From NCBI GenBank assembly GCA_013265495.1, contig MU058000.1, positions 434,001 through 498,000 on the forward strand: 64,000 bases of DNA, given 5' to 3'. Shown here piece after piece: positions 1 through 64,000 of the stretch (the first letter of the stretch is position 1; each line of letters begins with the position of its first letter). The stretch comes from Vicugna vicugna. Its lineage: Eukaryota. Position numbers and translations under genes: made by a program. The notes beneath the pieces are model-generated. The model had not been told where the DNA came from, did no database searches, and was given only the letters and a program-made list of their open reading frames with translations.

Positions 1-770
1 GCAAGTCATTAGGATCAATGTTATTTCAATTATTAGTTCACCTCAGAATTCAATTAGGAGGAAAGAAAACAAAGTATCCTTTAATCTTTATTTATTAACA
101 ACAAAATTTAGTTCCAATTACAATAAAAATGGTTTCCACCTAAATATGTTAGATTTCCTCGGAGAGATGAATGGAGGCATTTCTTTCAAAACTATATACT
201 TACTAATGTGTCTCATTGGTGGGAAAGTAAAAACTTTATACTGCAAAACTCCATTGTCACGTTAATTCAAATAAATTTAAAAAGAAAAAGCCTTCTAAGT
301 TCTAAGTCAAATTATGGTCTTTCGACCAGAAATTAGCCTCTTCTTAGCTAAGTGTACTAACCCAAGCAACTGAAAGCCAAAATCCATGCTTATCCAGACA
401 AAGCAGAAGAGGTTAAAAGGTAGGAAAAAAATTCTATTTCTGAGTTTTCTTTTTCCTAGTGTGACCATGACACTCTTCCCTCATCTTTATTTCCCAAAGC
501 CCTTTCTATGGAGAAGATGTAAACTGCCTCCACTCAAACTTCCAAATACTGTCAAAAATTAGCCTCCAAATAAAAATGGAACCTCAGTATCATTCATCCA
601 TGAGTAATTTACCTAACCAAAATATAAGCAACTTCTCTAAAAGCACATGTCCACAAGAAGCTAAACCATGGTAATTCCTACTGGTTTCACTCCCACAATA
701 TTTTATTTGGAAATACTGCCTTATCCCAAAACACTTCCACAACCCATATATTTCAAATATCTTTAATGGC

Positions 771-1263
771 TGTTAGGTAGAATAACAGCCCCCAAAGACT
801 CCAAGTCCTAATCCCCAGAACCTGTGTATTTGTTTCCTTATATGGCAAAAGGGATTTTTGCAGATAAAATAAATTAAGGATCTTGAGATGGGGAGATTAT
901 CATGGATTATCGGGTGGACGCAAGGCAATCACAAGCATCGTTAAAAGTGGAAGAGGGAAGTAGAAGAGTAGTCAGAGTGATATGGTGTAAGAAGGACTCA
1001 TTCCACTCTTACTGGCTTTGAAGAAGAAGGAAGGGGCCACAAAGTAAGGAATGTGGGCAGTTCTAGAGGCTGGCAAAGGCACAGGAAGAGATATTCCCTT
1101 AGGGCCTCCAAAAAGGAATGCAGCCCTGTTGATATTCTGATTTTAGTCAAGTGAGACCAGTGTCAGATTCTGACCTACAGAACCATCATAAAATATATTT
1201 CTAGGTTTTCTTAGACATTAGTTTTGTAGTAATTTGTTACTGCAGCAAGAAAATAATAATACA
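771..1263 (+). mobile_element. MaLR solo LTR (MLT1-like)
   Basis: Starts TGTTAGGTAGAATAACAGCCCCCAAAGA and ends GTAATTTGTTACTGCAGCAAGAAAATAATAATACA, resembling MLT1 termini (TG...CA); internal MLT1-type motifs such as GGCCTCCAAAAAGGAATGCAGCCCTG. Confidence 0.8.
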
Positions 1264-1330
1264 CTGACTGAAACTATTTCTTAGCTTAAACTAGTAAAAA
1301 TCTATTGCATGCAACCATCGCTAAACTAAC

Positions 1331-1477
1331 CTGTAAAGTACTTGTTATAGTGTTGACCTTCTCAGTGACATCTACAGTAGGCCGACTTCGAGCTTCCCTG
1401 TGAATTGAACTGGCAGCCCATCGGCTCAGTCGATCACGAGAGCGGAAGTGGTCTGAATCACTGGAGGATTCTGCCAT
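1331..1477 (-). CDS. CEP128: Centrosomal protein 128, first coding exon (exon spans 1331-1492 including 15 nt of 5' UTR); gene continues off the left edge
   Basis: Translates MAESSSDSDHFRSRDRLSRWAASSIHREARSRPTVDVTEKVNTITSTLQ, recognised as the CEP128 N-terminus. Acceptor TTTCTTTTTTAAG|G at 1493/1492, donor CAG|GTTAGT at 1331/1330. Head-to-head synteny with TSHR matches known mammalian gene order. Confidence 0.93.
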
Positions 1478-3199
1478 TGATGTACAAAAATCCTTAAAAA
1501 AGAAATTCATGTAAGGTCAATTAAATGGTAATGAGTATAGAAATAAGAGATTAACTATTTACTTTTTGATCTTTTTAAGTATTTATTACATTAGCCCTTG
1601 GGCATATCATAGTTTCTACCACACAGCTTGAAAACACAAGTCACTTCTCCATGCAATTCTCCCTACTTCGTCTTTCCTGCTTTAAGAGAGCAATTCCTCA
1701 GACATTTTAGTCATATTTACAACTCCAAATGATAATAAGTCGCTTAGTTTTATGCAATGCTCCTAAATTTTAAAATCTCTTTCACAGGCAGTATCTCACA
1801 TAATCCTACCAGCAACATTGTAAGGTATATGAGACACACAGGTTAGTATCTCCACAATAAAAAAAAAAAAAAAAAACCAACCCACAGATATTCTCCAAGG
1901 CGAGGACCTATAGGTCCCCATATTAGTCCAATGTCTATTCTACTAAGCTATGAGAACATATATATCTTTAAACAAAAATACAATACACACAGAATGACCT
2001 AAAATAAGAGAATTTCATTCAGTGTACAGTGAATGCTCTCATATACCTTACTTTAAAATACAATAGAATTAAACAAATGCTCTACCAGAGGTACAAATTG
2101 TACAATAACAAATATGTGAGAAGATGGCATCTTCAGTATTTCCACCAAAATAGAAAGCCAAACATCTGGAATATAATTTCATCAGTAGAAAAGTCTCCAA
2201 ATATGCTTTCTTCCCATCCTTACCTCAATTTTCAATTTAATGCAAAAGAAATTATTTCATGCAAGGCAATCTCAAAAGTTTCAGAAAACCTTTTATAGAA
2301 GTTGAAAAATGAAATATATTTGTAACCAAGAAGCATCAGAGAAAATTCAGTTGATCAAAAGTGAAAGCTTACTGAGTATTCAGATAATTTCATTTTCTTC
2401 TTAATGTAAGGTTAGCAATCTTTATTTTAACATTAATTGATACAATCTCCCTAAAATCTATACAGTCATTTTTTTCTGGCTCTTTAAATACAGTGTGATG
2501 AAACCTCTCTTTGATAATCAAGAATACTCCAGTATTTCTGAATTATTCTGAATGCATCTGGGAAGTACATGACCACACATCTAAAGCCAAGATAAAGGAA
2601 ATTTGCTAAATATATATGTAGATTCTAGAGCATTTAATGAAAGTAGTTATGTTTTTTAAATGTTAGACAAAATAAAACTAAATAAAAAGATAAAGGAACC
2701 TTGCTGTGAGATCAGGTTTTTCAAAATGAAATACAGTCTGTCCTCATAGCATCAGAAGAATGAACAGAACATCCAACTTTTTCAAATTAGCTGAGGCAGC
2801 ACTAGAGAACACCTGTCAGATTCAAGCCTCTCCTCTGCCCAGGCCTCTCAACCTCCTTCCACACTATCTTCTCTGGTTCTTGCCCCCTTCTCCTGTCTAA
2901 AAGTACAAAGGTATAGTACCCACAGTGTAGCTCCCTCTGTCATCAGGAAACATGAACAAGAGACAAAGACTGAAGCAACTGTTTAGCTATGCTTTTCCAG
3001 GATCACAACTGTTTCAAGTCCAAAAGAATAAAATTAAGAAGAAATCTTATATGTTAGGTTCACCTAATTTTAAACTTAGGAAGTGAGGTGTGCGTGCATG
3101 TGCATCAGAGCACACATAAATCTGGGCCACATGACCTAAAGTCACTTCCTCTCAGTTAAAGAACTTTCCAACATTTTCCACCAGTGAAAACAAGTAAAA

Positions 3200-3420
3200 A
3201 TCAACATTTTCTGAGAGCCTGCTACATGCTCAGTACTATATAGACGCTCACACAGACAATCCAGTTTAATTCTCAACACTTACTAAAATGGGCATCATTA
3301 ACCCCTAATCTAGAGGATGCTGACGGGGAGACTTTAAGTAACAAGTCCAACTCCATACGATGACTGGAAGTCGCAGACCCAGGATGCAGACCCGGCACCA
3401 GGCTTCTCTACCTTCAGTAC
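3200..3420 (-). mobile_element. MIR SINE remnant
   Basis: Degenerate MIR-like segments (TTTAATTCTCAACACTTACTAAAATGGGCATCATTAACCCC...); boundaries approximate. Confidence 0.5.
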
Positions 3421-5599
3421 GCTCTTCATTCCATCTGCTCTGCTGTCCCCTCAACACTCGTTGTAAACAATCTGAACAGTCAGTAAAAGTGATTAAAGGC
3501 ATCTGCGGGCCATGGCCCACACGTGTCTACAGGCTCCTCAACCCCCTTCTCATTTCATTTAAGCATTAAATATTGGGCAAAGGGGAGGAGTGGGAATCAC
3601 ACAGTAGTATGAAGTCTTTATCAGGCATCAGGAAAAAACCTAAGTGACGTACCTATGATACATATAATAAAGAGCCCTGAAAACAAATCAAACCATTGGC
3701 CTCACGGTAAAGGGGTTTTTATTTCCTTATTTCGTCTATCTCCTGTATAATGGAAAATAATAACTATGCCTGGATCTGTCAAAATTCTGTAGCTAAAAGC
3801 ATAGTAAGTTTCATTTTAACAAGTTACGATTCTGGAAACTAAATTGGAATTAAGATAAAATCAGGCAGAATAAAAAGATTAACATTGAAAAAGTCAGGTG
3901 TTAACTGTAATGATTGTTAGAGAGAATAAGAAACAAGACAACTAACTCTGGGCTAACCTAAGTTTTGAGTACCAAAATTTTAATAATAATCAATTACATG
4001 TAACTTCAATGGATATAAATGGTATGTCAGACTCTTCTAATGAGCAGACAACTGAATTTCAACTTGACTACAAATAATGATAACTGAAAATTGTATGGTT
4101 ATTTTTTAAATAATTTGGAAAAAATGTTTAAAATATAAAATAGTACAGAGACTAATAATAAGTATGCATGTATCTATTACCTAGAACTAATAAGTAATAT
4201 TATTCTTTTCTATTTCTATTACTCTATTATTCTTATACGATTGCTATCATCTTATTTTCCAGTTATTTTATAAGAATATATTCTTAATATTATTTCCCAT
4301 TCTGACATGTGTGCTTCTAAAATTTTTAATAAAATATTTAGAACATAAATAAAGTCCTAGTACCTTTCCATCCTACTCTGCACCCAGGACAATTCCTGCC
4401 CCACCTCCTCTGAGATAACTACAAGAATAACTTTGTGTTTAACTCTCCATACCATATTTTTATACTTTTACCACAGGTATATTACCTCACAGACTTTCTT
4501 AATGGAACATACATTATTATCAGTTGATAAATATTAATAAGTAAAGATATGGGGTACTGAATTTAACTTTAAAACAGAAAATCTTAGCAGCAGTAAATAA
4601 AGTTAAGAACAGCATTAGCTAAATAATGTGTAACTGTCACATAATACAAAAAAAAAAGATCTCTCACTTACCCCTACTAAGGATTACATACTTTTAATAA
4701 GACAAAATCACACTTTCCAGCATGAATTTCACTAGTTCACACACAGTCTTCAGCTTTTAATTTCAATTACTTTGAGCAATAATTATATTCCAATTCCTGT
4801 ATCTGATGGAACTCCTGTAGAAATATCAAGATTTAATTTGAGCTATATCTGAGAATTTTGCATGGCTTTTTTTTTTTAAATAGCATGATACATTCACCAA
4901 CTATCTAAGGACTTTAATTTCATTAGTGTCATAAATGTTGAACTAAGGGACATTAAAGATTCTGATTATAATAAAAATAGAAATTAGATTAATATTTCAT
5001 TGTTGATAAAAACTTAGCACTTTCTTCAACTATTACTGATAATTCAAAATGTCAATGTGTCTCTCATAGCTAACAGAGCATCTGACTCTAAGTGTCACAA
5101 TGCAGACAGCAGCTACAGTAGAGGTCCAACATTACCAAAAGATGCCAAGTCTATCAACAGCCAACACCACCACCCTCTGAGACATGGACTTGATGGAGAG
5201 AGAGTAAAACAAATGAGAAAGAAGTGGCCACTAGATAGAGTTGGCAAAAGGTTTATACCATATCAGTACAACCTAGAATAAAATGTATGGAGGGCCATGA
5301 AAATAGCTCCTGAGAGCCCCTTAATATAATTGACTAAAGAAAAGAAATACAAAACAGTTAGTGCCAATTATACACTCTTCATTCACCATTAAAAATGTAC
5401 TATTTTATGCTATAATTTTTTTTTAATTTGAAGTATTGTTTATCCTAATATCAGTAATGAAAACTGATCAGGACTCTGAAAACCTTTTCCCCAGTAAAAC
5501 TGTCAAAGTATTAGATTCATTCCACGTTGATAAAAGAATACTGAAAGTGGTCATAGAAGAAAACAAATATGCATAGCCAGGCAAAAATGTTCTGCATAA

Positions 5600-6270
5600 T
5601 AACCTAAGAAATATAAATTATCAATGAGATGCTTTTCAAGCCCATTAAGTTGTTTTCCTTTAAATAATAATGTCTATTGTTATCTAGGTTGTAGGGGAAG
5701 GAGCACTCCTATACTGTTGTAATGGAAATGCATAAATTGATATAAATTGTCTGGCTATCAGCAGGCATTATGTGTCAAGGGCAGTTTGCACCTTTACTAA
5801 CTATACCCCCAAAATCTCTCCTCACAAAATCATCTGGCATACATACAGAAATTCATATATAAGGAAACGTACTGAGAAGTTATAATAGAGAAAAAATAAA
5901 AACAACTTATATTTCAAATTATAAGAGAATGGTTAAAATACAGTACACCCATGCAATGGAACAGTACACAGACATTAAAACCCTGTTTTTGGAGACATTT
6001 AATAGCAATGCAAGGGATAAAAGTATGAATACCAATTTCATAACAAACATTACATGGTATACGTGTATGAATATAAAGCACCAGTATACAAATTTAGAGG
6101 AGCAGGAAAGGAAGACAATAAAACAGAAAGAAAATACACCAAAAGTATACTTGCCATGTAGAGTTTACAGCTGATTTCTATTTTTTCAAACATTCCTATC
6201 TTTCCTGAATTTTCTACAATGACTGAATATTCAGAAAGAAAAAATACAATATATACTTCAAAAAAAGAAA
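5600..6270 (+). mobile_element. Ancient L1 (L1ME-like) 3' fragment
   Basis: Decayed L1 ORF2-end/3'UTR motifs (GAATGGTTAAAATACAGTACACCCATGCAATGGAACAGTACACAGACATTAAAA); boundaries approximate. Confidence 0.5.
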
Positions 6271-9200
6271 AACAAACATATAGATCACCTTCAGAGACAG
6301 CAAATTAATAACAGGTTGACAACCTGGAAAATGTGTTTACATAAAAGCTATACATTCAGAACCCCATTTTTCCTTATTAGCTATTTCCTTTTCCTTCCTG
6401 GCAACTTTCCTGACCATAATTCCTAGTTCTCTGACTTCTACCTAGGTAGGGTCATGTCACTCATCAATTGATGAGCTGAAAAAATAGGATCTCAATGTCA
6501 ATCGCTAATGTTTCATACTGAAGAGCACTGGCTGGCCAAAGAAACCGTTTATCATGAGTTTATGAACTAAAAGAATGAGTTTTTTCAATTATGTATGATT
6601 CTCTCTTTGCAATTTTGTTGAAGGAGTCATGATTCACAAACTAATTCTCTTAAAGAAACATCCCGAATACTGGAATAAACTTAAAAGTTGAAAGATTATG
6701 AAAATATATTAATGTGTACTGACATACCTTATACAATCAAATTCTGCTTTTGAAAAATATATTTTAAATGGTTCATTAACAATATTCCATCACAATTACA
6801 ATTTGAATTCCAAAGAAGATTAAGACTGGTAGAAAAACATCTATGTATGCTCAAGAAAAATCTTCACCATTACTTTTAAAAAGTTAAAAGAAATAAATTC
6901 AGTTGGATTGGAAATCTATTCTGCTTATCATAAGAAGTTTCAGCATGATGTTTGTTAACAAAAGAAAATAAAGAATTGCTAAATCTGGGAATGATTAAAG
7001 AACTCCTAAAAAGCAACTTAAAGAGCCTGAATCACCTAAATCCTGGTTAAAGGGGAGACAGGCATTTCCTTTAACTGGGCAAAAAGCAGTAAATACTCTC
7101 TGCAGCTTACTACCACCTACTGGTACAACAAAACTTCTCACTGATGAGAAAGCAGTAATATTTATGCTGTCTGCTTTTCAGCTGCTGAGTTTCTTCCAAG
7201 ACTCTAGAGAGGACTAAGATGGGTGACCTTGGGTGAAAGTCTCCGGAGTCTTAGAGAAAGCTCTGGGTCTGAAAACAGATGGTACAATTCTTAGAACAGT
7301 TTATTTAGCTATTCCCAACACATCAGTATTTAAAGGCATAAATATTGTTGCTTCTGCCTTAATGAACCTTATAAAGAAGACATACAGCCACCAGAGCAAG
7401 TAAGGAGCCCCTCATCAATTCACTCCCACTGAGGATCTATCCATCAAAAACAAGTGCACATATGCAAACCTGATCACTGCGAGAGAGTAAAACTGCATTC
7501 AACACTGTAATTTCAACCATGTAATAAGAGGACTGGCAGTGAGTCTTTACAAACTCAAGTCCATTTCTTTTGTTATTTGACCTAAAGAGTCATCAGATTG
7601 TCTCCATTATAATGATGCACATTTGTATGTATGAGAGCTATAATGTATTGATTCTCTAGTCTCTTTTCCTCAGAGCCAGTTTAAAACAATTAGGATTTGC
7701 AAGCTGTTCTATAAAAGATAAGCACCCAGCATCAGGGGTGATATTTCACAAAGGCTGACTAGTGCATGTTAAGTAGGTGATTGCTTCTGTGGCCTCCAAG
7801 TGCCTTAGTCGTTCCTGTCCGAGGCAACTGTCCTCAAAGAGCACGTTCAAGGTAATGATGTTGATATTTAAGGGGGGTCAGGGAGGTGGGGAGTGTATTT
7901 TAAGCTCAACAAATAACCAAGCTTTCGAATACATTTCTCACTGTTTCAATAGCTGTAGATGTGCGAGCTTTGCCTCATCCATCAAGAGAAAAAATTAACA
8001 AACTGGCAGAGGTTACCATGTACAAACAATTGTCACTTGAACCCGTCTTTACAACAGTGCTCCTCTGTAACTTAATCTCCTCAAACCCTTTTGGTAAATT
8101 CATATAAGATCAAAGTCGACTGTCCAGTCCAGCAGCCAGTTCTCAGTTAAGTCAGGAGATAATGTAAGGCATAGGAAATGGAATCAAAGAGACATGACAG
8201 AATCATGCAGTAATCCTTTACTGAATTGTCACTATATCAGAAATGAAGGATGAAAGCAAATAAGTCACAGTCCATGATGGGCGAGACTCATAAAAGTTCT
8301 ACGTGTGGTGCGCTAAGTAATAGGACAAAATGCCAGGGGAGTCGGGTCAGGAGTCTTCCACCCATCTGGAAGGATGGGTAGAAGTTTGACAGATGGATGA
8401 GACAAAAAAAATGGGATCCAGTTAAAAATCATGTCTCTAAGGAACCAGAGAAGAGACAAATAAGCAGAGCTCTCCCATCCTTCCGGCAGGTCATGGATTT
8501 AAAACTGTCCCCTGGAATGGAGATGGGGAGGGGTTGGGTGAGTAAAATCATTCTCAGTTGAGAACTTCTTACTTAGAGAATTAACATCAAATACATAGCT
8601 CTCTCTCCAAACATACAAGATTTGACTTTTTTATTGTAAGCTCCACTTATATTTCTGTTGCTGCCATCCCTTTCATCTCTCCCCGGCTCTTCCTCTCCAC
8701 CCTCCCTCCCCTCATCCCTCTCTTTCACACTCACACACCCCACCCTCTATTCCACGGAAGAAGCCAAGCAGACTCAGCACCAGGCTCCATTTTGCTTTCC
8801 TTGCTCCAGCACTTCGGAGCACAAGGGCAGACTCACATGGACCAGGGCCCATCAAGCACAGAGCGGGGGCATTTCTGGAAAAGGCTATGGGGCATACAAA
8901 ACGACTGCTTACTCAGACACAGGAAAAAACTAGTCGCTGTTTAATTATATGTAGGCCAGTTGTTAAAAATCAGTGCAGTTTTAAAAGAAAATAAAGTTAC
9001 TTAATAACCCTTTCCCTATCTCACCAGCGGGATGACACAGATATTTTAGACTACACACCTACACAGATTTCCAAAATAAATGAGGCAGTTTGCAAAATTG
9101 AATTAAACATAAAATATATCAAGATTTAAAAAAACAAAAAAAAAACCCAAGAAAAAAAGTAAAGAAAACTTACAGAGAAATGGATGCTAATAAACAGGAG

Positions 9201-10049
9201 AGGGACTTCTCACTTGTAGTTAAGCCGTAGAATTGCATTCTCCATTTGCTAACAGATGAATAAATACAAGCTACACTATTCCCAAAATAGCAGACAAGAA
9301 AGAAGTCCTCTGGAGCTGCAGACAACCCCTAATAATTGTCCAGACTGCCCCAGATTGGGCAAGAGATCAGCCTAAGCAAAGACACAGCTAGAATCCCTGA
9401 GCTTCTGACACCATTTCATTTAAATCAGAGGACGAAAACTGGAGAACTACAGACATAATCCAGCCAACTAATATGTACCTTAAAATAATGCTCAGTATGT
9501 TACACAGCTTCCAAGTGGCAGAGCTGAATCCTGAACTTTCCTCAAGGCCCAGATTCCTAAGCATGTATCCCTTCTCATTACCACTGGCACTATTCATAGT
9601 TTCGGACTGCTCCTAACTCATTACTAGCCACCATAATGGTTTCTCTAACTTTGAGTCTTTTCCTATCCATTCCAACCTTCGCTGACATTCCATCGCCCAT
9701 GTGACTGAATCTAGGTTCTTGAATAAAGAATTCAAGACCCTCAGCAAGCCACTCTTCTCTTAACAAAAGAACCACAGACGACAGAAGGCCCACATTCAAC
9801 TGTTACACCAGCTATTTTCTCCTACCACTTCCTTCCCTCACTGATGTCATTAGTTCTGACTAAAATGCCGTCTGCTGTCGACTACTATCACCTATTTAAG
9901 CTCTGCTGGGAAACAAGCTGCTGGAAAGCAAGCAACTAGAAAACAAGCCGCACCTAAATTTCCATGAGTTTAAAATATTGTATTCACACTTACTTGCTTA
10001 AAATGCACATGCTTGCTTTGTTCTAATGTTTTACACAGTAGATGAAATT

Positions 10050-10540
10050 TGTGAGGAGAAATCCTGAGATTAACCGTAAGGGCATGAAGGAGGGCAGATA
10101 TTTCCTTAGGGTAAAACAATGGCGTCCTGGAAAGCCAAATCGTCAATTAACAGAACTTTGTTCCGGCATGAAAGTATGCTGTTTAACCTGAGAGAAGTAT
10201 TTGCTAACTCGAGATGTCCCAGAGGCAATAACAGGATAAACTTAGAAAATCTGCATATCCCCCCAGGAGGGTGATTGTTCCTGGAAGGGACAGGCCTGAA
10301 ATTTATCAGTTAACCAGCAAGTAGAACTTAGTGCTTATCGCACAGAATATCTAAAACCCCACCTCTTTGATCACATTTTTTCTGAACTGTATATGCCTAA
10401 TAAATATGATGTTGACCAGGCTTTCTGAGCTCTAGAACCACGAGATCTTGAGTCCCCTGGTCCCATCTTTGCTCTTTATTTTGTCTCTTTGTTTCTTAAG
10501 TCTTGCATTGCTCAGGTCCCGAGCTGTGCTGGACACAGCA
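10050..10540 (+). mobile_element. Solo ERV LTR (491 bp) with 5-bp TSD
   Basis: TG start at 10050, CA end at 10540, flanked by identical AAATT (10045-10049 and 10541-10545); AATAAA near 10399; U5-like end GCTGGACACAGCA. Orientation inferred. Confidence 0.75.
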
Positions 10541-11897
10541 AAATTCCACTCATCTTTCCAGATGTAGGTCATATGGTACAATCTCAGTGAAGACTTCCAT
10601 CTCCAGCCAGAAGTGATCTTTTCTCCCTCTGCATTCTTATAGCTCTATATTTATACTAAGATATTCATTAAACATGTCCACGAAATGTAATTATTCGTAA
10701 TAATTCTTTTTCAATTTCTCAAATATGTTATGCTCATCTCACCATCATACATATGCTGGATTCACCGGCTAGCATATTCTTCTCATCCCTATTCCTTTGA
10801 CTAACTCTTACTTTTCCTTCAAGTCTCAGTTCAGAGGAAACTTCCCCTAGAAGCCTTCCTTCACTGCCCTAACCCTCACCCTGGGCCAAGTGCCCACAGT
10901 GGACACCGCCTCACACAGCCCAGAGATAGTTAACTGGCTATTTACTTGTCTGTCTCCCTACTAGACTCTAAATCTCATCAGAAGTTCTATTTACTTTGTT
11001 CATGATTGTTCAACACCTACTCTAGTGCCTGGCAATGTAGTTGGAACATTTTTTAATGAATTTACAATTCAATTTACCATATTACACTATCTGATTAATC
11101 CAGAAACAAATTTCAAAGTAAGGACTTTGCAATTGATAAGTACTAATTAAATAATTATTGGATGAAATAATTCTTACAGTAAATAACCTAGATTATCTTA
11201 AGTCCTCAAATAATATGGACTCAACTGAAAAATAGTACAAAAATAGTACAAAGATACATGATAATATGTCTATTACAGAGTAAACAAGGACAATTCATTA
11301 ACTGTGTTAAAACTTGTAACTGAATCAAATCTTGGAGATTTGCTTGAATTATTTCAAGTCATTTTATCATTGTTATTTGCATCTACCTACATTCCTCTAT
11401 TATTTATCTGTACTGTGAAGCTCTATACTCCATCTTTTTATCATCTGTGTTCATTTTCAGTACTGTTTTAATGTACCAACTGGTGCTTATTTGCAAACCC
11501 ATTTTTGCCATTTAAAGCCTTCATTCTCCCACCATTAAGCCCTTTCCTCCTTTCTACAATCTATAAAATTGCCCATCTCTTCTTCCTTTAAAATAATAAT
11601 CATAGTACATTTCTTCCATGGTGTCTCTCTTCATTAAGAGCCTAGTTCAGGCTTAGTTTTGATTCACCTATCCATTCGTCTATGAGCTCATTCATTCATG
11701 AGCACCTGTTTCATTGTAAACACTGTGCATAAAGTAGATTCTAAGAGTTCATCAATGACATGGATTCATGAAACCACAAATATTCCCATCTCCCAAACAA
11801 CCCAAGCACCAGCACTGTGCAGACCTACAGTAAGGGTCATATGAATTTCAGGGAGGTGTTAGTATCTGTGAAAAACCTAATAAGCCTCTTAGGATCA

Positions 11898-11983
11898 TTC
11901 ATAATTACTGATAATAAGACACCAGAAAATAATTCATAATTATTGACAGTAAGACACCAGAAAACAATTGTTGATAATAAGAC
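11898..11983. repeat. Short imperfect tandem repeat (about 34-bp unit, about 2.5 copies)
   Basis: TTCATAATTACTGATAATAAGACACCAGAAAATAA followed by TTCATAATTATTGACAGTAAGACACCAGAAAACAA and a partial third copy. Confidence 0.75.
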
Positions 11984-13625
11984 AAGGTTAGAAAACTAAA
12001 CATTCAGAAAAATATTTGTATTGTATTGAAACCAGAGGCTTCACTGTATCTCTAAAAATAAAACAAAACAAAACAAAAACTGAAAAAAGAACATTTCAGG
12101 ATAAAAGCTGCAAAGGATAAACAGGCAATTCACAGAATCCAAATGGCCCTAACAAACGTGTAACATACTTTACTTCACTAATTAAAGAATTGCAACTTAA
12201 AATAATGATAATTCTTTTTTAACTGTTTTGTACCTAGGAAAAAAGCTCTCACTATCAGGGCTGACAACTTGCACATCTTGCTGTAAGAATATTAACTCGG
12301 ATAGCTTTTCCAGAGAAGAATCTGGCAAGCAAAAATAAGTAATATGCATAGATTCTACTTCTATGATTATTATCCTAGGAAAACAAAAGGCAATGTATGT
12401 ATACATCTTAAATGCACACATATGTAAAAGACTTTCATTGCAGATTTATAGTAGCAAAAAAAAAAACCTACAGATCCACTGATAACTGATACATTAAATG
12501 TACCTAGTCATTTAGACTATTGTATAGCAATTAAAAGAGACAAAGTAAAATTTTATGTGCTGACATAATAATTACAAGAAAGAAAAACACATTATAGAAT
12601 AGTATGAAGATACTGAAACATTTCCCATGAGAATCAACCCAATGACATTAGTACATGAATAACAGTGAATCTACTCTAGATTATTTTTATATTATTCCCA
12701 AATGTGTCAAGCCTGCAGCTGAAAATATCTGGACTAAATTATCTTATCAGGCCCCCTCCAGTTCTAATATGCTTTAATTCTAAGAACTTTTTATGTATAT
12801 ATCTTGGACAAAGTGTATTACAAGGCCCCAATGGGTCCTCCTTATATGTTTAAGTACCCTTTGTGAAAATGAAATGTGAAAATGCTAAATAGTGCCCAGA
12901 ATTTTAAATCTATGTTGCAAAACCTAAGTTAACACTGTATCCTTGACTGTCAATGACAATGCATGTTGAATATGTGCATTTTATAGATATTACAAATATA
13001 ATTATCTCTTATTTCAACAATAATGTAAAAGGCATTACATCTTGAAAAAAACTAAGAAAGAAAACAGAACTCTTTGAACATTTAAAGAGATGAATAATGG
13101 TAAATTTTGCTTATATGGTACACAATCTAAAATACTAAACGTAAACCAAATCCTATAAGAGGACAATCAGAGATCACAATGTAGCCCCTTTGTAGTGGGC
13201 AGGACTGGGATTTGGAGTCAGAAGACTAGGGGATGAAGATCACTCTTTTGGCTCCAGAACCCCAAGCAAATCAAATAACCTACCTGAGACTCAACTGTCT
13301 CATCTGTAAAATGAAGATAAGCATAATAAATGTATTATATGTATAACATGTAAAAGGTGCCTAATGCAGTGCCTGGGACAAGATAGGGTCTCAAATACTT
13401 GTCTACTCGAAACAGGTGGATCCCTGTTGCCTTTATTGAGGTATCTTCAATTTGTTCTCTTGAATTCTTGTAAGACTGCATGCACAACTATCCTATTTAA
13501 TTTTGATGGTACATGTTAGAAAGAGGTTTCTTGCCCCCTCAAAAGCCTATTTGTTGACACATTCTTTTCCACTATAAATATGAAAAATGTGTTACCTCAG
13601 AAACTCGGGGAGAAAGCATACTTAC

Positions 13626-13781
13626 AATGCACACCCCCAAAACTCCGTGTTGCTGTCCTCTGAGCTCAGTGCTCTTCTTAGGCACATATGTCTGCCTCCT
13701 ATCATTTCTTCATGAGGTTCAGGGCAAAAGGCCTAGTCAAGTGGATGATGTTTGATTGCCCCTACACTTTCCCCAAACCAC
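13626..13781 (-). other. CEP128: CEP128 non-coding 5' UTR exon (156 nt)
   Basis: Minus-strand acceptor TTGTTTCATTTATCTGTAG|G at 13782/13781 and strong donor ATT|GTAAGT at 13626/13625; lies about 2 kb downstream of the CpG-island first exon. Size agrees with my recollection of human CEP128 exon 2 (unverified). Confidence 0.72.
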
Positions 13782-14649
13782 CTACAGATAAATGAAACAA
13801 GGGGGTAAAACACACCTACAACCTTAAATTTTTTTAAACAAGATAAAAAATAAGCTTACCCTCACTATGTACAGTTTATGTACATATCACAGAATATATC
13901 ACATCAGAGAACAGAGAAAATGCTCCTTGGATCATGCAAAAGTCCCACTGAAGTCACAATAATTCTTCACATCCAAATGCCCAGCCAGCGTACTCCTCAC
14001 TGGTAACTTGTAACCATACCTGGTCATCCCTTGGGCTGGCCAGATCATGTTGCAACATGAATTACAGCCCAAGTCTAGCCAAAAATACTATCCCTAAGCA
14101 TGTTTATCAGTGGGGATAAATGAGGCAGGTAATGAAGTTAACATGTTATTTCTGAATTTAATGGTTCAGCTGTTATCTCTAAGCCGGCAAATGCACTAAG
14201 TGCGAGCACTCCTGAAGGAAACATTTTATAGGCTGTCCAGTTCTTCCCACATTCAGTATTGCAGTCAAGTAGGTAAAAGTAAAATGTCTTTGTAAGAAAG
14301 AACTGTGGACAAAAATACTTCCAATTCTTTATGTCTGCTTTCAAAGCAGTCTCTAAGAATCCACAGAAAGTTATCCAGAGAACTGGTAGTTGTCCACATA
14401 AAAAGTAGATCTGGGAAGAACACATCTATAAATATCTCCAAGGGTAAAAAAGTGGTCTGGAAAAGTTAATCCAAATCAACTGTTAAGATAGAGCTCAAAG
14501 GGACCCAGGCCATGCAGTGGCAGAGAGGACACAGATATGATTTATACCTCACTCTTTTAACACAGCAGTAACCTTCCCTCCATGAGATGAGTCACAGACA
14601 CACTCAAATTTTCTCTGGGCCCACATGAAACTACCAAAACTTTAATCTA

Positions 14650-14938
14650 TCTATGCTGCTCAATAGTCATTGGCCATATGTGGCTACTGAGTTCTTGAAA
14701 TTTGGCCAGTTTGAACTGACACAAGCTATAAATGTAAAATAAACACTAGACGTAGTACTATTTAAAAAAGAAGTTAAGGATGACTACATGTTGAAATGAA
14801 AACATTCTGGATATATTGTTTTTGTGCCAAAGTATTAAAATTAATTTCCCCAGCTTCTTTATTACTTGTTTAGCGTGGGTACTAGAAAATTTTAACTTGT
14901 GTGTGTGGCTCATACCATGTTTCTATTAGCACAGCTCT
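14650..14938. mobile_element. hAT-Charlie DNA transposon remnant (MER3/MER33-like)
   Basis: GGCCATATGTGGCTACTGAGTTCTTGAAATTTGGCCAG ... GTGTGGCTCATACCATGTTTCTATTAGCACAGCTCTG, typical of this family. Confidence 0.65.
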
Positions 14939-15379
14939 GAATAATTAATAAAAATAAGTAACAAATACTGAGCACTTTCAATGGGCTAGGCCCTGTACTT
15001 TACATAATACTTGGAACAAGGCTACAAAGAGGCTTTACAAGACATCTGTGGAAGTGACTGAGCTCCATCAAACCAATAAAGGATGCCGGTGGAATTCAAT
15101 ATCAGGTGTTCCTGTGAAATAACTCAAATAAGGGACTATTAACAGCTGGCTTTGGGGCAACTCCCACGTTGGCAAAGGAAAAAGTCACTAACACAGCGTT
15201 CCCTACAACAGGTACAAAACGTCAAATTATATTCCAGGCCAGGGAAGTAAACACCAGAATGAGGCCAATCTTCTTGACAGCTCAAGCTTCGCAGCTGCCA
15301 CTGGCAAAACAAGCTGCTCTCAAAAGGAGGACGATGAAGTTCAAATTCACTTGTATAACTTTGCCAGGACCTGACTATG

Positions 15380-15965
15380 GACACCCACGCCGAGGGAGGT
15401 GGGCGTCGGGATGCCAGAGACGCCGTTTCCTCCAACCTTAGCACTCACTACACCCACCCACGGCCCTACCCCCCATCTCCGCGAAGCTTTGGGGTCCCCA
15501 CGCCTGGGACGAGGGGAAGCGGGACCTAAAATGTCCACGATAAGATAGGGAAGTGATAAAGAAAAGGCGAGGGGGCGGCTGGGGCAGGTACCTGAGACAG
15601 AAGAGGACCCCGGGTCCTTAATGCCGGATCATCGCCGAGGCCTTACCCGGCTCCCCCGGCTACCAGAGACCCAGAAGGCGTAACTGACCGGACGCTGCGA
15701 CGCAACCGACTCTGCTCTCCCCAGACTCGCAGCTATGGCAACTTGAACTAGCCGCCCAGCTGAAGCAAGTGTACAGGGCCCCACTGCTACCGCTTGGCCT
15801 TCTGGGAGTTGTAGTCCCTCTCATGCTCCAAAGCAAGGAGTTACTAAGGGAGAGCGGCCCTAAGAGAAACTACAATTCCCAGGATGCCATACGCCCGGTC
15901 TCCGGGTGACTTTCCCGGAAGAAGCCCGATTAGCGGCACCTGAGTACCTCGGCCGCTCCCTCTTG
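15380..15965 (-). promoter_or_regulatory. CEP128: CEP128 CpG-island promoter and non-coding exon 1 (probable donor CGG|GTAAGG at 15647/15646)
   Basis: Local GC/CpG-rich island in AT-rich surroundings; strong minus-strand donor; ETS-like CCGGAAG near 15915; two ACTACAnnTCCCAG motifs. TSS cannot be located from sequence. Confidence 0.8.
15796..15887. promoter_or_regulatory. Two divergent ZNF143/THAP11-type ACTACAnnTCCCAG motifs
   Basis: Minus strand ACTACAACTCCCAGAAGGCC (15796-15815); plus strand ACTACAATTCCCAGGATGC (15869-15887). Confidence 0.85.
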
Positions 15966-16833
15966 CCCTGATTTTTCTTTTTAAAGGGCCAGTAGCTACT
16001 ATAGGAGACAAACCCAGACAGTGACTTAGAGATAGCCTTACCTCTAACGCTAACGTAATCAGGAAAGTCTAAAATATTTAGTTTTTTAAAAATAAGAAAA
16101 ATTCAAAGTAGTTGCAATAGTAATATAGACTATGTTTCTTTCACTCCTTGAGGAACAGGGAAGCGTAGTTTCCAGCGGTGAAATGTAAAGTTCCCCTTCA
16201 TACCAGGGCCCAGTGTCTTTTTCTGAAGGTTTACAAATTCTTAGAACTGGAAGGGAACAGAAACGATTATCTAGTCCAACCATTTAGGCCTGGAAAGAGT
16301 GACTGGTCTAAAACCACATAGCTCGTTAATGGCAAACCCAAAGTATACGAGGCTGTCACTTCATGACTGCTGCTACCTTCAGTCTAGAGTGTCCTCTCGT
16401 CGTCATTCTAGAACATGAGAGAGACATATTCCACGCAGAGAAGTCGGCTTCAGTCATGAAAAAGCAATAATAAAAACCTCAACAAATAACTGAACTTTGG
16501 AAAAGCTAAGAAGAAGTGAAAATCAAATTATGTCAAGCAGAGCCCTTTTCCCTTCTGCTCTGCCAAAAAGACCTTTGATTTTTTTCCTCCTCAAAACTAA
16601 AATCAAATTTCACTGTATCTGTGAAAGCTTCACTGGCTACCTCAAGAAAAGCGAGATCCCATTTTTAAACTACAGACTTTCCCTATTCTAATAATTCCAT
16701 ACTGTAATTATCCATTTCCTAGTTGGTCTCCTCAACTAGACTCTAAGTCCTTCAAACAGAGGGACTTGATCGTTTAAAATCATTCTCTCTCTTCTCAGCC
16801 TTTCCTCACCTCACATTTTCCCTTCATCTCTCC

Positions 16834-16945
16834 CTCTCCCTTTCTCCCTCTCTCTCTCCCTCCCTCCTTCGCTATCTCTCCCTTTCTCCCTCTCTCTCTC
16901 CCTCCCTCCTTCGCTATCTCTTTCTCTCTCTCTCTCTGTCTCTCT
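16834..16945. repeat. CT-rich tract with a 42-bp tandem duplication
   Basis: CGCTATCTC recurs at 16870 and 16912; unit CTCCCTTTCTCCCTCTCTCTCTCCCTCCCTCCTTCGCTATCT occurs twice, then (CT)n. Confidence 0.85.
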
Positions 16946-18067
16946 CACCGCTCCTTGCATCTACCTGCACACACACTATCATAAATACCATTCAAATATT
17001 TCCTCTGGCCAACACTGAGAGGTAAAAGCTATTTTATATTCAGTTTGAACTTAAAATAATTCTTCCTAAGACCTACCTATGTATTTGCATCTATCTTCAA
17101 GCTGCTTGCTCAAAGTTGTATTAAAGAAAAGACTCCACTTGATACAGAAATTAAGATAATTCAGAACAGCCTTAGACTTGCCCCATGTACATGTGGAAGC
17201 ATAACTCTGTTTATTTGTTAACATTTTGATTTTTCAAAACAAATACATTCATTCATTTAATTCAGCAAATGTATGCTGAATCTTTCTAGGTTCCAGACAT
17301 TGTATTAGACACTGAAGAAGAAATAAAAATGCGTCTTCATGCGTGGTCTTTGTCTTCATGTTGCTTAGAGTCAAATGAGGGAACTACATTATTAAACAAA
17401 TTATTACAAGTCCAGGTGAGAGTACTGCATAGGTTTCTAGGGATAGACATAAAAGAGAAATTTCCTGAGGAAATGATATCTCATCAACTGCAGGAAGGAT
17501 GACTACCGAAAAAGCTAACGTAATCTTCATTAATAAAAATTGATTTTTCCACAACCTCCCTTCCCTGCTCCAGTCACATTTAGAGAATTGTATTAAATTC
17601 TGGGGACCCCATTTTTAAAGTGCTATTAACAAAATAGAACAAAATAAGTTGATACAACTGGGACTGATGGGTAGAGAATCAGATTTGAGTTCATTATGGT
17701 GAAGAGATTTTAAAATACATTATTAAATTTACAACAGCTTTCTGTCATATGATGGGTTCTAATACACAGATATGCTATCCAGAAAAAACATAGTGAACTC
17801 AGATCATAGAATCTTTCTCCTTCTTAACAAAAGAGATAAAATAAGAAGGCCAATAAAAAAGATTTTACATAAAATGCGACTTGTAAACCCCCAAATGATC
17901 TTTACTGCCTGTAACTGATAAAACAGGCACACGTTATCCAACCCCAAAACCACACTCAAGCTGAATCACCTGAATTTAGACTTGGAAAAACCCCCAAGGG
18001 CTATCACCTGCAGCACACAGTCTTCTTTTGCAAACAATGTAAGGAGAGGCACAGAGAGGCTATGTGA

Positions 18068-18451
18068 TGTATTTGATTTGCTAGGGTTGCCATAATAAAA
18101 TACCACAGGCTGGGTGACATAAACAACAGAGGTTGATTTCTCACAGTTTTGAAGGCTCAAGTCCAAGATCAAGGTGTCCCCAGGTTCAAGTCCTCCTGAG
18201 GCCTCTTTCCTTGGCCTGCAGATGCTTGTCTTCACTCTGTGTCCCCATGTGGCCTTTTTCCTGTGCAGACAGTTACCTGCTGTCTCTCTGCTTATAAAGA
18301 CATGTCATGTTGAATTAGGGCCACACCCTGATGACCTCATTAAACCTTAATTACCTCGTTAAAGGCCCTATCTTCAAATACAGTAGCATTGAGGGTTAGG
18401 GCTTCAACATATGGGTGGAGAAATGAGAGGAACACAATTCAGTGCATAACA
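18068..18451 (-). mobile_element. MaLR solo LTR (MLT1A-like)
   Basis: TGTATTTGATTTGCTAGGGTTGCCATAATAAAATACCACAGGCTGGGTG ... ACACAATTCAGTGCATAACA, the reverse complement of MLT1A-type termini. Confidence 0.8.
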
Positions 18452-19004
18452 TCATTTCCCCAAAATTGCCCTACCCAGGACCAGCACCATCAATGATCCT
18501 CCCACCACACAATACCTTGATAAAAGCAGATGTGGCAGATACTTTTTACATACAGCATTCATATGGCCCCTTTACTGGGCTTGATCCTACTCACAGCATT
18601 GGGCACCCGAAGCCTTGTTTATATTATACAAAGCCCCTACATCTCTGACCATGGCCAACTGGACAAGGGGTAGATACCAGAAACAGTTGGGGCTAATCAT
18701 GCTTTTTACAGTTGGGACATTTAATTCTTTACCTGAAGAGTCTTGATGTACAGGTAGAAGCTGAGCTGTCATAGTGAGGTGACCATCTTCATCTCTGTTC
18801 AAGGAGAAACTGCAGAGAGAGAGAAATACGTGAGGAAAGCAGCAGCGGTAGACTGTGCAGCCCCAGATGAAGTAAGCCTGAGAGAACAGAGCCTTGGTTC
18901 CTGACAACTTCCAGGTTCCTGGCTCCAATCCCACGCGTATGGTCATAAGTATTATTCCCACTTGTATATCCTGGACTTGTGTCCAGGATACACTAGAGGT
19001 GGCT

Positions 19005-19250
19005 GGAGGTGATTAAACACACGTATTCTAGAGCCAGACCACTTGGGTTCAAATCTTAGCTATAATACCTAACATCTTCGTGACCTTGAGCACATACTTG
19101 ATTACTCTGTGCTTTCAATTCTTCCTCTGCAAAATGTGGATGGTAAGAATAGTACCTAATGCGTAGGGTTGTTTGGGAATAAAACAAATTAATGTGTGTG
19201 AAGGATTTAGCCCCATGCCTAGCCCATAGGAAGCATTTAATATAGGTTAG
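19005..19250 (+). mobile_element. MIR SINE
   Basis: TCTAGAGCCAGACCACTTGGGTTCAAATCTTAGCT...GTGACCTTGAGCA...CTCTGTGCTTTCAATTCTTCCTCTGCAAAATG matches MIR head and core. Confidence 0.8.
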
Positions 19251-19989
19251 CTGGATACACACTATGATATCTTAAAATCTTAGTTCCATGAACATTGGGA
19301 CCTTGTTTATTGTTTTGTTCTAGGTAGTTAGAACAAAGAATATACCATGTTGCTTTGTGATGATTTCCCTTTGAAATCCAAAGAGCTTTGACTAAGATTA
19401 CACTTGGGAACCCTAACTGTCCAGCCTGTGAGATCTGAGGTACTAACTTCACATCTAATTTTTTGAGCAGTTTCATCAAAAACACTTTTGAACCATGTCA
19501 AACATTAAACAACTAGATGGGTGAATCAATAAAGAGGTTCTGGGATGGGGCTAGTCTGAAATCATTGGCATGATCCTTATAACTTAACTCATGTAGAATG
19601 GATAAGCTTTGAGAAGGAAGACACCTATTGCATGAGAAGCTGCTAGGTGGCAGACAGAAGAGTGCTATTTCAAATAGAAGCTGTGTTTCACCAACACCAT
19701 GAAAACTCATATTACTGTGAAACAATAACAGAAAACTGATTATTTCTATGTGACAGAAAAACATATTTGAAATACAAACCAAAAGTTTTTCCAAGTATTT
19801 TGTCTCCCTTGGCTCCCTCACCTACCTGTCTCCATTTCATCCAGCTGAGCTCTGCTGTGCTCATGGCTCAGAGAAGGAATGTGACCACAGGAAGTAGAAA
19901 AGGAGAGGAGGTGAAAGAAAAAAAGAAGAAGAAAAAGAAGTAGTCTCTTCATGATGTTTGAGCATTAAGCATATAGATTCTCAAATTAT

Positions 19990-20160
19990 ACTGGCTACAT
20001 AATTTGTGGGTCCCAGCGCAAAATGAAAATGTGGGGTCCTATTCAAAACTGATTGCAGATGTCAAAATGGCAAGAGCAGAACCTTAAAGTAAGATAACGG
20101 CTTTCTGAGTGGAGGGCCCTGTGCAATCACAGAGATCACAAACCTTTGAAGCCAGCCCTC
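19990..20160. mobile_element. hAT-Tip100 DNA transposon remnant (MER45-like)
   Basis: GGCTACATAATTTGTGGGTCCCAGCGCAAAATGAAAATGTGGGG ... GGGCCCTGTGCAATCACAGAGATCACAAACCTTTGAAGCCAGCCCT. Confidence 0.55.
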
Positions 20161-22318
20161 TTTTCAGAAAGGAGTTGTGGTATAAGCAAAGAATCAGGAA
20201 GAAAATATGAACCAGAGCAGTCCCCACTCAAAAAAAAAGGTATTCTGCCCAGAACTGCGATAGAAAACAGAGAAGAGAGCCTTAGAATGGGAGGCTGGGG
20301 GCTGGAGGAATACCTGACGGTGTTCGAAGAAAGCCCTCGTCCATAGAGCGTCCAGCCTCCCCTCAAGCAATGACTATTCATAGCCTGAACCTTGCTGACC
20401 AGCGCGTGGGCATTAGGGGAGGATGTCCCTTCAAAGAGTCTGCATTCTGCCCAGTGATTTTCCAGCCCAAGTAATGACCATCTGTACCACTAGACTTGCT
20501 TGGTTTCATGTAGCCATAACAGATGGTCAAGATCCCTTGTAATATCACAGGACAATTACAAATCCTAAGAAGGAAGATGGAGCTATGGGTAAAGTCAAAA
20601 GGAAATCCCCAGTATCCTGATTTATTTGGACTGAATGGCACTAAATCAAAATTCTCTTTGAACCAAGACAGTGGTGAAAGGCACTCTCTTTATACAAGCC
20701 TGAAATGATCATAAATGGTTGTTGACTCTTTCTGCACCAAGTTTTCAAGCTGATGCAAGTCTAAGAAGAGCTGAAATAAAAGAAAAGATGTTGCAAATAT
20801 GGTACTGCCCACTACCCCACTACTCAAAGAATCATCCTCAGCCATTCATTGTGTAGAACTGTTGATCCTGTAATAGTCTTTCCAGCCACACACTTCCTAA
20901 TTATAGGTATTTGCCATTGTCGAGAACATCACAAATACAAGACACAGCAGTTTCTATGCATTTAGATAAAAAACAACTATTAATGTCCAAAACCAAAATT
21001 ATAAGACACTTTTTGCAGCTAAATAATATCGCCTATGTGTCACTTTAATGGTCACCTTTTGAAAAAAGACAAAACACATAGAGGAATTCATTGCTAAATA
21101 TCACTTTCTGATATGTGGACCATGCTAATGGTTCTCGCACAAAAAGGAAAATGCAATATTCTATAGCCATTCTCATTTACCTGTTACATTTTAAAGGATT
21201 TTCTGGCATGTATAATGGATCTGAGTGCAAACATTTCTCTTTATTTAAACTGATTCATCTTCTCATCTAATGTGTTTATTTGCCCCAGGTTTAAAGTTAT
21301 GCTAAGAAAAGAAAATTGCCTTATTGATTATCATAGCAATTTGTTGAGCAGGACATAGAACATAGAAATTTGTTGATGGCTTGTTCCAATTTGCTAAATT
21401 GAAACAGGTTGACAAGAAAATTTTGCCGACATTATGACTGCCACTAAGCCAATTTTTTGCTGTCTAAATCTTGATTAAAACGTTACAGATTTCAGCATAC
21501 CACTTCTGTTTCCAGCAAAGATGAAGTAGCAGAGACCAGAGTTACTGTACACAAGAATCAAACACAAATACAGGCAAAATATATGGAACAATGCTTTTCA
21601 AGACAGTAGACAGCAGACAAAGAAGGACAAAGAGACAGAGAACAAAAAAGGTAGGCCTTATGATTGCCACAACCTACTGCCTGGAGAGAGTTTCCAGGCC
21701 ATGGTGCAAGGAGAAAGAACCAGGCAGAGCCCCACGGATGTTCTAAACTGAGGACACAGAGCTGAGAGTCTGGGAAGACCAACGTAGCTGGAGTTTGCAG
21801 AACAAACCAGAATAACTCCAGAGAACTCCCTGGAGTGTTTAGCAGAGTATGAATCATCACATTTATGTGAAGAAACTGAGACTGGAAAAAAAAACACCTA
21901 ACAAGACTGGAGGGGAAAAAGTACTTGCAGCTCATGGGACCAGGAATAGTGACTGTTCTCACCAGCCAGACTGAAACACCTCATAATTCATGGAGCATTA
22001 GGTAGAGTCTTGCCTCAGGGGTGGGGAATAATTAGCACCACATTAAATGCTACTCTGGTCGCATCTAAGAAACTTTGAAAGCAAGATCCAAAAATATCAA
22101 ACTATTCACAAGTAATTTAATCATATCTGACAACAAATCTCAAGTTTATACAAAATCAAACAATTCAGCACCAAAAGGGGTAAAATTCACATCAGCCATC
22201 CAAAGTTATCACGCATACAATGAAGAATGAAAATGCAACCCATTTAAAGAAGAAAAATCAGCTACTCTAAACTGACCCAGAAGTGAAAAAAGATGCTGGA
22301 ATTGTTAAACAAGGACAT

Positions 22319-22768
22319 TGCTGTGGGTTGAATTTTGTTCCCCAAAAAAGATATCTTGAAGTTCTAACACCTGGTACCTATGAATGTTACCTTATTTAGA
22401 AATAGAGTCTTTGCAGATACTCAAGGTAAATTGAGGTTATAGCGGATTAGGATGGACCCTAATCAAATGACTGGTGTCCTTACAGGAAGAGAGAAACTTA
22501 GACACAGAGACACACAGAGAGAATGACTTGTGATGACAAAAGAGAAATTGGAGTGATGCAAACCCAGGGATATTAAGGATTGCTGACAACCATCAGAAGC
22601 TGGAAGAGGCAATGAGATATCCTTCCCTAGAGGCTTGAGAGAGAGAACACTCCTGCCAACACCTTGATTTTGGACTTAGAGCCTCCAGAACTGAGTGAAT
22701 TAATTTCTGTTATTTTAAGTCACCAAGTTTGTGGTCCTTTGTTTCAGCAGTCCTACAAAACTAACACA
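22319..22768 (+). mobile_element. MaLR solo LTR (MLT1B/C-like) with 5-bp TSD, nested in old L1
   Basis: TGCTGTGGGTTGAATTTTGTTCCCC ... CTACAAAACTAACACA; flanking GACAT at 22314-22318 and 22769-22773. Confidence 0.85.
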
Positions 22769-23220
22769 GACATCAAAACAGTTGTGTTTTAAATGTTCAG
22801 AGAGTTACATAGAAGCAGGGAAAATATGAAAAGGCCCCACTTGAACTTTTAGATATGAAAACTTCACCTGAGATGAAAAATACACTAGTAAGATTAGTGG
22901 CAGATTAAGCATTTCAGAAAAAGAAAAAGAAAAAAAAGAATACTGAATTTGAAAACATAGCGTAAGAAACTGTCCAAAATGAAAAACAGAGAAAAAAAAG
23001 AGAAAAAAATTTATGGAAAAAGCACCAATGAGTTCTTTGTGAGACAATTTCAATCAGCCTAATATAAGTGTAATGATTGGAGTCTCCAAAGGAGTAGAGA
23101 GAGACAAAGGGATAGAAAAATTGTGTGAAGAAATAATGACTGAAATTTTTTCAAAATATATCATGATCAAATGGGGTTTATCCCTGGAAGGCAAGATGGC
23201 TTTAACATTCAAAAATCAAT

Positions 23221-25083
23221 GTTGTTAAAATGGCCATACTTGCAAAGCAATCTACAGATTTAGTGTGATCTCTATCACATTACCCAGGGCATTTTTCATA
23301 GAACTAGAACAAATAATCCTAAAACTTATATGGAATCACAAAAGAGCTAGAATTGCCAAAGCAATACTGAAGAAAAAGAACAAGACTGGAGGAATAACCC
23401 TCCCAGACTTGAGACAATACTCCACAGCAACAGTAACCCAAACAGTGTGGTACTGGCACAAAAACAGACATATGGATCAAAGGAACAGAAGAGAGTGTCC
23501 AGAAATAAACCCACACACTTAAGGTCAACTAATCTTTGACAATGGAGGCAAGAATACACAATGGAGAAAAGACAGCCTCTTCAGCAAGTGATGTTGAGAA
23601 AGCTGGACAGCTGCATGTAAATCAGTGAAGTTAGAATACTCCCTCACACCATACACAAAAATAAACTCAAAATGGCTGAAGGACCTAAACAAAAGACAAG
23701 ACACTATAAACCTGCCAGAAGAAAACATAGGCAAAACATTCTCTCAACACAAAACTTGGCAATGTTCTAGAGACGCCTACCCAGGCAGTAGAAATATAAG
23801 CAAAAATAAACAAATGGGAACTAATTAAATTTAAAAGCTTTTGCACAACAAAGGAAACCTATAAACATAACAAAAAGACAACCTAGGGAATGGGAGAAAA
23901 TATTTGCAAATGATGCGACTGACAAGGGCTTAATTTCCAGAATATATAAACAGCTCATAAAACTTAATAACAAAAACAAACAACCCAATACAAAAAAATG
24001 GGCAGAAAACTTAAAGAAGCATTTCTCCAATGAAGATATACAATTGGCCAATAGGCACATGAAAAAATGGATGAACATTGCTAATTATCAGAGAAATGCA
24101 AATCAAAACTACAGTGAGATACCCCAACACACCAGTCAGAATGGCCATCATTCAAAAGTCCACAGACGATAAATGCTGGAGAGGGTATGGAGAACAGGTA
24201 ACCCTCCTACACTGTTGGTGGGAATGGATTTTGGTGAAGCAGTTATGAAAAACAGTATGGAGATTCCTTAAAAAGCTAAAAATAGATTTAACCATATAAT
24301 CCAGCAATCCCACTCCTGGGTATATATATATCTGGAGGGAACTCTAATTTAAAAAGATACATGCACCCCTATGCATTCATAGCAGGACTATTTACCTTGG
24401 CCAAGACATGAAAACAAACTATATTTCCATTGACAGATGACTAGATAAAGAAGTTGTGGGATATATATATATTATATATATTTATATAATATATATATAG
24501 AATACTACTCAGCCATAAAAAAGAATAAAAAATACCATTTGCAGCAATATGGATGGAACTGGAGATGTCATACTAAGGAAGTAAGCCAGAAAGAAAGAAG
24601 AATACCATATGATATCACTTATATGTGGAATCTAAACAAAAAAAATGAAACAAATGAACTTATTTACAAAATAGAAGGCTGTGCTCTCTTGGGTAGCACA
24701 TATACTAAAATTGGAACTATACAGAGAAGATTAGCATGGCCCCTGTGCAAGGATGACACGCAAATTCATGAAGCATTCCGTATTTTTTTCAAGATTTGCA
24801 GATACTAACTAATATATATAAAATACATAAACAACAAGTTCGTACTATATAACACAGGGAACTATGTTCAATATCTTGTAGTACCCTATGATGAAAAAGA
24901 ATATGAAAAGGAACATACATATGTATATGTATGACTGAAACATCATGCTGTACACCAGAAACTAACACAACATTGTAAACTGACTATACTTCAATTTTTT
25001 TAAGAAATTCAGATACTGAACTGTTTCAACAACCTGATATTTGAGATGGCCTTTTCTTAAAGTACATACAATAAAACTTAAAA
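23221..25083 (+). mobile_element. Younger 5'-truncated L1 (end of ORF2 plus 3' UTR) with internal U6 copy and 3' transduction
   Basis: ORF2-like peptides ([54 protein letters not shown]), L1 3'UTR ending CTATACTTCAAT near 24995, A-tail, TSD AAAAATCAAT at 23211-23220 and 25084-25093. Confidence 0.9.
24681..24787 (+). pseudogene. RNU6: Full-length U6 snRNA retrocopy
   Basis: GTGCTCTCTTGGGTAGCACATATACTAAAATTGGAACTATACAGAGAAGATTAGCATGGCCCCTGTGCAAGGATGACACGCAAATTCATGAAGCATTCCGTATTTTT; about 8 substitutions against the mammalian U6 sequence as recalled, mostly at CpGs; upstream sequence is L1, not a U6 promoter. Confidence 0.95.
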
Positions 25084-25206
25084 AAAAATCAATCACTGTG
25101 ATTCAGTACGTTAACAAACTAAAAAAGAAAATGTTGACTCATCTCAATAGATGCAGAAAAAGCATTGGCAAAAAACTGATGTCTGTTCCTAATTAAAAAC
25201 TCTCAG

Positions 25207-26090
25207 TGCTCCCAGGATATGGAACTCACCTGGGCGGGCACCGCGGCTGGGCTTGGCACACAGGAACCATGCAAGAAGCCCTCATTGCAGAATACCCTTC
25301 GGTTCCACCTGTTGGTCAGAGCTGCCCCTGAGCATCTCAGAGCAGAACCTGAACTAACAAGTGGCAGCTCCTGGGCAGGTCTGCGACCCTGGGCTTCACG
25401 GTGCGCCGCCTCTCTCCGCCTGTTCTTCCAGAGGCTTCCAGCATGGCGGCCTCTGGCAAGACAGGGCGCAGGGCCCGCGATAAGATTCACCACAAGGCCA
25501 CCCACGACACCTCAGCCCAACCAGCCACCGGACCAGGGCTACAAGCAGCTACCGGGCCAGTGCTACAGCCACTGGCCAGACCAGCGCAAGCCCAGGCCCG
25601 GCTCCCTGCGCGGTGGCCTTCCGTTCCAGGTGGGCAGACGGAGCGCACCGGCTCTTACGCATGGGCTGCAACGCCGGGCGCGGGGGCGCTAATGCACCCA
25701 TCTCCCCGGCTGCCGGGACAAGAAGAAGATGCAGCCACCCCACCCACGCCTCCTCCCCCACCAGCCCCCAACCCCCAGCACCTGCAGCCAGCCATCCGCA
25801 GCAATGAAGATTTCAACAAGCTTCTGGAAGACGTGATTTTCCCCAGGGAGGCGTCGTGCCCAGCATCCAGCCTAAGCTGCTGATCAACAAGACCAGCACA
25901 CCCAGGTGGCAGAAGGTATCCACCAGCGGCAAGAAGTCCTCCCAGACCTCCAAGGAGTACGGAGGGAACCTGCTCCCCGCCACCAGCACCCAGTCCTCCC
26001 CTCCTCACCCCTCCCCCAACAAAGGCCCTTTAAACCCCTCACCAAAAGACCTTTCAGAATAAATGCATTATTTTTCCATGGGGAGGGGGG
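25207..26090 (+). pseudogene. Processed pseudogene of a diverged histone H2A.X-like gene (H2A-homologous part 25443-25960)
   Basis: Across frameshifts: MAASGKTGRRARDK (25443; cf. H2AX MSGRGKTGGKARAK), KPRPGSLRGGLPFQVGR (25588-25638), AHRLLRMGCNAGRGGANAPISPAA (from 25643), RDKKK (from 25714), PQHLQPAIRSNEDFNKLLEDVIF, QGGVVPSIQPKLLINKTS...SGKKSSQTSKEY (ends 25960; cf. GGKKATQASQEY). Stem-loop remnant AAAGGCCCTTTAAA at 26021, AATAAA 26058-26063, inserted at a TT/AAAA site in an old L1. Confidence 0.85.
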
Positions 26091-26429
26091 AGCCTCTAAG
26101 CAAATGAGAAATAAAAGGAAACTTTCTCAACCTAACACAAAGCATCTATGGAAACTATCGGTAACATCATATTTATTTCCTGATGAAAGAACGATTTCTC
26201 TCTTATGATTAGAAACAAGATGATATCTGCCCTTATTCTTCCTACTGAAAATTATACTGGAGTTTCTAGTCTGTGCAATCAGATAAGAAAAAGAAATGCA
26301 AAGCACCCAGATTAGAGAGGAAGAAGTAAAACTGTTTTCAAACAACACAACTCATTTAGGTAGGTAATCGAACAGAATCTACCAAACAGCTTTTAGAACT
26401 AACAAGTGAATTTAATGACATTGCAGCCT

Positions 26430-26610
26430 AGCTGACAGATGACTTCAGCCCTAGCTCTTGTTTTGTTTGCAACTTCACAATAGACCTTGAGTCACAGCAT
26501 CCAGTTAGGCCACTCCCAAATTGCCCCACAGAAAATATGAGATGATGAATGTTATTTTAAACCAATACATTTTGGGGCTATTGATTATGCTCCAACAAAT
26601 AACTAATACA
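26430..26610 (+). mobile_element. MaLR LTR 3' fragment (MLT1-like)
   Basis: CCCCACAGAAAATATGAGATGATGAATGTTATTTTAAACCAATACATTTTGGGG...AATAACTAATACA resembles an MLT1 3' end. Confidence 0.6.
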
Positions 26611-26624
26611 GGCATTGCAAACCT

Positions 26625-27040
26625 GTTCATTCATTTAACATTTACTATTTACTAACTCTGAGCTAGGCACTGTTCTTGGTGTTAGGGATACAGTGGCCAG
26701 AAAAAAATCAGTAGAGTTCCTGATTTCATGGAGCGTATATCTTGATGAGGATGGGAGAGCAGCAAGAGGCAGGCAATAAATGAGTAAACTAATCAGCAAT
26801 AATGAGCAGTGATAAGTGCTTTGGTAAACTAATATGATGGAGGTGGCAATCATTCCTTTAGGCAGGATTTTCAGGGAAAACCTTTTGAGGAGGTGATATT
26901 TAAACTAATGCTTGAATGATGTGAAGATTTGAAGGCAGATTGTCCCAGCCATAGAGTTCAGCAATAACAAAGGCCCAGAGGTAGTACTAAACCCGCCTTG
27001 TTCCAGGTCCAGCAAAGTGATGGTGAGGGCCCCATCTTGA
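26625..27040 (-). mobile_element. L2 3' fragment
   Basis: TTCATTCATTTAACATTTACT...GCTAGGCACTGTTCTTGGTGTTAGGGATACAG, the reverse complement of the L2 3' end. Confidence 0.7.
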
Positions 27041-27044
27041 GATA

Positions 27045-27255
27045 CAGGGATGAGCAAACTTGGCTTCTGGGTCAAATCCTGCCCAAAGCCTGTTTGGTAT
27101 AGCCTACAAGCTAAGAATGGCTTTGACACTTATTATGATTTATATCAAGTCGTATTTTGAAAAAAGGAGGAGATGTGATAAAGATTGTATGTAGTCCGAA
27201 AAGCCGAAAATATTTACCATATGGTTTTTTACAGAAAAAGTTTACTGGCTCCTAT
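27045..27255. mobile_element. hAT-Charlie DNA transposon (MER58-like)
   Basis: CAGGGATGAGCAAACTT...GGGTCAAATCCTGCCC...AAGCTAAGAATGG...TTTACAGAAAAAGTTTACTGGCTCCT. Confidence 0.7.
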
Positions 27256-27879
27256 AGTATGTCTTTATTGGTCAGTCTAAAGAATTCATACATAATTTTA
27301 TTTTTTAACTTTTTATTTCTTCTTTTTATTGTGGAATAGTATTCCATTGTATGGCTGTATCGCTGGGTTTTGGTTTTTGTTTTTCATCCATTACCTAGTG
27401 GAAGGACATTTGAATTGTTTCCAGTTTGGGGAGATTATGAATAAGCCACTACAAACATTGAAATACACATATTTTAAGTGTACAGTTCAATGAATTTTGG
27501 CAAATGCATACATCCACGTATGGCCAGTCTAATTAAAATGTAGAAGAACATGTTTATAATCCCTGTGAGTTCTCGCCTGTCTTTTCCCAATCTCCTATAA
27601 CCATTGCTCTGATTTCCATCGCCATAGCTTTCCTTGTCCCAGAAGTTTATACAAATGAAAACATTATAGTATGTGAGGAGTTGATATTCCTTTTACCGCC
27701 CAAGAATTGAAGGCTTTAAAGAGGGAAATTGGCACAGTCTGATTTCTATTTTAAATTATCTTTTTGGCTACTGTGTGAAGAATGCTGAGTAGACGATAGT
27801 GTGCCACTTTAGTATTCTTTTTCTTCCCATCTTCCGGGGGAGGAAATGGCTCGTTAAAATTCCTGGGCAGACCGGAATT

Positions 27880-28470
27880 TACAGGTCGGCGTCAACCCGG
27901 TATCGCCGGGCTGGTTTCAGACTCCCATTCAAGGCACTCGAACTGTTTCTGCGTTCCCGGTTCCGCCCAGCAGGTGGCCCCAGAGCCCGGCTGCTGCCCT
28001 GCGCCTCCGAGTCGGCGCGCTGCCGCGGGAGCCCGACGCCGCCGGGCGACTCCTCGCGGCGATTCCGGCGCGTGTGGCGGCGCGCGCCCAGCGGTCTCGG
28101 TTTGCGCTGAAGTTGCGGAGCCGCAAGGATCCCCAAGAGTTGTAGCGCCTCGGCTTCGGGCGCACCTCGGGCCGGCGAGCCATGTGTGCCCGCCTCAGAC
28201 CCTCAGCCGAGGCGACCTGGGCCCGGAGGAGCTGAAGTTGTGTAGGACCCGCGGCCGCTGGAACTTTCTCTGGATAGAGGGTGCGTGCGGGCGCATCCCG
28301 TAGGCAGCGCTTTTAGGAGGCTGCCCGCGCGAAAAGGTGGCCCGTTGGGTTAAGAGACGAGGAAAGGAGAGGGCTTCCGAACTAGGCTTTGGGTTGAAGT
28401 AAGGGGAGGTTGGAAAGCAAAGGGGACCGGTGTTGAGCGGCGGGGAACAGACGGAGCAGGCTGCGTAGCT
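27880..28470. promoter_or_regulatory. CpG island upstream of TSHR
   Basis: Very high GC and CpG density (e.g. GGCGCGCTGCCGCGGGAGCCCGACGCCGCCGGGCG); CTCF-like CCAGCAGGTGGC at 27967-27978. Confidence 0.85.
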
Positions 28471-28530
28471 TGGGGCAAGGAAAGCCAAGTTAGCAAGCTT
28501 GTTTGGCTGAGGAGTTGCCTAGGGATACGC

Positions 28531-28587
28531 AGCACTTGACAACCTCTTCTTTCCTCTTCTCCAGCCTCCTCCCAGGTGCTGAGGTCA
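28531..28587 (+). promoter_or_regulatory. TSHR: TSHR minimal promoter elements: NKX2-1/TTF-1 site (CACTTG 28533-28538) and CRE-like TGAGGTCA (28580-28587)
   Basis: Motifs lie at about -185 and -138 from the ATG, matching the positions described for the TTF-1 site and CRE-like element of the rodent TSHR promoter; TATA-less with a pyrimidine tract. Confidence 0.8.
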
Positions 28588-28717
28588 CAACCCCATCCAG
28601 TCCTCCTTCCTCCCACCCTCTCTCTCTCCCTCAGCCTGGGGCAACCCGAGGCGCAGAAGGCTGAGAATGAGGCGATAGTGGAGGATGGAGAGATACAGCC
28701 TTGGAGACCCGAGGAAA

Positions 28718-28887
28718 ATGAGGCCGACGCCCCTGTTACAGCTGGCGCTGCTTCTTGCCCTGGCCAGGAGCCTGAGGGGGAAAGGCTGTCCGTCTCCGCC
28801 CTGCCGGTGCCACCAGGAGGACGACTTCAGAGTCACCTGCAAGGATATCCACCGCATCCCCAGCTTACCGCCCAGCACGCAGACTCT
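28718..28887 (+). CDS. TSHR: Thyrotropin (TSH) receptor exon 1 coding part (signal peptide and N-terminal Cys cap); gene continues past the window
   Basis: [56 protein letters not shown]; 170 coding nt followed by donor CT|GTGAGT, the known TSHR exon 1 size and phase. Confidence 0.98.
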
Positions 28888-28989
28888 GTGAGTACCTGGG
28901 AGAGGAGAGGGTGAGACCCAGGGCCAAAGGCAGCTCGGAAAGGTGGATGGAAGTGCACACACAGAAAGAGCTTGAGAATAGGCCAAAGG

Positions 28990-29025
28990 GTGTGGGTGTG
29001 CGCGCGTGTCTGCGTGTGTGTGTGT
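28990..29025. repeat. Imperfect (GT)n/(GC)n alternating purine-pyrimidine tract
   Basis: GTGTGGGTGTGCGCGCGTGTCTGCGTGTGTGTGTGT at the start of TSHR intron 1. Confidence 0.8.
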
Positions 29026-29364
29026 CTACGAAGAATAAAAACTCCATCAACCAAACTTGGGATTACTGACACCCCAGTTATTTATAACACAGATGAAGTT
29101 AACAAAACTTTAGTTCAAGACGAAAAGTGAAAATTGTTCTTTCTAAAGAGCTGCTCTTCTGCACTTTGCCTGCTCCCAGCCCTGGCTGAATCTTATTATA
29201 CCTCAGATGTAAATAATTAAGACTAATAGCAACTCAAGAATTGATCCTTTGGGTGATGAAAATTGAAAAAAAAAGTGTTTCAACTTCTAGTCTTTCTAGA
29301 TGGGAGAGGTCTCTTAATTCATCAAGTAGTTGACAAAATTTAATCAGGGCTCTCTTTAAAATAT

Positions 29365-29739
29365 AATCCTCACTCGGTTTCCATGGGGAATTGGTCCCAG
29401 GCCCCCTGTGTATACCACAATACAGGATGCTCGATGTAGTATTTGCATGTCACCTAAGCACATCCTCCTGTGTGCTTTAGATCATCTCTAGATTATTTAT
29501 AATACCTAATACAATGTAAATGTTATGTAAGTAATTCTAAATACACTGTAACTCTACATAAATCATTGTATATACGGTGTAAATGCTATGTAAATAGTTG
29601 CCAGTGTGGGGCAAATTTAAGTTATGCTTTTTGGATGCTTCCAGAATTCCTCACCCCCACCACCCCCCAGGAGTATTTTCAATCCAGGGTTGGCTGAATC
29701 CGCAGGTGTGAAACCTTCCCATACAGATGGTCGACTGTA
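29365..29739. mobile_element. TcMar-Tigger DNA transposon (MER2-like)
   Basis: CTCGGTTTCCATGGGGAATTGGTCCCAGGCCCCC ... TTTTCAATCCAGGGTTGGCTGAATCCGCAGGTGTGAAACCTTCCCATACAGATGGTCGACTGTA. Confidence 0.75.
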
Positions 29740-30830
29740 TACCCTTTATACTTTGTATGAAGCTAACTTTGTATGAAGTATCTGAGTTAATACTCAAATG
29801 TGAACCACCCACTGTTAAAGTGCATCCAAAAATCTCCTTGGGAGTAGGCATGGTAGAGGTAAAAGAGATGAAATTTCATAAAATGCATGTTTTATCTGCG
29901 TGTTAAGTGTTACCAAATTAGAAATTTGATGTTAAATAAGTTTTGTGTATATCTTTTCCTTAATAGACATTTAGATCAATGATAATTTAATGGATAATTA
30001 TAAAAAGACCAAGGGAAGAAGGCTTTCTTGAGTGGTTAAAAATAGAACAGCAAGAAAGAATAGTAAAAACAATCTAGGTTGGTTAAGCCCAGTTAATGTG
30101 AGAAAGCACAGGTTATAAAGAAAATGTAGATAAATGGAAAGCAGTGGTGAAGTTGTATGTACGATTTCCTCAGAAATTTAGCTCATAGAAACAGTCAGCA
30201 GTAGGTTATGAGTGTTTCACCACAGGTGTGTATTTCTGTGCTGAGATACCTCAGTTTCTTCTCTCACCTGGATTAATTAATACAGTGACCTCCAAGCAGT
30301 GCTTCAGTCTCCACGCTGACACCATGGAATAGAATATGTTCTCATCTTCTTGATTAAACCCCTACTTTGACTCCTCGTGGCTCCCATGATAAAACTGTTT
30401 TGTACAGCCTACCAGATCCTTTAAGACCTAGCCAAGTCTTTCAGTCTTCAGGGCTCCTTCTCTATCTGACTTTCCATTCCTAATGAACAGAATTCCTGGC
30501 ATTTTCCCCAAAGTTCTTTACTCCCACAATTGCCTTCCCTCCCACATTTTATTCCCTCTGCCTAAAGCAACTTCTCCCTTTTCTTCAACTGGCTAATGCC
30601 TACACCAAGGTCCAGATTAGGGGCCAACTTCTTCAGAAAGCCTCTCCTGACCCATGACCCTTAGGCTGGGTGAGCTATCTTCCCCCACAGCATTCTATGT
30701 GTGAACCCTATCCTAGCCCTTACATAGAGTTTTTCTGTAACTTGTTACTTCTCTGAGTGCCTACCCAAGCAGGACAGTTAGCTTCTCTGACACAGGGACC
30801 CTGTCATTCAACCCTGGAACTACTTTGGTG

Positions 30831-30863
<33 letters not shown>

Positions 30864-31559
30864 AAGAAAGAAGCTTGTTAAGTGAATGAATGAACAAACA
30901 AATATACTGGTCTCAGATTGTCCAGTATGTGATGGGGAGAAAGAAGGCTAGAGACATCACGTCCTCAAAGACTTCAATAAAGGCAGCAGAATTTCAAGAG
31001 CCATCCAAGAGAAATGTGGCTCTGACAGTGGAAGAGAAGTTAGGGTCATCCTGTGTATAATTCCGCCAAGCAATGAGGGAGAAGGGAAATGTTGGAGAAA
31101 AAGCAGTGGAACAGGAGTCAGGAAACACGTTCTCTTCATCCCTCTCTCAGGAACTGTGAAATGAGGTGAGATGATTTGTTTGGGAGGACCCAAGTTTCCT
31201 TTAGGGTACAAGGAGGGGTTCCATTAAGGTACTTTCTGATGCCTGTGATGCAGTGAGACGAGTCTGAGGGAATCCACTGAATCACAAGGGTAAGAACTGA
31301 ATTAAGACAGCAGTAGGAGGAACCTGACCTTGAAAACAGTGCAGGGTGGGATGAGGGAGGGCAGGACGAGGGGCTGTTCCGAAGAATGAGAGGAAGAGAA
31401 AAGTCGATGAAAGGTGTGGTAAAAGGCTACGCTAATTTCAGCAATGACCACAGCCATGTGCAGAAGTAGCAAAACGATTTTCAGATCTTTGGGGGGCAGT
31501 AGAACTCTTTGGTGAGAGGAGAGCTTTTGAGAGAAGTCAGTATGTAAAGCTAACGATCA

Positions 31560-31775
31560 TGCTGTGTTTGTGCCTCTTCTCAGTACTTTACACCAACTCG
31601 TCCATTGAATCCTTACAGAATCCAACTGAGTAGATGATTTTATTACTCTCCTCGTATAGATGAGAGAACAGGCACAACAGAAATGAAGCAATTTGCTCAC
31701 TGTCACACAGCTCATAAGTGGTGGTGCCGGGGTGTGAAATACCACAGAGCTGCACCCTGAAACCCCTGCTCTCAG
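31560..31775 (-). mobile_element. MIR SINE
   Basis: TCCATTGAATCCTTACAGAATCC...TATAGATGAGAGAACAGGCAC...AATGAAGCAATTTGCTC matches the MIR core in reverse. Confidence 0.65.
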
Positions 31776-34700
31776 ACGAAAGTGGGTCTCCCCCGGCCAG
31801 ATTCTGCACAGTATGGCCATGAGCCTTTGGAGAAAGAAGTTTGAAAGCTCGTGATGTCCAGTAAGCCACAGATAACTTTGGGGGCTGTTGGCCTGAGAAA
31901 TATGCAAGAACTCAGGAAATAGAAGGTTAGGAGGAAAAGAAAACAGGAAGAGAAAGAAGGAGGGAAAGAAGAAAGAGAGGATGTGAGGGAAGGAGGAAAA
32001 GAAAGACTATAGCTAAGTTATATCATAGAAGGCGTTCTCTGCTGGAACAAATCAGATCTTTGTCATTAAAAACCTGTTCTGTGTGGTAACCCTCTTTTCC
32101 AAATATAGATGCTGTTTAACCACTGCCTAACCATTTTTCAAATTATTCTGGTGCTGAGAGCAATTTTTCCTAGCCCTTCTCTTTTATCCACTAGCGTGAT
32201 GCTGAAAAGTAAAGAGATTGCCTTTCTTTATCACCCATACACCTGCCTGGTGGTCTGGTGTATGGGTGGGAGAGACTTATACTGTTTGTGGGTCTCACTG
32301 AAACAGTGGTTCTGAATCCTTTTACCCACTCCCCCACCTACAAATGGCATGATACATTCTCAGTATAACAGTGATTCTCACTAGGTGAGAACTGAGGAAG
32401 AGCTGGTATCCCTACCCTCCAGTGGAACATTCTAGACCCTTTGATGTACAGGTAGGTTAAAAAAAAATGCTCCTCCCAATTGAGAATTACTGATTGAAGG
32501 GAACTTAAATAAAGCAAGCAGACTAAAATTAAAATGTTACATTCTGACGTATAATTACAGATCATATTGTCTCAACCCCAAGTATCGCAAGACTGACCCA
32601 TCACTCTCATTCAGAGAGCTGCCATTTGCTACCTCTGTGTATGAGAGGCCGTTGCTTCTCTGAATGAGGAGGTGGATGGTGTTTGACAGCTATTCCGGAT
32701 TTGTATGGATTCTTCCTCAGGAAAGTGCCACCTTACCTTGCTGTGTCCCTTTGACTTACCTGCTTTTCGTTTTATGATGTTGACAGCCACCGCCTCTACC
32801 TGCTCCATCCCCCGTCTCGAGAGTCTAGGGTTTCAGTGGCGTGGTGTTTTGTCTGTCACACACGTGTGTGCCTTCACAATGCTTCTGGAGTTGTTGCACC
32901 TGTTGTTTCCAGGTTCCAGATTTTGCTTCGGCATTTAGTCATTTGCGTGCTGTATCTGGGGCTCTAATTGATGGACTATGCTGGTGTTTTCTAAACTGAA
33001 GAGAGTCACTCACCATCTTCAGGGGTTTCACCCTATCTGTGTTCAACCTGTGCTATTATTCACTCAGTATCTTTAGGTTGACTCACTCCTTTGACTAAAG
33101 GAATTTTGTTTAGAAAGCTGAAATCACGACTATAAATGAAAAATTAGCATGACTTGCTATAAATAGGAGGTAACCAGACAACCACACACAGTGAAAACAC
33201 AAATGTAATTATATTCTAGCTCGGGAGTATTGTCTATGAATGCTCTGAGCCTGAGGCTGCCTTCTCTTTATCATAAAGGAAGAGTAATAAGTGTTCAAGA
33301 AATATTGAAGAAACACCAGTCCACTGTGGTGTCCTTGGTGGTATCAGAAGGACTGAAAGACAGTGGAAAAGGGAATCACTTTCCCACTGTGTGATTCAGT
33401 ATTATTTAATGCCATGCGGACATTTCACCTAAAATAATCTTATGTGTCTGCAAATCACAGCAGTTCCACACTCAGGGAAATGTGGATGAATTCCATATGT
33501 CACAATTATTTTGGTTGCAATCAGTGGTCGTAACCTGAATAACGTTGGGTTCTTGACCTAAAGAGAGGCACTCTGCCCCAGCGCCCACATGCTGCCCAAG
33601 CACAGACCAATACTTGATGTCTGATGAAGGCGGCTTCACTTTGTGCTTTCAGGCTCCAAGATCTATTCTCTGTTGCTCTGTGTGAGCTTTGTGTATCACT
33701 CAAGGTTTTCCTTGGTAAGTAATGGAAAACCCACTCTGTCTAGCTTAAGGAGGAAAGAAATATTTTGAAAGAATTATATATAATTTACAGAATCATTGTT
33801 GAGCCAGGCTTTGAAAATAGGCCCAGGCCCACGGCAGGCAGGATGTTGGAGCCACAGCCAACCATCTGGTTGGAACAACTCCATGGACAATACCGCAGTT
33901 ATAGCTGCAGGACATCTGTGGTGCTAGGCACCCGGTTATATAGCTGCCTGACTGTCTGTGTGCAAACAGCAGTCATTTCTCAATTGTCCCTGCCTCTTTG
34001 GATCAGCAGCCAGAGGGTGATATCCTGTCTGAGAGCATCTGATGGTCTGCTGTAGGTTACCTGCTGAGTCCTAGCTGCTGGGGGGAAGGGGAAGGAGAAG
34101 GAGAGGGCCCCCCCCCCACTTTTGGTGTCAGTAGTGGGAGATGCAGAACTGTGTCCTTCTAATAGTGCACCAAATGAGGAGTTTCTGTTGAAAGAGAGAC
34201 CGTAGGCCCTCAGCACTGCTTGTCACTTCTTCCATTATGCAAATGGTTATAAAGTGCTGGCTGTATCCTAGACACTGTGTGAAGCTATGGATTTGGTGGA
34301 GAACGGTGCCAATGTGTTTGTCCCTGTCCTCAGGGATTTCACAGTCTTGTGTGGAAGCTGAATATTCACCAAGTAATCACGTAAACATATAATTAGAATT
34401 CTGTAAGTGTGCTGAGTGTACTTGGGGGGAGAGCTGACTTAAATGGGTTCAGAGAAGGCTTTGAGCTGTACCCTGAACTAGTAGAAGTGGGGCATAAGCA
34501 GCTGCATGGGTGGTGGTGGAGGGTAGGGAAGCACTGTTGCAGGAGATGGAGCTGCTCATTTGAAGAGCTTAGAAGAATTCTCACTTAAACAGTGAAGGCC
34601 TTGATTTATTCACTTGGGACAAAGACATCGATGCGCAACAAATAATACTATATACTTTATAACATGATACAGGTCAAAGTGAATTCTGATGTCTATGGGG

Positions 34701-34991
34701 CCAACTTTTGTGTACAAAAAAGACTTCTGAGGATACCTGGTTTTAAAAATAAGTATTTGATTCATTAAAGCAATAAATGTAAAACCTAGGTTTTTCAGAG
34801 TTCTCCATATATTTATTATTTTATTTGTAAATCTAATTAATTGTAAAAATTACTTTAAGGAAGATTTTATAATTTAATAGTATCTTAATAAGTACCTTAA
34901 TAAGATAATAAATAGTTTAAATGAATACAAATTTAATATATTTTCTTTTAAAGCACTTGAATGTTTGACAAAACTTTCCAAATGCTTAGAA

Positions 34992-35426
34992 TGTGAAGGA
35001 AAAGCCCAGCTGGGCTAACAGCTAAGTCACAAATCTAAGTGCAACAAGTGTCGGATTACTGACCTGAGTTCTGGGCTAACTCATAAATCTGAAGTTTAGT
35101 GTCAGTCTATTGGGCTAACAAGCTCAGTCACAAATCTAAGTGTGATAAGTGTCGGTTTACTGATATAAGTTCTGCCGGGCTAACTTGTAAATCTAAAGTT
35201 TAGTGTCAGTTTACTGGGCTAACAAGCTAACTCGTAAATCCAAGCTCAACAAGTGTCAGTAACGTGATCTGTTCCAAATTGATAAGCTCCAATGTACTGA
35301 TTCCTTGGTTTTTGTTGTTTGAGCCTTAATTCAGAGCAGCCTCTGAGCCCGCCGGCGTAATAAATCTGAGTACTCCAACCCTCCGAGTGGTGCTTGTTTC
35401 TTGGCTGGCCTGTCATTTCCATAACA
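34992..35426 (+). mobile_element. Solo ERV1-type LTR (435 bp) with 4-bp TSD and internal about 102-bp tandem repeat
   Basis: TG at 34992, CA at 35426, flanking AGAA on both sides (34988-34991, 35427-35430); repeat units begin TGGGCTAACA at 35011, about 35112 and about 35215; AATAAA near 35359. Confidence 0.85.
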
Positions 35427-35606
35427 AGAACATTCTAGAAAATCTATTAAATTAAACTTTGTAAGTACCGGGAATCCTAAATTTTTAGGCAACCCAATGC
35501 TATTTACAGGGAAAGGAGAGTGAAGTGGTTAAGAGCACACTCTCTGGAGTGAGGTCGTCTGGATTGAATGCCTTGCTCTACCATTTCCTAGGTATGCTTT
35601 CGGGAA

Positions 35607-36074
35607 TGTAGGGAAGAAAAAAAAAACTCCCACCCCTACTTTTCTAAGTTCTCAGCTGGGGCCTCTGTAACAAAGAAGAGATTAACAAGCGACAAGCATA
35701 CGATTTTATGTAATATGAGTTTTACATGACAGGACACAGAGCCTTCCTCAGGAAATGAAGACCCAAGAAGCTATTAAACCCGAGCATCTTTATGCTAGTT
35801 TTGACATAGAGTGGAGTTTGACAGGACAGAAAAGGGTCTGAGCTAAGTCTAATAAAGGAGCAAAGTACAAGTTCTGTTGACTCAGATTCCTCTCGGGGAC
35901 AGGGACGTTCCCTTCCACCAGGTATAGGGAGGACAGTTCTTACAAGGAGATCATAAGACCTGCTTTAGGGGAAAGGCAAGAAGTCCTCCCTGCACATGCT
36001 GTTTCCGAAATTCGTTAAAGTATTCAACATGCCAAGGTGTTGTAGTTTGCGGTAGCAGGTCCTAAACCCCATCA
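35607..36074 (-). mobile_element. ERV1-class solo LTR (MER34/MER90-like) inserted into a MIR
   Basis: Reverse complement starts TGATGGGGTTTAGGACCTGCTACC...CACCTTGGCATGTTGAATA; MIR head at about 35515-35600 resumes at about 36075-36190. Confidence 0.65.
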
Positions 36075-36272
36075 AGAGCATTGCCTAATTGCTCTGTGCC
36101 TTCGCTCCTTCATGTTTATAGGAAAGATAATAGTAGCTGCCCCCACTGGATTGCTGGGAGGTGTGAATGAGCTAATGCTGTTTAAGAATAATTTTCAAAG
36201 ACAAGTAAAATCATGACTCTCCTGCAGCTGTAAATCAAGCACATTAAAGACTGTATCTAACTCATTAAGGAG

Positions 36273-36713
36273 GGTATTCATTCCCTAAGGCTACGCTAAC
36301 AGAGCACCACAGACTGAGTGGCTTACAATAACAGAAATTTATTCTTAACCATTCTGGAAGCAAAAAGTGAAAAATCACAGTGTTAACAGGGCCATGTTCC
36401 TCCAGAGGCTCTAGGGAAGAATCCTTCCTGCCTCCTTCAACTTCTGGTGCCTTTGGCAGTCCTTGGTGCTCCTTGGCTTGTAGCTCCAATCTCTGTGTCT
36501 TTATTCACATGGCCTTCTCTCTATGGGTCTTTGTCTCTATGTATACTTTTCTCTTCTTATAATGATCCCAGTCATAGGGTTTAGGGCCCACCCTAATCCA
36601 GTATGACCTCAACTAATTAAATCTATAAAGACCCTACTTCCAAATAAGGTCACATTCTGAAGTTCCAGGTGGACATGAATCTGGGGTAGGGGGACACTAG
36701 TCAACCCATTACA
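36273..36713 (-). mobile_element. MaLR solo LTR (MLT1C-like)
   Basis: GTATTCATTCCCTAAGGCTACGCTAACAGAGCACCACAGACTGAGTGGCTTAC ... GGGGACACTAGTCAACCCATTACA. Confidence 0.8.
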
Positions 36714-37779
36714 TTGAAGAAACTGGTAAGATGTTGCAATCTGCTTAAAGGGGAATCCACAAAAATCAACACATTTATAGATCAGGACTATTGAAGTGAA
36801 TATGTTAATGAAGGCAAAACTAACTTTTTTCATGTGTGAAGTGGAAGGAGTCAGTTGAAGCTCTGACAGGATAGAATTTGCGTGTCTACAGACAAAATTA
36901 TTTTGTATTACTATCAGTTACCTACAATCTACAGAGTGTAAAGTAGCTCTCATAGAATCAGACTCAGAATGTTTGGAAGATTGAGCTCTCAGTCAATGCC
37001 TAATTTTCCACTGAAGCATGATTTTCCCCCTACAATATATATGGAATGCTTGGAACACTTACTGGCTCACAGTAAATATTTACAAGTAAACTCAGTAAAA
37101 AAAAAAAAACAAAAAACAACAACTTAAATCATGGGTTGAGATAAATTACTCAGTTCTACCTTTTAAACTGGTATTGCAAGTCCAATCTATTAGATATTCC
37201 ATCAGGCCAAGTTTAAATAATACAAATGCTGAATGCTGAAAATACCGAATATGTATTGACTGTTCTTAAACTCAACACAAACGTATTAATACTATAGGTC
37301 TGATTTAGATTCTCATTTCTAGTCTCAATTCTAAAATTTACCAGGCTAAAAGACATTTATTCATTAAATGAGTTGGTCTTCCTCCTCTAATGAACTCCAG
37401 GTCTTTATGGAATCATATACTGGCTTCCTAGGTTCCTTGTATTTAGGGTTGTCCTATCTTAAAGGAACCTTCTCTTACACTGTTGTCCAGGTATAATTAA
37501 TGGCATCCCTTTCACTCTCAAAGGTCCCAATTTGGGGGATAAATTGCTCATTAATCTTACTGATAGACCATAATGTCCAGAGGCTCACTGGACATAGTGG
37601 GACATTTTGAACCTTGTGTATTTTTACCATAACTGGGAGACAGTAACTTAAAAAGGGGTTGGTCTTTCAATACCACTGCAAAATCTGCAACCCCCAAGAT
37701 GCAACCCCAACTGAACTTCGTTTATTTTTACTGCTTCAGTTGAATTTTGCATTTCTTTGGTTCTCTTAAGATAGTTAGT

Positions 37780-38362
37780 GTCTTCCCTTCTGGCTTATTG
37801 CAGGAGCTTCCTACAACGCCCTCTGGGCTCCACCCTGGTCCTCCACAGTCAATTCTTCACACAGTAGCCAGAGAGAGCTTTTAAAATGTAGATCAGTTCA
37901 TGTCCCCCCTTACTAAGGAATTTCCAGCAGTGTTCCTTGTTATCTCAAGATAAAAACCAAAGTCCTTACAGTGGCCCAAAAGCCATTACATGATTCGGAT
38001 TTTCTTCATTTTTCCAATTCTATTTCCTGGTACTCTCACTCTTAATCCAGCTTTGACTGCATTGGGCTCCTCGCTGTTCTTCACACTTGTCGGGATTTAC
38101 ACATTTGGTCCTTGCCTAGGTCTCAAACATTATTCTCAGACATCACTGTGGTTAATCCTTGCAAGCTCCTTCAAGTTTCTGTTCAAATGTTACCTTCTCA
38201 ATAAGGCTTTCCTGGTGACTCTTAAATGGAATACTCCTGCTTTAAAAAAATTTTTTAATCCATAGCACTTGTCACCTTCTGATATACTATATACAATTTG
38301 CTTGTTTTTATGTTTCTTATTTATGTCTTTCCCCACAAAAATATAATCTCCACCAGGGCAAG

Positions 38363-38393
<31 letters not shown>

Positions 38394-38500
38394 GTTTTGT
38401 TTTGTTGTTTGTTTTATTTGGTTATATATCCCCAGTGCCCAGAAGAGGCCTGGCATATAATTGGTAGTCAACGAATATTTGTTTAATAAATGAGTAAGTG
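37780..38500 (+). mobile_element. L2 3' fragment containing a (TTTTG)n microsatellite (about 38365-38415)
   Basis: CACAGTAGCCAGAGAGAGCTTTTAAAATGTAGATCAG ... GCCTGGCATATAATTGGTAGTCAACGAATATTTGTTTAATAAATGA. Confidence 0.75.
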
Positions 38501-40869
38501 CATGCATGAATGTCTCCAGAGGCACTTTAATGTCATCCCATTGAGTTCTTTGCACCCTTTTGTAATTCTTTTCCAACTCCTTTGGTTTTGTTGCCCCGTT
38601 AAGGCAGATGGAATTCTGCCTTTGTTTCATATTTTTTCCTGGCTATCTGGGACACTAGTTCTTTAGATACTGAAATGCCATCTGAGGAGGGTACCACATC
38701 TCTCATTACTTGCTCACATTACTAGAGACATGTTAAAGAGGTCCTTTGGACAGCCGCCTCCAAGAAGTTGTCTCCCAGTGCTTCCTAATTTTCCCAAGAT
38801 GGTACTCTAAGCAAGAGGAAAGTGGAGGAGGGCCCCGGGGTACCTGGGACACCCAGAAGGAAACCAGGACAAGCAAGACATTTGAAGTCTTTGGTTTATT
38901 TTTTTTTTTTAATGTAACTTCCAAAAAATTACTAAAATTTTTCATTCTTTTCCATCATGTATTTGTTTTTCATATGGTTTCTTGTAAACCTTCCTGGAGC
39001 GTTTCCTTGTACCTTCAGGTTAATGCAATGCTATATTTGAATGTCTTAGTGACTTGATCCACAGAAGTGCCTTGAAGCACTAAAGGCAGGCACTGAAGAA
39101 GGCCAGTGAGGAAATAGTTTGGGAGGCAGTGCTGGATGTGATTAAGGGCCCAGCCTCTGATCAGACCAGCTCTGCAGAGGCCAAGCCCATTCAGTCCTGG
39201 CCTCAGACACCTGGATCCAGAACGGCTGGTTATTTCTCCTGTATGAACAAATCCTGGCTATCCTGGGGTCTGTCTTCTTACAGCAGCTCTGTAAAGTAGT
39301 AGACGTAGAAAACAAATTCACAATACTTAAAATGTGTTGTTAAATGAGTGAATTTTATCTGAATTTATCAATGAGTTGAAATGTTTTTTTCCCTGCAGAG
39401 CTAAGAAATCTGATTATTTTATGTTTCTTGTTTGAACAAAGTATGTTTGTTACCCTTCAGATTAAGATTTATTAGCCAGAGGTTCATAGGCTTCCTGGGT
39501 GCTATGATTGTCCTCCTGGAAATCTTGATAATGTGAAAATTTGTATATAAGTACATCAGTGCATTGCTGAGAGTCTCCAACTTTTCTCAGATTTTCAGAG
39601 GTGTCCTTGACCTCTAAAGAGTTAAGAAATTCTGTTTTGGCATAATTTGGCATTTTTGTGTGACTACAAGTATACATTTGATATTAACTATAACTATTAT
39701 AAATATTTTTATTTTACTACAAAGAATGCTAAACCGTATTTTTTTTAAACCTTCCTGACCTTTAAATGTGATATTTTTTTTCTCCTGAATGTATAATTAC
39801 GGTTACTTTTTTTCTGCCTCACACTTAGCCTGTTCTTTTGAATGGCTCTTCACACAGAAGTTCACTGAATGTGTCTATTATTCAAGTCAGTAGTTTAAAA
39901 ACAGATTTTACAAGTGTCTAGTGCCTCATATCTGACATTAAATCCTCCACACTGACCTCGTTTCCATTTTCACGGAAGCTCTGCAGTCTGCTTCATTACT
40001 CTTTGGCCTTCCAATTACTGCAATTAAAAATAATTGAAGAAAATTTAAGTATGGGCAAAATAGTCCCATTTGTCCAGAGCTACAAGTTGGGTTTTAAAGG
40101 GTTCAATTTAGATGTCAGAGATTACTTCCTTTGCTTCATTTCTGTATGAATCCTTAAGAACATTTGGAGTGTTTAGAAATGTTCAGAACAAATTCTTTTC
40201 CTAAAATTACAGAGCAGGTATTTGTGATTTTTAAAGCATCTTGTAAATGTTATTCTCTTACATGTAGTGACATTGAAATATGCCCTAGATTTTTTACCAT
40301 TGGACTATTTTACCATTAGAATAATCCAGAAATACAAATATTTCACCATCATCTTAACTAAACTTCCCACACCCCTTTTGCACCTGGAAAGAGCTCCCTG
40401 TGTCCCAGTTTTTCTTTTAAAAACACAATCTCTCTATTTATATGATACATGAAGCTTTTGGATTACATTTTGCAAGCATTAGCTTAATTTTACCCACACC
40501 CGAGTGTTATCATAATTACTCAACTCCAGTTAGGGGATTGAAATTATCTCTTCTTATTGCCAGGTACTGTTACTTTATATTATGTTATTTCTATCTTTCT
40601 GTGAGCTGTGAAACTGGAAGGCTAACTTTGGGGAAAGGATCTGTGCATGAGATTAAATAGGCTCTAAAGGGTGGGTGTAAATGAGGGGCTCTCCAGTAGC
40701 AGTCTTCAGTGGGCTGGCTGACTGCTCTGTTTCCTTCTCAGCACCCTTTTCAGTTAGTTCTGGCTTCATGGCCGTGGTCCAAAGATTTGGGATGACCAGC
40801 AATCTTACCTCTAGATAGGTGGCATGTTAATCTAGTTAATTTTTCTTCCTTCCTTCCTTTCTTGTTTCT

Positions 40870-41660
40870 TTTTTCAATAAACATTCATTAATCACCTGTT
40901 ATATACAAGTACTATTCTTGGCATTGGAGATATATGATAAATGACCTCCTTGACCTTACATTCTAGCAGAAAAAAAATAGCCACTGAAAATAAATTAAGA
41001 AATAAGTAAGGAAAACATGTAGAATGTCAGATGGTGGTAAGTACAATGGAGTGAAGTAAAGGAAGTGGGGGAGATGCTGGAAGTTGCATTTTAAATGGTC
41101 AGAGGTGGCCCTACTGAGAAGGTGACATTTGAATAAAGACCTGAAGGGCCTAAAAGAAACTAAGCCAGGCTGATATCTGGGGTGGGGGGAATCTGAATAA
41201 ATGCAAAGACCCAGAGTCAAGGGGGACATGAGAAGAACACGCATAGTATGTTTAAGATGTAACAGGGAGAGAAATGTAGCTGAAGCAGAGAGGGTTCTAG
41301 AAAACAAGGTCAGAACAGTTATGGGGGACAGAGCATCTTGTACTGTGTAGATCATTGTAAGGCATTAAATATACGTGTAAAAAATAAATCTTTATTTGTT
41401 TTGTTCATCTTTCCGAATGAGATAAGAAGCTAGTAAGGATTTTGACCCTCCAGCCTCAAAATTGCATGAACTCCTTGACATTTTACTAGGATCACCCTGG
41501 CTATCGTGTTTATTAATGAAGTGAGAAGCAACAATGGCTTGAACCAGCTTAATAGCAGGGAAGGTGCTGAGAAATAGTGCATTCTGGATTTATGTTGAAG
41601 GCAAAGGCAATGGGATTTTCTAGCAGATCATGTGGAGTCTGAGTGAAAAAGAGAAATTGA
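40870..41660 (-). mobile_element. L2 fragment
   Basis: TCAATAAACATTCATTAATCACCTG...GAGAAGGTGACATTTGAATAAAGACCTGAAG...GGATCACCCTGGCT typical of reverse-strand L2. Confidence 0.7.
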
Positions 41661-41663
41661 TGA

Positions 41664-43680
41664 TGTCTTAGCCTGGATTCTCCAGGAAGGAGAGCCTGTG
41701 GGAGAATTCTTTCTGGGGAGTATGGTTCTAGGGAGCAGAATGATGGAATGGGGAAGGGAAGCAGGGAGGGAGGGAGAGTTTGCTGCTGCTCCAAGGAGAT
41801 GGTTGCTGATCCCATGGGACTACCTGAGAATTCAGACAATAAGCATCTCAGGATCCTTGTTCTAGGAGGGAGGAAAGGGAAACTTTCATCCATTAATTCT
41901 TATCCCCTGTAGGTCAAGGTGTTAATGCACCAACCTTCAAGGTTTTTTTTTTTGTGCATGAATGATAACAAAGTTTCTAGATATTAACAGAAAAGCCCGA
42001 GGGTGGAAGGTGAGAGGGGTGTGATACAGGGCTGAGTCGCAGCACTGTCAGCTTGCACCTGGGTGAAGCTAGTTGGCTTCTGCATGAACTGGTGGCTACA
42101 GCACAGCTAAAATAGGAGATCCTCTCACATAAGGCTGAGAGGATCTCAAGTGATGTATAAGACATTTCCAGTGTGGTTCAGTCTTTGTACCACTCAGATC
42201 TTCCCAAGCTTTCCATTATAATTGGCCCCCATACTAAAATGTGGGACCTTCAGATTTGTACAAACAAGATGCCCTTACTTCTTTCCTGAGAGAGAGGAGT
42301 ATATAAGTCCAGTCTGCTACAGAGCCTCCTTCAAGATGCAATCCTTGCAAAGACATAATGCAAGAGAGTTTGTAAAATGAGCTACAGCCTCCCCTGTTGT
42401 GGTTGATCCCAAGTTTGTAATTGATAGTCATCATCTCTTGGCAACTCCAATTCCAGTTTTCTCTCACCCAGGGCCAGCACTTTGACTGCCCAGGGTGATT
42501 GCCTGGTAGAAGGACCCAGACTTGCACCTTTGAGGGTTCTGCACCCTTAGTTTTCTTGTTGCCCCATGTTTTCACTCACCATTATCACTGGCCACAGAAG
42601 AACCATGATATGTCACAGTGAATCCCTGGACTCTAGACATACTCCTCACAGCTGCTAATGTGATGGGTAGTGGTCACCCTGGCTTCTCATGGTTCTGTTA
42701 TTCCCAGAGGTAGAGAAACTCCTTTATTTGCCTATTTATCCACTGGTATGAGGAGTGCAAATGGCCAGGTGGTCATTCAAGCATCAGGCCCCCTGTGTTT
42801 TATTTGGTAGAAGTAATCTTTCCTTCCAGGGACTAAGACCTCTAATCTGGCAGGAATAGGGAAGTTCAAATTCTGAAAGCAGGTCACTGCAGTGATGGTA
42901 CAGGGGTCAATCATGCCACCACCCGTAGGTCCTGAGACCCATGAATTCTAGCTATAGAAACATAATAGCATAGATTTTGAGTATTGGTTCAGCATGTATG
43001 CTTCATTAGGTCAAATCCCCAACCATGCGGGCCTTTATCCCCAAGTTGGAACCTTAGATGAGCCTTCAGTGGGTCAGTCCACCGTTCTATAGGGAGTCTG
43101 CTTCTGCAGGATGGGGCACACGGTCGGACTAGTGGATATGGTGGTCATGTGCCTTTTGTTGTGTCCTCTCTGCCATGAAATGTGTCTCTTGGTTGAGTGT
43201 GATGTTGTTGCAGTGTTGTACAAAGTTGGTTGTTGCAGTATTATGTGGGATTTCATGCTGGTAGATCAAGCCCTTGAACAGTGGCTCTGTTGGAGGCGTT
43301 GAGGTCAGGGAAAGCAAGCTCAAATTCAAAATAGCAGTTCCTTTTAAAATGAATCACTACTTTCCACAGGGTGGAAAGAGTCCAATGTAACCAGACTTCC
43401 ACCAAATGGCTAACTGTTCTCTGAGGAAAGTTGCCTTATCAAGGGTGCAGCATAGCTATCTACTATTGGCAGGTTGGGTACTCACAAAGGCAGTATCTTT
43501 GATGATGACTAGCTTTGATGAAAGGAACGCATGCTTGGCTTCAATCCCTGTCACCATGGTCATTACATTCATGTCCTTTGCACCAGCATGGTTTGATTTC
43601 CACAGAACGAGCCATCTCGTCCACCTGGTTGTTGAGAATCACCTCTATGGTGGCGTTGTAGAAGTTTCCTTAGGGCGATC
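41664..43680 (-). mobile_element. Ancient ERVL element: LTR (about 41664-42170) plus decayed internal pol/integrase region
   Basis: Minus-strand reading near 43060-43140 gives HIH*SDRVPHPAEADSL..., resembling ERVL integrase IHWSYHVPHHPEAAGLIERWNG; LTR-like edge TGTCTTAGCCTGGATTCTCCAGGAAG. Many stops and frameshifts. Confidence 0.65.
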
Positions 43681-46600
43681 CAGCCTCCCTTTCAATCAGT
43701 GGATTCCTGGTTTCAGAGATATTAAAGTGTTGTTATTGATTTTTTAATGTACATTTTAAATTGGTGAAATAGAGTCACTCTTGATGTAGTTCAAACATAT
43801 TACTAGAAAGAAGATTTTGCTGTAATGTTAATTTTTAGGTTTCAGTTAATGCCTTGATGCCAGAAAACTTAAGTATAAACTATAATTACAAAAACATCTA
43901 GTTCTTCAGAGTGTTTGGATTTCTGAAAATTGCTATGATTTTTATCTACTGTGATTTATTAATTCAAGTTACTTTTATTACATCATAAGAGTTCAAGCTA
44001 TTAATATGAATTAAATGGGTTTTGTGTACTGCCTTAAAAAGCCTATCCCTGTTACGTTGTTTTCTTTTGTTTAATTATGTTTTGCGTGTTAGCTCTATGT
44101 CCCGCCCCATGTTATGTGTTTTCACGTATAATAGCTAACTTAGGACTCACAGTAGCTCTTTGAGGTCAGTGTTTGACTCCACTTTAGGTGAGGAATCTTA
44201 GACCCAAAAGTGTCGCCTCTCTTATCTTTTATGTCACAACCAGTAAGTGAAAGAGTATTCAAACTCTAAATCCAAGACTCTCTCTACTGTTCTGTAGCTA
44301 TCTTCCTAAATCTGGCCCTTTCCCTCCACTCCCCTCCCCCCGACACCTCTCAATTCATACAATGTACCATATGGTGGTATTTAGTATTCATAATGTTGTC
44401 CAATCATCACCTCTAGTTCCAAACTATTTTCCTCATCTCTAAAGGAGATCCTGTACTAATTAACCAGTTATGTCTTATCCCCCCCCACCATAGCCCCTGA
44501 CAACCATTAATCTGCTTTCTTTCTCTATGAATTTACCTATTCTAGACATTTTATATAAATGAAATCATACAACATATGACCTTTGTGCCTGGCTTCTTTA
44601 CTTAGCATAATGTTTTTGCTTTTCGTCTGCATTGTAGGGATAGAAGGAGTGTGAGCGATCAGCAAGTTGTCCCACGGGAAAACAGATGTAAAAGGCCAGG
44701 GTTTGTTTACTTCCAGGATTCTTCTGGCAGGTTTATTTCTAACACACCGATGTTGAGAGCAGCCCGACTCCTTGTCTAAATGCCTTACGCCTTAGATACG
44801 ATAATCTGAACACCAAAAATGTCCACACTTACTTTCAGAGGCTTAGAGTTACGAAACTACTTTCCCATGTCAAAAGGTTGTCAGAATACCTATCTTGTGC
44901 GGGAGAGTGTTTCTAGCCAGCTGGCTGAAGAACACCGTGCTCTTATCCCTTCTGGATCCACGGCAATCTGAGTCAACATTTCTACAAAGAGGTGACTCAA
45001 CAGCAATGCATTAGCCGTTAGCCATAACTCTTACCCTTTCAAGAGCCAATATTTACGCAAAGAACTTTTCGTTGTTATAGGGAAACTGCAGGACTCAAAC
45101 AATATCTGATTTGTAATGGTATTTCTTATAATAGTATTTTCTATCTCCATTAAATTTTTTAACCAATGTGCCAATAAAGAAAATGTGCTAAGAATAAAAA
45201 AAAGTTAAATGAAAGCAGTAGATTTTTCTTCCCTTTATGTTTACTGGAGCTTACTTCTCAGCTGTTTCTTCCCAATGCTCTCTGGACTTGGAGGCAGAAG
45301 ATACGTGGTCAAATTCTAGCTCTCTACCAACTCACTGTGCAGGAGACTCTATTTGCTCAACTCATAGGATGAACAAACTAGTAAGATGTGGTTATGACAA
45401 TCACATGAGGTGGTGCTAGTGGCATGTATATGAGATACCTGGTAAATCAGAATAAAGCCTCGATCACAGGTTAACTGTTATTACTAATGCGGTAGTGGGT
45501 CTGAGAGCCTGTGAGATCTGGCCTGATTCAACCCTCGATGTGAGCATGATATCGGCATGCGGAGGGCAAGCTACCATGCAGGAACCATTCAGCAGCTGTT
45601 TGGCTGGAGGGTTGTGCAGCTTTATTAGGAAGAGAAAACACTTGTCTGCTGTGCAAATGGGACATTGTAAAGATTTTCAGGATTTTTTTAATCATCTTCT
45701 AGAGATGCTCATCTGCAGGTTGTTACTGTTAGGAGGGTAAAGTGACCAAAATTCTAGCTGGGAGGGTCTCTGTCCCAAAAAGGCCATAAATCTGTGAGAA
45801 GGATTTGTCTGTTCTGTGTCAGAGTTTGGCTGAAAAGCCTGTTAGTATTTCCAGACTCTCCAGATGCCCCTATTTAATGCTTGGCTGGCCTTCTTATGTA
45901 GCATAACCAAGTTGCCATTTCACAACCATCCTCAGTCCCTGGAATCTAAAAACAATAAAGCCAGAAGCTCTGAAGTGTGCTCTGTGAAACATGAGAGAAT
46001 CTATTAAAGTTCTGTCTGATCTAGGTCTGTGTGACAATAGACATTCTAATGTACTTACAAAGAATTTCTTTTACTCTTAAGAAACCTGGCACTTTATAGA
46101 AAGTATGTTATCTCATGACCAAAAAAAAAAGAGAAAAAAACAGGGTGACTTGGAGAGGCTCTGCTTTCTTTTTATATTGTACCCAGTATCTTAATTTTCA
46201 GTAGCAGCAAAGTAGGGAGGGAAAGTAACATGGTTAAAGCTATGACAGCTAAAAGGCACAGTGAGGAGTGAGGATGGAAGTTTCCCGAGCAATAAGGAAA
46301 TTATTTTATGACTTGTGACAGGACTGTTTATATAGTAAGAGTGGTGAATGAAAATGGAGATCGTAAGTCAGGAGATCTTCAGTAAGTTATGAACATTTTA
46401 GCAAGGTTGTTAATCTTGCTGTGTCTCACCTTTTGTTATCTGTTAAATGAAAACCATGGGATGGCTCTGTCCTGCCTTAGAGAACTATTGGGAAGATCAA
46501 GGAAGTGATTGTCCAAGTGTACAAGGGAGTCCTCATTTTTTAGGGACAATCTTTCTCATTCAGCAGAGTAAAAAATATTGGGAGTATGTTTTATCAAATA

Positions 46601-48135
46601 TTTTGGGGAACAGATTTGTCATATAGGGATTTGGAGGGAGCTAGGCTGTAAAAACAAAGAAACAAACAAATACTTGATTTGAAAGCATCCACACCCAGTT
46701 TCAAACTCTTGCCATGGTTTATGAAGCCTGTGTGATCTGTCCCTGCTTCTCTTTTCAGGCAGATCTTTTAAGCAGTTTCCCTCCACTTCCGTCACTGCTC
46801 TTATTTCAGACACTTTTCATCATTTTTATATTCTAAATTGTATATGCATTCTGCTATTTTTATACATTTTTGCACAGGCTATTCCTTCTCACTGGAACAC
46901 TCTTTATCTCTAAGTGAACACTCTTTATCTCTACTCCTTTTTCATCTGGTTAACTCTTTGCTTTTTAAAATTATAATAAAATTTTCATATGTAAATGTAC
47001 CAAAAAAATAGCAATGCAGATAGCTATGTATTATCATCAAGATTAACCAGAAGTTAACTTTTGGTCTTATTTGCTTCAGCTCTCTCTTTTATGTTTTAAA
47101 TAAATAAAATGTTATAGAAACAGCTAAAGCTTTACCGCTATCCTGTCTTTTCCTTCCGTCCCCACCTTTAGGTCAAGATACAGTTCTGTTGTCTTTTGCC
47201 TTCTGTTATTGCTGGTAAGAAATCTACCATCACTTTGACTGTCCTTCTTTTGATAATTCCTTCGTCTTTGACTTTTATTTACTTTTAAGGTCTCTTTGTC
47301 TTTGATGTTGATGTTTTACTATAACGTGTATTATTTAATTTTCATTTATCCTGTTTTGAACTTATTGTCTTAATCTTTATCTGCTTTTCAGTATATTTGT
47401 TTAGTTAGGTAAAATATGCACATGGTAAAACTTAAACGACACTAATGGGAAATTGCGAAAATGTAAGTCATTCTCCATCCTTCCCCTTAAGTTCCCTAAA
47501 TTCTCTCCCCTAAGGCAACCACTGTTCACAGTTTCTTGAGGATCCAACCAGACCCAAAAGTCCATATTTTTCATACATGTTTCAACTAATTTTGATACAG
47601 TCGTCCACCAGGCTGGGGGGACCTGTGACTCTCATCCTTCTTGAAATTGTTTCTTCCCTTGACATCCTTTATGCTGATTGTCCAAAGTCTCTGACAAAGT
47701 CTGTCTTCTTGACTCACGCCTCTTGCTTCCTCTGACAGGTAAGTGTGGGCATTCCCTAAGGTGCTCTCCTTGACCTTCCTTTCTGTCTCTGTCTTCTTCC
47801 CTGCCAATCCCTTCCAGACCCGTGCTTTATTCAGAGAATACACTCATATTTCAGGCTCTCACTCCGACATTTTAACCTCATCACAGACCATTGTTTTTTT
47901 CTACTTTTTAGACTTTTCTGCCTGGGTGTCTAGAAGGACCTTAAATTCAGCATCAAAAACCAACTCCTTTTCCTATCAACAAAACTGTTCACCCATCTCT
48001 CTTTCCTGCTGTCTTTACAGCCTCGCATCATCACTGACTCTTCTGCCTCTTCAGTGTTACTGTACCTCTGAAATGTCTCAGTCACTCAGTGCACTGCAGC
48101 TTTATTTTTGTTACGGAATTCTGGACACCACTTTC

Positions 48136-48278
48136 TTTTTTTTTTCTTTTTTTTTTAGTAGGGGAAATAATTAGGTTTATTTATGTATTTATTTATTTTT
48201 AAATGGAAGTACTAGGGATTGAACCCAGGACCTTGTGCATGCTAGGCACACACTCTACCACTGGGCTGTACCCTCCCC
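48136..48278 (-). mobile_element. tRNA-derived SINE of camelid Vic-1 type with 11-bp TSD
   Basis: Minus strand GGGGAGGGTACAGCCCAGTGGTAGAGTGTGTGCCTAGCATGCACAAGGTCCTGGGTTCAATCCCTAGTAC (A and B boxes), AT-rich tail and poly(A); TSD ACACCACTTTC at 48125-48135 and 48282-48292. Confidence 0.85.
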
Positions 48279-51200
48279 GGCACACCACTTTCACTTGTGG
48301 TTCCCATGCCCCTGCCTGTTGCTCATCAGCCTCTTGAAGACAAGGTCTGTATCTTCTTCATTTCTGTGCCCTCAGCACCTTGCTCTCTCTCTGGCACATA
48401 GTGAGTGTTCTATAGGTATGTTGAGTCCATGGATGCAGGAAAAAGCTCAAACTTAACTTGGCAGTTGAGATCTTCCATTTTTCTGATTTACCAATTTCTT
48501 TGAAGCAAGGGGTAGGTACCCATTTACCCCTTGCTTCAACCAAACTGAACTAGTCGCTACTCTCCTGCATGTACACTATATATTTTGTGTAATTCCTTTG
48601 TATATGATTCTCCTGTTTGAAATACTTGTTGGCCCCCAAACTGCTTATCAAAACCCTACAGATCCTACAAGTTCCAATGCCTCATTTTCCACAGACATTT
48701 CCCAAATCTCTAGAGCCCTGGGTTCCCACAGCATTTGGAGTCAGAGAATGCACCTGTCAAATGTATAAAGTCACAGGATTTTAGATGTGGAGAAGACTTT
48801 TCAGGTTATCTAAGGCAAGCCTGTATTACTAAGAGAACAGAGACCCAGAAGGATAAATGCTTTGCTTAGGCCAGTGAGCCAGAGCCAGACTTAGAAGGCA
48901 ACTCTCCTGAATCCCTGTTTCAGAGCTATGCTACCTGTGCAATTATTTTATCTTCTCTTCTAGACTGCTGGCGCCTAAGGTCAGGAATTGAATTTTATTC
49001 AATTGTGCTTCCCTTATAATATCTAATCAAGTACCTTGCATATAGCAAGTTCACAAAATTATCCTGGATTGAAATGAACTTTAATGTACTGGTTAATTGA
49101 TATTTGTAACTAATAGCCATCTTGTCCTAGATTCCCTAGAAAACAGAGTCTGAGGCAGAGGTCACTTGCCAATGTGAGAGTGAGGAAAAAGGGACATAAG
49201 GCCCGGAGGGCTGGGAAGCAATGCTCTGGCTGCTGCTTCCTCCCCAGTGAATCAGGAAAACTCTACAGGTAGTGGGGCAAGTGCTTCTGCACCACTCCGT
49301 GGGGGATCTGTGGACCGGCTCCGTGGAAAACCCATGTTGTATGGCAGTTCATAAGAAGACACTTACCCACTCCCTCCCACCTCTTGTTTCCCATTGATCG
49401 AAGTCATTCCTCTGCACTTGGAGTTGTGTCATCTGGCCTGTCTGATGGCTCCTTAGAAAGCCAGATTCCATGCCCTATTAGAAATCTTCTCATTTGAGTC
49501 CAGAATAAAAGAGGATGTACATAAGATGTGTCCAGTAAAATGTCCCTAACCTAATCCTGTGATTGTTCCTGCATTCGTTTCTGAAGTGTGTTAATGCTAG
49601 AAACGAAGGATGGGTGGCAGTTTTCTTTAAGAGAGAGCATTGAAACAGGAATAAATTTTAAATGTTTTATACAAGTAAACATTTATGAATAAGAAGATTA
49701 AAAGTCAGGTTGAACAAGTTCTAATTTTTCTCTCTCTTAATCAAGAATAATATGCAAATTCATACAAGGCTTTTAAAAATCACTTTCTTCTCCCATGGTG
49801 TAATTCTAAATTAAAAGACCTATAAACTCCTCTTTTCATTAAATTATATGATTTATTGCAGAAGAGTCCATCCTTTTACTCTCACTCTCTATTGTCATAA
49901 TACTAATTTGTATCTTTAATGAAAGTTGCTCACCAGTGCACATAACAAAAAAAACCACTTAAGGAGGGAAAAGAATTCTTTTTTTTTCAAACAAGTGCTT
50001 TTACCTACTTACCAAAAAGACTTGAAAGCTTGGACACACTTCAAGAGCCTCTGAATATTTTTCTTCAGCAGAAATTCTAGCCCAGACGTTTCAATAACCC
50101 AGGTTTGTTTTCAAAGAGGAAGTAAAGAAACAAATTTTATAAAGACAGGCCAAAATTTGAAAGCAATTAATGATGACAGGTCCAAGGATTTTTCTTCATT
50201 TTATTATTAACCCTACCACTCTTCCCAGATTTTATTGTCAGTATTGGAGAAGAGAAGGGGGAAAGAGTGTGGGAATTGAAGATAAAATTCAACATAAAGG
50301 GAACATTTAAAAGCTGTGTTCAGAGTAGAGGAAGAATAATTAAAGGATAAGTAGATGGCCAGAGGACCATGTAAAGTTAGCAGATAACAGCACATGACAA
50401 ATAAGAGCGTAAGAAAGGTTCATAGGCTTCAAACTTTGAAAGGAGTTTTGCAGACCAAGTTCAGCTGACATACTGGTAGAGAAGTTGCTTTGAATTAATT
50501 CACACCAACAAGTTCAAGGGCTTATTACATCCCTGGGTGCTGAAGAGATTCCATCATTAACCTCTGAGGGCACTATGTGGAATGTCTGAGGAATCTTGGA
50601 AAATAAGTGTTGGATAGAAAAAGAGGCTCACTTTGTCCTGGTTTTCTAAAAAAGGGGGAAAGAGACTTCTTATTTGCTGGGTCATTTAATTGCTCTGAGC
50701 CTCTGGTTCTTCTGTAAATTGAGGATTATGTACTAACTCTATTATCCATCAGAGTTGTTTTGAGAATTAAATAAGATATGCAAGCTAATCATAAATCCTA
50801 AATCAGTATAAAAATGTTAGTGATTGTTTAAATCTCTTCCTTCTTTGCATGTTCATTGCACGTTACATGTACTTCTGTTAATGTGTTGCATGATGGAGAA
50901 GTTTGCGTCCAGTTTCCCAGCTGTAATGTGAGATACTCAAGAAAACAGACTATAACTTCTTTTTTTCATTTAACCCCACAACCCAAAACAGTGATTAGCA
51001 CTTAATGGGCGTTTAATCAGTATTTGCTGATTGAGAAAAGATTAAAAAATAATCACAGCACGCTATGCTATAAATCAGAATGCACAGGATGATATTTAAC
51101 TGAGATAAATATAAACCCTATAATCAGCTCTAAATAATAAATTACACACTTAACAGGATGGTAAAGTCCTAGCCCAGATTTCATGGTAAAAACCTCTGGG

Positions 51201-53224
51201 AGCTGTAGCTAACTATAAAAAGAGCCAAGAGACAAATGAAATTTCTAAAAATATTAACATTGATTTTATATATGGCATCCAAATCAGGAGAAATGATACA
51301 CTCAATGCATTCAGCACAGGTCAAATCACATTTTAAAAGGGAATTGACAAACTAGAGTAAATTCAGGTGACTGCCATCCAAGAAAGTAGACAGTACCCCA
51401 GGCTATATTTTTAAAAGTTTAAAGAGCTCAAGTAGGGCCCTGAGGGAGAGAAAAATAAAAGATAGAATTGAGCTGTTTTCAATATTTAAGAGCTATCCAG
51501 TGTTGCCCTTGTAGGCAAAACTTAGACCAATAAAAATTGTACTTCCAAATTGGATTGTCATATGTCAAATACAATATAAGGAGGAGTGTTCTGAAGATAA
51601 CAGCTGTTCAACAGTGGAATGGACTCTTCTAGAAGATGGAGAGTGTGTGTCATGATAAGCATTCATTCACAGGCTTAATGCCTGTGGCTTAGACATTTCT
51701 TGTAGTCCTCTCTGTGCCTGGCATGGTGCTAAACGCACAATCCATATTCCCTAAATATTTTTCTCAGATTGATGCCAAGGGAAATAATCACATAAGTGTA
51801 CGCGTACTCTGCGCAGTAAAGTTTAGAATTAGGCAAGTCATCCAAAGGCGTGATCTGCAGTTTCAGTTCACTGCGTACTCTTATCATTAAATTTCTGACC
51901 ATGTACTCCTAAAATACACATTTACTGGTAAATCCCATGCTAAATTACTGAACGAATCAGCACATCTTATGCGTGTTTATAAAACCCTAGTGTGCTATCT
52001 TTCTGCACGACAGTGGCTCAGCATGGCCCCCCACTTTGCAGAGAACCAGCGGACCAGCTAAGGAGCTGAATATACTTCTGTCTCAAATACCTGAATATAT
52101 GGGATGCTTCTTGGTCTGAATTATGTATATAATCAGTCTTAAAATTTTCCATTTCCCTTTTCCCATGTAGATAAAACTAGTTAGGGAGTTGTTTTTTTTT
52201 TAAGGGTAAGTGATTTTCTGGAGTTTCTGTGTATGTTTTTGTAAGTCTAAAAAAATTTTTAATAGTCAGTTTCCTGCTGACCCTGCATGATTTTGATCCA
52301 ATATTTCTATCTTGTGTCCCCAAAACAGGTGCATTCCCTTTTAAATATAATAAGTTTTACAAAATTGCAACTGTGTGGTATTCTGTTGAGATGAGACATT
52401 TAAATGAATGCATCAGCAGGAACTGAATCAATAATTCTTACTCTTTTCTGTTAGACTTTCTGTTAAATCCCAAAGTACCAACTTAAATCCAGCAGCCTTG
52501 TTTGAATATTTAGATGTTCTCTGCTTCACCAATATCTTCTCCCTTTCCTGGGAGATTTGAACAATTTTTGAATAAATTATTATGCAATACGATCCTACAT
52601 ATTGCCATGATTCTTCTTTATTTTTGGAAACATTCTTCTTTGGCCTCATAGGTGACTACAACCTGCTGATTGCAAAATTTTCTGAATCATATTGCTCTGT
52701 TGTAGTAGGCCTTCAGCCAACCAGCAGAGGGAGCACTATGAGACAAGCTGGTTTTATCTAAGAAGTTTACCCAAGGGGCCAGAAAACTCCCACAAAGTCA
52801 GATCTGGTCGTCAGCGGGAAGAAGCATTGTTCTAGTAACTGGGGAAACCTGTGGTTTAAGCAATGGCACCACTAGGAATCCAATCTCTTGCCTATGTTTT
52901 CTTGGGATTCCAATGGCAATAGAGGAGGAAAAGTCTCTTGGGCTAGCTCCTCCTTGGCCACCCCCTCCCCCATGGCTCCTGTTTTCTCAAATCCTAATGA
53001 AATAGACCCTATGGACTGAGGTGTGTGGGGGTGGTGGGGTAGAGGGGAGAAAAGAAAAGTTTCTTCCTGTCCAGCATCTACTCACCAAATGTGTTTCTCC
53101 TGGAGCAAACACAATCCTTAGTAACACTGGTTTTACCAAGTCTCTAACTGCTCTGTTCTCTGGATACCCTGAGACTAGATCAGTAACCTACTGAATCTCA
53201 GTTCCTTCAACTGTAAAGAAGACA

Positions 53225-53261
<37 letters not shown>

Positions 53262-53262
53262 T
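53225..53262. repeat. (ATT)n microsatellite adjoining MIR fragments
   Basis: About 12 ATT units; MIR core CCCATTTTACAGATGAGGAACTGAGGCTTAG follows at about 53345. Confidence 0.9.
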
Positions 53263-55902
53263 TACCATTTATTTAGTGACTTCTGTTTCCTGCATTTAAT
53301 CTCATTTAATCCTTATGCCAGCCTTATGAGTCAGGTTTGATTGTTCCCATTTTACAGATGAGGAACTGAGGCTTAGTGAGGTTCAGGAACTTAGTCAAGG
53401 CTATATAGTTAGAAAACAGTGGCCCTGGGTCTTCAATGAAGCCTCTGTGACTCTGAAGCCCTATGCTCTGCACTTCCCTTGGGAATGGAAGAGTACTACC
53501 AACTCACAGTTACACCTTACAGAGCACTTTAATTAATATTTATTACCCCCACATCAGAATAATTCCATGAGATAAACAGGAAAAATGTTAACATCTGTTC
53601 CTCCCTAACCATCTATACCTCTTTAGCCCGCATTTTTTAAATATTTAAGGACTCTAAAGCTCAGAAAATGCAAAGGACTTTTCTAAGGTCACATTGATAA
53701 TAAACAGAGTTGGGATTAAGCCGGCTTTAGTCTTATGATTGCTACACCACAGTGCTTTGTCACCTAGAGATAAAGAGGTCCAGCTTTGTCTCTTACTAGC
53801 ACTTTAACCCTAAAATGGTCATTTAGACCCTGCAGTTTTTGTATGTGAAAAATAGATGGGAATAACAATAATAGTAATTAATACCTATGTTAACTATGTC
53901 ACAGTTTTATTATGAAGATCAAATGAAATAATATACTTGGGTATTTATGGAACAATTAGGCAACATACAAACAAGATAATTTCATTATTTGGATTATGCT
54001 GGAGTTAAACTATTGTCTGGCTTCTGGCAAAATTGCTAGACAGAGCGGGTTAGTGGTTAACACCACCCATCTCCCACCTCCCAAGGAATATTGACTGAAA
54101 AGGCATTTGAAGTTATATAAATGGTAGGAGATCTTCCATATTTACTTATATCTTTATGATGAGGCTCCCTATCTTGACTGTCCCATGAGGCGGTATTTAC
54201 CTTGGGAAGTTCTCCCCTGCATGGGACGTGGAAGCAGTCTTATTGTACTTCAGAGGGAACTTTTTTAGAGGGAAATATGTGCATATGTCTGTTGTGATGT
54301 GGAAGATATGAGGAGCATCGGCAGGAGCAGGTAATTGTTTCCTTGCCAGATTTATTCATTCAATTTAATATTTTTGAATGCTAACACTATGCTAGGCACT
54401 GGAAATGGAATGCTGAACAGGACAGATAGATACATTGCCCATACTCTCACAGAATGTACATTCCAGATAGCCAACATTGATCAAATAATTACAAGTCTGG
54501 TAGGTGTTATAAAGGAGAAAAACAGACTTCCTCTATGACTTTAGTTGTGAAAATACTACAGTGCCTTGAAGTTATTACTTATAGAGATCAAGCACATACT
54601 AAATAACTCCAAATGATTTCAAACAATGAAAACCCTGAATTTCTTAAATAGTAATTATTCTGAAAAGAAACTAGAATGGCTAATTTGGCTCTCGGTCTCT
54701 CTACAGCCAATATAAAGGAAATAAGAGATATACAACATTATCTTGACCTCACTGACCACCAGATAGCCCAAGAAACAGTGCATGCAATATGGTAGAAGGA
54801 AGGATCAAAGAATGTGTTTTATAAGGATAATGAATTCTGCTGACTTTTCCCCTTCTGGGCTATAATAATTTTGGTCTCTTTTGTAATCATACCCTGTTGG
54901 AAAGCCACATAGCTTGGACTGATTTTTGCCTACTACAGATTTTGGTTTCCAAAAGTACATCTCCATGACTAAGGAAATGGGCAGTCCCAGGTTGGCTGGC
55001 TCCATCAAGAACACTTAAAACTTGATTGCACATTGTATGACCAACTGGGGTCTTAGCATCAACTTGAATTTTCTCATTGGCATCCAATTTTAAGGATATC
55101 ATATTGCTTGGGGAAGAAAGAAGTAATAGTTATTATGATTTTCATGGACCTATGGGTTTTTGTATTGGGAAGAGGGACCTGGAGATCATCTACTTTAATC
55201 TTCTGCCCAATGTAAGAATTTCCTGTACTTGATTCATGATACTTATCCTTTATGGTAAAGAGAACTTACTATCTTGTTTTTCAAGAGTTCTGTTATCCAT
55301 TCCTACACTGGAGAAAGTCGACCATCTTTGGTCTTAGATGTGTCCACTTGAGCCCCATAGATCAAATCAGAAAGAATATTGCTTCCATTTAATGACTTTC
55401 TTCTTCCTAACTATTAAATCTTTTCTAGGCTAAACACTCCAGTTTTTCCCTCCATTTTCTATACCACATAATCCTCCAAACTGCTACCATTTTGGATGGT
55501 AGAGAAGAGTAAAATATTTGCATCTCTTACCTAACATATTTGCTGTTTCTCTCCATTTTACAGTATCAACAGGTTTGATCAGCATACCACCTGTGTCCTC
55601 ATTCACATTGATAATTAAAGGGCACAGAGCTACTTTAATCATAAAGATAGAAGCAGAATTTCTCCATTAATATTGCCAGATGGGGTGGCTTGCCAACCCA
55701 TTTTCTGTGGTTCTAGAAAATGCCCAATAAAATAATATTGACTCTAAAATTAAGCTCTGGGTTTGAAGATGCTGCCATGCTATTGAGTCACAAGGATATA
55801 TATATATTTTTTTTAAACAATTTATTCTTACTTTCTGGGAACAAAGAGGTAAACTGGTTGACCTTTATGCTTTAAATAAATTCTTTGTCCCATAAGGTCT
55901 TT

Positions 55903-55903
<1 letters not shown>

Positions 55904-55933
<30 letters not shown>

Positions 55934-56008
55934 TTTTTTTTTTTTTTTAAAAAAAAAAAAAAATTTTTTTTTTTTTTTAAAAAAAAAAAAAAATTTTTTT
56001 TTTTTTTT
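55904..56008. repeat. Perfect (T15A15)3T15 array
   Basis: Seven alternating homopolymer runs, each exactly 15 nt. Confidence 0.95.
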
Positions 56009-56175
56009 ACATTTTTTATTGATTCATAATCATTTTACAGTGTTGTGTCAAATTCCAGTATTCAGCACAATTTTTCAGTCATTCATGGACATATACACAC
56101 TCATTGTCACATTTTTTTCTCTGTGATTTATCATAACATTTTGTGTATATTTCTCTGTGCTATACAGTGTAATCT
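56009..56175 (-). mobile_element. Short young L1 3' end
   Basis: ACATTTTTTATTGATTCATAATCATTTTACAGTGTTGTGTCAAATTCCAG...CTGTGCTATACAGT is the reverse complement of an artiodactyl-type L1 3' terminus, with the T-tract as its tail. Confidence 0.8.
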
Positions 56176-57644
56176 ATTGTTTTTTTAATTGCTATTATGC
56201 TACTAATTCTAGTAACTTTGGCAGAGAGAATATGAAAAACGGGCAGTCCCCAATTTATAGGGCTATGTTCCAGAAGTCAGTTATATGGAATGTGTTTTAC
56301 ATGTGTATTACATTTCCTGGCTAGCCTTCCAAAGATGGTTTAACCCCAAGATGCCTGACATTGTAACACCATACCAGAAATCAGCAGCAGACCAGAATGC
56401 AGCCTCAGGGTTTTTGCTTCACATGGACCTTAAGCACCACCAGAAATATCCTAGCATCCAACGCTATGTTCAACCATGTTTTTCTGGATTTAAACATCCA
56501 AGTGACTGTTGGAATCATGCTTCCCCTTTCCTTTCCTATTCAGTTAAAGACCCCCTGCCTCAGGCAGCTGAATAAAGAAGCCTGGGTCTCCCTGTGACCT
56601 GAGCCTGGTGGTGGCTGGGAGTGTGATGTGCAGTGATAAATGCCGAAGACCTTCTGGGAAAAAGCACACTATGCAGGGCTACTTCTCAGTCTTCGTTGTC
56701 TACTAAGACCCCTGTTCTTTTCTTCTGTGTCAGCCTGATTTCATAGTCTCTTCATGTTCATTCTCAATCTCTCTTTCTCTCTCTGCCTTCCTGGCAGTCA
56801 CAATGAAGTCTTCAGTTTTGCTCCACTTGTCCCTTAAGCATTCTGTAAGGTTTTAATAGTTTTCTAAAGTTTTTCCCCCAGTGGGTAGAAAAATGAATGA
56901 ATGAATGTTGTTAGAGAAGTAGGAACCATAAAGAATCTGTCTAGTAGTGTCCTTGTCCCTTAACACCCCTCCCCATTCTCTGTCTTACTTACACCTGGAA
57001 GAGAGAGGTAGAATCACCTGTGGGATCACCTTGACCCTACTGGTGGGTCAAGTAAAATACAGGAAAAGCAAGGACAGTCCTCTCGACCTTAAAGGAAAGA
57101 AGATACTGGGCATTTCTGGCATCTGACTTTTGGTAAGAAAGCTGAACCGAGCTTCTTGTAGGAGTTGGGAGTGAGTCGTTGAGATTAGCTTTATTGATCT
57201 TCCTTTTGCCCCCTTTCTCTTGTCACAAACAAGAAGAGGTGTTCCCAACCCTTTCCAAGGCCATATCTCCGCCACCATCACCTTCTCCCCACCCTTTCCT
57301 TTGGAGACATGCTTGGATATTGCTGGAGCACAGTTGCTTATCCACAAGTCCAAGATTAAACATCTCTGAACACTGAAATTTTTAGGTAACTCGTAGAAGC
57401 AAATCTTGGTCCAAACTGAAGTGAGCTCCTCATATATTTACAACAAAAATATCAGTGATCAATGTGACTGTGTTTAAGGTACAGCCCAAGATCCTGCTTG
57501 GGTGTAATAAAAGATATGTATATTACCTTTCTGAATTCTGAAAATTTCTGATTTCCAGTATATATCTATCTGGCTTCAGCTGTTTCTGGGGAAGGGGCTA
57601 TGGCCCTTTCTTTATGCCCTATTTTCCTGCATCTTTGTCTTTCC

Positions 57645-57890
57645 AGTAAAGTGCAGAGGTTAAGAGCATAGACTCTGGTACCGCTGGCTGGATGTAAACC
57701 CTGTCCCTGATCCCAGTTGTGTGTGACCTCCTTAATTGACTTAAGCTCCCTATTCCTCAGTTTCCTCATTTGTAAAATGGAGACAATAACAGTGCCTACC
57801 TCAGTGCTGTGAAAATTAAAATGAGTTAATCTATGTAAAGTGCTTAGAATAAGTCCTGGCACGTAGTAAGCACCTTACATTCACTATTAT
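57645..57890 (+). mobile_element. MIR SINE, near full length
   Basis: GGTTAAGAGCATAGACTCTGG...CCTCAGTTTCCTCATTTGTAAAATGGAGACAATAACAGTGCCTACCTC...GTAAAGTGCTTAGAATAAGTCCTGGCACGTAGTAAGCAC. Confidence 0.9.
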
Positions 57891-58326
57891 CATCATGCTT
57901 TGTCTTTTGCTGCTGCCTACAAATGTGATCTAATTCCCCTGTTATAAAAACCAACCCTTGACTTTGACTCCTCAGAGTTAACCCTCCGTCGGTTTTCTTC
58001 CATTCTCTGACCTAAAGAGAAGACCATATTTTTGCCGTTTTTGCTTATCTTTAATTTGCTAGAATCTGGTTACTCGACTTTGTGATAACTGCTCTCCTGA
58101 GGGTCCTTGATGACTCTTAACTGCCAATTTAAAGTGTTGCAGTTAAGTTTTTATTCTGCTTGGTATTTCTGTAACATATGATATTTCTGTAACAAATAGA
58201 CCCGCCTCCTGCCTCGTCTCCATTCTGCCTCTCCTGAGACTCGCTCATTAAAAATTGACCTTTTCTAGGTTCCATCCTTTGTTCTTTTTTGCACACTTAC
58301 CAGTCGCCTTAGAAAAATCTCATCCA

Positions 58327-59245
58327 GTATTTGTCTTTCTGTGTCTGGCTTATGCCACTTAGCATAATGTCCTCAAGGTTCTGCATGACTACTTATATGG
58401 GGTATATAAAGTAGTCAAATTCATAGACTCAAAGAGTGGTGTGGTGGTTGCCAGGGGCTAGGAGAGGTAGGAAACAAGGAGTTACTAATCAAGGGGCATA
58501 AAGTTTCAGTTAATCACGAGGAATAAGCTCTAGAGGTCTGCACATCATTACAAATATAGTCAACAGTTAATGTATTAGACACTTAAAATTTTAAGAGGGT
58601 AGGTCTCTAACATTCTTACTTCAATGAAATAGAATTAAAATTAAATAAATATAAAATAACACCTAAAACTTAAATCAGGAAAAAATAGCAGCTGTGTAAT
58701 AGACTACTAGACTTGGTAAGTTCTTCTTAAAATTTTCTGTAAGGAAAATCAGTTTTTGACAAAGAATGCCTAATATTCATGTAGTAATAGCCTACTATAG
58801 CTTATACGAAAGATACTTATTTTGTTTTGAATAATATTAAAATAAACAAATCATTGTGTAGTTTAATAACATATTGAGCACACAATAGAGTTAGCCTTTT
58901 AAAAGTCACTTCTGGTACAATCACAGTAAAGCAACCCAATTAGATGCTAATTTCCTGCCACTTTATAACATTTCCTGCCCATTTCACGTTGTTCTTTTAA
59001 TGTTCTTCAGTGAATTATTGCATTTTATAGAAATTTCAAAGTCTCATCATAAAATATACCTCCATTGATTGGCTTATTTTAGTTCCATTTTCTGTTAACC
59101 ATATCACCAGTCACATTTAGAAGACATGAGAAAATGTTATCCTTTATTCATGTGCTAATCATTCCTTTATAGAGTCATAAGAGAGTGTTTAAATACCCTT
59201 CTAAAGGGCTAAAATTCGAATAAACCAAAAAGAGAAAGAAAAAAG
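58327..59245 (+). mobile_element. L1 (L1MA/L1MB-like) 3' end with 5' inversion and about 570-bp 3' transduction, inserted in an L2
   Basis: TSD AAAATCTCATCCA at 58314-58326 and 59246-59258; inverted L1 piece about 58327-58380; forward 3'UTR 58381 to about 58660; unique AT-rich DNA; AATAAA 59219-59224; degenerate A-tail. Confidence 0.8.
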
Positions 59246-61571
59246 AAAATCTCATCCAACCGAATATGTCAGCTTCATCGGGATAATCATGACTGCCACA
59301 CTTTATCACTAACTCTGAACTCTCTCTTCCTGTGCTTTTTCTGTTGCCTCCTAAACATCTCCACTTGGATGACCTATGGGAATCTCAACCTGAGTTCATC
59401 TCTTCCAAGCTCATTAACTTCTCACTCACATCCTTCCCACAACCCCCACTCCCAACCTCAAAAGAATCCCACATTTGTGCTTCATTCTTGTCCTCAGTTT
59501 TGACGACATTGTTCTTCACAGGCTAGCTTTGGCCAGAAATTCCGAATCACCACCTTTCTTTACTTTCATGTTCAACTAGTCACTGACTCCCATCAATTCT
59601 TTTCTAATATCATCACCAGAATCTACCTACTGCTTTAGTTAGAACTACTATCAACTATCATGTACACCAGTGGCTTCACACTTTTGACCATGACCCATGG
59701 TTAAAAAAATATATTTTACCTTGTGCCCCAGGATACAGACATATTGTGTGTGTTTCATGTTCTTTCATTTCCCTAAACTGATGGCCATGATGCCCTAAAT
59801 TGATCCGATGGGTTACAATCCTGCATTTTTTAAAAACACTAACCTAGAGTAACAGCGGTTCAATACCTAACACTCTGTGACACGTTTATCAGAACCTCCA
59901 AGGGCGGTGTTTGCAATTTGAAAAGGAAAATGCCCCCTACCCCTACAGGGGATTCTGATATCTCATATGTTCTACTCAGTTACCAAAACAATAATGAATT
60001 TTATTAAGCATCTATTTTTTGAACTGTATGCACAAAGTACATGGCAGTGGTCAAAATAAACATGATTTACTTATTTGGCTTTTATGCTTACTTTTACTCA
60101 GAGTCCTCACTGGTCCCTTAATACTCGGAGCATTTCACATCTCACGCTTTTGCTCGTATTATTCCCCTGGCTCAGAATGCCTTCCACACTCCCTGTCATC
60201 AGGTGAATGCCTACCTTTAGCAATGTATGTAACAGTCTATTTCTTTATAAAAGACAACCCAATAGTAGAGGCGCTGAGTCCAGTCTATGTACCTCTCCAG
60301 TTGCTCTGTTCCCTGGTGAGCCTGGTCCCAGCAACAGCTCATGCAGTTCCCACCAGCTCACCCCCTGAAGCTCTGGTGCAGCAGCCTGCACCTCATTTTC
60401 CTCTGATTTGTTCTGATTCGGCTATACTGGAAGTCGGGTTCAGGGTTTGTTGAAGAACAAGGAGAAAGGTGAATCTGAACCGTGTGGCCTGTAAGTTGTG
60501 CAACCACATGGCTTTCTGATTAAGAGACTTTCCATCCTGATGAAATCAGGGTCTCCTCCTCACAAATGAGGGAGCTACTGTTATGATCCCCATTTAAAGA
60601 ATAAGGAAACCAGGAAACAGAAACATTAAATAATTGTGCAAGGCACATACTCAACAAGTGGCAGAGCCTATAGTTTGAAAACATCCTTAGAAATGAAAAT
60701 GTACTACTTGTCTCTGCTATTGCATAAGGGGGAAAAATCCCTTAAAGATCTAGTTTATACTTGGTCCATTTATTCCTGTCTACTAAGAATATGGTCTCCA
60801 AACCCATTTTTATGCATTCTCTCAATCAGTGCTTTCAAATATATTTGTATGTGTGCATGTTTTATGGATACATACTGCTGATTAACATACCATGTAACTT
60901 ATAAGACAAACACACAAAAGCAGAAATCAAGAGTACTCATTTTAAAAATTATAAGAAAAATTCTATTTTTTCCTGTACTCCAGAGTATTGCCTTGGACAC
61001 TGCACTTTGGAAACCAGCTATAAAGTATTACGCTTAATAGAAAAATATATTTTCTCCATATACAAAAATAATATTGATCCACAATCAATATTTGTTCACA
61101 GAATTCCTTTTCAAGGTGTGTTGGTCTGAATGTCACATCTCCAAGGGCAAAATCAAAGACAAGCATTTGCAGTTTTGAGATGGCTAACTTAATGATTACT
61201 AAAGTAAATTATAACTACCACAGATTATAATCTGATTTATGTGTCCTTAGAAGTGCCAGCCTATAGGAGGTTTTGAGTTTGGGGTCAGGTAGGAGTTATG
61301 GGAAGAGGGCTGGATGATTAACAGCAGATAAGAGTTCTAAATAATTTGACTGCTGCCTAAAATAGCTTTGGGACTTGGGCAAAACATTTAATAACATGTC
61401 CTTTGATTAAATTGCTTTTGTATGTATTAATTCCACTGATGTCATAATAACCCTGTGAAGTAAGTAGGGCAGATACTGCAACCTTCATTTTACAAATGAG
61501 CAAAGGCAAAAGAGGGCAAATAACCTGCCCACGCAGCATGAGGTATAGCTGGGCTTCACCACAGCGTTTTT

Positions 61572-62095
61572 TAAAAAATTAATAAAATTTATTTTTAAGA
61601 GCAGGTGTAGGTTTACAGCAAAATTGAGCAGAAAGTACAGAGAATTCTCATATACTCCCTGTTCCCACATATGCACAAACTCCTGTACTATAAACAACCT
61701 GCACAAAAGTGGTACATTATTTTTACAACTGATGCACCTACATTCACACATCATCACCCAAAGTCCATAGCTGATACATTAGAGGTCACTCTTTGTGTTG
61801 TACATTCTCTGGGTATTAACAAATGTATAATAACATTCATCCACCATTGTATTATACAGGATAGTTTCACTGCCCTAAAAATCTTGTGCTCTACCAGTTC
61901 ATTCCTCCACACCCCAAACCCTGGCAATTCGTGATCTTTTTAATATCTCCTTAGTTTTGCTTTTTCCAGAATGTCTTATAATTGGAATCATATGGTACAC
62001 AGCTTTTTCATATTTGCTTCTTTTACTTAGTAATATGATTTAAATTTCCTCTATAGTCTTTTTCATGGCTTGAGAGTACATTTCTTTTTAACACT
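61572..62095 (-). mobile_element. L1MC-like 3' end inserted in a MIR
   Basis: GGTTTACAGCAAAATTGAGCAGAAAGTACAGAG...CCCAAAGTCCATAG...AGTTTCACTGCCCTAAAAATC typical of the L1MC1-type 3'UTR in reverse. Confidence 0.8.
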
Positions 62096-63212
62096 GAATA
62101 GAATTAATATTGTTAAAATGGCCATACTACCCAAAGCAATCTACAGATTTAATGCAATCCCTATGAAATTACCTAGGACATTTTCCAAAGAACTAGAACA
62201 AATAATCCTAAAATTTTATGGAATCACAAAAGAGCCAGAATTTCCAAAGCAATACAGAAGAAAAAGAACAAAGCTGGAGGAATAACCCTCCCAGATAATA
62301 CAACAGAGCTACAGTAATCAAAACAGTGTGGTATTGACACAAAACTAGACATATGGATCAATGGAACCAAATAGAGAGCCCAAAAATAAACCCACACACC
62401 TATGGTCAATTAATCTTCAACAAAGGACCGTAAGAATAAACAATGAAGAAAAGACAATCTCTTTAACAAGTGGTGTTGGGAAAGCTGGACAGTCACATAT
62501 AAATTAATGAAGTTAGAACATTCCCTCACACCATACACAAAAATAAACTCAATATGGCTTAAAGACTTGGACACAAAACACTGTAAACCTCCTAGAAGAA
62601 AACAGAGGCAAAGCATTCTCCAACATAAATCTTAGCAATGTTCTCCTAGGCAAGTCTACCCAGGCAATAGGAATAAAAGCAAAAATAACCAAATGAGGCC
62701 TAATTAAACTTATAAGCTTTTGCACAGCAAAGGAAACTGTAAATAAAATGAAAAGACAACCTATGGAATGGGAGAAAATACTTGCAAATGATGTGACTGA
62801 AAAGGGCTTAATTTCCAGAATATACAAACAGCTCATACAACTCAATAACAAAAAAAAATCCCCCCCCAAAAAAAGGGCAGAAGAGCTAAGCAAACATTTA
62901 TCCAATGAAGACATACAAATGGCCAACAGGCACATGAAAAAATGCTCAATAATGCTAACTATTAGAGAAACGCAAGTCAAAACTACTATAAGGTATCACT
63001 TCACACCAGTCAGAATGGCAATCATTAAAAAGTCCATAAACAAGAAATGCTGGAGAGGGTATGGAGCAAAGGGAACCTTGTTGGTGGGAATGTAGTTTGG
63101 TGCAGCCATTATGGAAAACAGTATGGAGATTCTTAAAAAACTAAAAATAGACTTACCATGTGATCCAGCAATCCCACTCCGGGAGGAAGCTGTCATTCGA
63201 AAAGATAGATTC
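62096..63212 (+). mobile_element. L1 ORF2 C-terminal fragment lacking 3' UTR and poly(A)
   Basis: [54 protein letters not shown]...[15 protein letters not shown]; closely similar to the copy starting at 23221. Confidence 0.9.
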
Positions 63213-63279
63213 TCACCACAGCATTTTTGACTCGTGCACTGCCTTGCTTAACCATTTTGGGCTTCACTTCTTAAAAACA

Positions 63280-63945
63280 AAATGTCTATTTGTAGAAGAT
63301 CTTTAGATTTAACAGGAACATTGTGAAGATAGCACACATAGTCTCTATGTACCCCACACTGAATTTCCTCCAGGTTTTGGTTTGCTAGAACTGCCGTAAC
63401 AGAGTACTACCCACTGGGGGGCTTAAACAACAGACGTTTATTTTCTCACAGTCTGGGAGGCTAGAAGTCTGAGAAACCCAAGATCAAAGTGCAAGCAGCA
63501 TTGGTTTCTTCTGTGGCTTCCCTTCTTGGCTTGCAGACGGCCTCCTGCTCACGGTGCCCTCTCATGGTTGTCCCTTGATCTCTGTATTGTCTGTGTCCTT
63601 ACCTCCTTTTCTGATAAGGGCACCAGTTGATCAGAATAGAGCCTAGTCCATTGACCTTATTTTTAACTGAATTACCTCTTTCAAGACCTATCTCCTATAA
63701 CAGTCACATTCTGAGTTACTGGGGGTGAGGACTTCAAAGTATGAATTTTGGGGAGATACAACTCCGTCCACAGCACCATTTTATGAATGCCTTATATTAT
63801 TATGATATATCTGTTACAATCAATAAACTAATATTGATGTATTAATTAAAGTCCATACATTGTTCATATTTCCTTCATTTTTACCTAATGGCCTTTTCCT
63901 GTACCAGGATGCCATCCAGGATACCACATTACATTGTGTCATTGT
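63280..63945 (-). mobile_element. Old L1 (L1MC/MD-like) 3' end interrupted by an MLT1A-like LTR (about 63375-63773)
   Basis: TTTAGATTTAACAGGAACATTGTGAAGATAGCAC... resumes as CATTTTATG...GTTACAATCAATAAACTAATATTGATG after GCTAGAACTGCCGTAACAGAGTACTACCCACTGGGGGGCTTAAACAACAGA... Confidence 0.7.
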
Positions 63946-64000
63946 TAATGGACTGAATTGTGTGGAAATTTTTGTGTGGAAGCCTTAACTCCCAATATGA

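Follow-up and report, generated by a model that had tools for sequence, protein, structure and literature searches.

Positions 25207-26092 of the analysed stretch (64,000 nucleotides of a Vicugna vicugna contig, hereafter the window) are very probably occupied by a chimeric processed pseudogene that derives from an H2AX paralogue; this parent would have been a once-functional histone gene that has since decayed. As it stands, the element is a chimeric processed pseudogene without present or foreseeable function.

Layout of the window copy and its relatives

H2A.X-like pieces, ordered but frame-broken, were found in the three forward frames of the window (25443-26063), beginning at the ATG at 25443, an arrangement which the original prediction had described and which alignment bore out. 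The features of the element and its edges, all on the forward (+) strand, are:

25195..25206, +, putative target-site duplication, left copy (aaaaactctcag), within the host LINE-like repeat
25207..25442, +, 'leader' of ~235 nt, a piece of an unrelated dispersed repeat of low copy number, attached 5' of the histone-derived part
25439..25455, +, junction zone of 17 nt (CAGCATGGCGGCCTCTG), similar to the repeat family as well as to the beginning of the paralogue mRNA
25443..25963, +, what is left of the coding sequence of the H2AX-derived paralogue, from the ATG at 25443 to the former stop, now GGA (25961-25963)
25518..25571, +, 24-nt (8-codon) tandem repeat, 2.2 copies (TRF score 73, 80% matches)
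25708..25719, +, junction of a 52-nt deletion (between 25712 and 25713), with most of helix alpha2 (17 codons) gone
25729..25778, +, C-rich insertion of +32 nt (scored as 15+17) in place of TRIIP, from the alignment to H2AX
25964..26057, +, 3'UTR remnant containing one half of a histone stem-loop (26024-26034) and an HDE-like box (26040-26052)
26058..26063, +, AATAAA polyadenylation signal, in a block (TTCAGAATAAATGCATT) common to two other loci (on contigs C1192 and C8296)
26080..26092, +, G-rich run of 13 nt (ggggaggggggag) where a polyA tail is expected, from direct reading
26093..26100, +, putative target-site duplication, right copy (cctctaag), beyond which the host repeat continues

Scored against the intact H2AX of the same genome, the N-tail of the window copy shows a net gain of 106 nt (~35 codons plus a frameshift), followed by +4 nt near 25636, the 52-nt loss, the 32-nt gain and -1 nt near 25841; the reading frame changes at least four times, and both this and the absence of ~17 alpha2 codons had been anticipated. 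The C-terminal end remains H2A.X-like (...SGKKSSQTSKEY at 25958-25960) and reads ..SQTSKEY before running through the lost stop, without the terminal SQ[E/D]-hydrophobic motif. The Pfam search recovered Histone_H2A_C (PF16211, 22.5 bits, cut-off 20) in the frame 25808-26059, and no match to the histone fold (PF00125, cut-off 26.4 bits) in any frame of the window.

The canonical H2AX of the vicugna genome is intact (143 aa; PF00125 Histone, 58.9 bits) and lies on contig C6892, ~3 kb from a Porphobil_deam (HMBS) match. Identity with the window copy rises from 72% for this gene to 75% for the locus on C8296 and 80% for that on C1192 (C1192:1759599-1760349), the nearest relative found (BLASTN E values against the family loci, 1e-33 to 1e-71). 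The alignment of C1192 with the H2AX locus spans -304 to +530 (~835 bp, both CCAAT boxes included). C1192 has lost the TATA box and has no polyA tail; judged by this alignment, it is a DNA-level duplicate of H2AX that includes ~300 bp of promoter. A 60-nt (20-codon) in-frame N-tail insertion and a set of tail substitutions are common to C1192 and the window copy, and all three copies differ jointly from canonical H2AX at 24 of 259 columns (block D), plus 8 of 54. Private changes in the 259 columns number 15, 17 and 22 (17 in the window copy), and the sites informative for the three groupings of the copies (11, 8 and 3) describe almost a star. Because the tree is so nearly star-like, our choice of C1192 as the source follows from its promoter and missing tail rather than from the tree; the parent could still be a source locus missing from the assembly.

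The likeness to H2AX from the ATG through the C-terminus might suggest a plain retrocopy of the canonical gene that decayed neutrally in place. We give this reading almost no credence, as it is refuted by the 60-nt insertion, the 11-nt stem-loop deletion, the polyA-signal block and the derived columns, all common to two other loci; the earlier claim that simple decay of canonical H2AX does not account for the element agrees with these shared traits and with the greater identity to C1192.

Most of the remodelling belongs to the window copy itself. Its fold is offset from that of C1192 by exactly 48 nt, and the 24-nt repeat explains the extra N-tail; both this repeat and the C-rich insertion are absent from C1192 and C8296, where the alpha2 segment is still present. 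Hence, of the ~34 codons that the N-tail was said to have gained (~35 are present), only 20 come from the parent and the 24-nt repeats arose in the retrocopy. The retrocopy is likewise where the frameshifts and the C-rich insertion occurred, and where the stop and the alpha2 segment were lost. The segment is indeed rich in GC (0.63; CpG observed/expected 0.48), but of 32 H2AX CpGs in the well-aligned blocks only 7 survive, a share like that in the sister copies (8/34 and 6/33), so that its CpG richness is no more than relative. Among the private changes of its aligned blocks 13-14 are strong-to-weak and 6 weak-to-strong, like those of the sisters, and GC-biased gene conversion was on this ground rejected as the source of the high GC of the histone part.

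The proposed switch of 3' processing signals was upheld. The 3' arm of the stem is deleted (11-13 nt) in all three family copies; the Rfam Histone3 stem-loop was matched at the canonical H2AX locus only (32.6 bits), with no Rfam match in the window copy. The AATAAA of the window copy recurs at C1192, where the homology to H2AX stops after the HDE and the signal sits in flanking DNA; its block has no match in the 20 kb around canonical H2AX. At C8296 a polyA run of ~33 nt starts ~20 nt past the AATAAA.

Retroposition and the origin of the leader

The host of the insertion is an old LINE-like element, multi-copy in the genome (40 copies scored of 292 first-look candidates, 66-88% identity), a better-kept copy of which matches RVT_1 weakly (19.6 bits, below the cut-off). 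Uninterrupted copies contain ...AAAAACACTCAAC directly followed by AAACCAGG... once, and this sequence appears on both sides of the insert, the flanks of which read aaaaactctcag and (ggag)cctctaag. The resulting target-site duplication (8-12 nt) is a soft call, its two copies disagreeing at 2 of 8-9 positions. An age bound on the insertion was sought in the host repeat and dropped, that repeat being too old; crudely, and not to be relied on, the retrocopy appears ~3 times older than the camelid split, as judged from its 17 private changes per 259 columns and the 7 residue differences per 61 codons between the camelid lineages.

No polyA tail was found at the 3' end of the window copy, where the G-rich run occupies its place. 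This, and the fact that C1192 is itself DNA-derived, would be in line with a DNA-level (segmental or ectopic) duplication of C1192 that bypassed RNA, which we nonetheless hold to be very improbable: the homology with C1192 spans only the ATG to ~16 nt past the AATAAA (~16-20 nt, near the A-run of the sister copy), neither the promoter (300 bp of homology) nor the downstream flank of C1192 was copied, and a short target duplication flanks the insert.

The leader had been taken for a long 5'UTR. The 235-nt stretch exists, but it represents part of an unrelated dispersed repeat, 71-78% identical to C5635:38862, C2064:149937 and C10189:5026, whose family reaches up to ~2 kb (16 matches besides the query), with neither polyA tail nor terminal repeats seen in it. 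Beyond the junction the copies of this repeat run on into different sequence, and at the position of the leader C1192 and C8296 have an H2AX-type 5'UTR instead. Two unrelated sequences are in this way joined head to tail with like orientation, and a single pair of target duplications encloses both; leader and histone part would together make a chimeric retrocopy, with a putatively transcribed 5' partner.

At the junction the repeat copies read ...CACAGCATGGGGCCTCTG... (L004) and ...CACAGCATCCGGGG... (L006), and the histone family CAGCATGGCGGGCTCTGGCAAG. The two parts might also have been joined by splicing, through a repeat exon attached to a cryptic acceptor (..YAG/CATG) upstream of the ATG in a chimeric mRNA that was later retrocopied. 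The histone part does begin right after the pre-ATG CAG of the family, behind a pyrimidine-rich tract, with acceptor forms at C1192 (CATAG/CATG), C8296 (GTGCAG/CGTG) and the canonical gene (GCGCAG/CATG), and the leader ends in TTCCAG. We consider this route unlikely, since no homologue of the leader was found within +-10 kb of C1192 nor elsewhere on that contig, since the repeat copies go on with CAGCATGG.GGCCTCTG, a similarity that passes the putative exon end as a switch at microhomology predicts, and since the third codon of the window copy, GCC, agrees with the repeat and not with the histone family.

Camelid orthologues and selection on the parent

The Camelus orthologue of the retrocopy is EPY81483.1 (an ORF of 202 codons in Camelus ferus), which carries the annotation 'hypothetical protein'. 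The tail-repeat expansion predates the camelid split, since the same three 8-residue units occur in the orthologue P0121, and the 52-nt loss of alpha2 followed it in the vicugna lineage, since P0121 keeps the segment (LTAEISELAGNAAGDKKK); the C-rich insertion is there too (MQIPHPTPPPPTSPNS), at a slightly different length. The piece 'missing' from the Camelus retrocopy model need not have been deleted and may have been modelled as an intron.

The annotation of EPY81483.1 and a 146-codon ATG-started frame in the window could be read as signs that the window copy, or the C. ferus ORF, is itself a protein-coding gene (three RNA runs contain only 0.19 of the sequence words, which we counted as no evidence). 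This is hardly credible: between the camelid lineages a premature stop and at least three frame changes separate the reading frames, no Pfam domain was found in the ATG-frame ORF and the histone fold appears in no frame, and residues diverge as much as non-coding DNA. Among DNA runs, 15 contain at least 0.80 of the sequence words.

The parent corresponds to a Camelus cluster (P0124-P0131) that includes contiguous 224-aa ORFs, so that the closer paralogue with an intact ORF in relatives, on which the original prediction had counted, does exist. Its entries are XP_064334842.1 ('histone H2A, sperm') and XP_031303636.1 in C. dromedarius, XP_010948238.1 and XP_074202464.1 in C. bactrianus, EPY78004.1 ('histone H2A type 3') in C. 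ferus, and a further Camelus entry, KAB1251804.1 ('Histone H2AX'). These names are automatic, inconsistent and generic for H2A (RefSeq and GenBank, including 'histone H2A, sperm(-like)'). The literature search found no published study of this H2AX paralogue, and in that sense the variant is undescribed, as had been proposed, although the databases do annotate its Camelus orthologue. The best 120 of 4857 matches in a protein search with the Camelus parent consisted of its own cluster and of two-domain H2A models at ~300 bits; as such models hide single-domain relatives of intermediate score, the search is uninformative on non-camelid orthologues. The top matches of an earlier protein search were tandem-domain artefacts.

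The frame of the parent is open through the histone fold in three Camelus species (184-185 codons; P0127: Pfam Histone 42.9 bits, H2A_C 62.2 bits), and no family copy is intact in the vicugna genome. Deletions of 2 nt and 26 nt, private to that genome, break the frame at C1192 and could be assembly errors; the remaining ORF scores 19.7 bits for PF00125 (below the 26.4 cut-off) and 62.9 bits for Histone_H2A_C. The C1192 locus matches the Camelus entries at 92-94% residue identity per frame piece, as well as in 48 of 51 upstream 'residues', and both carry the 20-codon N-tail insertion and a 1-nt C-terminal frameshift that has shifted the tail away. In Camelus, alpha1 shows radical changes (one a proline), and the 8-9 fold codons that C1192 has lost show heavy change (PHLHRGRC). 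Since every frame-breaking indel is private to one of the family copies, we infer an ancestor with an open 163-codon frame; its C-terminus would have read ..SSQTSEE(H/Y), the terminal SQEY being lost.

Residue differences between Camelus and vicugna amount to 11/163 for the parent, 3/51 for the upstream non-coding DNA read as protein and 9/119 for the retrocopy, which suggests neutral evolution of the parent from the divergence of the two camelid lineages onwards. The idea that the window copy derives from an H2A.X derivative located elsewhere thus finds its locus in C1192, but one whose frame is broken in vicugna and whose divergence equals that of non-coding DNA. We think it improbable that the parent is a tylopod-restricted, H2A.X-derived variant still functional in Old World camels, where the frame is open and the fold passes Pfam, and lost only in the vicugna lineage, of which the window copy would be a fossil. 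Such a variant would be marked by an N-tail longer by 20 residues, by polyadenylation of its mRNA and by a new proline/arginine-rich C-tail replacing SQEY.

Earlier in its history, the histone fold of the parent seems to have been under purifying selection. By parsimony on 3-4 sequences (with helices alpha1 to L1 represented in two copies at most), the stem branch from H2AX to the family ancestor shows 9 non-synonymous and 15 synonymous changes in the 83 codons of fold and docking domain, and 17 and 3 in the 40 codons of the tails (Fisher, p = 1.2e-4 for non-synonymous density and 0.002 for N:S). On the terminal branches (N:S 47:9 and 27:5) fold and tail densities are equal. The contrast outlasts the setting of all undetermined codons to non-synonymous (p still 0.006 and 0.017) and the removal of CpG transitions (tails 16/40, fold 9/83, p = 5e-4); given this persistence, and the similar CpG density of C-tail and fold (10.7 and 11.6 per 100 nt), CpG hypermutability was rejected as its cause. 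Since the split of the copies, 9 of 80 fold codons have changed in the parent as against 38 of 113 in the two retrocopies (p = 3e-4), a comparison that is weakened by the heavy change, in Camelus, of the codons deleted from C1192 (12/83 codons of the Camelus parent fold by hand count), and in which alignment error, if present, would inflate the retrocopy counts.

The main competitor, less probable but to be taken seriously, is that the duplicate was never a working histone: it would have kept the H2AX promoter, been transcribed in the germline and left retrocopies, and the contrast between fold and tails would be noise or mutational heterogeneity. The whole-gene dN/dS from H2AX to the ancestor (0.50) is what neutrality predicts, as the H2AX protein itself is unchanging, which leaves only the fold-versus-tail contrast to argue for selection. 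The lost TATA box at C1192, the neutral-like divergence between camelid lineages, the radical alpha1 changes including the Camelus proline, and the small sample (three DNA copies) point the same way. A parent that never functioned accounts poorly, however, for a stem on which non-synonymous density is ~4 times lower in fold and docking domain than in the tails, with no such difference on the terminal branches, nor for the resistance of this contrast to CpG removal and worst-case codon treatment at equal CpG density. No frame-breaking lesion is common to the copies; the absence of disabling lesions on the stem was dropped as evidence in its own right, only ~2-3 being expected given the branch lengths. 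On balance, these codon counts suggest that the fold of the parent was once constrained.

Proposed course of events and comparison with known systems

An H2AX segment of ~835 bp, with promoter, coding sequence, stem-loop and HDE, was copied as DNA to the C1192 locus, where the paralogue acquired the 20-codon N-tail insertion and many tail substitutions and lost the 3' stem arm. Its fold would have remained under purifying selection for a time, and the codon counts indicate that it probably worked as a histone. To judge by the anatomy of the copies, its polyadenylated mRNA was presumably reverse-transcribed at least twice by LINE machinery: C8296 would be the copy with a polyA tail, and the window copy, 5'-truncated at the ATG, would have entered an old LINE. 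To the latter 235 nt of an unrelated RNA that contained the repeat would have been joined, most likely by a template switch at the 17-nt microhomology. After the insertion and before the camelid split, the copy expanded the 24-nt tail repeat, gained the C-rich insertion and lost its stop; in the vicugna lineage alone, 52 nt of alpha2 were then lost and further frameshifts gained. The parent, in turn, decayed, with the 1-nt C-terminal frameshift in both lineages and the 2-nt and 26-nt deletions in vicugna only. Its past germline transcription we infer only from the two retrocopies that it left.

To our knowledge, the H2A.X protein is nearly invariant among mammals. The histone nomenclature paper (PMC9526256) gives only one H2A.X gene for human and for mouse. 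The present case would place in a mammalian lineage an H2AX that was duplicated with its promoter and re-wired from stem-loop processing to polyadenylation. It would also offer a small and datable example of how a histone variant is born and dies, in which the fold was kept while the tails were rewritten, and decay followed, with retrocopies scattered along the way. At the level of annotation, descent from an H2AX paralogue accounts for a spurious 'hypothetical protein' in Camelus and for the three automatic gene names there that disagree with one another.

Like canonical H2A.X, from which it descends, the family has the CCAAT boxes, the coding order, the GKK..Q..EY layout of the C-terminus and the HDE box; unlike it, the family has a 20-codon N-tail insertion, a rewritten C-tail and a polyA signal, and no stem-loop. 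The short H2A variants (H2A.B, H2A.L, H2A.P and H2A.Q), presented in the relevant passages of PMC5880237 as germline and fast-evolving, offer a second comparison: as far as those passages go, the parent resembles them as a lineage-restricted H2A derivative with fast tails, a fold kept for a time and later pseudogenisation in some lineages, but it derives from H2A.X and not from the short-H2A ancestor, is longer, not shorter, than H2A, and is not known to lie on the X chromosome.

As a retrocopy, the element resembles LINE-1 processed pseudogenes in the general traits that the consulted sections of the literature give for them: it is promoterless, 5'-truncated, ends just past the polyA signal and is flanked by a short target duplication within an older repeat. 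It differs in having a G-rich run for a polyA tail, and in that its histone parent first had to become polyadenylated. Bipartite chimeric retrocopies formed by LINE-1 template switching, such as the U6-L1 chimeras, are described in portions of PMC4476161 and bioRxiv 10.1101/2025.02.02.635956. With the chimeras treated there the window copy shares a different RNA as 5' partner, joined head to tail at microhomology; its own partner is a piece of a dispersed repeat of low copy number, and not, as in the U6-L1 chimeras, a small nuclear RNA.

The window element and its closest relatives

The window (C1207:434001-498000 within the 2.03-Gb assembly) holds an island of GC 0.6-0.7 at 25207-26092, surrounded by AT-rich DNA, and this element is a chimeric processed pseudogene. 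Reading of the sequence confirmed the layout of the original prediction, including the histone stem-loop, of which only half is left:

25443, plus strand: start codon ATG (read from sequence)
As far as SGKKSSQTSKEY, plus strand: H2A.X-like pieces in three frames (read from sequence)
26058-26063, plus strand: AATAAA (read from sequence)

The H2A C-terminal domain was the only Pfam match (22.5 bits, frame 25808-26059), and the histone fold was matched in none of the copy's frames. Of the words sampled from 25207-26090, about one fifth occurred in three runs of RNA-seq, two of them carrying the label reproductive-system metagenome; this may reflect a short or related stretch only. A second GC-rich island (27800-28400), in which 200-nt windows reach GC 0.745, lies ~1.7 kb downstream of the insert. 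A full-length U6 snRNA copy (24681-24787, plus strand; 109.7 bits to Rfam RF00026 over model positions 1-105) lies ~420 nt upstream in the same AT-rich repeat landscape and may be a further LINE-mediated (chimeric) insertion.

The window copy was 80% identical to C1192:1759599-1760349 (an H2AX-derived paralogue), 75% to a sister copy on C8296 (1138750-1139105) and 72% to canonical H2AX. The latter is intact on C6892 (143 aa), has an Rfam Histone3 match (32.6 bits) at its 3' end and has, ~3 kb away, a match to an exon of porphobilinogen deaminase (HMBS), the gene that adjoins H2AX in other mammals. As compared with canonical H2AX, all three family copies (window copy, C1192 and C8296) carry a 60-nt in-frame N-tail insertion (..HKATHNTSA..), PRWQK in place of ATVGPK, an 11-13-nt deletion that removed the 3' stem-loop arm, and the block TTCAGAATAAATGCATT directly 3' of the histone box (HDE). 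Shared-derived states occupied 24 of the 259 columns of the best-aligned block and 8 of the 54 columns of the 5' block; together with the identities (80% vs 72%), these characters bear out the proposal that the parent was a gene other than canonical H2AX. Private changes per 259 columns amounted to 15 (C1192), 17 (window copy) and 22 (C8296), and the sites grouping two copies against the third were 11, 8 and 3, so that the tree is near-star. A six-frame search of the assembly with the Camelus retrocopy protein recovered 23 matches (the three family copies, canonical H2AX and ordinary H2A genes) and no further family members.

Parent locus, sister copy and decay

The paralogue on C1192 aligned to the H2AX locus over 835 bp, starting 304 nt 5' of the ATG and ending shortly after the HDE, with no other alignment between the two loci within 20 kb; its promoter retains both CCAAT boxes, but not the TATA box. 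Considering that the homology includes the promoter, that a polyA tail is absent and that unique DNA continues 3' of the AATAAA, the locus is a DNA-level duplicate that acquired its polyA signal from the new flank (H2AX normally gives rise to both stem-loop and polyadenylated transcripts). The stretch just 3' of the HDE that includes the AATAAA (L002:1777-1866) matches C9598:1868959-1869058 (75%, E 3e-5), and thus the adopted signal may stem from a repeat at the landing site. Within the assembly, C1192 is the only candidate source of both retrocopies, and its N-tail insertion, missing 3' stem arm and AATAAA agree with the remodelled, polyadenylated H2AX derivative that had been predicted to exist elsewhere. 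As assembled, its frame is broken by deletions of 2, 26 and 1 nt, each private among the three family copies.

C8296:1138750-1139105, minus strand: sister retrocopy of the H2AX paralogue (L003/L017)

This copy has a run of ~33 A about 20 nt 3' of the AATAAA common to the family. GTG replaces its ATG, a large internal deletion extends from the N-tail to alpha2, and CpG obs/exp is 0.29.

The extent of remodelling ascribed to the parent was nevertheless overstated, as several features of the window copy differ from C1192: two extra 24-nt units (TRF 25518-25571) and a stop changed from TGA to GGA, both common to Camelus; a 32-nt C-rich insertion (25729-25778), slightly different in length in Camelus; and the apparent lineage-private losses of 52 nt (25712/13) and of a single nt (near 25841). 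A further gain of 4 nt near 25636 is unpolarised by Camelus, whose model is without that stretch. The window copy keeps 7 of the 32 H2AX CpGs in aligned blocks (similarly to its sister copies), most of its private changes replaced a strong base pair by a weak one, and its sequence change is ordinary decay.

The leader and its insertion

The leader (25207-25442) matched three other loci at 71-78%, members of a low-copy family whose copies reach ~2 kb (16 matches besides the query), and had no homologue within 10 kb of C1192. It is not the long leader of the parent mRNA that was originally proposed: C1192 and C8296 have an H2AX-type 5'UTR in its place. The LINE-like host repeat, which we take to be L1 ORF2, is old and multi-copy, and a better-preserved copy gave a weak reverse-transcriptase match, below the cut-off. 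Since host-repeat copies elsewhere are continuous across the insertion point, and a target sequence of 8-12 nt stands on both sides of the insert, leader and histone part appear to have been inserted as one unit. Their join falls within CAGCATGGCGGCCTCTG (25439-25455), which is similar to both partners. The main alternative for its source is a spliced chimeric mRNA; the most economical reading would be that the reverse transcriptase switched templates at this microhomology.

Where a polyA tail would be expected, the window copy has a 13-nt G-rich run (ggggaggggggag, within 26080-26100), and the right target copy reads g/g/a/g/c where the left has aaaac. The pattern resembles a short stretch in which A was replaced by G; outside the run, no weak-to-strong bias was seen in the remaining window copy.

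Camelus orthologues and probable past constraint

A profile-free search with the ATG-frame ORF of the window copy against 1.84 billion representative proteins gave three matches at E <= 0.001, of which one was real: EPY81483.1 (Camelus ferus, 202 aa, annotated 'hypothetical protein'). This protein is the orthologue of the window copy, with which it has in common the lost stop (..KEYGGNLLP..), three 8-residue tail units and the C-rich insertion. Of 119 residues that can be compared 9 differ, and it retains LTAEISELAGNAAGDKKK, absent from the window copy. Its reading frames are other than those of the window copy and, as the frame is not common to the Vicugna genome copy, the gene model is probably an annotation artefact.

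A word search of proteins with the parent N-tail recovered one cluster of eight members and no candidate beyond this Camelus cluster, which comprises RefSeq and GenBank models (C. dromedarius, C. bactrianus, C. ferus) and two continuous ORFs of 224 aa found in read assemblies. Models P0125-P0130 bear four automatic names for one locus ('histone H2A, sperm(-like)', 'H2A-like', 'H2A type 3', 'Histone H2AX') and span 165-236 aa, with promoter DNA translated in the 236-aa ones; the long models match upstream non-coding DNA of C1192 at 48 of 51 'residues'. The cluster represents the C1192 orthologues, i.e. a closer paralogue that shares the tail insertion, as the proposed check had sought, with a frame that stays open across the fold (42.9 bits to Pfam Histone). 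It has the 1-nt C-terminal frameshift of C1192, without the 2-nt and 26-nt deletions. Judged by the divergence, the window's genome would come from a camelid lineage separate from Camelus. Both the retrocopy and this frameshift, being present in Camelus, are older than the split of the two lineages.

Each frame-breaking indel is private to one family copy, and hence the common ancestor is inferred to have had an open 163-codon frame.

Changes on the stem branch from H2AX to the family ancestor
Region: non-synonymous; synonymous; determined codons
Fold plus docking (codons 21-118): 9; 15; 83
Tails: 17; 3; 40

The contrast between fold and tails had a Fisher p of 1.2e-4 for non-synonymous density and 0.002 for N:S; the terminal branches, used as internal neutral control, had N:S of 47:9 (fold) and 27:5 (tails) at equal density. 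It persisted (p 0.006 and 0.017) with all 20 undetermined codons counted as non-synonymous. CpG content was ruled out as its cause by similar CpG densities (10.7 per 100 nt in the C-tail, 11.6 in the fold) and by non-CpG changes alone (p 5e-4). After the copies separated, the retrocopies changed at 38 of 113 fold codons and the parent at 9 of 80 (p 3e-4), with no such difference in the tails. Several observations count against past function: the overall dN/dS is 0.50, as neutrality would give if the protein of one partner stays fixed; coverage from alpha1 to L1 is thin; the ~8 fold codons missing from C1192 have changed heavily in Camelus; and between camelid lineages the parent showed no lower divergence (11 of 163 residues) than did the retrocopy (9 of 119) or the non-coding DNA upstream (3 of 51). 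On balance, the parent reads as constrained for a time, with constraint lost before the crown camelid split, and we lean slightly towards its having once been functional.

Full-text literature searches found no paper that deals with a duplicated or retrocopied H2AX, whether in camelids or in other mammals. The relevant part of a nomenclature paper gives one H2AX each for human and mouse (PMC9526256), and H2A.X serves only as comparator in the corresponding part of a paper on short H2A variants (PMC5880237). Chimeric retrocopies, as a class, are treated in PMC4476161 and bioRxiv 10.1101/2025.02.02.635956.
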